A stretch of 64,000 nt of DNA from an uncultured Aliarcobacter sp. (GCA_964384195.1 CAYLKG010000002.1:2117-66116), one strand, 5' to 3'; positions 1 to 64,000 are shown, counted from the stretch's first letter. Made by a program: numbers and translations. Notes: generated by a model from the letters alone, not told the origin.

Positions 1-58
1 AAATATAAATAAAAACCAAAGAGATAAAAGTATAAAATATTTTTTTAAGAATCACCAT
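1..58 (-). CDS. 5' start of a gene running off the window edge (hydrophobic N-terminus, membrane or exported protein)
   Basis: Minus strand AAGGGG RBS then ATG at 58; reads MVILKKIFYTFISLVFIYI open to position 1. Confidence 0.5.
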   Translation of the reverse strand, partial: MVILKKIFYTFISLVFIYI

Positions 59-126
59 AATAAGCCCCTTTTAAAATGATTTTAATTATATCATTTTAAA
101 ATTAAAAGGCAAAAAAATGTTTAAAA

Positions 127-1416
127 TTAATTTATCTTATATGCTATTTTTTTCACTATTTCAAAAATATTATTTATTGAATCTTTATAAACTGTCTCTT
201 TTTTTGAGTGAGGAAATTTTATAGTTGGTCCAATAGAAGCTATTTTTAAATTTGGATATTTCTCTTTAAAAATAGCACATTCAAGGCCTGCGTGAATTGC
301 TCCTAAGGAAGCTTTGTTGTTTATTTCTTTATAAATATCTAAAACTGTATTTGTAAAACTATTAATATCAGGTTTCCAAGCTGGATATTTACCATAAGTT
401 TCAACTTCACAACCAATTTGTTCTAAATCTTTTTTAGTGCTTTCTTTTAGGTTTTTTAAATTTTCATTACTCATTGACCTTGCACTAAATTCAAAAACAA
501 TTTCATCTATTTTTGTATTTATTAAAGCTAAATTTATTGAGTCTTGAACAACATTTAACTCTTTATTTAAACTTCTTACACCATTTTCAAATGAGTATAA
601 ATAATCCAAAAGCCTATCACTATAAATTGTTAAATGTTCACTTTTGGCATCTATCTTTTCTATTTTCATATTTTCAACTACTTTTTTAGGCATTGTTTTA
701 CTTGCAATTATAGCTTTTGCATTTGCAGGAATTGAATTTATTCTCTCACCAGCATTTATATCTAAAATTTTTCCATCACACTCTTTTATACTTTTTACTA
801 AAAGTTTTATAGCATTTGGAATATTTTTATCTATATCTACTCCACTATGCCCACCCTGAAGATTGTTGATAGATATTTCATAAAGGTCCAAATTTTCATT
901 ATTTGGAACTATTTTTTTATCTTTAAATGTAGCTTTTATATCAACTCCACCAGCACAACCAATACAAATTTCTCCCTCTTCTTCGCTATCAAGATTTAGC
1001 ATAAAATTTGCATTAATAGGAAGATTTAGTCCATTTGCACCAATTAAACCTATCTCTTCATCGCTTGTAAATAAAAACTCTGCATCAAAATTTTCATACA
1101 TCAAAGCTATCATATATGAGCATCCAATTCCATTGTCAGATCCTAAAGTTGAATCAACTGCTTTTAAAGTTATCTCATCTTCAATAATTTGTGGTACACA
1201 ATTCTCTTTTAAACAAACAATATCGTAGTGAGATTGAAAAACTATGTTTGCTTTACTATTCTCTTTTTTACATAAAACATTAAAAACATCATCAACTAAA
1301 CAGATATATCCAAGTTTTTTACTTAAATTTTGTATGTATTCTATAAACTCTTTGTGATTTCCTGAGCATCTTTGAAGTTTTGTAATATCTTTAAATATTT
1401 CTAAAACGGTTGTCAT
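127..1416 (-). CDS. pepD: Aminoacyl-histidine dipeptidase / M20 family peptidase
   Basis: QSHYDIV, TLGSDNGIG, DEEIGL, GGHSG and IHAGLEC motifs of PepD-type M20 metallopeptidases. Confidence 0.8.
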   Translation of the reverse strand: MTTVLEIFKDITKLQRCSGNHKEFIEYIQNLSKKLGYICLVDDVFNVLCKKENSKANIVFQSHYDIVCLKENCVPQIIEDEITLKAVDSTLGSDNGIGCSYMIALMYENFDAEFLFTSDEEIGLIGANGLNLPINANFMLNLDSEEEGEICIGCAGGVDIKATFKDKKIVPNNENLDLYEISINNLQGGHSGVDIDKNIPNAIKLLVKSIKECDGKILDINAGERINSIPANAKAIIASKTMPKKVVENMKIEKIDAKSEHLTIYSDRLLDYLYSFENGVRSLNKELNVVQDSINLALINTKIDEIVFEFSARSMSNENLKNLKESTKKDLEQIGCEVETYGKYPAWKPDINSFTNTVLDIYKEINNKASLGAIHAGLECAIFKEKYPNLKIASIGPTIKFPHSKKETVYKDSINNIFEIVKKIAYKIN

Positions 1417-1445
1417 TTAAATCCTTTAAAAAGTAGTTATAAATT

Positions 1446-1477
1446 AAAAAAGGGCTTGAAAGTCAAGCCCTTTTTTT
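1446..1477 (-). terminator. Intrinsic terminator after ccsBA
   Basis: AAAAAAGGGCTTGA-aag-TCAAGCCCTTTTTTT perfect hairpin with flanking A/T tracts. Confidence 0.85.
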
Positions 1478-4229
1478 AGATTGTATTTTTTAAGTTTCTA
1501 TTCCTGAAAGCTAGAATAATTGCAGCAAATGCTGTTGCTACAGTTACATAAGCCCATGTAGGAATTGGCACAGGGTCTCCTGTTGCATAAGAGTGCATTC
1601 CAGATAAGTAGAAGTTTACTCCTAAATATGTCATCATAATTGAACTAAATGCTAATAATGAAGCAGTAGCTAAAACATAAGGTGTGTTTAGAGCTTTTAC
1701 AAATCTTAAGTGAAGAACTATTGCGTAAACAATTATTGAAACATAAGCCCAAGTCTCTTTTGGATCCCATCCCCAATATCTTCCCCAAGATTCATTTGCC
1801 CAAACTCCACCAAGGAAGTTTCCAATTGTAATAAATGCTAATCCAATAATCAATGATATCTCGTTTATAGCTCCAACATGTTTTATAATATCATCTAAGT
1901 GTGGTCTATTTTTTCTAAAGATAAACATAATTAAAGTTAAAAAACCTAGTATTGCGCTAAGTCCAAAGAACCCATAAGATGCTGTAAGAATTGAAACATG
2001 TATTGTTAACCAATAAGATTTAAGTACTGGAACTAAGTTTGTAATTTGTGGGTCTACATCTGTTAAGTGAGCTGTAAACATAAAAATTCCAGCAATAATT
2101 GTAGCAGCACCAAGTGCAAGTAAAGAGTTTCTAAAGAAGATAACTCCTGCAAAAACAGCAGACCAAGAGATATATATTAAAGTTTCGTAAATATCACTCC
2201 ATGGAGCATGACCTGATAAATACCATCTATATCCCATACCAAATGTTTGAACTATAAATAATAAAGATAGGATTGCAAATATTATTTTTGTTGTTTTTGC
2301 TGGTTTAAAACTTGGTTTAAAAATTACAACAAAAGCTAAAACAATCATAACAAGACCTAAAAGTACATAAGCCAATGTAAGATTGAAGAAAATATCTATT
2401 TTATTAAAAAGTATTTCTGCATTTACTTTTTCTTTCGATGGTTTTATATCAGTTCCAACTTTATCTTGATATAAAGCTGTCATATCTATAAAGTTATTTG
2501 CAGCTTCCCAATTATGTTCAGCTAATGCAGCCATTAGACCTTTTACAACACTTTGAATAGCCATTTGATTTTGACCTGTAAAATTTTGAATCGCATCAAG
2601 AGGAGAGTACCATTTGAAGTTATCATCAGCACTTTTTTGGTCATAAACTTTTGGGAAAATATTTAATAAAGCACCATTAAATACTGAATAAATAATATTT
2701 AATTTTTCATCAGTTTTTATAATATCTTTTTCATAAGTTCCCCTTTCAATCGGTTTTGTTTGAAGAGCTTTTTCTGTTTCAGTTGCTAAAAGGTATTCAC
2801 CTTTTTCATTGAATGCTTCAGAAAAAGAGATATATTTCTCTTCAGCAGGAATATTTAGAAATTTCTTTAATTTTGGAGTTTGAATTTTTATAATTTTTAC
2901 ATCTTTCCAAACATCAGGATTTGATAACATTCCTAAAACTAATTGATTTGCATCCATTCCTAAAAATGAAGATTTACCACTTAATTTTTGAATAATTTCC
3001 CTATTTAATGTAGCTAATGGCTTCATTCTTCCACCATTACTTTGTACTACTAAATGCCCAAATTTATCTGCAGTAACTTTTGATTCATCTTTTAATTTAT
3101 TTAAATATTGAACTGTTTGTTCAACTTTATCAACAGATTTCTCTTGAGTAGTTTGCTGTTCATTTGCATTTAAATTTGTATTTGAAAGTAAGGCTATTGC
3201 TAAAACAAACATAGCTAAATTTTTAGTGCTTACAAAATTTGTAAGTTTTCTAAATCTTGATTTTTTGTCAAAAAAGTTCAAAAATAATCCTAATGTTAAT
3301 AAAAAATATCCAAGATAAGTTGGCCATTTTCCTGGGTCATTGTTTACAGATAAAATAGTTCCTGATTCATCTGGAAAATATGAGCTTTGAAAAAATAAAA
3401 AATTACCCTCAGATAAAGTTCTATTCATAAAAATTCTATAATCATAAGTTTTATCATCTTTTATAACAGTAATTTCAGATGCATATGACGAAGGACTCAT
3501 ACTTCCTGGGTATCTTTCAAGTTGAAATTCATTTAATCTAATAGAAAAAGGAAGATCAACAAATCTTGAACCATATTGTAAAATAACTGTATATTTATCA
3601 AATTTAAGCTCTTCTGGAACTCCTAATTGACCTCTTAATCCAGGTAATCTAACACTTTCAGTTTTGTCATTAAATGTTGCATTAACAGTTAAAAGACCCA
3701 TAGCAGCTTTTTCTTTTTTTGCAAACATGAAATCTTTATAAGAAACAGTTAAAGTATTGTTATCAAAAGTAGTTGTAAATGAAAAATCATTTAAAGAAGA
3801 AATAAGAGAAGTAAACTCTTTTTGGTACTCTTTTTGAGATACAATTTCATCACCATTTTTTATAGTAACTTGCAAATAAGGCTCTAAAGATATCATCTGA
3901 TTAGTAGTTACACCTTGTGGTATTTGCATAATACCTTCGTAACCTACATATCTAGTGATGATTGCGCCTATTAAAATTACAACAAATGAAAAGTGAAATA
4001 AGAACCTTGGCATATTTTTCCACATTTTAAATTTATAAATTATACCAATAAGATTAATTGTGGTTAAAATCATTACAATCTCATACCAGATATTATTATA
4101 AACTAAAACTCTAGCCGATGATGTTCCAAAATCATTTTCTATAAACGTAGCAACACCTGCACCAGCTCCTAAAAGAGCCAACAAGACCAGTGTTGTTTTG
4201 AAAGAGAACAATATATTTTTAAGATTCAA
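1476..4229 (-). CDS. ccsBA: System II cytochrome c biogenesis protein CcsBA (fused ResB/CcsB-CcsA)
   Basis: 917 aa, multiple TM segments, WANESWGRYWGWDPKETW (WWD domain), conserved His in HAPWS and GMHSY. Confidence 0.92.
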   Translation of the reverse strand: MNLKNILFSFKTTLVLLALLGAGAGVATFIENDFGTSSARVLVYNNIWYEIVMILTTINLIGIIYKFKMWKNMPRFLFHFSFVVILIGAIITRYVGYEGIMQIPQGVTTNQMISLEPYLQVTIKNGDEIVSQKEYQKEFTSLISSLNDFSFTTTFDNNTLTVSYKDFMFAKKEKAAMGLLTVNATFNDKTESVRLPGLRGQLGVPEELKFDKYTVILQYGSRFVDLPFSIRLNEFQLERYPGSMSPSSYASEITVIKDDKTYDYRIFMNRTLSEGNFLFFQSSYFPDESGTILSVNNDPGKWPTYLGYFLLTLGLFLNFFDKKSRFRKLTNFVSTKNLAMFVLAIALLSNTNLNANEQQTTQEKSVDKVEQTVQYLNKLKDESKVTADKFGHLVVQSNGGRMKPLATLNREIIQKLSGKSSFLGMDANQLVLGMLSNPDVWKDVKIIKIQTPKLKKFLNIPAEEKYISFSEAFNEKGEYLLATETEKALQTKPIERGTYEKDIIKTDEKLNIIYSVFNGALLNIFPKVYDQKSADDNFKWYSPLDAIQNFTGQNQMAIQSVVKGLMAALAEHNWEAANNFIDMTALYQDKVGTDIKPSKEKVNAEILFNKIDIFFNLTLAYVLLGLVMIVLAFVVIFKPSFKPAKTTKIIFAILSLLFIVQTFGMGYRWYLSGHAPWSDIYETLIYISWSAVFAGVIFFRNSLLALGAATIIAGIFMFTAHLTDVDPQITNLVPVLKSYWLTIHVSILTASYGFFGLSAILGFLTLIMFIFRKNRPHLDDIIKHVGAINEISLIIGLAFITIGNFLGGVWANESWGRYWGWDPKETWAYVSIIVYAIVLHLRFVKALNTPYVLATASLLAFSSIMMTYLGVNFYLSGMHSYATGDPVPIPTWAYVTVATAFAAIILAFRNRNLKNTI

Positions 4230-4340
4230 AATAGTCCTTTGATTAAGTTTTGAGCCAAGATTCTATTATTTAGAAATTAACATTCAGTTAATGAATATGT
4301 GTATAAGCTTATTTAAGATTTAAACACATATAATTCGCTT

Positions 4341-5255
4341 ATGAATTTAGAAGAATTAAAAAAGAAAAAAGATGAGTGCAGATCTTGGAAAAATGTTGAA
4401 CCTTGGTATAAAAAGCTTCAAAATGCACAAAAAATCGAAAAAACTAATTTAGCTATTGATTATGGTGATTGGTTTAGCATTGGTAAAAAAGAAGATTTAA
4501 CGCAAGAAGAGTATGAAACTATTGTTGAAAGTGCAAAAGCTCTAATTCCTTGGAGAAAAGGGCCATTTAAGATATTTGATTTACAAATTGATAGTGAATG
4601 GCAAAGTAATCTTAAATATAATCTTCTAAGACCTCATTTTAATCTAAAAGATAAAGTTGTTGCAGATATTGGATGTAACAATGGTTATTATATGTTTAGA
4701 ATGCTTGAAGATAAACCAAAAAGATTAGTTGGATTTGACCCAAGTCCATTGACACTGCATCAATTTGAGTTTGTAAACCACTTTGTAAAATCAGATATCA
4801 TTTATGAGATGTTAGGAGTAGAGCATTTAGAGTTTTATAATCATAAATTTGATTTCATTTTTATGTTGGGTGTTTTATACCATAGAGCTGATCCTGTAGG
4901 AACTTTAAAATCATTAGCTAGAGGATTAAATAGTAAAGGTGAAATTATTATTGATACTTTTATGATTGATGGAGAAGATGAGATTTGTTTAACTCCAAAT
5001 CAAAGATATTCAAAAATCCCAAATATCTACTTTATTCCAACAATTCCTGCTCTAAAAAATTGGTTAATGAGAGCTGGTTTTGAAGATATTGAAGTTTTAG
5101 CTACAGTTGTTACAACAACGGATGAACAAAGAGCTACAATTTGGTCTTTTGATGAAAGTTTAGAAAACTTTTTAGATCCAAATGATAACTCAAAAACAGT
5201 TGAAGGGTATCCTGCTCCTAAAAGAGTTTATATAAAAGCTAGAAAAATTCAATAA
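4341..5255 (+). CDS. cmoB: tRNA U34 carboxymethyltransferase CmoB
   Basis: PWRKGPF, IDSEWQS, DIGCNNGYY, GVLYHR, TVEGYPAP motifs. Confidence 0.92.
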   Translation: MNLEELKKKKDECRSWKNVEPWYKKLQNAQKIEKTNLAIDYGDWFSIGKKEDLTQEEYETIVESAKALIPWRKGPFKIFDLQIDSEWQSNLKYNLLRPHFNLKDKVVADIGCNNGYYMFRMLEDKPKRLVGFDPSPLTLHQFEFVNHFVKSDIIYEMLGVEHLEFYNHKFDFIFMLGVLYHRADPVGTLKSLARGLNSKGEIIIDTFMIDGEDEICLTPNQRYSKIPNIYFIPTIPALKNWLMRAGFEDIEVLATVVTTTDEQRATIWSFDESLENFLDPNDNSKTVEGYPAPKRVYIKARKIQ

Positions 5256-5262
5256 AGTCATA

Positions 5263-5284
5263 TAATAGTGGTTTTCCACTATTA
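5263..5284. terminator. Bidirectional terminator between convergent cmoB and DUF438 gene
   Basis: TAATAGTGG-tttt-CCACTATTA perfect inverted repeat. Confidence 0.7.
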
Positions 5285-6274
5285 CTTCCAGTCTAAAAGT
5301 CTCTTTTCTCCCTCTAAAGCTCTTATTTCAGTTACATCTTGAGACATTTCAATAACACCTCTATAATTTTTTTCCTCATCTCTAACAGCAAAATATCTTA
5401 TATGTACAAATTTTCCTTTGAAAGTTATCCAAAAATCAGCTACATCTTGACGTCCTGCTTTAAACTCTTCAAGAATTTTAAGAACCTGATCAACACTTTT
5501 TGGTGGATGGCAAAATTTTACTTCCCTTCCTATAATTCCCGCACTTCTTGGGAATACTCTTTCATCTCCTCTATTGTAAAATACAACCCTATCATTCTCA
5601 TCTACATAAGTTATATCAACTGGTAAAAATTTGAAAATAAAGTTAACTTGTTCAGGAGTTAAATAACCCTCATCATAATGAGTTCTATCTTCTAAGGAAA
5701 ATGGTAGTTTTCTTTTTTTCTTATCAAGACTTGGATGAATATATTCAGGATCAGCACTCTCTTCTTTAATGGCAGGATATCTAGCAGGTGGAGTTGCAAG
5801 CATCCAGCCAATTTCACTATCACCTTCATACATCTCTTCCCAATCTTCAGCTTTTAAAAGTTGTAAAGCATTTGGAAGAAGTCTATTTTCTTCCACATTT
5901 ATTAAATGAATTAAATTATTATAAACATTTATCACTTTTTCTAAAATATTTTCAAAATCTTTGTTTTCAATAGTTAATCTGGCATCTTTTATCAAAGTTC
6001 TTATGTCATCATGAAAAGCCCACATTCCTTGAGATGGTCCTGTCCAACCATATTTCTCGAGATACGGAAAGAGTTGATTCTCTTTTCTTGCAAAATGTTT
6101 TTCTACTTCACAAATATGGTTAAAAATATTATAAAATTTTTGGAAATCTTCACTTGGATTAACGTTGAAAAGCTCTTTGAAAAGTTCTTTTATTAAAATA
6201 TTTTCTTCTAAATAAACTCTTACAGGATGACCTTGAGGGAATTGTTCTAAGTTATTTGATAAATCACTAATCAT
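5282..6274 (-). CDS. DUF438 (hemerythrin-like) plus C-terminal PAS_10 domain protein
   Basis: GHPV, HFARKENQLFP, HDDIR, EEN metal-ligand pattern; LPVDITYVDEND...CHPPKS PAS. Start moved to ATG 6274 behind AAAGGA RBS. Confidence 0.8.
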   Translation of the reverse strand: MISDLSNNLEQFPQGHPVRVYLEENILIKELFKELFNVNPSEDFQKFYNIFNHICEVEKHFARKENQLFPYLEKYGWTGPSQGMWAFHDDIRTLIKDARLTIENKDFENILEKVINVYNNLIHLINVEENRLLPNALQLLKAEDWEEMYEGDSEIGWMLATPPARYPAIKEESADPEYIHPSLDKKKRKLPFSLEDRTHYDEGYLTPEQVNFIFKFLPVDITYVDENDRVVFYNRGDERVFPRSAGIIGREVKFCHPPKSVDQVLKILEEFKAGRQDVADFWITFKGKFVHIRYFAVRDEEKNYRGVIEMSQDVTEIRALEGEKRLLDWK

Positions 6275-6329
6275 ATAAATCCTTTTTTTAATATAGGACA
6301 AATCCTATCCTATATTAAAAATGGAAATG

Positions 6330-6343
6330 ATGATATATATCAA
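6330..6343 (-). promoter_or_regulatory. Crp/Fnr-family-like box upstream of the DUF438 gene
   Basis: TTGAT-ATAT-ATCAT on minus strand, one mismatch to TTGAT-N4-ATCAA. Confidence 0.4.
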
Positions 6344-6349
6344 GAGAAT

Positions 6350-7135
6350 TTAAATTTCTATTTCTAAAGCAATAGGGCAGTGGTCACTTCCATAAATATT
6401 GTCCAAAATATACGCATCTTTTACAAAATCTTTTAAATCTTCACTAATATAAAAGTAGTCAATTCTCCAGCCAACATTATTTTCTCTTGCATTTGCTCTG
6501 TAACTCCACCATGAATATTTATCTTTTATATCACCGTTTACAAGCCTAAAACTATCAATAAAACCATGATCTAAAAATTTTGTAATCCAATCTCTTTCAA
6601 TTTTTAAAAATCCGCTAGTATTTTCATTTGCTTTTGGACGAGCAATATCAATTTCAGTATGAGCTGTATTTACATCTCCACAAACAATTATTGATTTATT
6701 TTGAGTTCTTAAATTTTTACAATGTTCTAAAAATCTATCATAAAACTCCATTTTATAGTCCAATCTTTCCTGAGAGCTTTGTCCATTTGGGAAATAGATA
6801 TTAAAAAATGCAATATTTTTATCTTTTAGAGTAAAATGAATCTCATTTATTCTTCCCTCATCTAAAATATCAACAGTAGGGCAAGTACACTCAAAGTGAG
6901 GTTTTATATCACTAAAAAGTGCTGTTCCACTTCTTCCTTTTATTTTTGATTCACTAGCTAGTAAATGTGCAAACTCTTTTTGAAATATAGTTTTAGGAAT
7001 TTGATTTTTTTGTGATTTTGTTTCTTGAATACCTAAAATATCGATATTCTCATCATCTACCCATTTTAGAGCATCTTTTTTATCAACGGCTCTGACACCA
7101 TTTACATTCCAAGATACAAATTTATATCTTTTCAT
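6350..7135 (-). CDS. xth: Exodeoxyribonuclease III (AP endonuclease)
   Basis: SWNVNGVRA, IQETK, YFPNG, CGDVNTAH, GWRIDYF, SDHCP. Confidence 0.95.
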   Translation of the reverse strand: MKRYKFVSWNVNGVRAVDKKDALKWVDDENIDILGIQETKSQKNQIPKTIFQKEFAHLLASESKIKGRSGTALFSDIKPHFECTCPTVDILDEGRINEIHFTLKDKNIAFFNIYFPNGQSSQERLDYKMEFYDRFLEHCKNLRTQNKSIIVCGDVNTAHTEIDIARPKANENTSGFLKIERDWITKFLDHGFIDSFRLVNGDIKDKYSWWSYRANARENNVGWRIDYFYISEDLKDFVKDAYILDNIYGSDHCPIALEIEI

Positions 7136-7377
7136 TTTTTATCTTCCTTTTTCTCTTTTTGCTCTTCTTTTATTAGTTTTTCAGGAGCTTTTGGAGGAGT
7201 TGGTTTTGAAATACCAATATTATTTAAACCTTTATTTGATAGTGAGTTATCTCTATTTAGCAGATTTTCACCTTTTCCTCCGTGCATATCAATTTTGCCA
7301 CTATTTTCACCAGTATAGTTATAGTTTGCAAACAAAAAATTTGTAAAAATAAATGTTACGATTAGTAGTTTTTTCAT
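7132..7377 (-). CDS. Small exported hypothetical protein
   Basis: Signal peptide MKKLLIVTFIFTNFLFA; 4-bp overlap with xth; AAGGAAG RBS. Confidence 0.7.
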   Translation of the reverse strand: MKKLLIVTFIFTNFLFANYNYTGENSGKIDMHGGKGENLLNRDNSLSNKGLNNIGISKPTPPKAPEKLIKEEQKEKKEDKK

Positions 7378-7470
7378 AATTCTTCCTTTTTTTTAAAGTC
7401 AAATTATATTTAAAGTTTAATAATAAAGGCTTTATTTGGTATTTTTCATTAATTTTTGTTTAGGATTTTT

Positions 7471-8187
7471 ATGGAAGAACTTTTTTTAGGATTTGTTACT
7501 TTTTTTACATCTGTTGTTGCTGCTGTTGTTGGAATTGGTGGAGGAATGATGCTAATTGCAATTTTGCCTTCATTTTTACCAATAAATGCTCTAATTCCCG
7601 TTCATGGGCTTACTCAAGTTTCAAGCAATCTTAGTCGTGCTTATTTTGGATATAAAGATATAGAGTTTAGTGTTGTTCCAAAATTTTTAATAGGTTCAGT
7701 TTTAGGAATTGGTTTCTTTGCTGGGATTTTATCTCTAATTTCGCTTGATTATGTACCACTTTTTATTGGTATTTATATTTTATTATCTTTATGGAGTGAA
7801 AAATTCAATGAAAAAATAAAAAGATATGAAAACTACTATTTAGCAGGATTTTTCCAAACAGGTTTATCTATGGTTGTTGGTGCTACAGGTCCACTTACAA
7901 TGACTCTTTTATTCAAAGATTTCAAAGATAAAGATAAGGTTGTTGCAACAGGTGCCCTTCTAATGAGTATTACACACTTCTTAAAAGTAGTTGTATTTGT
8001 CTATTTTGGATTTTTATTTTTTGATTATATTGGAATAATCGCTTGTATGATTTTTGGTGCTATCTTAGGAAGTTATGTTGGTACAAAACTCAGAGATAAA
8101 ATTGATGGTAAAAAATTTGCAATTATTTTAAAAGTTATGCTTACAATTTTAGCAATAAACCTTATAATAAAAGTACTTTTCTTTTAG
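7471..8187 (+). CDS. TauE/SafE family sulfite exporter
   Basis: GIGGGMML, GATGPL, about 8 TM helices; ATG at 7471 behind AGGA preferred over TTG at 7456. Confidence 0.8.
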   Translation: MEELFLGFVTFFTSVVAAVVGIGGGMMLIAILPSFLPINALIPVHGLTQVSSNLSRAYFGYKDIEFSVVPKFLIGSVLGIGFFAGILSLISLDYVPLFIGIYILLSLWSEKFNEKIKRYENYYLAGFFQTGLSMVVGATGPLTMTLLFKDFKDKDKVVATGALLMSITHFLKVVVFVYFGFLFFDYIGIIACMIFGAILGSYVGTKLRDKIDGKKFAIILKVMLTILAINLIIKVLFF

Positions 8188-8190
8188 AAT

Positions 8191-9102
8191 TTAAAAATAT
8201 ATTTCCAGAAATATCATAATAATAGACATTGATATTAGAGTTTGAATGGTAATTATTGCTCCCATTAGTTTATAGTTACCACCTAATTGTCTTGCCAAAA
8301 TAAAAGCACTTGTAGCTGTTGGCATAATTGAAAACAAAATTAAAATAGGAATTATCTTTTCATCTATATTTAAAATCTTGCAAAAAAACAAAGTTAAAGC
8401 TGGAAAAAGAATAAATTTTGCAAAACTTGAATTAAATATATCTTTCAAACTACTTTTAAAATCATTTAAAACTAAAGCAAAACCAATAGATAAAATTCCA
8501 AATACCAATGCAGCACTTGATAAAATTTGCATACTTTTATTTAAAAAAATTGGTATAGGAATTTTGAAAATATTTATAAAAATTCCTAAAATACAAGCAA
8601 TTATCAAAGGATTTTTGAAAATAGATTCAAAAAAATATCTTATATTTATTTTTGATGAATCTTGATAAATCAGATAAAAAGTGATATTCAAAACATTTAA
8701 AAAAATTATCACAAAACTCATAAGTAATGAAGCAATTTCTAGTCCAAAATTACCATATAAAGAACCACATAAAGCTAAAAATATGTAAGTATTGAATCTA
8801 GTAGCACCTTGCATTATAGATGTAAATGAACCATTAGAAGTTGGGATTATCTTATTTAAAATTATTAAAAAGATAGCTATCACACATATTGGTAATACCA
8901 AAGATAAAATGAGATTTATATCAAGAAGTGCCAAATTAGCATCTTTTAAAGAGATAATTAAAAGTGCAGGCATTAATAAAAAATATGTTAGCTTATCAGC
9001 AAGAGGCCAAAAATCATTTGAAGGAAAGGATATCTTTTTGAAAAAATATCCTAGAAGTATCAAAAAAAAGATTGGAATAACACTAAAATTTAGTAATTCC
9101 AT
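8191..9102 (-). CDS. AEC family (auxin efflux carrier-like) transporter
   Basis: QGATRFNTYI, KNPLIIAC, MPTATSAFILARQLGGN motifs. Confidence 0.85.
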   Translation of the reverse strand: MELLNFSVIPIFFLILLGYFFKKISFPSNDFWPLADKLTYFLLMPALLIISLKDANLALLDINLILSLVLPICVIAIFLIILNKIIPTSNGSFTSIMQGATRFNTYIFLALCGSLYGNFGLEIASLLMSFVIIFLNVLNITFYLIYQDSSKINIRYFFESIFKNPLIIACILGIFINIFKIPIPIFLNKSMQILSSAALVFGILSIGFALVLNDFKSSLKDIFNSSFAKFILFPALTLFFCKILNIDEKIIPILILFSIMPTATSAFILARQLGGNYKLMGAIITIQTLISMSIIMIFLEIYF

Positions 9103-9105
9103 ATC

Positions 9106-10335
9106 TTATTTTTCTTGAAGCATCTTTTTAAGAATTATTTTACCACCTTCAACACCTGGTTGATCATAAGTATTTATTCTTAGAAATTTTCCTACAATTG
9201 AAGTTAAAAGTTCATAGTAAAATAATAATTTTCCAATTTCAAATTCACTAATCTCTTCAATTTCTATTAAATCTATAGGTATATCTTTTTTATACTCTTT
9301 TACTGATGCAATTGTTGCATCTGCTTGAAGATTTATAAGTTCTTTGAAGTTAAGCCCATTTATATAATCTAAGCTTTCTAATCCCTCAAGAGTAACTGGA
9401 GCAATTTTTGTATCATCTTTAAAATCTTTAATTTTAATAAATGTTACAGTTTTATCTCTTTTACCTTCAACTATTAATTGCAAGAATGAGTGTTGATCAA
9501 CAGGTCCTAAAAGTCCTATAGGAGTTAAACCTTGATTTGTATCATTTGCATCAACTTTTCCAAGACTTTCTCCCCAAAGTTGAATATACCATTTATTGAA
9601 GCCTTCAAGAAGTTGAGAATAAGAGAAAATTGCATTTATATTATAAATATCTTTATATTCATAATAAGTTCTAGCTTTTTTAAGAAGTTGGTTATATAAC
9701 TCATTTTGTTCAAAAAATGATGTTGATATTTTTCTAGCACCTTTTAAAAGTTCATCAATATCAAAACCAGCTATATAAAGTGGCACTAATCCTACATTTG
9801 ATAATACAGAAAATCTTCCACCAACATTTTTTGGTATTTCAAAAGTCGATATTCCATTCGCTGCTGCAAAAGAATTTAATTTACTATCATCTTCTGTAAT
9901 AACTAAAAGATTTTGGCTATTCATTTTTACAAGAGAGCTTAAATATTTAAATATTGAAATTGTTTCAATAGTTGTTCCAGATTTTGAAATAACTATAAAT
10001 AAAGTATCTTCAAGATTTAATTGAGATATTGTTCCATTTAGATTTATTGGGTCTGTACTTTCAAAGAAAAAAAGTTCTTTTTTAAGAGTTTTATTTCTTT
10101 GTTTATTGTATTTTAGAAAATTATAAATTGCATAAGTTCCTAAAGTACTTCCACCAATTCCAATAATAGCAATATTTTTTTGTTTAAAATCAAGATTATC
10201 AAGTCTTGATTTCATATTTGAAAGATCAGCATATGGTAAAGAATAGTAACCAATATCTTCTCTTTCTCTTTTTATTTCTGTAAAAATATCCTCATCGCTT
10301 AGAGATACAAAAGGATAATAAAGATTATTTTTCAT
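9106..10335 (-). CDS. pgi: Glucose-6-phosphate isomerase
   Basis: GIGGSTLG, VISKSGTTIET, VGGRFSVLS, QLWGESLGK, DQHS, TYDQPGVE. Confidence 0.95.
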   Translation of the reverse strand: MKNNLYYPFVSLSDEDIFTEIKREREDIGYYSLPYADLSNMKSRLDNLDFKQKNIAIIGIGGSTLGTYAIYNFLKYNKQRNKTLKKELFFFESTDPINLNGTISQLNLEDTLFIVISKSGTTIETISIFKYLSSLVKMNSQNLLVITEDDSKLNSFAAANGISTFEIPKNVGGRFSVLSNVGLVPLYIAGFDIDELLKGARKISTSFFEQNELYNQLLKKARTYYEYKDIYNINAIFSYSQLLEGFNKWYIQLWGESLGKVDANDTNQGLTPIGLLGPVDQHSFLQLIVEGKRDKTVTFIKIKDFKDDTKIAPVTLEGLESLDYINGLNFKELINLQADATIASVKEYKKDIPIDLIEIEEISEFEIGKLLFYYELLTSIVGKFLRINTYDQPGVEGGKIILKKMLQEK

Positions 10336-11204
10336 TATTTTTTACCGTTATCTTTTTTTTCTTGTTTTTTCTCATCTTTAATTGATTTATCATAAAAGTA
10401 GTTTGTAGCTTTTATAAATCCATCAATACTTCCACAGTCAAATCTTTGTCCCTCAAATTTATATGCTAAAACCATACCTTTTTTTGCTTGAGTTAAAAGC
10501 GCATCTGTAATTTGAATCTCTCCACCTTTTCCTGGTTTTGTATCTCTGATAATGTCAAAAATATCTGGAGTTAAAATATATCTTCCAATAATTGCTAAGT
10601 TCGAAGGAGCAACTTCTGGTTCAGGTTTTTCAACCATGTCTTTTACCATAAAAATTCCTGGTTCGATCTCGTTTCCTGCAATAACTCCATATTTATTTGT
10701 ATCTTCTTTTGGAATTTCTTCAATAGCAACAATAGAACAGTGATATTTTTTGTATAAATCAACCATTTGTGATAAAACACCTTTCGAAGGTGAATCACAT
10801 AAGTCATCTGCTAGTAAAACAGCAAAAGGTTGGTCACCAATTAGATTTTCACCACATAAAATGGCATGTCCTAAACCTTTCATTTCAATTTGTCTAGTAT
10901 ATGAGAAAGTACATTTTGTAATAACACTTCTAATCTCTGTTAAGTAGTGTTCTTTGCTTGTTCCTTTAATTTGATGCTCAAGTTCATAAGAGATATCAAA
11001 GTGATCTTCAATTGCTCTTTTTCCTCTACCTGTTACTATAGCCATATTTTCAATACCAGCAGCAAGTGCTTCCTCAACTCCATATTGAATCAAAGGTTTA
11101 GTTAAAACAGGTAACATTTCTTTTGGTGTTGCTTTTGTTGCAGGTAAAAATCTTGTACCATAACCAGCAGCTGGGAATAAACATTTTTTGATTGGATTTG
11201 TCAT
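10335..11204 (-). CDS. galU: UTP-glucose-1-phosphate uridylyltransferase
   Basis: PAAGYGTRFLPATKATPKEMLP, VEKP, GEIQITDAL. Confidence 0.96.
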   Translation of the reverse strand: MTNPIKKCLFPAAGYGTRFLPATKATPKEMLPVLTKPLIQYGVEEALAAGIENMAIVTGRGKRAIEDHFDISYELEHQIKGTSKEHYLTEIRSVITKCTFSYTRQIEMKGLGHAILCGENLIGDQPFAVLLADDLCDSPSKGVLSQMVDLYKKYHCSIVAIEEIPKEDTNKYGVIAGNEIEPGIFMVKDMVEKPEPEVAPSNLAIIGRYILTPDIFDIIRDTKPGKGGEIQITDALLTQAKKGMVLAYKFEGQRFDCGSIDGFIKATNYFYDKSIKDEKKQEKKDNGKK

Positions 11205-11205
11205 C

Positions 11206-12582
11206 TTAGTTTCCTTTTAAGTTGTTAAATAATTTTATTAATGCATCTTCATAGATTTTTGCATTCTCTTTTGTACCAGCTTCAAATCTAGTTACTAATT
11301 TTGGAGTTGTATTACTAGCTCGTACTAATCCCCAACCTTTCTCAAAAATAACTCTTACACCATCAACAGTAATGATATCCTTAATTTTTGGGAAATCTAA
11401 AGGTGGATTTTGTAAAGCTGTCTTTAAATCTTCAATAATTTTAAATTTTGTCTCTTCTGTTACAGTTATATTTATTTCAGGAGTTGAGTAAACTTGAGGT
11501 AGAGCTTCATACTCTTTATCAAAATCAAAACCAGCATCAATTAATTCTAAAGCTCTAAATGTTGCATAAATAGCATCATCATAACCAAAATATCTATCAT
11601 TAAAAAATAAGTGACCTGATACCTCAGCTGCAAAAGATGCATTTGTTTCTTTAATTTTTACTTTTAAGTTTGAATGACCTGTCTTATACATAATAGCTTT
11701 ACCATAAGAGTTTATAGTATCATACATAACTTGCGAACACTTAACTTCACCAATAACTGTAGGATTTTTTATATGTTTAGAGAAAAATATCGCTAAGATA
11801 TCACCTTTAAAGTTATATTTTGGAGAGAGTAGGGCAATTCTATCTGCATCTCCATCATAAGCAAAACCAAAATCAAATTTTCCACTAGCAAGCTCTTTTT
11901 TGATATCTTCTAAAGTATGCTCATCACTTGGATCTGGATGGTGATTTGGAAAATTCCCATCTGGCTCTTCAAATAAAATTTTATGTTTAATATTTAATTT
12001 TGTTAAAATTTCACCTAAAACAACACCAGCAACACCATTTCCACAATCAAAAACAAACTCTTTATTTGTTAATTTTAAATGAGAGAAGTGTTTTACAATA
12101 TAATCAATATATCTATTTTTACTATCAATTTTTATAGTTGCTTCATTGTTTTCAATAGTTGAGTTATCTGCTAAAATCTCTCTTCCTAAAGCATAGATAT
12201 CTTCACCAAAAAATGGATCTTTATTTAAAGTGATTTTAAATCCATTGTATTCAGGAGGATTATGTGAACCTGTAATCATCACAGAACCATCACATTTTAA
12301 GCCATCAAAATCTGTAAAATTTGCAAAGTAATTTGCAGGAGTTGGAACTAATCCCATATCAAGAACTTTTAATCCAGCTTTATTTATACCTGAGCTTAAC
12401 CAATTTTTTAAAGTTGGTGAATGAAGTCTTGCATCATAACCAACAGCCATATATAAAGCATTTGGAACTCTTTTTAGTAAAGATTTTGCCAAATAAAATC
12501 CAATCTTTTTTACAATATCCTCATTCAATTCTTTTTGAAAAATCCCTCTGATATCGTACTCTCTAAATATAGATGCACTCAT
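11206..12582 (-). CDS. pgm: Phosphomannomutase/phosphoglucomutase
   Basis: FREYDIRG, ITGSHNPPEYNG, DGDADR, AEVSGH, RASNTTP. Confidence 0.93.
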   Translation of the reverse strand: MSASIFREYDIRGIFQKELNEDIVKKIGFYLAKSLLKRVPNALYMAVGYDARLHSPTLKNWLSSGINKAGLKVLDMGLVPTPANYFANFTDFDGLKCDGSVMITGSHNPPEYNGFKITLNKDPFFGEDIYALGREILADNSTIENNEATIKIDSKNRYIDYIVKHFSHLKLTNKEFVFDCGNGVAGVVLGEILTKLNIKHKILFEEPDGNFPNHHPDPSDEHTLEDIKKELASGKFDFGFAYDGDADRIALLSPKYNFKGDILAIFFSKHIKNPTVIGEVKCSQVMYDTINSYGKAIMYKTGHSNLKVKIKETNASFAAEVSGHLFFNDRYFGYDDAIYATFRALELIDAGFDFDKEYEALPQVYSTPEINITVTEETKFKIIEDLKTALQNPPLDFPKIKDIITVDGVRVIFEKGWGLVRASNTTPKLVTRFEAGTKENAKIYEDALIKLFNNLKGN

Positions 12583-12756
12583 TTAAATATAACTCCTACT
12601 GTGTAATTAAAAAATTGTGTAATTTTACCTGAAAATTGTTGAATAATTGTATTAAACTTTCTATTTTAACGAAGCTAGAAAGATATTTTGTATCATAAAA
12701 TTATATTTTTTCATTTTTTAGGTATATTTAGAAAAATTTATAGAAAGTTTTTAGAT

Positions 12757-12789
12757 AAAAAGGGTCTAAATTTATTAACCCCTTTTTTT
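12757..12789 (-). terminator. Intrinsic terminator downstream of the MBL-GGDEF-GGDEF operon
   Basis: Minus strand GGGGTTAA-taaat-TTA(G)ACCC followed by TTTTT. Confidence 0.55.
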
Positions 12790-12931
12790 ATTCAATGATA
12801 TTAGCCAATTAGTTTTGAAACTATTTGAGTTGTAGTTATTGCAGAGTTTATATTTTCTATTACCTAAGAGTAGCCGTTTGACAGTGTTAATAAGTTATTT
12901 AAATATTATTAAAGATATTAAGAAATGAATT

Positions 12932-13926
12932 TTAAAAAAATTCTACTGCATCATCAAAAATTTGAATACCATCAGCTGCTGTTAGATCACTATATTTTAA
13001 GAATTGTGCCCTTCCTTTATTTTTTGCTTCATAAAGTGCTACATCTGAATGTTTTATTGAATCATTGATTGTTTCTTTAGAATTTAAAACAAATTTATTC
13101 ATTCCAATACATATTGTCTTTTTCAAAATTTGTTTATTTTTATCATCAACAATAATATCTGTATTTGCAAAATCATCAATTATTTTTAAAGCCAAAGATT
13201 CTACTTGATTTTCATTTGAATTACTTAATATTGATACCAAAAATTCATCTGTTCCAAGTCTTCCAACTAAATCAAAACTATCTATATTAGAGTGAATAAC
13301 TCTTGCAAGTTCAACCAAAACTTTATCTGCAATATCATAATCAAATTCATCGATTACAGCTTTAAATCTATCTACTCCTATCATTAAAAAGAAAATCTCT
13401 TCTTGATTTTTATTTGATAATCTTAAATGATTTGTAAGATTTTGGATTAAATAAGTTCTATTATAAACATTTGTAACAGAATCAAGAGATGCTGATTCGA
13501 TAAAGTTCTTCTTTAAAATAAGACTTTGTATTATAGGAGAAACTTGAAAAAATGCGGCTTGTATTGTTTCGTAATTATCTTCTATAATCTTATGATGGAT
13601 TTTTGAGTTTGCACAAAAAGATACAGTTGCATTTAGACTTATATGTGTATTTATTATAAAAAAGTGAGAAAAATCATCATCAAGAAAAAAACCCTCACCT
13701 TTTAAAAAATCACATCTTTATTGTTTTTATTTATATCAAATAGGCTAAATTCTATATTTGTGATTTTAAACTCATATTCAAGCCAATTGAAAATATCTTC
13801 AGATAATTGTTTTAAATTCGTAGAATAAGTTAACTGTTCTTGGAGAGAAAAAATACTTTCAAGAGACCTATATATAAATTCATTTGTAGCAGAAGATTTT
13901 ATTAATTCCATCATTTTATATTTCAT
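12932..13926 (-). pseudogene. Degenerate GGDEF-domain protein (GTDEF), frameshifted
   Basis: 74-aa ORF ends ATT TTT TAA at 13702; one extra T in the T6 run (13704-13709) gives an open 331-aa frame continuing LKGEGFFLDD...LDSVTNVYNRTY into the 12932..13384 ORF. Confidence 0.85.
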
Positions 13927-13933
13927 GTATTTC

Positions 13934-14836
13934 CTAAAATAGTTCTATTTTATTTGTTTCTTCATCATTAAATAAAAACACCTTATTACGACCTTTATTT
14001 CTAGCTTCATAAAGTGCAATATCAGACTTTTTAATTATTTCATCTATTGTTGTTGCATTATCTGGAAAAATAGATATCCCTCCACATATTGTTTTCATCA
14101 ATACTTGTTGGCTATCTTCATTTACTAAAACTTTTTCATTACTAAAATTACTTATTAATTTTTCAGCTATCATCACCGCATTTGTATCTGAAAGAATATT
14201 TAACAAAATAACTAAAAACTCATCATTTGAAATTTTTATTACAATATCAGATTCTCTTAAACTATTTTTTAGTGAATCTGCCAAAGCTTTTAGAACTTTA
14301 TCACCCATTTCATAATCAAATTCATCTATTACAGCCTTAAACTGATCGATTCCAATTTTTACGAAGGCTATTTTTTTCTCTTCTCTAGTAGAAAGACTCA
14401 ATAAATTTCTAACATAATTATTTAGATAGTTACGATTATAAGAGCCTGTTATTGGATCAATTAAAGTTAAATTATTTATAGCTTTTTCTATGTACTTACT
14501 GTATAAAGATTGAGAAAATACTTGAAGTGCCATTTTTATATTTTCTAAATGTTCAGAAAGGTCTTTTGCTTCATCTTAATCATTTAATAAAAATGTAAAT
14601 CTTATGATTGTATTTATGCTCTCATAAAAATCTAAAGAGATTTTTAGATAATCAGCTTCTTCATCAAAAAAAGAGAATATATTTTCTTTTTTATCTTCTT
14701 TATAAACATCAATCTTAATAGCATTTACACCATGGTGAATATTAAGATATTCAAAAATATTTAAAGCACTTTTATCTAAATCTGAAATCTTTAACTTATT
14801 GTTCTCACTCATAATTAATTCACAAGAATATTGCAT
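13934..14836 (-). pseudogene. Degenerate GGDEF-domain protein (SNDEF), interrupted by in-frame stop
   Basis: 86-aa ORF ends in TAA at 14576-14578; the same frame continues DEAKDLSEHLENIK directly into the 199-aa GGDEF ORF (300 aa total). Confidence 0.85.
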
Positions 14837-14842
14837 ATATCT

Positions 14843-15442
14843 TTACGCCTTTATGTATTTTTCCCATTGTTTTATAGTTTGGACTTCATTACTTAGTGTC
14901 GTTTTTGAACCATGTCCTGGATAAATATGGTAATTATCTTCCCATTCTAAAATTTTTTGAAGGCTTTTTTTCATATCACTTGCATTTGACATTGGAAAAT
15001 CAAATCTTCCAATAGTTCCACTAAATATAAAATCCCCACTAAAAAGTGAACCATTTATTTCAATCACGCTACATCCAGGAGTATGTCCTGGGAAATGATG
15101 AAATTTTATTTTAACTCCAAAAAGTTCAAGTTCTTCATCTGGATTTACTAAGACATCAGCATAAGAAGGAGGCATACCAAGACTATATGGATTTAATGTA
15201 AGCATAAATTCATCATCTTTTGGTATATAAAGTTTTATATTAAAAAGTTCTTTTACCTCTTGATTTGACCACACGTGATCAAAATGACCATGTGTATTTA
15301 AAACAGCAACTGGATTTTTAGCATTTTGCTTAACCCAAGCAGTTGCGCCAACTCCTGGGTCTATTATAAAGTCTTTTTCATCAATACTAACAATATAACA
15401 ATTTGTTCCGTAATCCCCCATAGGATGAACTTTTATATCCAT
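14843..15442 (-). CDS. MBL-fold metallo-hydrolase (glyoxalase II/YcbL-like)
   Basis: THGHFDH, PGHTPG, SGDFIF, PGHG. Confidence 0.9.
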   Translation of the reverse strand: MDIKVHPMGDYGTNCYIVSIDEKDFIIDPGVGATAWVKQNAKNPVAVLNTHGHFDHVWSNQEVKELFNIKLYIPKDDEFMLTLNPYSLGMPPSYADVLVNPDEELELFGVKIKFHHFPGHTPGCSVIEINGSLFSGDFIFSGTIGRFDFPMSNASDMKKSLQKILEWEDNYHIYPGHGSKTTLSNEVQTIKQWEKYIKA

Positions 15443-15496
15443 TTTAAACCTTACTTCGCTAAAATTTAATTCATTATATCAAAAAAAGGTTAATTT

Positions 15497-16315
15497 ATGG
15501 ATTATTTTTCTATTTTGGAAGCAATTTTATTTGAAAATTTACCACAAAAAAAATTTAAAATGTTTGATGATTTTTATAAGAATTTTTTAGAAAATAATTT
15601 AACTTTTAATAATAATTATAAAGCACCAAAATTGGACATTCCATCATATGAAAGCTTTTTAAATATTGTAAAACCAACTGCTTTGCCACCTATTAAGAAT
15701 TTTAAATCTATTGAAGGCAAAAAATATTTAGTTCACACAATTTTGCATATTGAATATAGTGCAATTGATTTAGCTTTAGATGCTGCTTTAAGATATCAAA
15801 ATATGCCAATAAATTATTATAAAGATTGGCTAGAAGTAGCAAATGATGAAATTAGACATTTTTTGATGTTAGAAGAGTTATTAAAAGAAATAGATGGATT
15901 TTATGGAGAATTTGATGTACATAAGAATCTTTTTGAAGCAATGCAACAAACACCAGATTTTCTCAGTAGAATGGCTTGTGTTCCTAGATATTTAGAAGCA
16001 AATGGACTTGACCAAAACCCAAAAATAATGGAAAAATTAAATTCAAATAGAGATGATTTTAATATTAAATTCATAAAAGCTTTAGAAATTATTTTAAAAG
16101 AGGAAGTTGATCATGTCAAAAAGGGTGATAATTGGTTTAAATATGAGTGTAAAAGACTGAATTTAGACCCAAAAGAGACATATTTTGAAGCAATAGAGAG
16201 AATTTTTCCTGGTAGTACAAAAAGAAAAATGGATTTAAATTTCTTTGCTAGAAAAGAGGCTGGTTTTTCGTGTGATGAATTGAAATTTTTGTCTAAAAAA
16301 GAAGACTGCTTTTAG
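15497..16315 (+). CDS. DUF455 ferritin-like protein
   Basis: HIEYSAIDLALD, DEIRHF, LEANGLD, EEVDHV diiron-type motifs. Confidence 0.85.
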   Translation: MDYFSILEAILFENLPQKKFKMFDDFYKNFLENNLTFNNNYKAPKLDIPSYESFLNIVKPTALPPIKNFKSIEGKKYLVHTILHIEYSAIDLALDAALRYQNMPINYYKDWLEVANDEIRHFLMLEELLKEIDGFYGEFDVHKNLFEAMQQTPDFLSRMACVPRYLEANGLDQNPKIMEKLNSNRDDFNIKFIKALEIILKEEVDHVKKGDNWFKYECKRLNLDPKETYFEAIERIFPGSTKRKMDLNFFARKEAGFSCDELKFLSKKEDCF

Positions 16316-16389
16316 TTGATTTAAGTTAAGAAGTACATTTTAATATTTGGTTAGAATTTGTTAAGATTTTAATAAATTTAGAGGAAAAA

Positions 16390-16593
16390 ATGGAAATAGC
16401 AAACATAACAGAAGTTGTAATTTTTTTAATTTTTATCTTAGCCTTGATGGCCTTTTCACTCTCTCCAGCAATTTATGTTAGTGAGAAGTTGGCTTTAAAA
16501 TCAACTTTTATACAAAGACATTCGACTAAGTTTTCTATTGTTTTGACACTGTTTTTTGCTATTTTAGCAACTATTTTTATATTCAAATTTTGA
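16390..16593 (+). CDS. Small two-TM hypothetical membrane protein
   Basis: GAGGA RBS, 67 aa with two hydrophobic segments. Confidence 0.65.
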   Translation: MEIANITEVVIFLIFILALMAFSLSPAIYVSEKLALKSTFIQRHSTKFSIVLTLFFAILATIFIFKF

Positions 16594-16622
16594 AAAAACT
16601 AAAACTTATAATTAAAATTTAA

Positions 16623-17213
16623 TTATAAATTTATATCAAAAATAAGAATTGGTATTCCATTTTTTTCTTGTGTGTAGAGTTTTGTGCTAATCTTTTGAGA
16701 AAAGAGTACTCCTTGCAGAGTTTTTAATATATGCCAAAATTTTTCGTTAAACGGAATATTTAATCTCTTAATTTTTTTATGCTTTATTAAATTGGCAATA
16801 CTTAAAATAGCACTATAATAAAAGATTTTATTTTTTGCTCTATTTATTCTATAAGTTTTTTTATAATTAAGATTATTTATGTATGTATCTTTTTCTATTT
16901 TGCTAATATTTCTTCTATTTTCTATTTCAAGAGATTTAATTTCTAAATTTTTCTTATAATTTTCCAATTTAAAATTTATATCATCTTCTAATTTTGGGTC
17001 TAATTCTAAAATTTTCTTGTACAATCTATTAGCATTTGAGTTATCAATCTTGATTGAATAAGAGTGATTTCTTTGTACTTCATAATCACTGTCAACCGCG
17101 TTTAAAACCTCATAAACATAAGGCAAATAGATATATTTATCATCTTTACCCTGTTTATAAGAGATACCATATTGGCTTATAACTGGTCTAAAACCTACAT
17201 AATTGAAATTCAT
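16623..17213 (-). CDS. Hypothetical protein co-transcribed with dnaJ
   Basis: 196-aa ORF starting 6 bp after dnaJ stop; no recognisable motif. Confidence 0.7.
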   Translation of the reverse strand: MNFNYVGFRPVISQYGISYKQGKDDKYIYLPYVYEVLNAVDSDYEVQRNHSYSIKIDNSNANRLYKKILELDPKLEDDINFKLENYKKNLEIKSLEIENRRNISKIEKDTYINNLNYKKTYRINRAKNKIFYYSAILSIANLIKHKKIKRLNIPFNEKFWHILKTLQGVLFSQKISTKLYTQEKNGIPILIFDINL

Positions 17214-17219
17214 AAAGAA

Positions 17220-18332
17220 TTAAGAAAACCACTTCTTAACTTTGTCAAACATTCCTTCAAATTTTGTTTCATGAGGTGTACTCTCAAGACCAAAACTCTC
17301 TTGAAGTTTTGAGAGTAGTTCTTTTTGCTCATTGTTTAAAGATTTTGGATATTCAATTTTAACTTGAATAATCAAATCTCCTCTTCTATTGCTTTGAGCA
17401 GATTTTACACCTTCATTTCTAAATGTAAACTGCTGCTTGTCTTTTGTTCCTTTTGGAATTTCAAGCTCAAGTTCTCCTCTTAGGGTTGGAACTTTAATTT
17501 TTGCTCCCAATGCTACTTGAGTAAAGAAAATAGGGGCTTCAAAGTAAATATCATCATCATGTCTTACAAAATGACTATCTTCTTTTACTTTTATTTGAAT
17601 ATATAAATCTCCTCTTTCACCATTTGGAGCAATATTTCCTCTATTTGAAACTCTCATTCTCATTCCATCGTTAATTCCTTCTGGGATGTCAACTTTGAAA
17701 CTATCTTTTTGTTCTTCATATCCAGAACCTTTGCAAGAGTTACAAGCATTTGCTTTTGCTTTTCCTGTTCCCGCACAAGTTGGACATGTTTGTGCAAAAG
17801 TCATAAATCCTTGTCTTGAATGAACCTGTCCTTGACCGCCACAAGTTCGACAAGTTTCAAGCTTACCATCTTTTGCCCCTGTACCATTACAAGGTTTACA
17901 AGCTGTTTTGTATTTATAATTTATCTCTTTTTTACATCCAAAAACAGCTTCATTAAACTCTAAAGTTAAATCAACTGCTGTATCTAGGTTATAATTATAT
18001 GTTTTTCTCTCTCTTCTTTGGCTTCTTCCGCCAAAGCCAAACATCTCTTCAAAAATAGAACCTAGATCGTCAAAACCACCGAATCCACCGCCTCTTTGAC
18101 CATGACCTTCAAGACCAGCTTTACCATATTTATCATAAACCGCTCTTTTTTCATCATCACTTAAAACTTGATAGGCTTCATTTATTGCTTTAAATTTCTC
18201 TTCAGCTTCACTATTTCCTGGGTTTTTATCTGGATGATATTGCATAGCTAGCTTTCTGTATGCTTTTTTTATAACAGTCTTGTCAGCACTTCTTTCTATT
18301 TCTAATAATCCATAATAGTCAATTTCAACCAA
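17220..18332 (-). CDS. dnaJ: Chaperone DnaJ
   Basis: J-domain HPD, CxxCxGxG zinc-finger repeats; TTG at 18332 fits GGAG spacing better than 18338. Confidence 0.97.
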
Positions 18333-18442
18333 AATCAATTCTCCATATAATAATAAATTTTAATTTTAAAAAGTCAAATGGTATCAAAAAAGATAATAAT
18401 TTTAAATTAATTGATTAATTTTTATTTAGATATAATCCCAAA

Positions 18443-19015
18443 ATGAATAGAGGATTAGAAAAATTTTATGAATTAGTTGAAGCTTTTGAATCTCTTCCAA
18501 GTGTAGGAAAAAAATCAGCCTTGAGACTTGCTTATCATATTGTAATGAATGATAACTATTGTGGTATAAAGCTTGCCCATACAATAGAGAATGCCCTTAA
18601 AAATATTACAAAATGCAAAAGATGTGGATCTATGAGTGAGCATGAAATTTGTGATTTTTGTTTAGATGAAACTAGAGATGGAGAGAAGCTTTGTATTGTT
18701 CAAAGTGCAAAAGATATTTTTATAATAGAAGATTCTAAAACTTTTGATGGAAGATATTTTGTAATCGATGAATTGGAGATTGATAAAATAAATTTACTTC
18801 AAAAATTTATAATAAATAATAGTGTTAAAAGTGTACTGTTTGCTATCACTCCATCTATTGCAAATGATGCTTTTATTCTATTTATTGAAAGTAAACTAAA
18901 AGATTATAATTTACAGTTTTCAAAAATTGCACAAGGTGTTCCAACTGGAGTTAGTCTTGAAAATGTAGATATTTTATCACTATCAAAAGCTATACAAAGT
19001 AAAGTGGAGATTTGA
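18443..19015 (+). CDS. recR: Recombination mediator RecR
   Basis: LPSVGKKSALRLAY, CxxC...CxxC zinc finger, IAQGVPTG. Confidence 0.95.
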   Translation: MNRGLEKFYELVEAFESLPSVGKKSALRLAYHIVMNDNYCGIKLAHTIENALKNITKCKRCGSMSEHEICDFCLDETRDGEKLCIVQSAKDIFIIEDSKTFDGRYFVIDELEIDKINLLQKFIINNSVKSVLFAITPSIANDAFILFIESKLKDYNLQFSKIAQGVPTGVSLENVDILSLSKAIQSKVEI

Positions 19016-19020
19016 GATAG

Positions 19021-19197
19021 ATGCAAAAAAGAATTATTTGCCAAAAGTGTATATATTATTATGTTACGTGGGAAGCAAATAGAGGTCATGGATGCAAGGC
19101 TTATGGTTTTAAATCGGGTCAACTTCCATCAGTTATCGTAAAAAGAAGTAGTGGTGAAGATTGTAAATTTTATTCACCAAAAGTTTTTGAAGAATAA
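19021..19197 (+). CDS. Small Cys-rich putative metal-binding protein (58 aa, absent from ORF track)
   Basis: MQKRIICQKCIYYYVTWEANRGHGCKAYGFKSGQLPSVIVKRSSGEDCKFYSPKVFEE; ATG 5 bp after recR stop; four Cys. Confidence 0.75.
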   Translation: MQKRIICQKCIYYYVTWEANRGHGCKAYGFKSGQLPSVIVKRSSGEDCKFYSPKVFEE

Positions 19198-19228
19198 AAA
19201 ATTTAATAAATAAAAATAGGAGAATAAA

Positions 19229-20155
19229 TTGATTTACAAAGATTTTAAAGAGAGTGTTAAAAGTTTGGGATTTCTAACAATTGAAGATTTCATAAAATAC
19301 GCAGGAATCAACTCTGATGAGATTTTATCTTGGGAAGCAAAAAATGAAGTTCCTTATACTATTTCATTGTTGCTACATATCTTAAAAGGTGAAAAAGAAG
19401 TTCTTCCAACAAATTGGGCATTACAAAGTATAGTTGAAGAGTGTTTACCTCTTGCAACACTACTTGAAGAAGCTTCATCTTTCCCTCACAAATTAGAAGA
19501 GATGTTTTTACTACAAAAAAAGCTAAATGACTCAACAAATGGTAAAAATTGGGAATTGGGTGAAAATAAATTTGGCAAAGAAATAAATTGGTTAAGATGT
19601 ATACATATGGAGGTTTCAGAGCTAATTGAATCAACTCCTTGGAAACATTGGAAAAATATAAATTCAAGTCCTGATATGAATAATATTCATGTTGAATTAG
19701 TCGATATTTGGCATTTTTTAATGAGTTATATTTTACAAGAGACGAATGTACCAAAAGCTGTATCTTTGGTAAATACTCACTGTATTTATGAGGCGAATGA
19801 AGATATTGATATAAAAACAATGGTTAAAGAAGCTGAAAAATTATCTTATATTGCTTTAGCTATTGATACAGGAAATATGCCATCGCTTAGTGGGATTGAA
19901 AGATTTATTGATCAATTTTTTAGATGTTGTAAAATTTCTGGTTTATCATTTACTTGGCTTCAAAAACTTTATATTGGTAAAAACTGCTTAAATCAATTTA
20001 GACAAGACAATGGCTATAAAGAAGGAATTTACAAAAAAATCTGGAATGGAAAAGAGGACAATGTTGTAATGGTATCTCTTTTAGAAAAAATTGAAAGCGT
20101 AAGTTTCAATGAGCTATATGAAAATTTAAGAATTGAATACGAATTAGTAAAATAA
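19229..20155 (+). CDS. dut: Dimeric all-alpha dUTPase with N-terminal XRE/Cro-like HTH extension
   Basis: MEVSELIESTPWKHWK, VELVDIWHF, KNCLNQFRQDNGYKEG; about 85 extra N-terminal aa; TTG start behind AGGAG. Confidence 0.85.
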   Translation: MIYKDFKESVKSLGFLTIEDFIKYAGINSDEILSWEAKNEVPYTISLLLHILKGEKEVLPTNWALQSIVEECLPLATLLEEASSFPHKLEEMFLLQKKLNDSTNGKNWELGENKFGKEINWLRCIHMEVSELIESTPWKHWKNINSSPDMNNIHVELVDIWHFLMSYILQETNVPKAVSLVNTHCIYEANEDIDIKTMVKEAEKLSYIALAIDTGNMPSLSGIERFIDQFFRCCKISGLSFTWLQKLYIGKNCLNQFRQDNGYKEGIYKKIWNGKEDNVVMVSLLEKIESVSFNELYENLRIEYELVK

Positions 20156-20166
20156 AGGAGCAAATT

Positions 20167-28262: not shown

Positions 28263-29695
28263 GATTTGATTTAAAATTAATGGATTTTGTTGAGTGTGAA
28301 AAAGATTTCGATAAATTAGCAGTTTGCGGAAGTAATAAAGATTTAACTTGGAATGAATTAAAAAAAGAAGTTGAGTTTTTAAAAGAGAAATTTTCAAAAT
28401 ATAATCTTCCAAAAGGTCATCCAGTTGTTATTTATGGACATAAAGAATCAGATTTTATTGTAAGTATGGTTGCTTGCATGAGTTTGGGATATCCATATAT
28501 TCCTATTGATACAATATATCCAAAATCAAGAGTTGAAAAAATTGTTAATATTGTAAAATCTTCTTTGACAATTAATATAATTGAAAATAATATCAGTTTT
28601 AATGAAACTAATATTTCTACAACATACTATCTTGATGACCCAATAGTTTATATAATTTTTACATCAGGAAGTACGGGTGAGCCAAAAGGTGTTCAAATAA
28701 CTCAAAACTCTATTTTAGATTTTGATAAATGGTTAAGTCATGATTTTGGATTTTCAAATAAAACTGTATTTATGAACCAAGCTCCTTTTAGTTTTGATTT
28801 GTCTGTTTATGAAGTTGTTGGATTTTTAAGCCTAGGGGCAACTATTGTTTTAAATAGCAAGGAGATTATTGAAAATCATATAGAATATTTTGAAAGATTG
28901 AAAAAATACTCTTGTGATGCGTGGATTTCAACACCATCGTTTATAAGTAAGCTTTTACTTTCAGATTTATTTACACAAAATAATCTAAAAGATTTGAAAA
29001 CTTTCCTATTTTGTGGAGAGGTTTTACCTGCAAACACTGTAAAAAGAATAAAAAATAGTTTTCCTTCTTCGATAGTTTTAAATACTTACGGCCCAACTGA
29101 AGCAACTGTTGCTACAACTTTGGTTGAAATTACTTCTGAGATTATAGAAAAGTATTCAAAAAGTCTTCCTGTGGGGTATGTGAAAGAGGGGACTGTTATA
29201 AACTTATTAAATATTGATGAACAAAATATAGGTGAAATGGAAATTATTGGAGACAATGTATCTATTGGATATTTTAAAAATGATGAACTAGATAGTCAAA
29301 AATTTGAGAAAAAATACGAAAAGAGAAGTTTTAGAACTGGAGATTTTGGATATTTTGAAGATGGATTACTATTTTTTGCAAACAGAAAAGATGAACTAAT
29401 AAAACTTCATGGATACAGAATAGAATTGGGTGAAATTGATAAAGAGATTTTATCTAATATAAATATTGTAGATTCAATAACAATTCCATTAAAAAGAGGA
29501 GGGGAGGTAGCAAAACTAATCTCTTTTGTTATCTCTAAAAGTAAAGTTGATATAGAAGAACTAAAAAATAGTATTTCTACAAATCTTCCTTACTACATGG
29601 TACCTTCTGATATTGTAGCAATTGATAGTTTTCCTTATAATGCAAACCACAAGATTGATAAAAATGAATTAATGAATATTTATAAGAATTTATAG
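28259..29695 (+). CDS. dltA: D-alanine--D-alanyl carrier protein ligase DltA
   Basis: FTSGSTGEPKGV, NQAPFSFDLS, FLFCGE, NTYGPTEATVA, GYRIELGEI, KID. Confidence 0.92.
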   Translation: MRFDLKLMDFVECEKDFDKLAVCGSNKDLTWNELKKEVEFLKEKFSKYNLPKGHPVVIYGHKESDFIVSMVACMSLGYPYIPIDTIYPKSRVEKIVNIVKSSLTINIIENNISFNETNISTTYYLDDPIVYIIFTSGSTGEPKGVQITQNSILDFDKWLSHDFGFSNKTVFMNQAPFSFDLSVYEVVGFLSLGATIVLNSKEIIENHIEYFERLKKYSCDAWISTPSFISKLLLSDLFTQNNLKDLKTFLFCGEVLPANTVKRIKNSFPSSIVLNTYGPTEATVATTLVEITSEIIEKYSKSLPVGYVKEGTVINLLNIDEQNIGEMEIIGDNVSIGYFKNDELDSQKFEKKYEKRSFRTGDFGYFEDGLLFFANRKDELIKLHGYRIELGEIDKEILSNINIVDSITIPLKRGGEVAKLISFVISKSKVDIEELKNSISTNLPYYMVPSDIVAIDSFPYNANHKIDKNELMNIYKNL

Positions 29696-29696
29696 A

Positions 29697-29720
29697 TTAG
29701 AGCAGATTAAATCTGCCTAA
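29697..29720. terminator. Hairpin between convergent dltA and argG
   Basis: TTAG(A)GCAGAT-taa-ATCTGCCTAA. Confidence 0.55.
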
Positions 29721-29730
29721 CCTAAAGAAG

Positions 29731-30966
29731 TTATTTTTGTTTTTTACCTGCAATTACAAGTCTTAAAGCATTTAATCTAATAAATCCTTCTGCATCTTTT
29801 TGGTTATATACCTCATCTTTTTCAAAAGTAGAATAAGCATCATCATATAATGATTTAGAAGACTCTCTTCCTATAACCATAACGTTACCTTTGTAAAGTT
29901 TTAATTTTACTTTACCTTCCACGTTTTTTTGAGTAGAATCAATTGCAGCTTGTAGCATTTCTCTTTCAGGAGAGAACCAATATCCTTGGTAAATTAATTT
30001 TGCATATCTTGGCATTAACTCATCTTTTAAATGAGCAGCTTCTCTATCAAGAGTTAAAGATTCAATTGCTCTATGAGCTTTTAACATAATAGTTCCACCT
30101 GGAGTCTCATAACAACCTCTAGCTTTCATTCCAACATATCTATTTTCAACAATATCAACTCTTCCAATTCCATGTTTGTTTCCAAGTTTATTTAAAGCCA
30201 ATAAAAGATTTGCTGGGCTTAAATTTTCACCATTTAATGCAATCGGGTCACCATTTTTGTACTCAATTTCAATAATTTCAGCACAATCAGGAGCTTTTTC
30301 AGGTGATGTTGTCCATAACCACATTGTCTCTTCTGGCTCATTTGCTGGATTTTCTAAATGAAGTCCCTCATAAGAAATATGAAGTAAGTTTGCATCCATT
30401 GAATATGGGCTTACTTTTGGATTTCCATTTTCATCAACATGTTTTTGAGAAATTTCAATTCCATTTTTTCTAGCATACTCAAGTAAGCTTTCCCTAGAGT
30501 TTAATTCCCACTCTCTCCATGGTGCAATTACTTTTAAATCTGGATTTAAAGCTAAAGCTCCAAGCTCAAATCTAACTTGGTCATTTCCTTTTCCTGTTGC
30601 TCCGTGACTTACAGCTTCTGCACCTTTTTCATTTGCAATTTCAACTAATTTTTTTGCAATTAACGGTCTTGCTATACTTGTTCCTAAAAGATACTCTCCT
30701 TCATAAATAGCATTTGCTCTAAACATAGGAAATACATAATCTTTTACAAATTCCTCTTTAACATCTAAAATATAAACATTTTCAGGTTTAATACCACAAG
30801 CTATAGCTTTAGCACGTGCTGGTTCAACCTCTTCTCCTTGTCCTAAATCAGCTGTAAAAGTAATAACTTCAGCATTGTATTCATCTTGAAGCCATTTTAA
30901 AATAATAGAAGTATCAAGTCCTCCACTATAAGCCAAAACTACTTTCTTAATATCTTTTTTGCTCAT
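29731..30966 (-). CDS. argG: Argininosuccinate synthase
   Basis: [30 protein letters not shown]. Confidence 0.98.
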
Positions 30967-31063
30967 TTTATATCCTATTTTAGTAAATTACCAGAGATTT
31001 TACCTAAGTTTTACTATAAAGAATTTTAAGCACTTTTAGAAAATTTTCGTTATAATCAATCTC

Positions 31064-31312
31064 ATGAGAATAGATAAATTTTTAAATGCAGTAAATATTA
31101 CAAAAAGAAGAGCCGTTGCTGAAGATATGTTGGAACACAAAGTTGTTTTTTTAAATGATATCCCAGTAAAAAAAGCTAAGGAAGTAAAGGTTGGAGATAC
31201 TATAGAGATAAAATATCTTGAAAAAAGTGAAAGGTTTAAAATTCTTCAAATTCCAACTACAAAATCTACACCAAAATCAAAAATAGATGATTATATAGAG
31301 AGGTTAAATTAA
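31064..31312 (+). CDS. S4-domain RNA-binding protein (YabO/Hsp15-like)
   Basis: MRIDKFL...KRR...KEVKVGD. Confidence 0.88.
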   Translation: MRIDKFLNAVNITKRRAVAEDMLEHKVVFLNDIPVKKAKEVKVGDTIEIKYLEKSERFKILQIPTTKSTPKSKIDDYIERLN

Positions 31313-32299
31313 GTGTTTTTAGAGACAAAAGCAAAATTTGATGAAATTTTTGAGAATAAATTAAGTCAGGATGAAATAAGAGATTATTTTTTGGAGTTGT
31401 ATAATAGAGGAGAAACAGCATCTGAGTTTGCAGGGGCTGCTAGTTCTATGAGAGATTTTATGATACCTCTTCCAATAAATGAGGAGTTAAGAAAAAAATC
31501 TATAGATATTGTTGGAACAGGTGGAGATAAAAGCTATAGCTTCAATATATCATCTACAGTTTCAATTCTAATGGCAAGTATGGGTTCATATGTAGCAAAA
31601 CATGGAAATAGAAGTGTTACGAGTAAAAGTGGAAGTGCTGATATGCTTGAAGCTTTAGGTATAAATTTAAATTTAAGTCTTGAAGATAGTGCAAGGATGC
31701 TAGAAGAGACGGGTTTTGGTTTTATGTTTGCAGCAAATCATCATCCTGCTATGAAATATATTACGCCTGTAAGAAAGACAATTGACCACAGAACTATTAT
31801 GAATATAATTGGACCTTTATGTAATCCTGCTGGAGTTGAGAAACAAGTTCTAGGGGTTTTTCATAAAGATTTTATAAATAAAATTGCAACCGCTTTAGAT
31901 ATGCTTGACTGTAAAAGAGCAATGGTACTATCTTCAGCTGATGGTATGGATGAGATTTCGATTTCAAGTATTACTTATGCAACTTTATTAGAAAATGGAA
32001 AACAAACTGATTTAGAAATAAATCCAGAAAACTATGGTTTAAAACTAGCTCCAAAAGACGATATTGTAGGTGAAGGACCTGAGGTTAATGCACAAATAAC
32101 AAAAGATATTTTATATGGCAAAGAAAAAGGTGCGAAACTAGATATTGTTTTAATAAATGCAGCTGCTGCTTTAGTTGTTGATGAAAAAGCAAGAGATATA
32201 AAAGAAGGTATAGAAAAGTCAAGAGAAGCTATTAATAGCGGACTTGCAAAAAGAAAATTAGAAGAGATAGTAAAATTTTCACAAAGGCTTAGTTGCTAA
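31313..32299 (+). CDS. trpD: Anthranilate phosphoribosyltransferase
   Basis: DIVGTGGD, NISST, KHGNRSVTSKSGSAD, GMDEIS. Confidence 0.95.
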   Translation: MFLETKAKFDEIFENKLSQDEIRDYFLELYNRGETASEFAGAASSMRDFMIPLPINEELRKKSIDIVGTGGDKSYSFNISSTVSILMASMGSYVAKHGNRSVTSKSGSADMLEALGINLNLSLEDSARMLEETGFGFMFAANHHPAMKYITPVRKTIDHRTIMNIIGPLCNPAGVEKQVLGVFHKDFINKIATALDMLDCKRAMVLSSADGMDEISISSITYATLLENGKQTDLEINPENYGLKLAPKDDIVGEGPEVNAQITKDILYGKEKGAKLDIVLINAAAALVVDEKARDIKEGIEKSREAINSGLAKRKLEEIVKFSQRLSC

Positions 32300-32715
32300 T
32301 GAGCAAAGAGTTTTTATTGGAAGAAAAAGAGATAGAAGTTGTAGTCTCTTATCTTAAAGAAATTCTAGAAAATCGTGATTGTATAGTTATTTTAAGAGGT
32401 GATTTAGCAAGTGGAAAAACAACACTTGTAAAACATTTTGTAAAAGCAATAGGAGTAAGTGACATCGTAAATTCTCCTACATTTTCCCTGCAAGTAATTT
32501 ATGGGGAAAACATCTTTCACTATGATTTGTACAATAAAACTTTAGAAGAATTCATCTCTTTGGGGATGCTTGAAGAGTTTGAAAAAAGTGGTCTACATTT
32601 TGTAGAATGGGGAGATAGTAAGCTAGAGAATATTTTGAACGATTATGGTTTTGATGTAATAGTTTTAAATATTTTTAAAAAAGATAATAAAAGGTTATAT
32701 AAAATAGATGCATAA
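32299..32715 (+). CDS. tsaE: tRNA t6A ATPase TsaE
   Basis: GDLASGKTT, SPTF, HYDLY, VEWG; ATG overlaps trpD stop. Confidence 0.92.
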   Translation: MSKEFLLEEKEIEVVVSYLKEILENRDCIVILRGDLASGKTTLVKHFVKAIGVSDIVNSPTFSLQVIYGENIFHYDLYNKTLEEFISLGMLEEFEKSGLHFVEWGDSKLENILNDYGFDVIVLNIFKKDNKRLYKIDA

Positions 32716-33433
32716 GTTAAAAATAGTAGATATTAAAAAAAGTATTAAGAAAACTGAGATTTTGTATGGGATATCTCTTGAAGTTAATTCAGGAGAGATA
32801 GTTGGACTTTTAGGACCAAATGGAGCTGGAAAAACTACAACATTTTATACAGTTTGTGGATTAGTAAAACCAAGTAGTGGTCAAGTTTTTTTTGATAATG
32901 TAGATATAACTTCTTTACCTTTACATAAAAGAGCTTTAAAAGGAATAGGGTATTTACCGCAAGAATCATCTATTTTTAAAGATTTAAGCGTAGAAGACAA
33001 TCTTCTTTTAGCTGCTGAAATTGTTTTAAAAGATAAAAATGAACAAAATAGAAGAGTTGAAGAACTTCTAGAATTACTCGATATTGAACCAATTCGTCAA
33101 AGAAAAGGAATTTCACTTTCAGGTGGAGAGAGAAGAAGAACAGAAATTGCAAGAGCTTTGGTTTCAAAACCAAAGTTTTTACTTCTAGATGAACCTTTTG
33201 CAGGAGTTGATCCTATCGCAGTTAAAGATATTCAAGATTTAATAAATGAACTCACAAAAATTGGAATAGGGGTATTAATAACAGACCATAATGTAAGAGA
33301 AACTTTACAAATTTGTAATCGTGCTTATGTTATGAAAAGTGGAAGTTTACTAGCAAGTGGTACATCTGAAGAGATTAAAAATAATGCTAGTGTTAAAGAG
33401 CATTATTTGGGTGATGATTTTAAATTTAATTAA
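32708..33433 (+). CDS. lptB: LPS export ABC transporter ATPase LptB
   Basis: GPNGAGKTT, YLPQE, LSGGERRR, DEPFAGVDP, ITDHNVRETL. Confidence 0.96.
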   Translation: MHKLKIVDIKKSIKKTEILYGISLEVNSGEIVGLLGPNGAGKTTTFYTVCGLVKPSSGQVFFDNVDITSLPLHKRALKGIGYLPQESSIFKDLSVEDNLLLAAEIVLKDKNEQNRRVEELLELLDIEPIRQRKGISLSGGERRRTEIARALVSKPKFLLLDEPFAGVDPIAVKDIQDLINELTKIGIGVLITDHNVRETLQICNRAYVMKSGSLLASGTSEEIKNNASVKEHYLGDDFKFN

Positions 33434-33462
33434 TATATAAAATAAACTATGAAAGATAAGAT

Positions 33463-34494
33463 ATGAATGCAATAACAAGAGTAAAAGAAGCAATTGAAGA
33501 GATTAAAAAAGGTAATATGGTAATTATGCTTGACGATGAGGATAGAGAAAACGAGGGTGATTTAGTTTACTCTGCTGCTCTTAGTACTCCTGAGCATGTT
33601 AATTTTATGGTAACTCATGCAAAAGGTTTAGTTTGTGTAACTGTATCAAATGAAACTGCAAAAAGATTAGAACTTTACCCAATGGTTAGTTCTAATACTT
33701 CAGCCTATGAAACTGCATTTACAGTATCTGTTGATGATGCAAATGCTGCTACAGGAATTAGTGCAATTGAAAGAGACAATACTATAAAAATTTTGGCAAA
33801 TCCTATTTCAAAAGCTGTCGAGTTAGTTCGTCCTGGACATATTTTTCCACTAATTGCAAAAGATGGTGGTGTATTAGTTAGAACAGGGCATACTGAAGGT
33901 AGCGTAGACTTATGCAAACTTGCTGGATTGAAAGGCGAAGCTGTTATTTGTGAAATCTTAAAAGAAGATGGAACAATGGCCAGAAGAGATGATTTAGATA
34001 TTTTTGCTGCAAAACACAATTTAAAACAAATCTATATCTCTGATTTAGTTGAGTATAGATTATCTCATGAAAAATTAGTTTGTGAAACTTCAAGTACAAA
34101 AAGTAAGTTTTTTGCTCAAGATGTTTTAAAAAAAGAGTTTAAAGATCATTTGGGAAATGTTCATACGGCTATTATTTTTGGAGAACCAAAAGATTTAACA
34201 CATGTTAAATTTCATACAATAAGACCTGATATTAAAATATTTTTAAATGATGATAAATTACATTCAATGTTAAAAACTATAAACTTCTTACAAAGTAAAG
34301 GTGGAGTTTTAATATTTTTAAGCAATGAAAACAAAAATCAAGAATTAGAAAAGAATTATGGAATTGGTGCACAAATTTTAAATTCTTTAAATATTAAAAA
34401 AGTTAAGCTAATGACGAGTGGTGGAAAACATTCATTTGTTGGTTTAAATGGTTTTGGTTTAGAAATTATTGAAGAGATACAAATAGAATCTTAA
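33463..34494 (+). CDS. ribB: DHBP synthase RibB fused to degenerate GTP cyclohydrolase II-like domain
   Basis: DDEDRENEGD, RPGHIFPL, RTGHTE; C-terminal domain lacks the Zn-binding Cys. Confidence 0.9.
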   Translation: MNAITRVKEAIEEIKKGNMVIMLDDEDRENEGDLVYSAALSTPEHVNFMVTHAKGLVCVTVSNETAKRLELYPMVSSNTSAYETAFTVSVDDANAATGISAIERDNTIKILANPISKAVELVRPGHIFPLIAKDGGVLVRTGHTEGSVDLCKLAGLKGEAVICEILKEDGTMARRDDLDIFAAKHNLKQIYISDLVEYRLSHEKLVCETSSTKSKFFAQDVLKKEFKDHLGNVHTAIIFGEPKDLTHVKFHTIRPDIKIFLNDDKLHSMLKTINFLQSKGGVLIFLSNENKNQELEKNYGIGAQILNSLNIKKVKLMTSGGKHSFVGLNGFGLEIIEEIQIES

Positions 34495-34504
34495 TCCTAT
34501 AAAA

Positions 34505-34529
34505 ATAGCCAGTTTTGATAACCGGCTAT
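34505..34529 (+). terminator. Probable terminator after ribB
   Basis: ATAGCCAGTT-ttgat-AACCGGCTAT, one mismatch. Confidence 0.5.
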
Positions 34530-34539
34530 AAAAAATCTT

Positions 34540-34570
34540 ATTTAGTATTGAAAACTATAATTTTCAAACT
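34540..34570. other. difH: difH chromosome dimer resolution site
   Basis: ATTTAGTATTGAAAACTATAATTTTCAAACT: TTGAAAA/TTTTCAA arms around a 6-bp centre; matches the Helicobacter/Campylobacter difH pattern as I recall it; 54 bp upstream of xerH. Confidence 0.85.
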
Positions 34571-34587
34571 AACATTAATATATTGTT

Positions 34588-34596
34588 TGATATACT
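34588..34596 (+). promoter_or_regulatory. Extended -10 element of xerH promoter
   Basis: TGaTATACT about 28 bp upstream of ATG; GGAG RBS follows. Confidence 0.5.
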
Positions 34597-34623
34597 ACTT
34601 CAATTAATTTATGGAGATTTATA

Positions 34624-35676
34624 ATGAGATATGAGCTTGATTTTAAAAATAGTTTTGAGAAAACTATGTTATTTTGGCTGGAAAGATTTGTTAGAAATAA
34701 ACTTACAAGCTTATCAAATAGACAAGTAAATGAAAAAGATAAATTAGCAGCTATTTTAAAAAAATTAGCCTTAGGAACTAAAAATATTCAAGAATTAGAA
34801 ATTCTAGCAAAAGAAGCAAGAAATATTGGTTTAGTAGGAATTAATACATACTTTAATCCTCTTTTAAAGCTATACAATTTTAGCTTAAATTTGGGTTTAG
34901 CTTCAATGAAAGAGTTTGATGAAGAGCTATTGAGTGATTTTCTAGCTAGTGAAACTAGCTCTTTATCTGATGCTACTAAAAAAAATCACAGAATTGCCCT
35001 TTTAGCATTTTTTTCTTATATTGATAAACAAAATGAAACAAGCGATGGAAACTCATATTTATTTAAAATTGAATTAAAAAATTGGCAAGGATTAAGTGGA
35101 AAATCAGGTTCAAAACTCCCCTCTTTCATGAATGAAGATGAAGTTAATAGATTTTTAAATGCAATTGATAGTTTTGATTTTAGTGAAAATTTAGCTTATA
35201 GAAACAGACTTATTTTAAAAATTATTATCTACACAGGAATAAGAGTTAGTGAAATGTTAAATTTAAAAATAAAAGATATATTCAAAGAAGATGATATTTA
35301 CATGCTTCAAATTAGAGGAAAAGGAAATAAACCTAGAGTTGTAATGATAAAATGTAATATTATTGAAAATGATTTACAAAATTGGTTAAACCAAAGAGTT
35401 TGCAATAGTGATATTTTGGTTTGTAATCAAAAAGGCGATAGACTAACTCAAGCTTATGTAAGTAGAATTGTAGAAAATATTCTAATAAGTGCTGGTATTA
35501 GAAAAGAGAAAAATGGAGCACATATGCTTAGACACTCATTTGCAACACTTCTTTATTCAAAGCACAAAGACTTAATTCTAGTTCAAGAAGCACTAGGACA
35601 TGCCGATATAAATACAAGTCGTATTTATACACATTTTGACAAAGATAGGCTGAGAAAAACTACAGAGATATTTTAA
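34624..35676 (+). CDS. xerH: Tyrosine recombinase XerH
   Basis: 350 aa; YTGIRVSE, GKGNK, HMLRH, LGHADINTSRIY; epsilon-type N-terminal domain; adjacent difH. Confidence 0.9.
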   Translation: MRYELDFKNSFEKTMLFWLERFVRNKLTSLSNRQVNEKDKLAAILKKLALGTKNIQELEILAKEARNIGLVGINTYFNPLLKLYNFSLNLGLASMKEFDEELLSDFLASETSSLSDATKKNHRIALLAFFSYIDKQNETSDGNSYLFKIELKNWQGLSGKSGSKLPSFMNEDEVNRFLNAIDSFDFSENLAYRNRLILKIIIYTGIRVSEMLNLKIKDIFKEDDIYMLQIRGKGNKPRVVMIKCNIIENDLQNWLNQRVCNSDILVCNQKGDRLTQAYVSRIVENILISAGIRKEKNGAHMLRHSFATLLYSKHKDLILVQEALGHADINTSRIYTHFDKDRLRKTTEIF

Positions 35677-35679
35677 TAT

Positions 35680-35958
35680 TTACCAAAAAGAAGAGGTGAT
35701 ATCCTCTTCTTCTGGTTTATTCATTTCTAAAAAAAGATTTTCATTATAATCTAAATATAAACTATAATTACCAAGATTAAAACTATTTTCTATCTCTCTT
35801 TTATTAAAAAATAAAATTTCTTCTCCATATTTGAAAAAATCACTAAAATGATAATCTAATAAAGACGGAGCCATAATATCTATAGCCATTTCCAATGATG
35901 CAAAATCTGCTGCACCAAAAAGGTTATAGATATGTTCTTTATCTATAGAAATAATCAT
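35680..35958 (-). CDS. Acidic hypothetical protein
   Basis: 92-aa ORF in operon with prlC and coiled-coil gene. Confidence 0.7.
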   Translation of the reverse strand: MIISIDKEHIYNLFGAADFASLEMAIDIMAPSLLDYHFSDFFKYGEEILFFNKREIENSFNLGNYSLYLDYNENLFLEMNKPEEEDITSSFW

Positions 35959-35966
35959 TTTGAATT

Positions 35967-36431
35967 TTAGTTATGAAATCCATTTAATAAAGAAGACATT
36001 CTTGTAAGGTCTAGTTTATTATCATCTTTTTGTTCATCTTTTTTATTTAAAACATTTTCAAAAGAACTTAAAAGATTTTCGCTCTCGCTAACAGCTTTCT
36101 CTTCTTCTATTGTTTCTATTTTTTTATCTTCTACCTTTTCAGCTCTTGAAACAGGAGATACAAAATCTAAACTATCATCTTTTTTATTTAAAATATCTTC
36201 AATCTTTCCAAGCATTGAGTAAATATTTGTTTTGTCTTGTTCTGTATTTGTTTTGAAACTTGCAACCTCTTTTTCAAGGCCTTCTTTTGATAACTCAAGA
36301 TTTAAAACTTCATCTTCAAGCTCTGCAACTCTCTCTTTTAAATTATTATTTTTGTCTTGTAACTCTTCATATGCTTTGATTAATGTTTGTAAAGCACCAT
36401 TTAATTTTGTAATTGTTTCAGCATTTGTCAT
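35967..36431 (-). CDS. Coiled-coil hypothetical protein
   Basis: Heptad-rich N-terminal half (YEELQDKNNNLKERVAELEDEVLNLE), acidic tail. Confidence 0.75.
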   Translation of the reverse strand: MTNAETITKLNGALQTLIKAYEELQDKNNNLKERVAELEDEVLNLELSKEGLEKEVASFKTNTEQDKTNIYSMLGKIEDILNKKDDSLDFVSPVSRAEKVEDKKIETIEEEKAVSESENLLSSFENVLNKKDEQKDDNKLDLTRMSSLLNGFHN

Positions 36432-36486
36432 AGTTATTAAATCCTTATGTGTTATATAATTAAAATTGTATTATTACAAATTTTTG

Positions 36487-38451
36487 CTAAATTATTCCAT
36501 CAATTTTTAATAAAGAATCAATTTTTGGTTCTCTTTTTGCAAAATCATAGAAAAGCTTATCCATATTGTATGATCCACCTTTACTTAATACGTACTCTTT
36601 ATATTTTAGTCCCAGTTCTTGATTGAAAATATTTCCACTTTCAATAAACATATAAAATGCATCTGCACTTAAGACTTCAGCCCATTTATATGAGTAATAC
36701 CCTGCACTATAACCACCTGCAAAAATATGAGAAAAACCATTTTGGAATTTATTATATGAAGGTGGAATTATAACAGCAAATTTTTCTCTGACTTCATCAA
36801 GAAGTTTTTGAATTTCACCCTCATTTTTGTATAACTCTTGATATAGTTTAAAATCAAACAATGCAAATTCAATTTGTCTAACTGTTGCCATTGAAGATTG
36901 AAAATTTCTAGCTTTTATCAATCTATTTATTGCTTCATCATCTAATACTTCTCCAGTTTTATAATGTTTTGCAAAAAGTTTTAATACATCTTTATCATAA
37001 GAGAAATACTCCAAAAATTGTGATGGAAATTCCACAACATCCCAAGCAACACCAGCAATTCCACTAACAAAAGGCTCTTCAACCCTACTTAAAAGATGAT
37101 GTAATGCATGCCCCATTTCATGAAAAAGTGTAACAACATCACTATGTCTTAAAAGCGATGGAATATCATTTGTAGATTGTGGAAAATTCCCCACAATATA
37201 AGCTGTTGGAAGCTTTATTTCATCATTTGAAGTTTTATAGTATGAATGCCAGTTATTCATCCAAGCCCCACCTCTTTTGTCAGTTCTAGCTTCTAAATCT
37301 ATATATATTCTTGCAATTACTCCATTTTCTTCACTTAAATTATAAACTTGAACCTTTTCATCCCAAGCTTTAGCATTAGTTTTCGTAAATTTAATGTTAA
37401 ACATTTTATGTAAAAACTCAAAAAACCCTTCTAAAACAGAATTTTGTTCAAAATATGGTCTATAATACTCTTCATCCAAATCATATTGAGCTTTTTTAAG
37501 TCTTTCACTATAAAAAGTCACATCACTTGCTCTAAAATCAGTAATTCCATCTTTTAGTGCAAGTTGTTTTAACTCTTCAAACTCTTTTAATGCTTTTGGT
37601 TTTGCTTTATTTCCTAACTCTTCTAAAAAGTTTATAACCTCTTCTTCACTTTTTGCCATTTTTGTAGCAATAGAATACTGTGCAAAATTAGAGAAGCCTA
37701 ATATTTTTATTTTTTCTTCTTTTAAAGCTAGAAGCTCTTCTATAATTTTTCCATTTTCAGGTGCTCTTGTTGTATAAGCCTTATACAACTCTTCTCTTTT
37801 TTCTCTAGATGTACAATAAGTCATAAAAGCTATATATGATGGCATTTGAAGTGTAAACTTGTATTTTGTTTTTCCATCTTCTTCAAATTTTGCTAAAGCC
37901 AAATCTGATTCTGGAATATCTTTTATATCTTCAAAATTTTCAATAATTAAAGAATAAGCATTTGTAGCTTTTAATAAATTTTGTGAAAACTTATGTGATA
38001 GTTCACTTAACTGTAAATCCAATTCTTCAAGTCTTTGTTTTTTGTCTTTTTCTAAATTACATCCTGATAATTCAAAATCTCTAATTTCATTTTCTAATAC
38101 TTTTTTTTGTATACTATTTAAAGTACTATTTTCATTAGATAGTATATATTTTAAAACACTATATATATTTTCATTTTGACTTACTTCACTCTCATATTTT
38201 GAAATTATTGGAAGACAATCTTCATATACTTTTGAAGTGATTTCTGAATTTTTTACAGAATCAATATGAAATATTGGAGTAATAAATTCATTTATTCTCT
38301 CCCCTATTTCTTGAAATGGAGAAACAAAATTTTTATAAGTTTTATTTTCAATATCTAAAAGCTCTTTTAAATTTTTTCTACTCTCTTCTAAAATTTTTTC
38401 TAACTCAACGCTAGCATTTTCTAAATTTTCTAAATTAAATTCACAAAACAT
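36487..38451 (-). CDS. prlC: Oligopeptidase A (M3 family)
   Basis: DKRGGAWM, FHEMGHALH, VEFPSQFLE, FSHIFAGGYSAGYYSYKWAE. Confidence 0.93.
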   Translation of the reverse strand: MFCEFNLENLENASVELEKILEESRKNLKELLDIENKTYKNFVSPFQEIGERINEFITPIFHIDSVKNSEITSKVYEDCLPIISKYESEVSQNENIYSVLKYILSNENSTLNSIQKKVLENEIRDFELSGCNLEKDKKQRLEELDLQLSELSHKFSQNLLKATNAYSLIIENFEDIKDIPESDLALAKFEEDGKTKYKFTLQMPSYIAFMTYCTSREKREELYKAYTTRAPENGKIIEELLALKEEKIKILGFSNFAQYSIATKMAKSEEEVINFLEELGNKAKPKALKEFEELKQLALKDGITDFRASDVTFYSERLKKAQYDLDEEYYRPYFEQNSVLEGFFEFLHKMFNIKFTKTNAKAWDEKVQVYNLSEENGVIARIYIDLEARTDKRGGAWMNNWHSYYKTSNDEIKLPTAYIVGNFPQSTNDIPSLLRHSDVVTLFHEMGHALHHLLSRVEEPFVSGIAGVAWDVVEFPSQFLEYFSYDKDVLKLFAKHYKTGEVLDDEAINRLIKARNFQSSMATVRQIEFALFDFKLYQELYKNEGEIQKLLDEVREKFAVIIPPSYNKFQNGFSHIFAGGYSAGYYSYKWAEVLSADAFYMFIESGNIFNQELGLKYKEYVLSKGGSYNMDKLFYDFAKREPKIDSLLKIDGII

Positions 38452-38464
38452 ATTTTTACCTTTC

Positions 38465-39292
38465 TTATTTTTTAAACTTTAGAGTAAAACCTCTATCAAA
38501 ATTTTCGTAATCTTTATAAAATGAGTAGAATTCTACATTAAACTCTTTAAAATAGCCTTCTAGTGGTGCTTTTTGGTCAAACCCCATTTCACATAAAAGA
38601 TATGGAATATTTTTTTTATTTGTTATTTTTATAATCTCTTTTAATAACTCATTGCCTTGTTCTCCCCCAAAAAGTGCATTTTTAGGCTCAAATTCTACAT
38701 TTTTTGGTAAAACATAATTATCTTTGATGTAAGGTGGATTTGAAACTACCATAAAAATATCTTTTTCATCAACTTTTTCAAGTAAATTACTAAGCCTAAA
38801 ATCAATTCTTTCTAAAACTCCAAACTTTTGTGCATTTTGCTTTGCAAGATTTAAAGCTTTTTCATTTATATCTACTGCAATTATTTTTATATTCTTCAAT
38901 AAAACAGCCAACATTACTGAAATAATTCCGCTTCCTGTACCTATTTCAACTATTAATTTTTCATCTTTTTGCTCTTTTAAAATATTAAAAGCATTTTCGA
39001 CTAAAAGCTCAGTTTCCGGTCTTGGTATTAAAACACCTTCATTCACAATAAACTGCTCACCATAAAAAGATGCTTTTTTTGTAATATACTCTAAAGGATA
39101 ATTTGTAGCTCTTTTTGCAACTAATTTTTTAAGTTCATTTTCCATCAAAAATTCATTGTTATAATTTAAATGCAACCAAATTGGATTCTTATCAAGCAAA
39201 TACATTATTAGCATCTCAACTTCTTTTGCAGGAATATGAGTTACTAATTTCAAATCATTTGTGTATTTTCTTACACACTCTTTTATTGTCAA
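38465..39292 (-). CDS. prmC: Release factor glutamine methyltransferase
   Basis: LIPRPETE, EIGTGSG, SNPPY. Confidence 0.95.
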   Translation of the reverse strand: MTIKECVRKYTNDLKLVTHIPAKEVEMLIMYLLDKNPIWLHLNYNNEFLMENELKKLVAKRATNYPLEYITKKASFYGEQFIVNEGVLIPRPETELLVENAFNILKEQKDEKLIVEIGTGSGIISVMLAVLLKNIKIIAVDINEKALNLAKQNAQKFGVLERIDFRLSNLLEKVDEKDIFMVVSNPPYIKDNYVLPKNVEFEPKNALFGGEQGNELLKEIIKITNKKNIPYLLCEMGFDQKAPLEGYFKEFNVEFYSFYKDYENFDRGFTLKFKK

Positions 39293-39301
39293 ATTTTTTC
39301 C

Positions 39302-40393
39302 TTAATCTAATATATAAAGTGCCAATTCATCAGCTAATAAATAGTTATTGTTAAACACCCTATTTTCTTTTAATTCAAGCTTTTTTTCTAAAATTAATTC
39401 ATTTGCTCTTTTAAGTTCATTTTCATTTAAAAGTTCTAAAGGTGCACCAAACTTACATCTAAAACCTAAAAGAACCTTTTCGGCTTTTATATCTTCTTGG
39501 CTTAGCTGCTCTTTTTCCACTAAAAGTGGATTTTCTATATATTTTTCAATACTTTTTTCACTATATTCTCTTATATTACCAATACAAGCAACAGCACCAG
39601 CTCCTGTACCTAAATATTCATTGTGTTGCCAATAACCATAATTGTGTTTTGACTCAAACTCTTCATTTGTAGCAAAATTTGCTATTTCATATTGCTTGAA
39701 ACCTAATTTATCTAAATAATCAAAAATTTCATAACTTAGCTCTTCATCATCGATTTTTAAACTTTTTTTCTCTTTTTGAAGAGATTTTTCATCTAAGAAA
39801 AATTTAGTATTCTCTTCAATTATTAATGAATATGCACTAATGTGATTGATTTCTAAACTTTTTACCATATCAAAATCTTTTTTTAAAGTTTCAAAATTAT
39901 CATTTAAAACTCCATAAATAATATCACAATTAATTTTTTTAAAACCAACTTTTTTTGCATTATTTATAGCCTCAATTGCACTTTGACTACTATGTGCACG
40001 ACCTAAAAATTTGAGCTTTTTTTCATCAAAACTCTGCACGCCAAAACTAATACGATTAACACCCATTTCAAACATCTCTTGTTGCCAAGAAAAAGTTGCT
40101 GAATTAGGATTTGCTTCAGTTGTAATTTCAGCATTTTTATCTAAATAAGGTTTTATTAAATCAAAAACCTCTTTATAGCTTGATGCTTTTATTGTTGAGG
40201 GTGTTCCTCCTCCAATAAATACCGTTTTTATTTTTTTGTTCGAATTTATTATATGTTTTTCTAAATTATTTTCTAATTGCTTTTTTAAGGCCTCCATATA
40301 GTCGTCTTTTAACTTGAATTTCGTTGTATACGAGTTAAAAGCACAATAGAAGCATTTGCTATCGCAAAAAGGTATATGCATGTATAAAAGCAA
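39302..40393 (-). CDS. hemW: Radical SAM heme chaperone HemW (HemN-like)
   Basis: HIPFCDSKCFYC, GGGTPS, EANP, HISAYSL, HNYGYW. Confidence 0.9.
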   Translation of the reverse strand: MLLYMHIPFCDSKCFYCAFNSYTTKFKLKDDYMEALKKQLENNLEKHIINSNKKIKTVFIGGGTPSTIKASSYKEVFDLIKPYLDKNAEITTEANPNSATFSWQQEMFEMGVNRISFGVQSFDEKKLKFLGRAHSSQSAIEAINNAKKVGFKKINCDIIYGVLNDNFETLKKDFDMVKSLEINHISAYSLIIEENTKFFLDEKSLQKEKKSLKIDDEELSYEIFDYLDKLGFKQYEIANFATNEEFESKHNYGYWQHNEYLGTGAGAVACIGNIREYSEKSIEKYIENPLLVEKEQLSQEDIKAEKVLLGFRCKFGAPLELLNENELKRANELILEKKLELKENRVFNNNYLLADELALYILD

Positions 40394-40448
40394 TTTTTAA
40401 TCCTATATTTATTAAAATATCCACCTAATTATAAGGAAAAGTATATTT

Positions 40449-40943
40449 ATGACTGATAAAGAAGAAATTATTAAAAAAGAGAAAAAGAATTTTAGGCCAA
40501 ATGTTGCAGCTATTATATTATCATCTAAATATCCAGCTAAGTGTGAAATTTTCATAGCTTCAAGAACTGATATTACAAATGCCTGGCAATTTCCACAAGG
40601 TGGAATTGATGAGGGAGAAAGCACAAAAGAGGCTTTATTTAGAGAACTTGAAGAAGAAATTGGAACAAAAGATGTTGAAATAATTGCTGAATATCCAACA
40701 TGGGTTTCTTATGAATTCCCTCCAGTAATTGCCCAAAAAATGTACCCTTATGATGGACAAAAACAAAAATACTATTTAGTAAAACTAAAACAAGGCGCAA
40801 AAATTAACATAAACACTGAAATTCCTGAATTTAGTGAGTATAAATTTGTACCTACAAAAGAAATTTACGACTATATAACTTTTTTTAAAAGAACTGTCTA
40901 TAGGCAAGTTTTGAAATATTTTAAAGGTGAAGGTTATATTTAA
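40449..40943 (+). CDS. rppH: RNA pyrophosphohydrolase
   Basis: FRPNVA, WQFPQGGID, RELEEEIG Nudix box, GQKQKYY, FKR. Confidence 0.93.
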   Translation: MTDKEEIIKKEKKNFRPNVAAIILSSKYPAKCEIFIASRTDITNAWQFPQGGIDEGESTKEALFRELEEEIGTKDVEIIAEYPTWVSYEFPPVIAQKMYPYDGQKQKYYLVKLKQGAKININTEIPEFSEYKFVPTKEIYDYITFFKRTVYRQVLKYFKGEGYI

Positions 40944-40960
40944 AAAGGAAAGAAAATTAG

Positions 40961-42172
40961 ATGTTAAAAGTACTTAAATTCGGTGGAACAAGTGTTGGAG
41001 CATTAGATAGAATTCAAAATGTTGCAAACATCATCAAAAAAATAAGAGATGAAGGTCATGATGTAATTGCTATTGTTTCAGCTATGAGTGGTGAAACAAA
41101 TAAGTTAATAGAGTATGCTGAATACTATACAAAAACTCCAGAACCAAAAGAGATGGATATGCTTTTAAGTGCTGGGGAAAGAGTTACTTCAGCACTTTTA
41201 TCAATTGCTTTAAATAATATGGGCTACAAGGCCATTTCTATGAGTGGAAGAGAAGCTGGGATTTTAACAGACAACTCCCACACAAAAGCAAGAATAGAAA
41301 AGATTGAAACTGATAATATGAAAAAAGCAATAAAAGATGGAAATATTATTATCGTTGCTGGTTTTCAAGGAGTAACGCTTGAGGGTTCTAGAGTTACAAC
41401 TTTAGGTAGAGGTGGAAGTGATTTATCTGCAGTTGCTATTGCTGGAGCTATAAAAGCCGATGTTTGTGAAATTTATACAGATGTTGATGGAATTTATACA
41501 ACAGATCCACGAATTGAGCCAAAAGCAAAAAAATTAGAGAAAATTTCTTACGATGAAATGTTAGAACTTGCGAGCTTGGGTGCAAAAGTTTTACAAAATA
41601 GATCTGTTGAGATGGCAAAAAAATTAAACGTAAATTTAGTATCAAGAAGTAGCTTTACACCAGATGTAGAGGGAACATTAATTACAAATGAAGAGGAAAT
41701 TATGGAAAAACCAATAGTAAGTGGAATAGCTTTAGATAAAAATCAAGTTAGAGTTGGAATGTATGGAGTAATTGATAGACCAGGAGTTGCTAGTGCAATT
41801 TTTACAGCACTTGCTGATGCAAATATCAATGTTGATATGATTGTTCAAACAAGAGGACTTGATGGAACAACTGATTTAGATTTTACAATTCCTACAACAG
41901 ATTTGGAAATTTGTAAAAAAGTTATGACTCAATTTACTGCTGAAGCAAAAAATATTGATTACAATGAAGCTATTTGTAAAGTTTCAATTGTTGGTGTTGG
42001 TATGAAATCTCATACAGGTGTTGCTTCAAAAGCATTTACGGCTTTAGCAAATGAAAATATTAATATTAGAATAATCTCTACAAGTGAAATTAAAATATCT
42101 ATGATTATTGATGAAAAATATGCTGAGTTAGCTGTAAGAGCTCTACACGAAGCATACGAATTGGACAAATAA
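40961..42172 (+). CDS. lysC: Aspartate kinase
   Basis: KFGGTSV, VSAMSG, LGRGGSD, TDVDG, ACT domains. Confidence 0.96.
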   Translation: MLKVLKFGGTSVGALDRIQNVANIIKKIRDEGHDVIAIVSAMSGETNKLIEYAEYYTKTPEPKEMDMLLSAGERVTSALLSIALNNMGYKAISMSGREAGILTDNSHTKARIEKIETDNMKKAIKDGNIIIVAGFQGVTLEGSRVTTLGRGGSDLSAVAIAGAIKADVCEIYTDVDGIYTTDPRIEPKAKKLEKISYDEMLELASLGAKVLQNRSVEMAKKLNVNLVSRSSFTPDVEGTLITNEEEIMEKPIVSGIALDKNQVRVGMYGVIDRPGVASAIFTALADANINVDMIVQTRGLDGTTDLDFTIPTTDLEICKKVMTQFTAEAKNIDYNEAICKVSIVGVGMKSHTGVASKAFTALANENINIRIISTSEIKISMIIDEKYAELAVRALHEAYELDK

Positions 42173-42173
42173 T

Positions 42174-42725
42174 TTGCAAGAATTTTTAAATTGGACAGTT
42201 GATACAATTAGGGAAGATAGACTTATCTCTCCTTGGTTGGAAGAGAAAAAATTTGAGTGGACTCCAGTAGTTGCTAGAAATATAACAAATATTTTAGATA
42301 AAAATTTCTCAATTATTGTTATTACAGATAAAGATAGAGAGTGGTTTTTAAACTACATTTTATCAAATATAAACTCTTCAAAATTAAATAGACCTTTCTT
42401 ACCATTTTATGATTTTAGATCTATTTATGGATATATTGATAGTGTAAAATCAGAAGAGGATATGATAAATATAAAAGATATGTTAAGTATCTCTTTTCCA
42501 AATGGCTATAGTTTTTGGTATATTGGTAAAAGTCAAGATAATAGAGCAAATATTGCAAAAATATCTAAAAACTCTTTTTTATGGCTTTTTGATGAAGAGA
42601 AACAAGATGCTATTAATCTAAAATCAAACGATGAAGCCTTAGATATGAAGCTTTTGCAAATGTTCAGATTATATAATAAAACATTAAGTGCAGCTCTTTT
42701 TGCACAAATAAATGTGGAAAATTAA
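42174..42725 (+). CDS. hobA: DnaA-binding replication regulator HobA
   Basis: WLEE..FEW, TDKDREWF, LDMKLLQMFRL; conserved lysC-hobA-holB-folP synteny. Confidence 0.85.
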   Translation: MQEFLNWTVDTIREDRLISPWLEEKKFEWTPVVARNITNILDKNFSIIVITDKDREWFLNYILSNINSSKLNRPFLPFYDFRSIYGYIDSVKSEEDMINIKDMLSISFPNGYSFWYIGKSQDNRANIAKISKNSFLWLFDEEKQDAINLKSNDEALDMKLLQMFRLYNKTLSAALFAQINVEN

Positions 42726-42727
42726 TT

Positions 42728-43351
42728 TTGGAAGAGTTCTTCTTAAAATCACATATTTTACTTGTGGATGATATTCAAGAAGCTTTAGATAAACAAATTT
42801 TGTTGTATCCAAAACACTCTACAAGAGTTATAAAAAATGAAGAAAAAGATGAATTCCAGATAGCTCAAGCTAATTTAGCTATAAAAGAGGCTTATATTGC
42901 AACAAGTGAAGCTAAATATATCTTTTTATGTGGTGCAACTTTTAGAGTTGAAGCACAGAATGCTTTGTTGAAAATTTTAGAAGAGCCACCTTTAAATATT
43001 GTTTTTATAATACTAACAAATAGCAAAAATAGTCTACTTCCTACGATTTATTCAAGACTTCCCTACAAAAATATTAAAACTATTCAAATAAAAGCTGAAT
43101 CTATTTTAAATATAAAAAGATTAGATTTAAAAGATATCTATAATTTTTTAAAAGATAATCAAAAAATTTCAAAAGATGAAGCTAAAACTATTGTTGAAGA
43201 GATATTAATAAAAGTAAAAAATGAAAAAATTGAGTTAAAAGAGAAAGAGTTAGAAGTTTTTTCAAAATCTATAAAACTTCTTGATTTAAATTCAAAACCT
43301 ACAAATGTTCTAACACTTCTTCTTTTAACTTTATTTAATAAAAAGAGCTAA
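42728..43351 (+). CDS. holB: DNA polymerase III subunit delta' (epsilon-type short form)
   Basis: AQNALLKILEEPP, LLPTIYSR. Confidence 0.85.
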   Translation: MEEFFLKSHILLVDDIQEALDKQILLYPKHSTRVIKNEEKDEFQIAQANLAIKEAYIATSEAKYIFLCGATFRVEAQNALLKILEEPPLNIVFIILTNSKNSLLPTIYSRLPYKNIKTIQIKAESILNIKRLDLKDIYNFLKDNQKISKDEAKTIVEEILIKVKNEKIELKEKELEVFSKSIKLLDLNSKPTNVLTLLLLTLFNKKS

Positions 43352-43354
43352 TAT

Positions 43355-44494
43355 ATGGATATTTATAAAATTTCACTAAATGATGCTAATAACTTTCTAA
43401 CAAATCTAAATTGCGATAGAACAGGTGTAAAAATTATGTCTAAAAAGACTAAAGCTCATACTTTTTTAATAAAAAATCTTCATGTTGGTGCTGCTAATAT
43501 TTTAAAACAAGATGCTTTATCTGTTGGGGCTGATTTAGCAGTTCCAAAAGGAGTAATAGTAGCTAGAGACAAATATGTAGATGCTCTACTTATTGGGAGT
43601 ACAAAACATATTGAAATTTTAAGCAGAAAAGAGTTAGCTCAACCATTTGGTCTAAAAGAGGTTGCAAAAGTACTAAAAGACTTTATAAATGAGCAAAGAT
43701 TTAGTACAAAAATAATGGGTGTTTTAAATGCAAATGAAGACTCATTTTTCAAAAATAGTAGATTTGATAACTCTTGTGCTTCTATAAGAATTGAAAAAAT
43801 GATTGAAGATGGTGCAGATATTATAGATATAGGTGCCGTATCAAGTAGACCTGGAAGCCTACCTGTAAGTGAAGATATTGAATTAGAAAGAGTTAAAGAT
43901 ATAGTTCAAATTATTTATAAAAATAGATACTTTGATAAAGTCGATTTTTCTATAGACTCATTTGCTCCAAAAGTTATAAACTATGTTTTAGATCATGGTT
44001 TTAAAATAATAAATGATATAACAGGTCTAGAAAATGATGAGGTTTGTAAACTTGTAGCAAAATATAAAGCAAAAGCTGTAATTATGCATATGCAAAATAA
44101 TCAAACAAATATGCAAAACGACCCCTTTTATGAGGATGTTATTATTGAAATTGATAATTTTTTCAGACAAAGAGTTGAAAAAGTGAAAAGTTTTGGCGTA
44201 GAAGATATAGTTTTAGATGTAGGTATTGGTTTTGGAAAAACTTTAGAACACAATCTACTTTTACTAAAAAACCTTGAGCATTTCAAACACTTTGGATATG
44301 AGCTTTTAATAGGTGCAAGTAGAAAATCTATGATAAATATGATTACTCCAACAGAAATCATAGATAGACTTCCAGGTACTTTAGCTATACATTTAGAATC
44401 TATTAAATATGGGGCTTCAATTATTAGGTGTCATGATGTAAAAGAACATCATCAAGCGATAAAAGTTTTTGAGGCTATTGAAAAAATAAACTAA
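43355..44494 (+). CDS. folP: Dihydropteroate synthase with epsilon-type N-terminal extension
   Basis: MGVLNANEDSF, DIGAVSSRPG, SIDS, LDVGIGFGK, GASRKS, RCHDV. Confidence 0.95.
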   Translation: MDIYKISLNDANNFLTNLNCDRTGVKIMSKKTKAHTFLIKNLHVGAANILKQDALSVGADLAVPKGVIVARDKYVDALLIGSTKHIEILSRKELAQPFGLKEVAKVLKDFINEQRFSTKIMGVLNANEDSFFKNSRFDNSCASIRIEKMIEDGADIIDIGAVSSRPGSLPVSEDIELERVKDIVQIIYKNRYFDKVDFSIDSFAPKVINYVLDHGFKIINDITGLENDEVCKLVAKYKAKAVIMHMQNNQTNMQNDPFYEDVIIEIDNFFRQRVEKVKSFGVEDIVLDVGIGFGKTLEHNLLLLKNLEHFKHFGYELLIGASRKSMINMITPTEIIDRLPGTLAIHLESIKYGASIIRCHDVKEHHQAIKVFEAIEKIN

Positions 44495-44507
44495 TTTTTA
44501 TTTAAAA

Positions 44508-44537
44508 ATCATTTCCAATTTAAAAATTGGAAATGAT
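44508..44537. terminator. Bidirectional terminator between folP and hemolysin-family gene
   Basis: ATCATTTCCAATT-taaa-AATTGGAAATGAT, 13-bp perfect stem. Confidence 0.8.
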
Positions 44538-44543
44538 AATAAG

Positions 44544-45878
44544 TTAAGATTCTTTTGAATCTTCTTTAGATTGTTCTATTTTTGTACATAATATTTTTTT
44601 AATTCTATTATTATTTATCTCTAAAATCTCATATGTACAGTTTTCATCTACTATTATTTCACCAACAATAGGAATTCTGCCAATTAAGCTTGTAATTCTT
44701 CCACCAATTGTTACAGAAAGTTCATCTTCATCAAACTTTATATCTAAAATTTCTTCAACTTTTTCAATATTTACCATACCATCAAGTTCATAGATATTTT
44801 CATCTATTTTTTTAATAGTCTCTTGTTTTGGATCATGCTCATCCGTAGTTTCTCCAATTATCTCTTCAAGAATATCATCCATAGTTATTAACCCTGAAGT
44901 CCCACCGTATTCATCAACAACTAAAGCTAAATGAATTCTACTTTTGTTCATTCTTGTTAGAATAGAAGAAATTGAAGTATTTTCAGGAACCATAATAATC
45001 GGTCTTACAAGTTTAGAAAAATCACTAATATTATTTTCTAAGGCACTATTTAATAAATCTCTTGTGTGAATCATTCCTGTTACATTATCTTTTCCACCAT
45101 GACAATAAGGATATCTTGTATGCCTTGAATTTAAAACTCTTTTGATATTTTCTTCAAAACTTTTTTCAGAATTTATACAAATCATATCTTTTCTTGGAGT
45201 CATAATCTCTTTTGCAACAGTTTCAGAAAAGTCAACAGCATTTTTTATAATTTCACTCTCTACTGAATCAATATAACCACCTTTGAAACTCTCATTTACA
45301 ATAATTCTAAGCTCTTCTTCTGAGTGTGCTAAATCCTGCTCACTTGCTGGTTTAATTCCAAGTCTTCTAACGAAAAATGCAGCAACAATATCAAAAAATC
45401 TAATCAGTGGATAAAATACTAACCAAAATAGATATAAAGGTCTTGCTATATATAAAACCATAACTTCAGCTTTTGCAATAGCAACTGATTTAGGCACTAT
45501 TTCACCAAAAACAACATGTAAAAATGTAACGATAGCAAAAGCTATAATGAAACTTACAGTATGTAATAAAACGGAATCACCAGCAAAAAATGATGAGAAG
45601 TTAGATTCAATAATTTTTGCTAACGCAGGTTCACCAATCCAACCTAAAGCAAGAGAAGAAAAAGTAATTCCAAGTTGTGTAGCACTTAAGTAAGTATCAA
45701 GAGAGTTAGACATTTTCAATGCCAATGAAGCTCCACCTTTTTTTTGTTTAACAAACTCTTCTAGTTTACTTTTTCTAACTTTAACAATTGCAAATTCAGA
45801 GAGAACGAAAAAACCATTTAGAAGAACCAGCACTGCTGCTGCAACAAGCATAAGAACGGACTGTATATCGGGATCCAA
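44544..45878 (-). CDS. Hemolysin-family CNNM/CBS/CorC protein
   Basis: NGFFVLSEF, QLGIT, GEIVPK, CBS pair (HTRYP, VVDEYGGTSG), CorC domain. Confidence 0.9.
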   Translation of the reverse strand: MDPDIQSVLMLVAAAVLVLLNGFFVLSEFAIVKVRKSKLEEFVKQKKGGASLALKMSNSLDTYLSATQLGITFSSLALGWIGEPALAKIIESNFSSFFAGDSVLLHTVSFIIAFAIVTFLHVVFGEIVPKSVAIAKAEVMVLYIARPLYLFWLVFYPLIRFFDIVAAFFVRRLGIKPASEQDLAHSEEELRIIVNESFKGGYIDSVESEIIKNAVDFSETVAKEIMTPRKDMICINSEKSFEENIKRVLNSRHTRYPYCHGGKDNVTGMIHTRDLLNSALENNISDFSKLVRPIIMVPENTSISSILTRMNKSRIHLALVVDEYGGTSGLITMDDILEEIIGETTDEHDPKQETIKKIDENIYELDGMVNIEKVEEILDIKFDEDELSVTIGGRITSLIGRIPIVGEIIVDENCTYEILEINNNRIKKILCTKIEQSKEDSKES

Positions 45879-45999
45879 AAATTTTCCTTTTTTTTATAAT
45901 TTTATTTTTAGGTGTAAATATAAGCTATATAGACTTAATTTCTGCTTTTTTATTCAATTTAATTTTAATTTATGTTTAAATTTTGTATTTTAATAATAT

Positions 46000-46527
46000 T
46001 TATTCTTTTATTATAGTTATTACTAATTCTCCAACAACAAAACCAAATTTCTTCATTTTTGAGTGGTTAATAATAACTTTTTCATCTTGTAAATGAAGCC
46101 AATCTTGAACACTTAAATCTATAGTAGAATTTTTATATGGAACCCTCATAATATAATCTATCATAACAGTATTTCCATTTGCTATCATAGGACTTTCACC
46201 AATAATATCATTTGCAGTTGCTATAAACTTCTTATTTTCTGTTGGCTTTAAAGTCCAAACTCTTTTCATCTCTTCACCATCATCATAAACAAAATACTCA
46301 TCAAGTGTTCCAATGCCATTTTTATCCCAAGAGCCAACCATAGTCCCTTTAAAAGTTCTTGTGATTTTCCCGCTTCTATCTTTTACGATACCATAAGCTC
46401 TTAATTTTCCATTGAAATATTCTTGGGGAATAAACTCTGGTTTTGTGTTGTTAAAATCTTCTATTTTCATACTTGAACATCCTGTTAGTAGTGTGATGGT
46501 TAAAAAAACAATTAATAAATTTTTCAT
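46000..46527 (-). CDS. DUF3833 family lipoprotein
   Basis: Lipobox LTGC; EYFNG..RAYG, LDEYFVYDDGE, KKFGF. Confidence 0.85.
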   Translation of the reverse strand: MKNLLIVFLTITLLTGCSSMKIEDFNNTKPEFIPQEYFNGKLRAYGIVKDRSGKITRTFKGTMVGSWDKNGIGTLDEYFVYDDGEEMKRVWTLKPTENKKFIATANDIIGESPMIANGNTVMIDYIMRVPYKNSTIDLSVQDWLHLQDEKVIINHSKMKKFGFVVGELVITIIKE

Positions 46528-47750
46528 GCAATTAATCCTTTATTTAAAGCTATATTTTGGTCTTGTGTAAATACAAATTGGTGAAGGTTTATATTTCTTG
46601 TTAAAAATCCTGCTTCACAATAGTTTAGATACATTTTCCACATTCTTATAAAATATTCATCAAATCCCAAATTTCTAACAACTTCTAACTTTTTTTCAAA
46701 ATTATCATGCCAAATATTGAGAGTTTTTGCATAATCTTCTGTGAACTCTTCAAGGTGATGTAGGTTTAATCTTGTGTGTTTTGTGGTAACTTCAAGGATT
46801 TTTGAAATACTTGGAAGATGACCTCCTGGGAAAATATATTTTTGTATAAAATCCGTTCCTTTTGCATAATCTTTGTATCTTTGATCAGGCATCGTGATTA
46901 CTTGAAGTACCAAAACGCCACTTGGTTTTAGTAATTCTTGGCATTTTTTGAAAAAGATATGAAAATACTCTTTCCCTACCGCTTCAAACATTTCAACAGC
47001 AATTATTACATCAAATGTTCCGTTCAAATCCCTATAATCTTTGAGAAAAATATCGATTTTATCTTCAACATTATGCTCTTTAAATCTATCTTCACAAAGC
47101 TTTTTTTGCTCCACACTCAAAGTTACAGTTGTAACTTCACATTTTTTGTCATTTGCCAAATGAAGAGCCATAGCTCCCCAACCTGAACCAATTTCAAGAA
47201 CTTTTGAACTCTCTTTGATATTTAGTTTTGATGATAATTTTTCTAGTTTATTTTTTTGGGCTTCATATAAATCTTGATTTTTATGGGAAAAAACAGCACT
47301 TGAATACATCATAGTTTCATCAAGCATTAGTTTGTAAAACTCATTTGATAAATCATAGTGGGCTGAGATATTTTTTCTTGAGTTTGTTTTTGAGTTTTTT
47401 CGCAAAATATGTTTGATTTTATTAAAAATAGGCATTAGGTTTATGAGTTTGTTTTTTTCATTTTCACTTGTAGTTCCCAAATATTTTGAATTCAAAAGTG
47501 CTAACTCTACTAATTTTGTAAGATTTGAAGTCTCAAAATCTTTGTCTATGTAACTCTCCGCAAAACCAATATCTCCATAAAGCATAATTCTTGTAAAAAA
47601 TCTATTGTTATATATCTCTAAAGTGATTTTTTCTTCTAGTTTTTGTTCTCCATAAAGTTTGATATTTCCATCTTTATAGATTACTTCCAAAGTTCCTATT
47701 TTTATTTTTGAAAAGAAGTTATCTCCAAATTTGTTCCATAATTTTTGCAT
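46524..47750 (-). CDS. cfa: Cfa-like SAM-dependent fatty-acid methyltransferase (UfaM-like)
   Basis: NISAHYDLSNEFY, MMYSSA, LEIGSGWG, EMFEAVG, YIFPGG, MWKMYL. Confidence 0.88.
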   Translation of the reverse strand: MQKLWNKFGDNFFSKIKIGTLEVIYKDGNIKLYGEQKLEEKITLEIYNNRFFTRIMLYGDIGFAESYIDKDFETSNLTKLVELALLNSKYLGTTSENEKNKLINLMPIFNKIKHILRKNSKTNSRKNISAHYDLSNEFYKLMLDETMMYSSAVFSHKNQDLYEAQKNKLEKLSSKLNIKESSKVLEIGSGWGAMALHLANDKKCEVTTVTLSVEQKKLCEDRFKEHNVEDKIDIFLKDYRDLNGTFDVIIAVEMFEAVGKEYFHIFFKKCQELLKPSGVLVLQVITMPDQRYKDYAKGTDFIQKYIFPGGHLPSISKILEVTTKHTRLNLHHLEEFTEDYAKTLNIWHDNFEKKLEVVRNLGFDEYFIRMWKMYLNYCEAGFLTRNINLHQFVFTQDQNIALNKGLIA

Positions 47751-47751
47751 T

Positions 47752-48504
47752 TTAAAACCTCCTTATTTTGTCGTTTTCTCTTGGAAAATGGATTTTTAAA
47801 CCCTTTAAATAAAGCCTAATTGCCTGAAAATATGTTCTACTTACCACTAAAAAAGTGCTAAACATATATCGAAAAAATATTTTTAGTATATTTTTAAAAT
47901 TGTATTTTTGGGCTTTTGAGTTAAAAATCGCTGTTAATTTGTGTTGTTTATCTTCGTATAAATCGATTTTTATAAATAATTTATTTTCATCATACTTTAG
48001 CTCAAACTCATAAACTCCCTCACACTCAAAAAAAGGAGATACATACATATCTTTTTTTACAAATCCAAAATAAGAGTTGCCTTTTTTTTCCAATGACACA
48101 GGATAAACAACACGACCGTTGTTGTAGTTGTGAACTTCAGCTAAAATATGAGTTGGTTGCTCTTTTTCATCAAACAACACTAAAACACTAATTGGATTAA
48201 AAACAAAGTTCAAAACCCTTGGAAGTGTTAAAAATCTCATTTTATTTGTAACTTCTAAATCAAACTTTTTTAGAAGTTCTTTTATGTTTTTAAAAAAATC
48301 AGTGCTTACTCCAAAGTGGTCAAAACTTTGTAAACTCATAAAATTTAGTTTATTTATTGAAAAGATTTTATTTTCTAAACTTTTTAAATCAAAAATATCC
48401 ATATCAAGTAAATAAAAGTTATATTTAAAGTCATGCTTTTTAGGAAGAAATCTTTTATGATAAATAGTTCCTTCAAAAATATTATGATTTGAAATATTTG
48501 TCAT
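47752..48504 (-). CDS. DUF1365 family protein (UfaO-like)
   Basis: HKRFLPKKHDFKY, LPRVLNFVFNPIS, AEVHN, MYVSPF; ATG at 48504. Confidence 0.85.
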   Translation of the reverse strand: MTNISNHNIFEGTIYHKRFLPKKHDFKYNFYLLDMDIFDLKSLENKIFSINKLNFMSLQSFDHFGVSTDFFKNIKELLKKFDLEVTNKMRFLTLPRVLNFVFNPISVLVLFDEKEQPTHILAEVHNYNNGRVVYPVSLEKKGNSYFGFVKKDMYVSPFFECEGVYEFELKYDENKLFIKIDLYEDKQHKLTAIFNSKAQKYNFKNILKIFFRYMFSTFLVVSRTYFQAIRLYLKGLKIHFPRENDKIRRF

Positions 48505-48505
48505 C

Positions 48506-49744
48506 TTAAAACTCACATCCAAGTTTAGAAGCTACTTTTGTTGCACTTAAAAGCCCATCTTCATGAAAACCATATCTCCAATAAGCCCCTGTAAAATATG
48601 TATTGTTTTGCCCACAAATCTCATCTTTTCTACTTTGCATTTGTATTGCTTCTGAATTAAATTGTGGATGTTCATAAGAGATTTTTTCAATCACATTTTT
48701 TATATTTTGTGTTTCATTTAAAGATACAAAATAATCTTTTTTTGTTTTTAGATTTTGTAATATATTTATCCAATAACTAAGGGTTACAGCTTGATTTTTT
48801 GTATTCGTACTTGTGTAATTCCAAGCTGCATACATCTTTTTATTTGGGTATAAAATATCATTGTCATTGTGTAAAACAGCACTATTTTCTTTGTATTTAA
48901 AAGCACTTAAAATCTCTAATTCTTTCGGTGTTGGATTTTCTAAAATCTCTAATGCTTCAGGTGCATGCATGGCAAGAACTACCTTATCGTAAAAAGATTT
49001 TGTTCCATTTTTATGGATTAAATAAACGCCATTTTCCTCTCTTCTTACTTTTATAACATTTGAGTTTAAAAAGATTTTTCCAGAAATTTTTTGTTTAATT
49101 TTATTTACATAATTTATACTTCCATTTGAAACAGTTAACCATTGATGATGAGTAGATACTCCTAAAAGTCCATGATTTTTAAAAAAAGTCAAAAAACTTC
49201 TTGCTGGAAAAAGATTCATTTCATCACTTGGAGTTGACCAAATAGAAGCTCCCATTGGGAGTAAATATCGCTCTTTAAAGGCATTTGAATAATCTTTGAT
49301 ATATTCACCTAAAGTTTTGTTCAAATCGGAGCTATTTGCTTCTAAATCTTCATTTGCTTTTTTGTTAAAATCCAAAATATCTTTTATCATTCTATAGTGA
49401 GTAAAAGAGAAAAAATTTCTTTTTTGAGCAAACATTCCTTTTAAAGATGAGCCGTTATATGCCCTATTTCTATCTCTATCCCAAAAAGCAAAACTCATAT
49501 CTGAGTTTTCTATTTTTACATCCAATTCTTTAAAAAGCTTTGTTAAAAGTGGATACGTAGGATGATTAAAAACCAAAAATCCAGTATCAACACCAAAAGT
49601 TTTATTTTCATCTTGAATTATTGTAGTTCTGGCATGTCCACCTAATCTATTTTCTTTTTCATACACATCAACTTCATATTTTTTACTTAAAATATAAGCA
49701 CTTCCAAGCCCACTAATTCCGGCCCCTAAAACTGCTATTTTCAT
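48506..49744 (-). CDS. FAD-dependent oxidoreductase (UfaD-like, amine oxidase fold)
   Basis: GAGISG, RLGGHA, VDTGFLVFN, MGASIWS, AAWNY, YGFHEDG. Confidence 0.88.
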   Translation of the reverse strand: MKIAVLGAGISGLGSAYILSKKYEVDVYEKENRLGGHARTTIIQDENKTFGVDTGFLVFNHPTYPLLTKLFKELDVKIENSDMSFAFWDRDRNRAYNGSSLKGMFAQKRNFFSFTHYRMIKDILDFNKKANEDLEANSSDLNKTLGEYIKDYSNAFKERYLLPMGASIWSTPSDEMNLFPARSFLTFFKNHGLLGVSTHHQWLTVSNGSINYVNKIKQKISGKIFLNSNVIKVRREENGVYLIHKNGTKSFYDKVVLAMHAPEALEILENPTPKELEILSAFKYKENSAVLHNDNDILYPNKKMYAAWNYTSTNTKNQAVTLSYWINILQNLKTKKDYFVSLNETQNIKNVIEKISYEHPQFNSEAIQMQSRKDEICGQNNTYFTGAYWRYGFHEDGLLSATKVASKLGCEF

Positions 49745-50223
49745 TTAAATCTTCCTTTTGGGTCAAGTTTTGTAAATACTAATTTTGAAATATCCATTTT
49801 CTTTTCTAAACTTTTTAAGATATTTTCTAATTCAACTTTATCTATATTTGGAGTCCTACTCATAATCCAAAGATTTGAATAATCATCATTTGCTACAACT
49901 GCTGTTTGGTAGTTATTTAAATATTCAATTTTATATGAAGTTGTAAAAACAAAAAAATATCTCATAAAAATTTCATTATTTTCTATCTTTGCAAAACCGT
50001 TGTATTCAATCAATTTTCCATTTATTTCATTTTCAAAACATCTATTAAAAACATCATAGGTATTATCTTCTAAAAGCTTATATTCAACGCTTGAAGCAAC
50101 ACATGAAGTTTGAAAGCTATTTTCAACTCTTGCTATTTCATACCAAAGTCCTGAAAACTTTTTTACATCTACAGAACTATTTGCAAAAGATATAGACAAA
50201 TAAAAAAATATTAAAAGTAACAT
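49741..50223 (-). CDS. Lipocalin family protein (Blc-like)
   Basis: FSGLWYEIAR (SCR1), LWIMSRTP (SCR3); ATG at 50223 gives a signal peptide. Confidence 0.85.
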   Translation of the reverse strand: MLLLIFFYLSISFANSSVDVKKFSGLWYEIARVENSFQTSCVASSVEYKLLEDNTYDVFNRCFENEINGKLIEYNGFAKIENNEIFMRYFFVFTTSYKIEYLNNYQTAVVANDDYSNLWIMSRTPNIDKVELENILKSLEKKMDISKLVFTKLDPKGRFK

Positions 50224-50289
50224 AAATTTCAAAAATACTCCTGCAATAAAGTACAAAAATTTATTATAAAAAAAGAAAATTTTGTATGC

Positions 50290-51549
50290 TTATTTTGTCA
50301 TTTCATATTTAAGAAGTGAAATAATTGAGAATATTTTTAAAATTATCGGCAAAATCGAGTATAAAAAGATAATTACAAAAATTGAAGTTTGATTTATATT
50401 TTGGCTTTCAAAATTTGCAACTTCTAAACTTATAAAAGATATTGCAACCGCCAAAGCTAAAGATAGTTTTGTAATCATTGCCCAAAATCCAAATAAAACT
50501 CCAGTTAAATCCTCTTTTTCTTTTGTCATATTTGCAACTTCAGCTTGAATAGATGAAGGAAGAGCCATATCAGCACCTAAACAAGAACCAGTCATTATAC
50601 AAATTATAGAAAAATATATAAAATCTCCCTCTTTTAAAAATGGGACAAATACAAACGCGCTAATAGCAACTATAATTGATAAAATCCAAGTCGCTTTTTT
50701 TGTTAGCTTATTTGATACCTTAATCCAAAAAGGAAAAGCAACAATTGCACTTAAAAAATAAATGATTAAAAAAAGACCTGTTTTATCTTCTAAAACTAAA
50801 ACATATTTTACAAAAAACAAAAACAAAGTAGCAGGAAGAGCATTTGCAAGATTATTTAATAAAAAGGCAAAAAATAGTTTTTTGTGATGCGGAAAATCTA
50901 TAAAAAAATTTTTCAAAGATTTAAAAAAATTATTATGTAAACTTTTACTATTCTTTGGTTCTAAATGTCTCAGATTTTTATAAAAAACTAATAAAATCAG
51001 AGGAAAAATAAACAATATTGTGTAAAGTAAAAGCTCTAAGCTTTTTTTGGAGTCATTAGAAACTAAAAAAATATAAGGTATAAATAAAGATGTTAAAACT
51101 CCAATAATTATAAAAATCTCTCTAGAAAATGCTAGCCGTATATTATCTGTTTGATTAGAGCCTAAAATAGAGTTTAAACTTAAATATGGAATTAAAACAA
51201 AACTATAAGAAATATAAGTAATAATTGAAAATAAAAACAACCAATAAGAGTTGTAATAAATAGGTTTTATTAAAAAAAATAGTCCAAAAAGTAAAAAAAA
51301 TGAAGATATAAAAATAATATTAAATTTTGTACTGTAAATATCACAAAATCTACCAATAAATGGATCTAAAACCATATCTGCCAATCTTGCAAACAATAAA
51401 ATAAATCCAACTACTCCCACACTTAAACCTATATGTTCTACATAAAAAGTAGGTAAATAGATATACAAAGGAAATCCTAAAAAAGCAATTGGTATTCCTA
51501 GGATGCCATAAAGAAATACCATTTTGCTTTTTAGGGGTTTATAATTCAA
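50290..51549 (-). CDS. MFS transporter (GPH/MFS_2-like)
   Basis: LPLYIY-like FPLYIYLPTFY, DPFIGRFCD, GADMALP, FGFWAMITKL. Confidence 0.85.
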   Translation of the reverse strand: MNYKPLKSKMVFLYGILGIPIAFLGFPLYIYLPTFYVEHIGLSVGVVGFILLFARLADMVLDPFIGRFCDIYSTKFNIIFISSFFLLFGLFFLIKPIYYNSYWLFLFSIITYISYSFVLIPYLSLNSILGSNQTDNIRLAFSREIFIIIGVLTSLFIPYIFLVSNDSKKSLELLLYTILFIFPLILLVFYKNLRHLEPKNSKSLHNNFFKSLKNFFIDFPHHKKLFFAFLLNNLANALPATLFLFFVKYVLVLEDKTGLFLIIYFLSAIVAFPFWIKVSNKLTKKATWILSIIVAISAFVFVPFLKEGDFIYFSIICIMTGSCLGADMALPSSIQAEVANMTKEKEDLTGVLFGFWAMITKLSLALAVAISFISLEVANFESQNINQTSIFVIIFLYSILPIILKIFSIISLLKYEMTK

Positions 51550-51585
51550 AATCTAATATCGCTTATTTATAAATTTTTATTTTAA

Positions 51586-52344
51586 TCATTTTAAAAACTT
51601 TTTTGTTATTGAAAAACTTAAACTGTACGGTATGAAACTAAGAATTCTTAAAAATTTAGATAACACAAAGGGAAATGAAATTTCAAATTTATAAGATTTG
51701 TTTAATTCATCAAATATCTTTCTAGCTGCAAAATCTACTTCCATTAATTGAGGCATTTCAAAATCATTTTTAGCAGTAAGTCTTGTTTTTACAAAACCAT
51801 GATTTATAATTTGTAAATAGATATTTTTTCTTTGCAATTCAGGCTGAAGTGATTGCGCAAGATTTACTAAAGCTGCTTTTGATGCACTATAAGCTCCACC
51901 ATAAGGAAGACCAAAATAACTTGCTAAACTAGTATTTAAAACTATATTTGATTTATGTTCTTGTTTTTCTAAATAAGTAATCAAAGGTTTTAAAACTCTT
52001 AAAACACCTAAATAATTTATATTTATCATTGATTCAAAGTTTGAAATATCCCACTGTTCATAAGACATTGATTCATAAATACCTGCATTATAAAAACAGA
52101 TGTCTAACCCATTAAAAATTTTAAAAGCTTTATAAACACTTTTTTGTATATTTTCATTGTCTAAAACATCAATATTTATAAGTTCAAGATTAGTTGAGTA
52201 TTTTGATTTTAACTCTAATAGTTTAGGTAAATTTTCAATATCTCTAGCACTTGCTACGACTTGAAAATTATTGTCTAGCCATAATTTAACTAATTCTAAA
52301 CCAATTCCACTACTAGCACCAATAATCCAAACTCTTTTTACCAT
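51586..52344 (-). CDS. Short-chain dehydrogenase/reductase
   Basis: GASSGIG, NAG, YSASK, HGFVKTRLT; ATG at 52344. Confidence 0.9.
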   Translation of the reverse strand: MVKRVWIIGASSGIGLELVKLWLDNNFQVVASARDIENLPKLLELKSKYSTNLELINIDVLDNENIQKSVYKAFKIFNGLDICFYNAGIYESMSYEQWDISNFESMININYLGVLRVLKPLITYLEKQEHKSNIVLNTSLASYFGLPYGGAYSASKAALVNLAQSLQPELQRKNIYLQIINHGFVKTRLTAKNDFEMPQLMEVDFAARKIFDELNKSYKFEISFPFVLSKFLRILSFIPYSLSFSITKKFLK

Positions 52345-52359
52345 GATAAACAACCCTTG

Positions 52360-52393
52360 TTATTTTAAGCTAGTGATTACTAACTTAAAATAA
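52360..52393. promoter_or_regulatory. 34-bp operator-like inverted repeat between -10 and RBS of the SDR-first operon
   Basis: TTATTTTAAGCTAGT-gatt-ACTAACTTAAAATAA (14 of 15 pairs); TATAAT on minus strand at 52393-52398. Confidence 0.55.
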
Positions 52394-52448
52394 TTATATG
52401 GGAATAAAAAGTTTTTTTGTATTTGTTATATGTTAGTTTGTAAAAAAA

Positions 52449-53279
52449 TTATAATATTTCGTGTAGAGTATTAGCTTTTTTCATCCACTCTTCTAACTCT
52501 TCATATTTTTCTTCTTCTACCATTTTTCTAGCAGTTTGAAGTTGGCTTTCAAACAGATCAATAGAAGCTAGAAGATTTTCTCTATTTTGTTTAAAAATAT
52601 CACTCCACATTCTAGGGCTTGATTTTGCAATTCTACTCATATCTTTAAATCCACCAGCTGCAAGAGCAATAATTGCTTTTGGATCTTCATGACCCATTAC
52701 AGTATTTGCTAGAGAAAAAGAGATAATATGAGGCAAGTGAGAGATGTAACAAGCATGAATATCATGTTGTACACTATCCATTACAACTATTCGCATACCT
52801 ATTTCTTGGAAAATTCTAAAAGCTTTGTTTACATGAATATTATCGTTTGCTTCTAAATCACATAAAACAACTGTTTTACCTTCATATAAATTATCAATTG
52901 CAGCTTTTGGACCTGATTTTTCAGTTCCCGTCATTGGATGTGCTGCTATGAAATTTTTTCTTATTTTTGGTGGTATATTTTTTACTATATGCTCTTTTGT
53001 TGAACCCATATCAATAATAGTAGTGTTTTCATTTATATCCAAAAAGTTTGGAAACATAGAGATAATTGCATCAACAGGAATGGATAAAATAATAACATCA
53101 CTTACTTTTTTCAAAGTTTCTAGATCAACTACTTCATCGACTAAATTCAAATCTAATATATCTTTTTTATTCTTCTCACTATTTGTAAAACCATATACTT
53201 TTTGAGCAATTCCATATCTTTTTACAGCCTTAGCTAAAGATCCTCCCATAAGTCCTAAACCTATAATTCCTATATTCAA
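52449..53279 (-). CDS. tyrA: Prephenate dehydrogenase
   Basis: GLGLMGGS, DMGSTK, HPMTGTE, HD..ISHLPH, FKDMSRIAKS; TTG at 53279. Confidence 0.93.
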   Translation of the reverse strand: MNIGIIGLGLMGGSLAKAVKRYGIAQKVYGFTNSEKNKKDILDLNLVDEVVDLETLKKVSDVIILSIPVDAIISMFPNFLDINENTTIIDMGSTKEHIVKNIPPKIRKNFIAAHPMTGTEKSGPKAAIDNLYEGKTVVLCDLEANDNIHVNKAFRIFQEIGMRIVVMDSVQHDIHACYISHLPHIISFSLANTVMGHEDPKAIIALAAGGFKDMSRIAKSSPRMWSDIFKQNRENLLASIDLFESQLQTARKMVEEEKYEELEEWMKKANTLHEIL

Positions 53280-53385
53280 AACTAAACCTTTTATAAATAA
53301 ATTGGGCAAAATTATATCTTACTTTAGATTTATATAAACTATTTTTAGATATATTATTGCTTTATTATCCAAATTAAGGACACCT

Positions 53386-55644
53386 GTGAAAAACAAAGTA
53401 ATACTTTTATCATTGACTTGTGCGACACTACTTAGTGCAACGACAATTAAATCTATTGAATATAAAGATGTAAATAAATTATCTCCTCAGGTTTTAGCTG
53501 AAACAATAGATATGAAGGTTGGGGACAAGCTAGACGAAAATAAACTAAATGAAGCTGTTGTAAAGTTTTATAAATATGGTTATTTTGAAGATGTTGAGGT
53601 TTTAAATAAAGATGGAAATTTATTATTTAAATTTAAAGAAAATCCATCAGTTGCTAGCGTTGATATCAAAGGATACAAAACTAGAAGCGAAGACATTGAT
53701 AATATAAAAAATATTATTAAATTTAAAAAAGGTTCTATGTACACTGAAAAAAGGGTAAAAGAAGCTGAAAACAAACTTTTAAGTATTCTTGAAAGTGAAG
53801 GTTTTATAAACTCTGTTGTTGAAACTGAGGTAGAGACTATAGGTGAAAATGCAAAAAAAGTTACTTTTTATGTAAATAAAGGTGATGAAATCATTATTAA
53901 CAAAGCTAAATATCATGGAGCTGATAAATTAAGTCAAAGCGAGTTTGATGATGTAACAGCAAATAAAGAAAAAGAGTTTGCATCTTGGTGGTTTGGACAA
54001 AATACAGGTGAGTTAAAACTAGAGCAATTAAAATATGATGCAAGAAGAATAAATGATTTATATTTTGAAAAGGGTTATTTGGATGCTGATGTTAAAGAAC
54101 CATTTTTAGATGTCGACTTTGCATCAAATCAAGCAAAACTTGATTTCTTTGTAAAAGAGGGAGAAAAATATACAACTACTGATATTAAAATATTTTTAGA
54201 TCCTTCAATAGTTGACCCAGCTACAATTTATCCAGAACTAAAATTAAAAATTAATAAAACTTTCAATATCAAAAAATTAAGACAAGATCAAGAATATATA
54301 AAAACTCAAGTGGCAAATCAGGGTTATGCTTTTGCTGATGTAAAATTTGATTTAAAGAAAAATGAAGCTGAACACAAAGTTGATGTTGTATTTAGTGTAG
54401 TTCCAGGTAAAAAAGTATATATAAATGATGTAAAAATTTCAGGAAATACTAGAACTCTTGATAGAGTTATTAGAAGAGATGTTTATTTAGCACCAGGTGA
54501 TTTATATAATATGAGTGATTTTAAAGACTCTACGAATAAATTAAAAAGATCAAGATTTTTTGAAGATGTACAAATTGAAGAAAAGAGGATCAGCGATGAC
54601 AAAATGGACATTGTAGTTAAAGTAACTGAAGCACCAACTGGAAGTATAATGCTTGGTGGAGGATATGGATCTTACGATAAATTTATGGTAAATGGTTCTA
54701 TTAGCGATGCAAATATTTTTGGTTCAGGGCTTGCTTTATCTTTAAGTGCAGATTTATCAAAAAGAACTAGTAGATATGAACTTAGCTTAAAAAATCCTGC
54801 AATTAGAGACAGTGATTATAATGGAGAAGTTGAAATTCATGCAACTGATTATGAATTAAGAAGAAGTAAATATGACTCTGATGTAAAATCAAAAGGTTTC
54901 TCTATTGGTGCGGGGAAAGAGATTATTAGAGATACATACGCAGGTGCAAAATATGGATTTGATTCAATAAGTGAAACTTACGATTATGAACCTTTAGAAA
55001 AACAAAAAATATTAGATGCTGGTAAACAAGTATTTACTAATCAAGATTATATAAATAGTTCAATCACTCCTTATATAAATTTTGATAATACAGATGATTT
55101 TTATTTCCCAAGAGAAGGTTGGAGATCAAATGTTTCGGCTGAATATGCAGGAATTGGTGGAGATTCAAAATATGTAAAACCAAGTGCCAGTGTTAAATAT
55201 TTTTATTCATTAGAGGATTTAACAGATTTAGATTGGATTTTAAGACTTAAATCTCAAGCTAGAGTACTAATAGATAATGGACAAATAAATCAAGGAGATT
55301 CTTTATATCTTGGGGGGCCTAAAACTCTAAGAGGTTATAAATCTTATGCATTCCCAAATAATGAATCAGGAGAAAAAACAGATCCATATTCAAAAATGTG
55401 GGCCAACCAAGCTGAAATTAGTTTCCCTTTAGTTCCTAGTGCAAAAATGAGATGGGGAGCATTTTATGACTATGGTATGATTGGAAAAGATTCTTTTAGC
55501 GAAATTTCAAGATCAGGAACAGGTCTTTTACTTGAATGGGTTTCTCCTATGGGTCCATTACAACTTATTTTTTCTAGACCAATTGGTGATAAACCAGGAG
55601 ATGAAACATCATCGTTCGAGTTCTCATTTGGAGCAAGCTTCTAA
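53386..55644 (+). CDS. bamA: Outer membrane protein assembly factor BamA
   Basis: Signal peptide, POTRA repeats, GNTRTLDRVIRR, LRGY, C-terminal FSFGASF. Confidence 0.96.
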   Translation: MKNKVILLSLTCATLLSATTIKSIEYKDVNKLSPQVLAETIDMKVGDKLDENKLNEAVVKFYKYGYFEDVEVLNKDGNLLFKFKENPSVASVDIKGYKTRSEDIDNIKNIIKFKKGSMYTEKRVKEAENKLLSILESEGFINSVVETEVETIGENAKKVTFYVNKGDEIIINKAKYHGADKLSQSEFDDVTANKEKEFASWWFGQNTGELKLEQLKYDARRINDLYFEKGYLDADVKEPFLDVDFASNQAKLDFFVKEGEKYTTTDIKIFLDPSIVDPATIYPELKLKINKTFNIKKLRQDQEYIKTQVANQGYAFADVKFDLKKNEAEHKVDVVFSVVPGKKVYINDVKISGNTRTLDRVIRRDVYLAPGDLYNMSDFKDSTNKLKRSRFFEDVQIEEKRISDDKMDIVVKVTEAPTGSIMLGGGYGSYDKFMVNGSISDANIFGSGLALSLSADLSKRTSRYELSLKNPAIRDSDYNGEVEIHATDYELRRSKYDSDVKSKGFSIGAGKEIIRDTYAGAKYGFDSISETYDYEPLEKQKILDAGKQVFTNQDYINSSITPYINFDNTDDFYFPREGWRSNVSAEYAGIGGDSKYVKPSASVKYFYSLEDLTDLDWILRLKSQARVLIDNGQINQGDSLYLGGPKTLRGYKSYAFPNNESGEKTDPYSKMWANQAEISFPLVPSAKMRWGAFYDYGMIGKDSFSEISRSGTGLLLEWVSPMGPLQLIFSRPIGDKPGDETSSFEFSFGASF

Positions 55645-56717
55645 TGACAAAAAAATTGGAAGTTGATTTAAAAAATAGATTAAGCAAAGAAGATGCTCTT
55701 GATTTAATAAGAAACTCTTCTTTACTTGAGCTAAGTACACTTGCAAGCAAAAAAAAGCTTGAAATTCATCCAGAAAAAATCACAACTTTTATAGTGGATA
55801 GAAATATTAACTATACAAATGTTTGCTGGGTTGACTGTAAATTTTGTGCTTTTTATAGACATAAAAAAGATGATGATTCTTATGTTTTAAAATTTGATGA
55901 AATTAATAAAAAAATAGATGAACTTCTTGAAATTGGTGGAACACAAATACTTTTTCAAGGTGGAGTTCATCCAAATTTGAAAATAGATTACTATGAAGAA
56001 TTAGTAGAGCATATTCACACAAAATATCCACAAATTACAATTCATGGATTTTCAGCAATTGAAGTTGATTTCATCGCAAAAGTTTCAAAAATATCTATTT
56101 TAGAAGTCTTACAAAGACTTCAAGCAAAAGGTTTAAGTTCAGTTCCTGGTGCTGGTGCTGAAATTTTAAGCGATAGAGTTAGAGACATTATTGCTCCAAA
56201 AAAATTAGACACAGAAAAATGGCTAGAAGTTCATAGAACAGCCCATAGTATTGGGATGAAAACAACTGCAACAATGATGTTTGGAACTGTTGAAACAGAT
56301 GAAGAGATTATTGAGCATTGGGATTTAATTAGAAAATTACAAGATGAAACAGGTGGTTTTAGAGCATTTATTATGTGGAGTTTTCAAGGTGAAAACACAG
56401 AACTAGCAAAAGAGATTCCAGATATTAAACCTCAATCTTCAAATAGATATTTAAGACTTCTTGCTGTTTCAAGATTATATTTAGATAATTTTAGAAATCT
56501 TCAAAGTTCTTGGGTTACTCAAGGTTCATACATTGGTCAAATGGCATTAAAATTTGGTGCAAATGACTTAGGTAGTACAATGATGGAAGAAAATGTTGTA
56601 AAAGCAGCAGGAGCTGCAAATAGAATGAATCAAGATGAGATGATTAGATTAATAAAAGATATAGATGAATTTCCTGCAAAAAGAGATACAGCTTATAACA
56701 TAATAGAGAGATTTTAA
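55644..56717 (+). CDS. mqnC: Dehypoxanthine futalosine cyclase
   Basis: NINYTNVCWVDCKFC, LFQGG, PGAGAEIL, GANDLGSTMMEENVV. Confidence 0.92.
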   Translation: MTKKLEVDLKNRLSKEDALDLIRNSSLLELSTLASKKKLEIHPEKITTFIVDRNINYTNVCWVDCKFCAFYRHKKDDDSYVLKFDEINKKIDELLEIGGTQILFQGGVHPNLKIDYYEELVEHIHTKYPQITIHGFSAIEVDFIAKVSKISILEVLQRLQAKGLSSVPGAGAEILSDRVRDIIAPKKLDTEKWLEVHRTAHSIGMKTTATMMFGTVETDEEIIEHWDLIRKLQDETGGFRAFIMWSFQGENTELAKEIPDIKPQSSNRYLRLLAVSRLYLDNFRNLQSSWVTQGSYIGQMALKFGANDLGSTMMEENVVKAAGAANRMNQDEMIRLIKDIDEFPAKRDTAYNIIERF

Positions 56718-56723
56718 CAAAAA

Positions 56724-58013
56724 ATGAAAATAAGATATATTTTATATATTTTTTTAATATTACAAGGAAGTTTGATGAGTGCAACAATAAAGCATATAAA
56801 TATAAACAATATTGATATTCCTGTGATTTTTGAAGAGCAAAAATCACTTCCAATTTTAAATTTACAATTAATTTTTAAAAATGCTGGTTATATAAAAGAT
56901 AAAAATAATTTAGGATTAGCAAATCTATCTTCAAAAATTTTAAATGAAGGTACAAAAGAGCTAGGTGCTACAAAGTTTGCTGAAAAATTAGATGATAATG
57001 CAATAACTCTTCATAGCAGTATTGGTTTTGAAACTTTTATAATTGAACTTTCAAGTCTAAAAGAGAAATCAGATTTAGCACTTGAACTTTTAGGTGCTCT
57101 TTTAAAATCTCCAAATATAAGTGAAGAAGCTCTTTCAAAAGTAAAAACTTTAACTATTGGAAGTATTAAAAGAAAAGAAAATGATTTCGATGATGTTGCT
57201 AGTAAAGGTTTAAATTCTATCCTTTATAAAGGAACACCTTTAGAAAATCCATCAAATGGAACTATTGAAACTATTTCTAAAATTGATTTAAAAGATATTA
57301 AAAAATTTGTAGATGATTCTTTAGTTTTAAATAATTTGATTGTTGTTGCAGGTGGTGATATAAGCTTAGATGAGCTTCAAAAGCAATTGATACCTATTTT
57401 AAAAAGTTTGAATATTGGAGAAAGAGAACAAAACTCTAAAATAGAATTTAACTCAACAAAGCAAGAAAAAGAGCTTTTAAAACCAACTGAACAAGCATAT
57501 ATCTATTTTGGTTCAAATTTTAATGCAACAGCAAAAGATGAAGATAATTATAAAGCAAAAGTTGCTTCATTTATTCTTGGTGGTTCTGGATTTGGTTCAA
57601 GACTTATGGAAGAGATTAGAGTAAAAAGAGGTTTGGCTTACTCAGCTTACTCAAATATAAATATTAATAGGTCTTATTCTAGTTTTAGTGGTTATTTGCA
57701 AACAAAAAATGAAAGCTATAAAGAGGCAAAAGATATAGTTATCTCTTTAGTAGAAGAGTTTGTAAAAAACGGAGTAACAAAAGAAGAATTAGAAGCTGCT
57801 AAAAACTTTTTAACAGGTAGTGAACCTCTAAGGACTGAAACTTTAGCTCAAAGATTAAATAGAGCTTTTATGCTAGATTTTAAGGGATTAAGTCAAGATT
57901 ATCCAAAAATTGAACTTGAAAAAATTCAGAATTTAACTTTGGAAGATTTAAATTCATACATTAAAACTCACACTGAGTTAAATAATTTAACATTTTTTGT
58001 TGTAAGGAAATAA
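56724..58013 (+). CDS. M16 family peptidase-like protein
   Basis: EGTKELGA, GGSGFGSRLMEEIRVKRGLAYS; HxxEH not seen, so possibly a non-catalytic subunit. Confidence 0.85.
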   Translation: MKIRYILYIFLILQGSLMSATIKHININNIDIPVIFEEQKSLPILNLQLIFKNAGYIKDKNNLGLANLSSKILNEGTKELGATKFAEKLDDNAITLHSSIGFETFIIELSSLKEKSDLALELLGALLKSPNISEEALSKVKTLTIGSIKRKENDFDDVASKGLNSILYKGTPLENPSNGTIETISKIDLKDIKKFVDDSLVLNNLIVVAGGDISLDELQKQLIPILKSLNIGEREQNSKIEFNSTKQEKELLKPTEQAYIYFGSNFNATAKDEDNYKAKVASFILGGSGFGSRLMEEIRVKRGLAYSAYSNININRSYSSFSGYLQTKNESYKEAKDIVISLVEEFVKNGVTKEELEAAKNFLTGSEPLRTETLAQRLNRAFMLDFKGLSQDYPKIELEKIQNLTLEDLNSYIKTHTELNNLTFFVVRK

Positions 58014-58016
58014 TTT

Positions 58017-59318
58017 ATGCTAAGATTTGCACCAAGCCCAACAGGTGATATGCACATAGGAAACTTAAGAGTTGCTATTTTTAATTATATTGTATCAAAA
58101 CAGTTGAATGAAGGGCTTATTATTAGAATTGAAGATACAGATAAGGCAAGAAATATAGAAGGAAAAGATAAAGAGATTTTAGAGATTTTAAACCTTTTTT
58201 CTATAGATTATAAAAGTGTATTCTATCAAAGTGAAAATCTAAAGTATCATCAAAAAATGGCTCTTCAATTAATGACACAAAAAAAAGCTTTTGCTTGTTT
58301 TTGTAGTGATAGTAAACTTGAAGAGTTAAAAGAAGAGAGCATAAAAAAAGGTATTCCTTTTAGATATGATGGATTTTGTGAAAACTTAAGTGATGAAACA
58401 GTTTTAAATACAAATGCACCTTTTACAGTAAGATTGAAAAAGCCAGAACATAATATTAAATTTACAGACCTTTTAAAAGGTGATTTTGATTATGCACCTT
58501 TTGATGTTGATAGTTTTATTATTTTAAGGCAAGATAAAACACCAACTTATAACTATGCTTGTTCAGTTGATGATATGTTAATGGATATTTCTATGGTAAT
58601 TAGAGGAGAAGATCATGTATCTAATACTCCAAAACAAATACACATTAGAGAATCTTTAGGCTATACAAAAGAGATAAAATATGTTCACTTACCAATCATT
58701 TTAAATGCCACAACTGGTAAAAAAATGAGTAAAAGAGATGATGCAAGTAGTGTAAAATGGCTTATTGAACAAGGATTTTTACCAAGTGCTATTGCAAATT
58801 ATTTAGTTTTAATTGGAAATAAAACTCCAACAGAGATTTTTACTCTTGAAGAAGCTATAGAATGGTTTAAAATAGAAAATGTTTCAAGAAGTGGTGCTAA
58901 ATTTGATATTGATAAGCTAAGATTTATAAATAGAAAACATATTGAACTATTTGATGAGATGAGATTATCAAAAATTTTAGGATTTGCCGATGAAAATATC
59001 GGAAAACTTGCAAAACTGTATTTAGAAGAAGCAAGCACTATAAAAGAGATAAAAGCTAAACTTAATGATATTTTTAGCGAAAAAACTACTTTAGAAGGTT
59101 TTGAGGAAGAGAGTAAAAATATAAAAGGAGCTTTACAAAAAGCACCTTATTTTGAAGATTACGAAGACTTAAAAAATTATGTTGTTGAAAATACAGCTTT
59201 AAAAGGTAAAAATCTTTTTAAACCTCTTAGATATATTTTAACAGGTGTTGAAAATGGACCAAATTTAGCTGATATTTATCCATTTATTAAAAACTATATA
59301 GGAGAAATTGTAAGATGA
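58017..59318 (+). CDS. gltX: Glutamate--tRNA ligase (epsilon GluRS2-type)
   Basis: [26 protein letters not shown]. Confidence 0.93.
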
Positions 59319-59587
59319 TAGATGCATTGTTTAGCTCGATTTTAACTGTTTTATTTAGTGTTATTTTTCTTTATAAATGGGTTGTTATAATCTCTGCTCT
59401 TCTTTCTTGGGTAAGACCATATCCTTATAATCCAATAGTTCAAATGCTATATAGATTAACAGAGCCTGTTTATGCAAAAATAAGAAGTATTATTCCAACA
59501 ACTTTTGGTGGAATCGATTTAGCTCCGCTAATTTTGATTTTTGCTCTTATATTTTTAGAGACATTTTTACAAAAAATTTTAATGTAA
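59315..59587 (+). CDS. yggT: YggT family membrane protein
   Basis: LLSWVRP.PYNPIVQ, TEP, GIDLAP. Confidence 0.9.
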
Positions 59588-59593
59588 GTTGTT

Positions 59594-61261
59594 ATGTTTA
59601 AAAGTATTTTAAAATTCTCTCTATTCTTATTTCTTAGTTTAAATCTTTTTGCTCTTGATAATCCAAGAAGTGATTTTATGCAAAAAGATTTTCAAATTAC
59701 TCTTGATTGGCTAGAAAATAGACCAAAATCCAGTGCTAAAGATTTCTTTATACTTCAATTTTTAGAAGATGAAAATTTAAGTTATGAAACTGCAAAAAAA
59801 GCTTATGATATGAGAAAAGGCAATAATGGAACATTAGATAGAGCATTTAAGCAAAAGTTTAATGAGAAATTAAGCCCAGAAGATAGATTTTGCTACAACG
59901 CATCTATAATGGAGCTAAAATCTTCTAATCCAAGATGTATTGCTCTGGCTCTTGGTTCTTTAAAAAAAGCTTCAGATGTATCTAAAACTGATTTGAACTT
60001 ATTTATTTCTAAATTAGATCCTTACCCTACTTTAAAAAAAGATTTGCAAACTATAGTATCAAATACAGTTTTTGAAGATTTAAAAGCTAGTGGAAGCTTA
60101 CGATTTTTAAGAATATTTTTTGAAGTAAGCGATGACTATAGAAATAAATATCTAAACAAAAGCATAAATGTTAATTTTTTAAATGAACTGTCTCAAAGTA
60201 AGGATTTTGAAAAATTTCTACGTTATGTAATATATAGTAAAGATTTGAATAATATTCAAAAATCTTTGGACAACTTAAATACAAACATAAATTTAACACC
60301 TACAATCTCTTTTATGCTTGGAATAAATGCAATAAACAATAAAGATTTTATAAAAGCAAAAGATTTTTTCAATCAATCTTATAATAATTCTTATTCAAGG
60401 GCAGATAAAGATAAATCATTATATTGGTTATATTTAAGTACAAATGATAAAAATTTCTTAAATGAATTGTCAAATAGTACCGATATAAATATATATTCAC
60501 TCTATGCAAAAGAGTTACTAAATATAAAAATTGATAATATTTTTCATAATCTTAATCTAAAAAACCAACCTACAAATTATGATGTTTATGACCCATTTTT
60601 ATGGGATGAAGTAGTAGAAGATACAAAGAAAAATTTAGATGAAATTAAACTTCAAAAATATTACAACATCTTCTCTTCAAAAGATACAGAGCCTCATATG
60701 GCATTTATTTTAGAAAGATTTGAAAAGTATAAAACTCACTATTTTATAACTCCTTATAGAGATATTTTAAAAAATTATGATTTAGATAAACAAATTTTAA
60801 TCTACTCAATAGCAAGACAAGAGAGTCGATTTATTCCTTCTGCAATATCTTTTTCAAGTGCTCAAGGAATGATGCAAATAATGCCTTTTTTATCAAAAGA
60901 TATAGCAAAAGAGTTGGGGCAAAGTTATAACATTTATGATCAATTTAATCCTAAAAAAAATATTGAATTTGGGAGTTATCACCTAGACAAACTAAACAAA
61001 CAATTTGACAACAATCCTCTTTTTGTAGCTTATGCTTATAACGGTGGCGCTGGTTATACAAGAACTCAATTAAAAAAAGGTCTTTTTAAAGAAAAAAATA
61101 AATTTGAGCCATTTTTAAGTATGGAGATGATTTCTTACAATGAAACAAAAGATTATGGGAAGAAGGTTTTAACAAATTATTATATTTATAATAATTATCT
61201 AAATAGTGAGAATAAAATCTCACTATCTACTATTTTACAAAGCTTAGTGTCGCCTTATTAG
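59594..61261 (+). CDS. slt: Soluble lytic murein transglycosylase
   Basis: IARQESRF, AQGMMQIMP, AYAYNGG, ETKDYGKKV. Confidence 0.92.
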   Translation: MFKSILKFSLFLFLSLNLFALDNPRSDFMQKDFQITLDWLENRPKSSAKDFFILQFLEDENLSYETAKKAYDMRKGNNGTLDRAFKQKFNEKLSPEDRFCYNASIMELKSSNPRCIALALGSLKKASDVSKTDLNLFISKLDPYPTLKKDLQTIVSNTVFEDLKASGSLRFLRIFFEVSDDYRNKYLNKSINVNFLNELSQSKDFEKFLRYVIYSKDLNNIQKSLDNLNTNINLTPTISFMLGINAINNKDFIKAKDFFNQSYNNSYSRADKDKSLYWLYLSTNDKNFLNELSNSTDINIYSLYAKELLNIKIDNIFHNLNLKNQPTNYDVYDPFLWDEVVEDTKKNLDEIKLQKYYNIFSSKDTEPHMAFILERFEKYKTHYFITPYRDILKNYDLDKQILIYSIARQESRFIPSAISFSSAQGMMQIMPFLSKDIAKELGQSYNIYDQFNPKKNIEFGSYHLDKLNKQFDNNPLFVAYAYNGGAGYTRTQLKKGLFKEKNKFEPFLSMEMISYNETKDYGKKVLTNYYIYNNYLNSENKISLSTILQSLVSPY

Positions 61262-61712
61262 ATTCTTGATTTTGTAAAATTAAAGAGAAATTTTTAGCAT
61301 CATCTAAATTTTCAAACTCAACTAAATAATAATTTCCCCAATGATTTTTAAGCATATAATCTTTATATTTTTCACTATTATTTTCAACTTTTTCTAGTAA
61401 TACTGGTTCATTATGATTTAAAAATAAAGTATAACCATTTTTTTCCATATCTTGAGAATCTTCTTTTGCAAAATATGTAAATACTAAAAACTGTTCTTTT
61501 TTCGTTTCATTTATTTTTGGATCAACCATATTTAAATGAGTTGCCATAAAAATAACATCAACCTCTTTATTTTTTATTATATCAGTCTTTTTAGTATACT
61601 TAACAGCTTTTGTTTCTTCGACACTTTTATCAAAAAATCTAAAAGCACTATTTTTTGGTGTACAAGATACAAAAATAAGTGAAGTTGCTAATAAAAATAA
61701 AAATTTATACAT
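61230..61712 (-). CDS. Hypothetical lipoprotein
   Basis: Lipobox FVSC; convergent 32-bp overlap with slt. Confidence 0.8.
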   Translation of the reverse strand: MYKFLFLLATSLIFVSCTPKNSAFRFFDKSVEETKAVKYTKKTDIIKNKEVDVIFMATHLNMVDPKINETKKEQFLVFTYFAKEDSQDMEKNGYTLFLNHNEPVLLEKVENNSEKYKDYMLKNHWGNYYLVEFENLDDAKNFSLILQNQESNKATLSFVK

Positions 61713-61811
61713 AAAATCTCCTTCAAAATTGCCTATTATTGTACATTACAAAGCCTTTAATAAATATTTTTATAAATAGAGTTTAACAATTCTTTAGATA
61801 AAATCTCTTTC

Positions 61812-62309
61812 ATGAATAAAAAAAGATTAGTAGTGGCCTTTTCTGGTCCATCAAATAGCGGCAAAACGACAGCTATTGTTAAAGTTGCAAGTATTTTACA
61901 AGATAGTAATTTCAAGGTGTGTATAGTAAAACACGATCCAAAAGATAAAGCAATGTTTGATAGAGAAGGAAAAGATTCTTTTAAATTCTCTCAAACAGGA
62001 GCTGATGTTGCAGTGGTAAGTCCAAATAAAACAACAGTATTCAAAAAAGGAAGCTCTTCTATAGATGAGCTGATATCTATATTTGATGATTTTGATTATT
62101 TGCTTGTTGAAGGATTAAAAACTTTAGATTTACCAAGAATTTCTATTTTTAGAAATAAACTAGATGATAGTTATTTTAATGTTTCAAATGCTTTAGCAGT
62201 TGATGAAACTATTGATAAAAGTAGTATTCCAAAAAGCTTGGATATTTTAGATTTGAATAATCCAGAAGAAATTATAAACTGGATAGATAAAAATGCAAAA
62301 AGGGTATAA
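61812..62309 (+). CDS. mobB: Molybdopterin-guanine dinucleotide biosynthesis protein B
   Basis: GPSNSGKTT, KHDPK, GKDS, LVEG. Confidence 0.92.
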   Translation: MNKKRLVVAFSGPSNSGKTTAIVKVASILQDSNFKVCIVKHDPKDKAMFDREGKDSFKFSQTGADVAVVSPNKTTVFKKGSSSIDELISIFDDFDYLLVEGLKTLDLPRISIFRNKLDDSYFNVSNALAVDETIDKSSIPKSLDILDLNNPEEIINWIDKNAKRV

Positions 62310-63152
62310 ATGCGAGAGATAATTAAAGCTATACAAGAATCTGCAATAAGAATAAAGCACCTTATTGAGACAGGAGACACAGGAAAAAGTCAAACTGAAA
62401 ACAGTACTGGTGATACTCAATTAAAATTAGATATACAAAGTGATGAAATTATTGAAGAAATTTTCTCAAAAATTCCAAGCATTAAAGCAATAGTTAGTGA
62501 AGAGCAAGATAGCATAAAAACTATTAATGAATCTGGAGAATATTTAATAGCTTATGACCCATTAGATGGTTCTTCTTTGGTAGATGTTAACTTAAGTGTT
62601 GGTTCAATTTTTGGTATTTATAAAAATGAGTTCAATGCAAAAAATATTGCAGCTTCTGTTTATATTGTTTTTGGTCCAAGAGTTGAAATGGTTGTAACTA
62701 TAGATGATGTAAAAATGTATAGGTTACTAAATGGTGAATTTAAATTTATCCAAAATATAAAACTAAATGAAAAGGGTAAATTAAATGCTCCTGGGTCTAC
62801 TCAAAACTGTTGGGCACCATTTCATAAACAATTAATTGATGATATTTTCAATGATGGATACAGATTAAGATATAGTGGAGGAATGGTTCCTGATTTACAC
62901 CAAATTTTACTAAAAGGTGGGGGACTTTTCTCGTATCCAGGAACTACAGATAAACCAAAAGGGAAATTAAGACAACTTTTTGAAGTATTTCCTTTTGCTC
63001 TTGCTTATGAAAAAGCTGGAGGAGCTGCTGTTGATGGAACTAAAAGAGTTTTAGATGTTCCTACGACTCATATTCATGATACAACTCCTTGTTTCTTTGG
63101 TTCAAATACTGAAATAAATAGAGTTTTGGAAGTTTACAGTAAAAATGTCTAA
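62310..63152 (+). CDS. fbp: Fructose-1,6-bisphosphatase class 1
   Basis: [29 protein letters not shown]. Confidence 0.95.
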
Positions 63153-63345
63153 AGAAAAAGAGTTAGATATTTGGGAAGAGAAACTTGAAGAAGTTTTAGA
63201 TGAATTAACAAATTGTCAAAAATCAAGGGATTTGAACTCTTGCAAGCCATGTAGTGAGTTTTTTAGCTGCAATTTAAGAAAAAAGTATGTTATTACCGTT
63301 TATGAGTCTATGAATAAAGGCTCAAGCGGTGGATTTGAATTTTAA
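63145..63345 (+). CDS. Small Cys-containing hypothetical protein
   Basis: CQ...SCKPC..FFSC...YESM; lies between fbp and metG as in Campylobacter. Confidence 0.75.
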
Positions 63346-63360
63346 AAAAGAAGGGAAAAG

Positions 63361-64000
63361 ATGCAAAACTCTTGTAAAAATGTTTATATAACAACTCCAA
63401 TTTACTATGTAAATGATATAGCTCATATAGGACATGCATACACAACTATAATTGCTGATATGTTAGCTAGATATTCAAGATTAGTTGGACATAATACATA
63501 TTTTCTAACAGGTACAGATGAGCATGGTCAAAAAATAGCTCAAAGTGCAGAAGCCAGAAATAAAACTCCAAAGGAGTATGCAGACGAAATATCTGGAAAA
63601 TTTAGAAGCTTATGGGATGATTTCGATATAACATATGATAAATTTATCAGAACAACAGATGAAGAGCATAAAACAGGAGTTCAAAAAGCATTTTTAAGTA
63701 TGTTTGAAAATGGAGATATTTATAAAGGTGATTATGAAGGATTTTATTGTGTACCTTGTGAAACTTTTTATCCTCAATCACAATTAATTGATGAGCAATT
63801 TTGTCCTGAATGTTCAAGAGCAACAATAGTTGTAAATGAAGAGAGTTATTTCTTTAGATTATCAAAATATCAAGATAAACTTTTAAAATGGTATGAAGAC
63901 AATCCTGATTGTATTCTTCCTAGAGCTAAAAAAAATGAAGTTGTAAACTTTGTAAAAAATGGTTTAAAAGACTTGTCAATATCTAGAACATCTTTTGACT
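63361..64000 (+). CDS. metG: Methionine--tRNA ligase, 5' part (truncated by window end)
   Basis: ATG at 63361; TTPIYYVND, HIGH, TGTDEHGQK, FIRTT, CVPCE; open to 64000. Confidence 0.95.
   Translation, partial: MQNSCKNVYITTPIYYVNDIAHIGHAYTTIIADMLARYSRLVGHNTYFLTGTDEHGQKIAQSAEARNKTPKEYADEISGKFRSLWDDFDITYDKFIRTTDEEHKTGVQKAFLSMFENGDIYKGDYEGFYCVPCETFYPQSQLIDEQFCPECSRATIVVNEESYFFRLSKYQDKLLKWYEDNPDCILPRAKKNEVVNFVKNGLKDLSISRTSFD

Follow-up and report, generated by a model that had tools for sequence, protein, structure and literature searches.

Three proteins, UfaM, UfaD and UfaO, make the furan fatty acid 9M5-FuFA in Rhodobacter sphaeroides (Lemke et al., 2020; PMC7380195), and the UfaD-UfaO-UfaM triad yields furan acid in both R. 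sphaeroides and R. palustris (PMC7380195). When expressed in E. coli, a related methylase encoded within a Halomonas cluster produced 11-methyloctadec-12-enoate; cyclopropanes came from the separate cfa (PMC12089945). For E. coli Cfa itself, the side chains that act as bicarbonate ligands are those of Glu239, His266 and Tyr317 (PMC11387697). The sequence-only reading of the locus described here had given the R. sphaeroides work correctly, both for the three Ufa proteins and for the MFS, DUF3833 and SDR genes under sigmaE-ChrR: we recovered the RSP1091-1087 locus via a primer from the paper's supplement, its gene ends fitted the published primers, and RSP1089, RSP1088 and RSP1087 proved to be MFS_2, DUF3833 and SDR genes adjoining rpoE-chrR. 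Our literature search returned no paper tying Arcobacter to furan fatty acids or DUF1365, and the cluster is the first such known to us from Campylobacterota, the gene set itself being already known from other bacteria. We consider it probable that the cluster encodes the ufaD-ufaO-ufaM pathway in an Arcobacteraceae form, accompanied by accessory genes known from Proteobacteria; its chemistry we infer by homology with R. sphaeroides and R. palustris, and its stimulus and regulator are likewise inferred.

The ORF listing and a Pfam search of the window (the whole 64-kb stretch analysed) placed seven tightly packed, co-oriented minus-strand ORFs at 46000-52344, with overlaps of 4, 17 and 4 nt (the 17-nt overlap lying between the FAD and DUF1365 genes) and gaps of 1, 33 and 36 nt (Table 1). 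The seven-gene cluster first proposed was thus recovered in full, each domain named for it being found by Pfam on the minus strand in partly overlapping genes, and the ATG at 52344 that had been chosen as the SDR start is better than the TTG at 52353 taken by the ORF listing. The host belongs to Arcobacter sensu lato, the closest named CMAS proteins among the matches listed being those of A. suis, A. aquimarinus and A. cloacae (90-92% identity).

Table 1. Features of the cluster and its surroundings (positions count from the first nucleotide of the window).
Feature	Position	Strand	Basis
CNNM/CorC gene	44544-45878	-	flanking gene
DUF3833 lipoprotein, RSP1088 counterpart	46000-46527	-	PF12915, 202 bits, E 6.9e-60
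UfaM-type CMAS methyltransferase, predicted cis-vaccenate 11-methyltransferase	46524-47750	-	CMAS 283 bits, E 3.5e-84
UfaO-like DUF1365 protein	47752-48522	-	PF07103, 186 bits (cut-off 25), E 1e-54; domain spans whole protein
UfaD-like FAD-dependent fatty-acyl desaturase	48506-49744	-	Pfam Amino_oxidase + NAD_binding_8
Secreted lipocalin (Lipocalin_2/Blc-like)	49741-50232 (ORF to 50256)	-	PF08212, E 1.6e-26
Internal promoter P2 motif AAATGACA-N9-TACAAA	50281..50303	-	sequence read; overlaps MFS stop codon
MFS_2 (GPH/Mfsd2a-type) transporter, RSP1089 counterpart	50290-51549	-	MFS_2, 176 bits, E 8.8e-52
SDR oxidoreductase, RSP1087 counterpart	51586-52344	-	adh_short, E 2.5e-36
Inverted repeat, 34 nt	52360..52393	-	between -10 and RBS
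Promoter P1 motif AACTAACA-N9-TACAAA	52416..52438	-	sequence read; 5' of SDR gene
tyrA	52449-53309	-	flanking gene

The CMAS protein has no full-length counterpart in the genome, where the two other CMAS matches were weak and partial. Its best NCBIfam matches are Cfa models, it is publicly annotated as a cyclopropane-fatty-acyl-phospholipid synthase, and it shares 34% identity with E. coli Cfa, as would befit an ordinary cyclopropane synthase in a lipid module that serves envelope stress in general and has nothing to do with furan acids. It scored, however, too low against both NCBIfam Cfa equivalog models (272 against a cut-off of 400 for NF008686, and 293 against 600 for NF053839), and one of the three bicarbonate ligands is replaced: Glu239 and Tyr317 are retained as Glu256 and Tyr340, but His266 has become Q283, and Cys139 has become S151. 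Gln occupied the His266 position in every in-cluster CMAS compared, with MFEHVG altered to M(F/I)EAVG; stand-alone Arcobacteraceae CMAS retain the equivalents of both Cys139 and His266. A tree drew the same line, a branch with 100/100 support parting E. coli Cfa and the stand-alone Arcobacteraceae CMAS from all in-cluster CMAS, a clade that took in sequences from Azoarcus, Ensifer, Acinetobacter, Legionella, Pseudoalteromonas and Streptomyces besides those of Arcobacteraceae.

Co-occurrence pointed in the same direction. An adjacent CMAS of 407-447 aa was present in 58/58 DUF1365-positive Arcobacteraceae genomes, any CMAS was found in just three of the 93 DUF1365-negative ones (two Cfa-like proteins of 380-390 aa and one deletion relic), and an in-cluster CMAS was never seen without DUF1365. 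Because the protein occurs only with DUF1365, falls into the in-cluster clade and has Gln for His266, and with its synteny also taken into account, we predict that it is UfaM-type and not a cyclopropane synthase. The protein is a SAM methyltransferase of the CMAS family whose gene, like those of R. palustris and Halomonas, sits alongside ufaD and ufaO, and the Halomonas in-cluster homologue makes a methyl-alkene (PMC12089945); the change from His266 to Gln is consistent with a methyl-branched trans-alkene product rather than a cyclopropane. A cyclopropane synthase in an unrelated stress module is, in our judgement, distinctly improbable.

The FAD enzyme matched R. sphaeroides UfaD (RSP1091) at 36% identity over 412/412 aa (E 1e-98) and carries an N-terminal FAD/NAD Rossmann motif, GAGISG, while the DUF1365 protein, encoded by a single-copy gene, matched UfaO (RSP1090) at 28% identity over 235 aa (E 5e-27). 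The SDR, MFS_2 and DUF3833 proteins matched RSP1087 (32%, E 4e-46), RSP1089 (26% over 390 aa, E 1e-27) and RSP1088 (29%, E 8e-24), respectively. When the R. sphaeroides proteins were queried against the Arcobacter genome, UfaD found the FAD enzyme at 288 bits (next 40 bits), RSP1087 found the cluster SDR at 143 bits (next 67), and RSP1089 and RSP1088 each had their sole match in the cluster. Orthology, on which the sequence-only reading had staked its case, was upheld for UfaD, UfaO and the three accessory proteins, in that the best or only match of all five RSP1091-1087 proteins (UfaD, UfaO, MFS, DUF3833 and SDR) lay in the cluster, the reverse best-hit test being run against the recovered R. 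sphaeroides locus only.

By analogy, the CMAS enzyme would use SAM to methylate cis-vaccenoyl (possibly 16:1) chains of existing phospholipids, giving the methyl-branched trans-alkene 11Me-12t-18:1 with no cyclopropane ring closure. The FAD enzyme is predicted to desaturate this methyl-alkene with O2 to the conjugated diene 11Me-10t,12t-18:2, and the DUF1365 protein to insert O2-derived oxygen into the diene, closing the furan ring to yield 9M5-FuFA, which would act as a membrane scavenger of singlet oxygen and radicals. A Ufa-type pathway could also lead to another end lipid, such as a methyl monoene or diene, a shorter furan acid from 16:1 or some other oxygenated product. The low identity of the DUF1365 protein to UfaO and to proteobacterial DUF1365 proteins (26-29%) makes a changed product possible; the protein is also among the less conserved parts of the cluster within the family (46-89% identity), the characterised UfaO proteins number just two, and in Arcobacter membranes 16:1 is abundant alongside 18:1. 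We know of no defined catalytic residues for the DUF1365 family. Against a changed product, wherever any part of the UfaD-UfaO-UfaM triad occurs the genome has all of it, intact and kept together, and the same triad gives furan acid in both R. sphaeroides and R. palustris. We therefore hold a different end lipid to be rather unlikely, and retain 9M5-FuFA as the predicted product.

As for the accessory genes, the R. sphaeroides counterparts of SDR, MFS and DUF3833 are dispensable for furan fatty acid synthesis. The lipocalin gene, found in 17/20 related clusters, starts at a TTG (50232) with an AGGAG RBS, and its signal peptide, MKFMLLLIFFYLSISFA/NSS, contains no Cys and no lipobox, so the protein would be secreted and not lipidated. 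The DUF3833 protein has been rightly called a lipoprotein, its N-terminus MKNLLIVFLTITLLTGC carrying the lipobox LTGC. The SDR, MFS_2, lipocalin and DUF3833 genes regularly accompany the triad, and our guess is that their proteins might handle, move or detoxify, across the envelope, lipids that have been modified or oxidised.

Across the family, the cluster is patchily distributed (59 of 151 Arcobacteraceae genomes; within the genus, nine of at least 22), its flanking genes vary, and one relative holds a deletion relic that joins the start of the FAD gene to the last part of the CMAS gene, as might be seen if the cluster were an inactive remnant, or had been acquired recently and played no role in its host. 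We give this explanation almost no credence, since all seven frames are open, the G+C content is that of the flanking DNA, and different genera have gene order and promoters in common, the seven-gene order being kept in 17/20 loci from about nine genera. The cluster is, moreover, transcribed in situ, with RNA-derived contigs from wastewater metatranscriptomes matching it at 99-100% identity. Contig depth, which is a poor measure of expression, was 0-20 across the MFS gene and 50-380 from the lipocalin gene on, and was greatest for the SDR gene; the RNA libraries may also contain some carried-over DNA.

Upstream sequences suggested that transcription of the cluster starts at two promoters, one (P1) in front of the SDR gene and the other (P2) in front of the lipocalin gene. 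The P1 motif (score 13/13) is followed 17 nt further on by TATAAT (52393-52398), and scores of at least 11/13 were found in 15/21 Arcobacteraceae SDR-upstream regions against 0.7% of random 200-nt windows. P2 has its -10 TATAAT at 50263-50268, and a motif of its type (at least 10/13) stands at the homologous site 5' of the lipocalin gene in 18/18 loci; the rise in contig depth at the lipocalin gene also speaks for P2. With a weight matrix built from relatives' loci only, this genome being left out, P1 scored highest at 34.2 bits, ahead of the promoters of a photolyase gene (32.6) and hemH (28.7), with the next site in 2.1 Mb at 16.8 and P2 at 16.7. The motif is common to the SDR, lipocalin, photolyase-operon and hemH-operon promoters, and is kept at those promoters in other genomes. 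Between P1 and the SDR gene, the inverted repeat folds at -13.1 kcal/mol (z = -4.2), its core AAGTTAGT..ACTAGCTT is conserved within the genus and in one further genus, and its arm mismatches are all G.U pairs on the sense strand only; it occurs once in the genome and matched no Rfam family. It is probably a 5'-leader RNA hairpin, or alternatively an operator.

Profile searches found no regulator or photolyase adjoining the cluster in the window, as had been said of this locus from the start; the photolyase gene that shares the motif is of the DPRP type and lies on another contig, in an operon with radical-SAM and TIGR03915 genes, and the second motif-bearing operon elsewhere in the genome is hemH-blc-TIGR03643. 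In five relatives the distance between the photolyase gene and the cluster is 1-5 kb, and this proximity, together with the shared motif, strengthens a photo-oxidative reading. The early view that regulation must differ from that of R. sphaeroides was also right. No ChrR, RpoE-type sigma factor or LitR-like MerR was detected by tblastn: RpoE and ChrR of R. sphaeroides and Aminobacter had no match in the genome, nor did the Azoarcus MerR, used as a single query, at E 0.01, and rpoD was the sole Sigma70_r2 gene.

Because the same motif stands at P1 and P2 as well as at the photolyase and hemH promoters, the cluster probably belongs to a light/UV or photo-oxidative stress regulon served by RpoD and a DNA-binding regulator, and not by sigmaE-ChrR or LitR, although a shared motif alone does not prove co-regulation. 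In apparently sharing a promoter motif with the photolyase and ferrochelatase genes, the cluster seems to have a substitute for the customary stress sigma factor. More tentatively, we suggest that it marks, as a 23-bp AACTAACA-N9-TAC(A/T)AA, an Arcobacteraceae light/UV or photo-oxidative regulon undescribed so far, with four promoters here, with furan fatty acids as part of it and with a regulator of neither ECF sigma nor ChrR/LitR type. As read, its four units would be SDR-MFS, lipocalin-ufaD-ufaO-ufaM-DUF3833, photolyase/radical-SAM/TIGR03915 and hemH-blc-TIGR03643, and the small TIGR03643 protein, which looks by its sequence like an HTH protein and is itself in the putative regulon, is a candidate regulator. 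If this is true, furan fatty acids would be one of the means by which these Campylobacterota, which are aerotolerant and non-phototrophic, withstand lit, oxygenated water.

Set beside known systems, the CMAS protein resembles E. coli Cfa in fold family, N-terminal lipid-binding region, action on phospholipid acyl chains and conserved Glu239 and Tyr317, but differs in its substitutions at His266 and Cys139, in altered MFEHVG and LLHTIG motifs, in its separate clade and in falling under the equivalog cut-off. Plasmid pAZKH of Azoarcus sp. KH32C, known from annotation only, reads MerR / FAD-DUF1365-CFA-CHI-MFS-DUF3833-SDR-NTF2 and has, within one operon, six of the seven families in common with the Arcobacter cluster, but has a chalcone-isomerase-like gene instead of the lipocalin, an adjacent MerR gene and another gene order, with a DUF1365 protein at 29% identity. 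A SnoaL/NTF2-like gene, as on the plasmid, is carried by other Arcobacteraceae genera as well. Halomonas sp. YLGW01, compared by description, also has its CMAS gene (YLGW01_00254; PMC12089945) in the cluster beside ufaD and ufaO, and its split between in-cluster and stand-alone CMAS is seen across Arcobacteraceae, although its host is a gammaproteobacterium.

R. palustris CGA009, compared by published description (PMC7380195), shares the FAD-DUF1365-CMAS order with the methylase in the cluster (RPA2571-RPA2570-RPA2569, then RPA2568), and differs in host phylum and regulation; it also has FufM, which leads to a dimethyl furan acid (PMC7380195), whereas the Arcobacter genome has no second full-length CMAS, so that at most a monomethyl furan product would be expected. 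In R. sphaeroides, ufaM (RSP2144) is encoded away from the operon, which rpoE-chrR adjoins, whereas the Arcobacter cluster contains its methylase, places SDR-MFS first, adds a lipocalin and comes from a genome in which no ChrR or ECF sigma was found. The two nevertheless have all five families of RSP1091-1087 in common (UfaD 36%, UfaO 28%, MFS 26%, DUF3833 29% and SDR 32% identity), as well as a tie to photolyase and photo-oxidative stress genes.

The seven-gene cluster proposed by the sequence-only reading was found as placed: seven minus-strand ORFs run from 46000 to 52353, and each could be assigned a Pfam domain (see the table). Neighboring genes overlap by 4, 17 and 4 nt at three junctions and are separated by gaps of 1-36 nt at the others, and at 24-29% the G+C content is like that of the flanking DNA. 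The DUF3833 protein carries a lipobox (LTGC) and the lipocalin a signal peptide without Cys; judging from the sequence, the lipocalin most likely starts at a TTG at 50232, with AGGAG ahead of it. The cluster lies among tyrA, bamA and a CNNM/CorC gene, and no ECF/ChrR, LitR or photolyase gene adjoins it, as had been noted. Because no intrinsic terminator was found in 45879-45999, between the DUF3833 stop and the same-strand CNNM/CorC gene, read-through from the former into the latter is possible; CorC followed the cluster in 0 of the 20 relatives' loci examined. A protein search with the methyltransferase (CMAS) returned Arcobacter relatives alone among the matches listed, at 84-96% identity, and the named homologues nearest to those of the window came from Arcobacter suis, A. 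aquimarinus and A. cloacae.

Genes of the cluster in the window and their counterparts in the R. sphaeroides RSP1091-1087 operon
Gene product	Position	Strand	Pfam	Counterpart (length, Pfam)	Identity	E value
SDR	51586-52344	-	adh_short	RSP1087 (245 aa, adh_short)	32%	4e-46
MFS transporter	50290-51549	-	MFS_2	RSP1089 (401 aa, MFS_2)	26%	1e-27
Lipocalin	49741-50256	-	Lipocalin_2			
FAD enzyme	48506-49744	-	Amino_oxidase / NAD_binding_8	RSP1091, UfaD (430 aa, Amino_oxidase)	36%, full length	1e-98
DUF1365 protein	47752-48522	-	DUF1365	RSP1090, UfaO (249 aa, DUF1365)	28%	5e-27
Methyltransferase	46524-47750	-	CMAS			
DUF3833 lipoprotein	46000-46527	-	DUF3833	RSP1088 (186 aa, DUF3833)	29%	8e-24

Bound in the membrane, furan fatty acids scavenge singlet oxygen and radicals, and to our knowledge the bacterial pathway to them is proven in two alphaproteobacteria only, with its first step also demonstrated in one Halomonas. 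The methylase UfaM forms the methyl-branched trans-alkene 11Me-12t-18:1 on phospholipids, UfaD desaturates this to the 10t,12t-diene, and UfaO, consuming O2, converts the diene to the furan acid 9M5-FuFA; RSP1089, RSP1088 and RSP1087 of the R. sphaeroides operon are dispensable (Lemke et al. 2020, PMC7380195). We found the R. sphaeroides locus on a metagenome contig via primers (25-mer) from the supplement of that paper, and retrieved it in full from a Logan assembly with the 401-aa RSP1089. The RSP gene ends agree with the published primers, and chrR-rpoE is divergent from RSP1091-1087. The contig first found (PVMJ01000050.1, locus at 1216066-1223335), which has RSP1091-1088 and a primer site identical to that of R. 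sphaeroides 2.4.1, is 3.0 Mb long and filed as metagenomic; presumably it is chromosome 1 of Cereibacter sphaeroides, close to complete.

Orthology to UfaD and UfaO, which the sequence-only reading had asked to be checked, is supported, both being homologous to the window's proteins. In the reverse direction, all five RSP1091-1087 proteins found their best, and usually their sole, match in the window's own genome inside the cluster. Since these best matches all lie there, we regard the cluster as the RSP1091-1087 gene set with an in-cluster methylase and a lipocalin. This orthology supports the earlier interpretation of a furan/methyl-branched fatty acid-type cluster, with the product itself predicted.

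Four indirect lines from sequence comparison (sole copy, co-occurrence, phylogeny and active site) suggest that the CMAS of the window is of the UfaM type. A Halomonas in-cluster methylase expressed in E. coli yields 11-methyloctadec-12-enoate, and the separate Halomonas cfa yields cyclopropane acids (PMC12089945). Within its genome, the window's gene alone matches CMAS over the full length, two other matches being weak and partial, and its product scores under both NCBIfam Cfa equivalog cut-offs. Among 151 Arcobacteraceae genomes, a CMAS of 407-447 aa adjoins DUF1365 in 58 of the 58 that encode DUF1365, and any CMAS occurs in just 3 of the 93 that do not. Two of these three are 380-390 aa long, and a third copy of this type is found in a cluster-bearing genome. 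These stand-alone proteins (loci L052 in genome G005, L053 in G120, and L054 on contig 2 of G037) have Cys139 and His266 (E. coli Cfa numbering) and are probably true cyclopropane synthases. The last of the three genomes without DUF1365 (G002) holds a deletion relic of the cluster, a 311-aa ORF (L055:3720-4226) combining a UfaD-like N-terminus with the C-terminal half of a CMAS.

In a maximum-likelihood tree of in-cluster and stand-alone CMAS and E. coli Cfa, the three stand-alone Arcobacteraceae proteins grouped with E. coli Cfa (100/100), and all in-cluster proteins, among them named ones from Azoarcus, Ensifer, Acinetobacter, Legionella, Pseudoalteromonas and Streptomyces, lay across a long 100/100 branch from it. 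The base proposed for closing the cyclopropane ring is bicarbonate. E. coli Cfa binds it through Glu239, His266 and Tyr317 (PMC11387697). Position 266 is Gln in every in-cluster CMAS aligned, the MFEHVG of Cfa is likewise M(F/I)EAVG in every one, and Cys139 is replaced by Ser or Ala, Legionella alone keeping Cys; the stand-alone proteins retain the Cfa residues. Given the role proposed for bicarbonate in ring closure, an alkene product would fit the altered site. The Gln-for-His exchange together with M(F/I)EAVG may serve as a signature separating UfaM-type methylases from Cfa in annotation.

Wastewater metatranscriptome assemblies contained 74-79% of the sampled words, and some of their contigs matched the cluster exactly or almost exactly. 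Contig depth, a poor measure of expression in assemblies where DNA carry-over is possible, was very high over SDR, near zero over MFS and intermediate from lipocalin to DUF3833. This pattern fits two promoters, a layout that sets the SDR-MFS pair apart from the biosynthetic genes.

When we compared the regions upstream of SDR in 21 genomes, a motif, AACTAACA-N9-TAC(A/T)AA, was conserved, with a TATAAT-like -10 element 12-17 nt after it. It was present at 11/13 or better in 15 of the 21 regions vs 0.7% of random 200-nt windows. Before the lipocalin gene, a weaker copy runs across the stop codon of MFS; 18 of 18 loci had one at this position. We scanned the whole of the window's own genome with a weight matrix built from the loci of other genomes only. 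Three matches stood far above all others: the promoter before the SDR gene (34.2 bits) and two on another contig of the genome, C90, one before an operon of a DPRP-type photolyase, a radical-SAM protein (TIGR03916) and TIGR03915 (32.6 bits), the other at the divergent promoter before hemH, a Blc-like lipoprotein and TIGR03643 (28.7 bits); the next best match anywhere in the genome scored 16.8 bits. The C90 operons, the hemH one on the minus and the photolyase one on the plus strand, occupy C90:347-5661 and are separated by 145 bp, in which there are two AACTAACA-N9-TAC copies, one per direction. Related genomes, including one without the cluster, carry the motif at their photolyase and hemH promoters as well, and in five relatives the photolyase gene and the cluster are 1-5 kb apart. 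These shared, conserved cis-elements suggest that the cluster belongs to a regulon linked with photolyase. The expectation that its regulation must differ was borne out, as ChrR and an RpoE-type sigma factor were undetectable in the genome, in which rpoD is the only Sigma70_r2 gene, and tblastn with the Azoarcus MerR gave no LitR-like hit at E 0.01; the regulon would be served by RpoD and an additional, as yet hypothetical regulator.

We considered three known kinds of element for the motif and rejected each. An ECF-type -35/-10 promoter does not agree with an AAC-TAC spacing of about 14 nt in a genome without an ECF sigma factor, and a MerR-type promoter, with its spacer of 19-20 bp, is at odds with the 12-17 bp found here. 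The CarH/LitR operator consists of 11-bp repeats, nAnnTnnACAn; against this consensus, both register and period mismatch.

A 351-aa protein gene adjoins DUF3833 directly, on the photolyase side, in four of the five relatives with a nearby photolyase and lies one gene further in the fifth (L039:5537-6592, L038:10703-11758, L036:5310-6365, L049:5303-6367 and L041:4975-6030). Its conserved product joins an EAL domain to a Cys-rich N-terminal region of about 115 aa (MxCKCKD...) without an assigned family, and could be a sensor tied to the same stress response; in the window's own genome just a remnant of its C-terminus is left, at the end of a contig (C90:171-272). In genome G006 (L045:10952-14393), a CbiX-like gene just downstream of DUF3833 is followed by another motif copy, before genes for a renalase-like FAD oxidoreductase, an ABC1/UbiB kinase and TIGR03643, which suggests that the regulon is larger in other genera.

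Between the -10 element and the ribosome-binding site of the SDR gene lies a 34-nt inverted repeat (52360-52393) that folds at -13.1 kcal/mol (z = -4.2), has no match in Rfam, and has a core conserved in the window's genus and one more. Such a 34-bp palindrome might also be a repressor operator, but where an arm has changed in relatives, the altered positions stay paired solely as G.U, on the sense strand, and the genome holds no second copy. We therefore consider an mRNA 5' hairpin more likely than a protein operator.

DUF1365 was found in 59 of the 151 Arcobacteraceae genomes, spread over 10 of 22 genera; within the window's genus, 9 of at least 22 genomes have it. Across a phylum sample it occurred in 9 of 301 Campylobacterota genomes, 7 of them Arcobacteraceae. 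The seven-gene order was retained in 17 of the 20 loci examined, with varying flanking genes. In other genera an eighth gene, SnoaL/NTF2-like, lies between SDR and MFS (a 143-aa product at L040:11938-12369, and gaps of about 440 bp in L041, L043-L048, L050 and L051); in Azoarcus, Azospirillum and Acinetobacter, too, this family goes with the cluster, and the window's genus has lost the gene.

For Arcobacter, the literature that could be searched yielded nothing usable on fatty acid profiles, 11-methyl or furan acids, or photolyase, and as far as it goes this is the first such cluster reported for Arcobacter or Campylobacterota. An intact, transcribed and family-conserved cluster would extend the furan fatty acid pathway to a phylum where it is otherwise rare, and could underlie some of the aerotolerance and the persistence in the environment by which Arcobacter differs from Campylobacter. 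The sharply defined motif linking it with photolyase and ferrochelatase offers a handle for finding the regulator. What our analysis adds is the UfaM-vs-Cfa signature, the two-promoter layout and this motif in an ECF-less genome.

The cluster type is common in Proteobacteria, and the Arcobacter copy belongs to this known, widespread kind; proteobacterial and actinobacterial versions adjoin sigmaE-ChrR, MerR or photolyase genes. In R. palustris, RPA2571-2570-2569 are contiguous and the trio is necessary and sufficient (PMC7380195), and the methylase gene lies inside the cluster, as it does in the window. In R. sphaeroides, by contrast, ufaM (RSP2144) is located away from the RSP1091-1087 operon (PMC7380195), whereas the window has its methylase in the cluster, with an added lipocalin.
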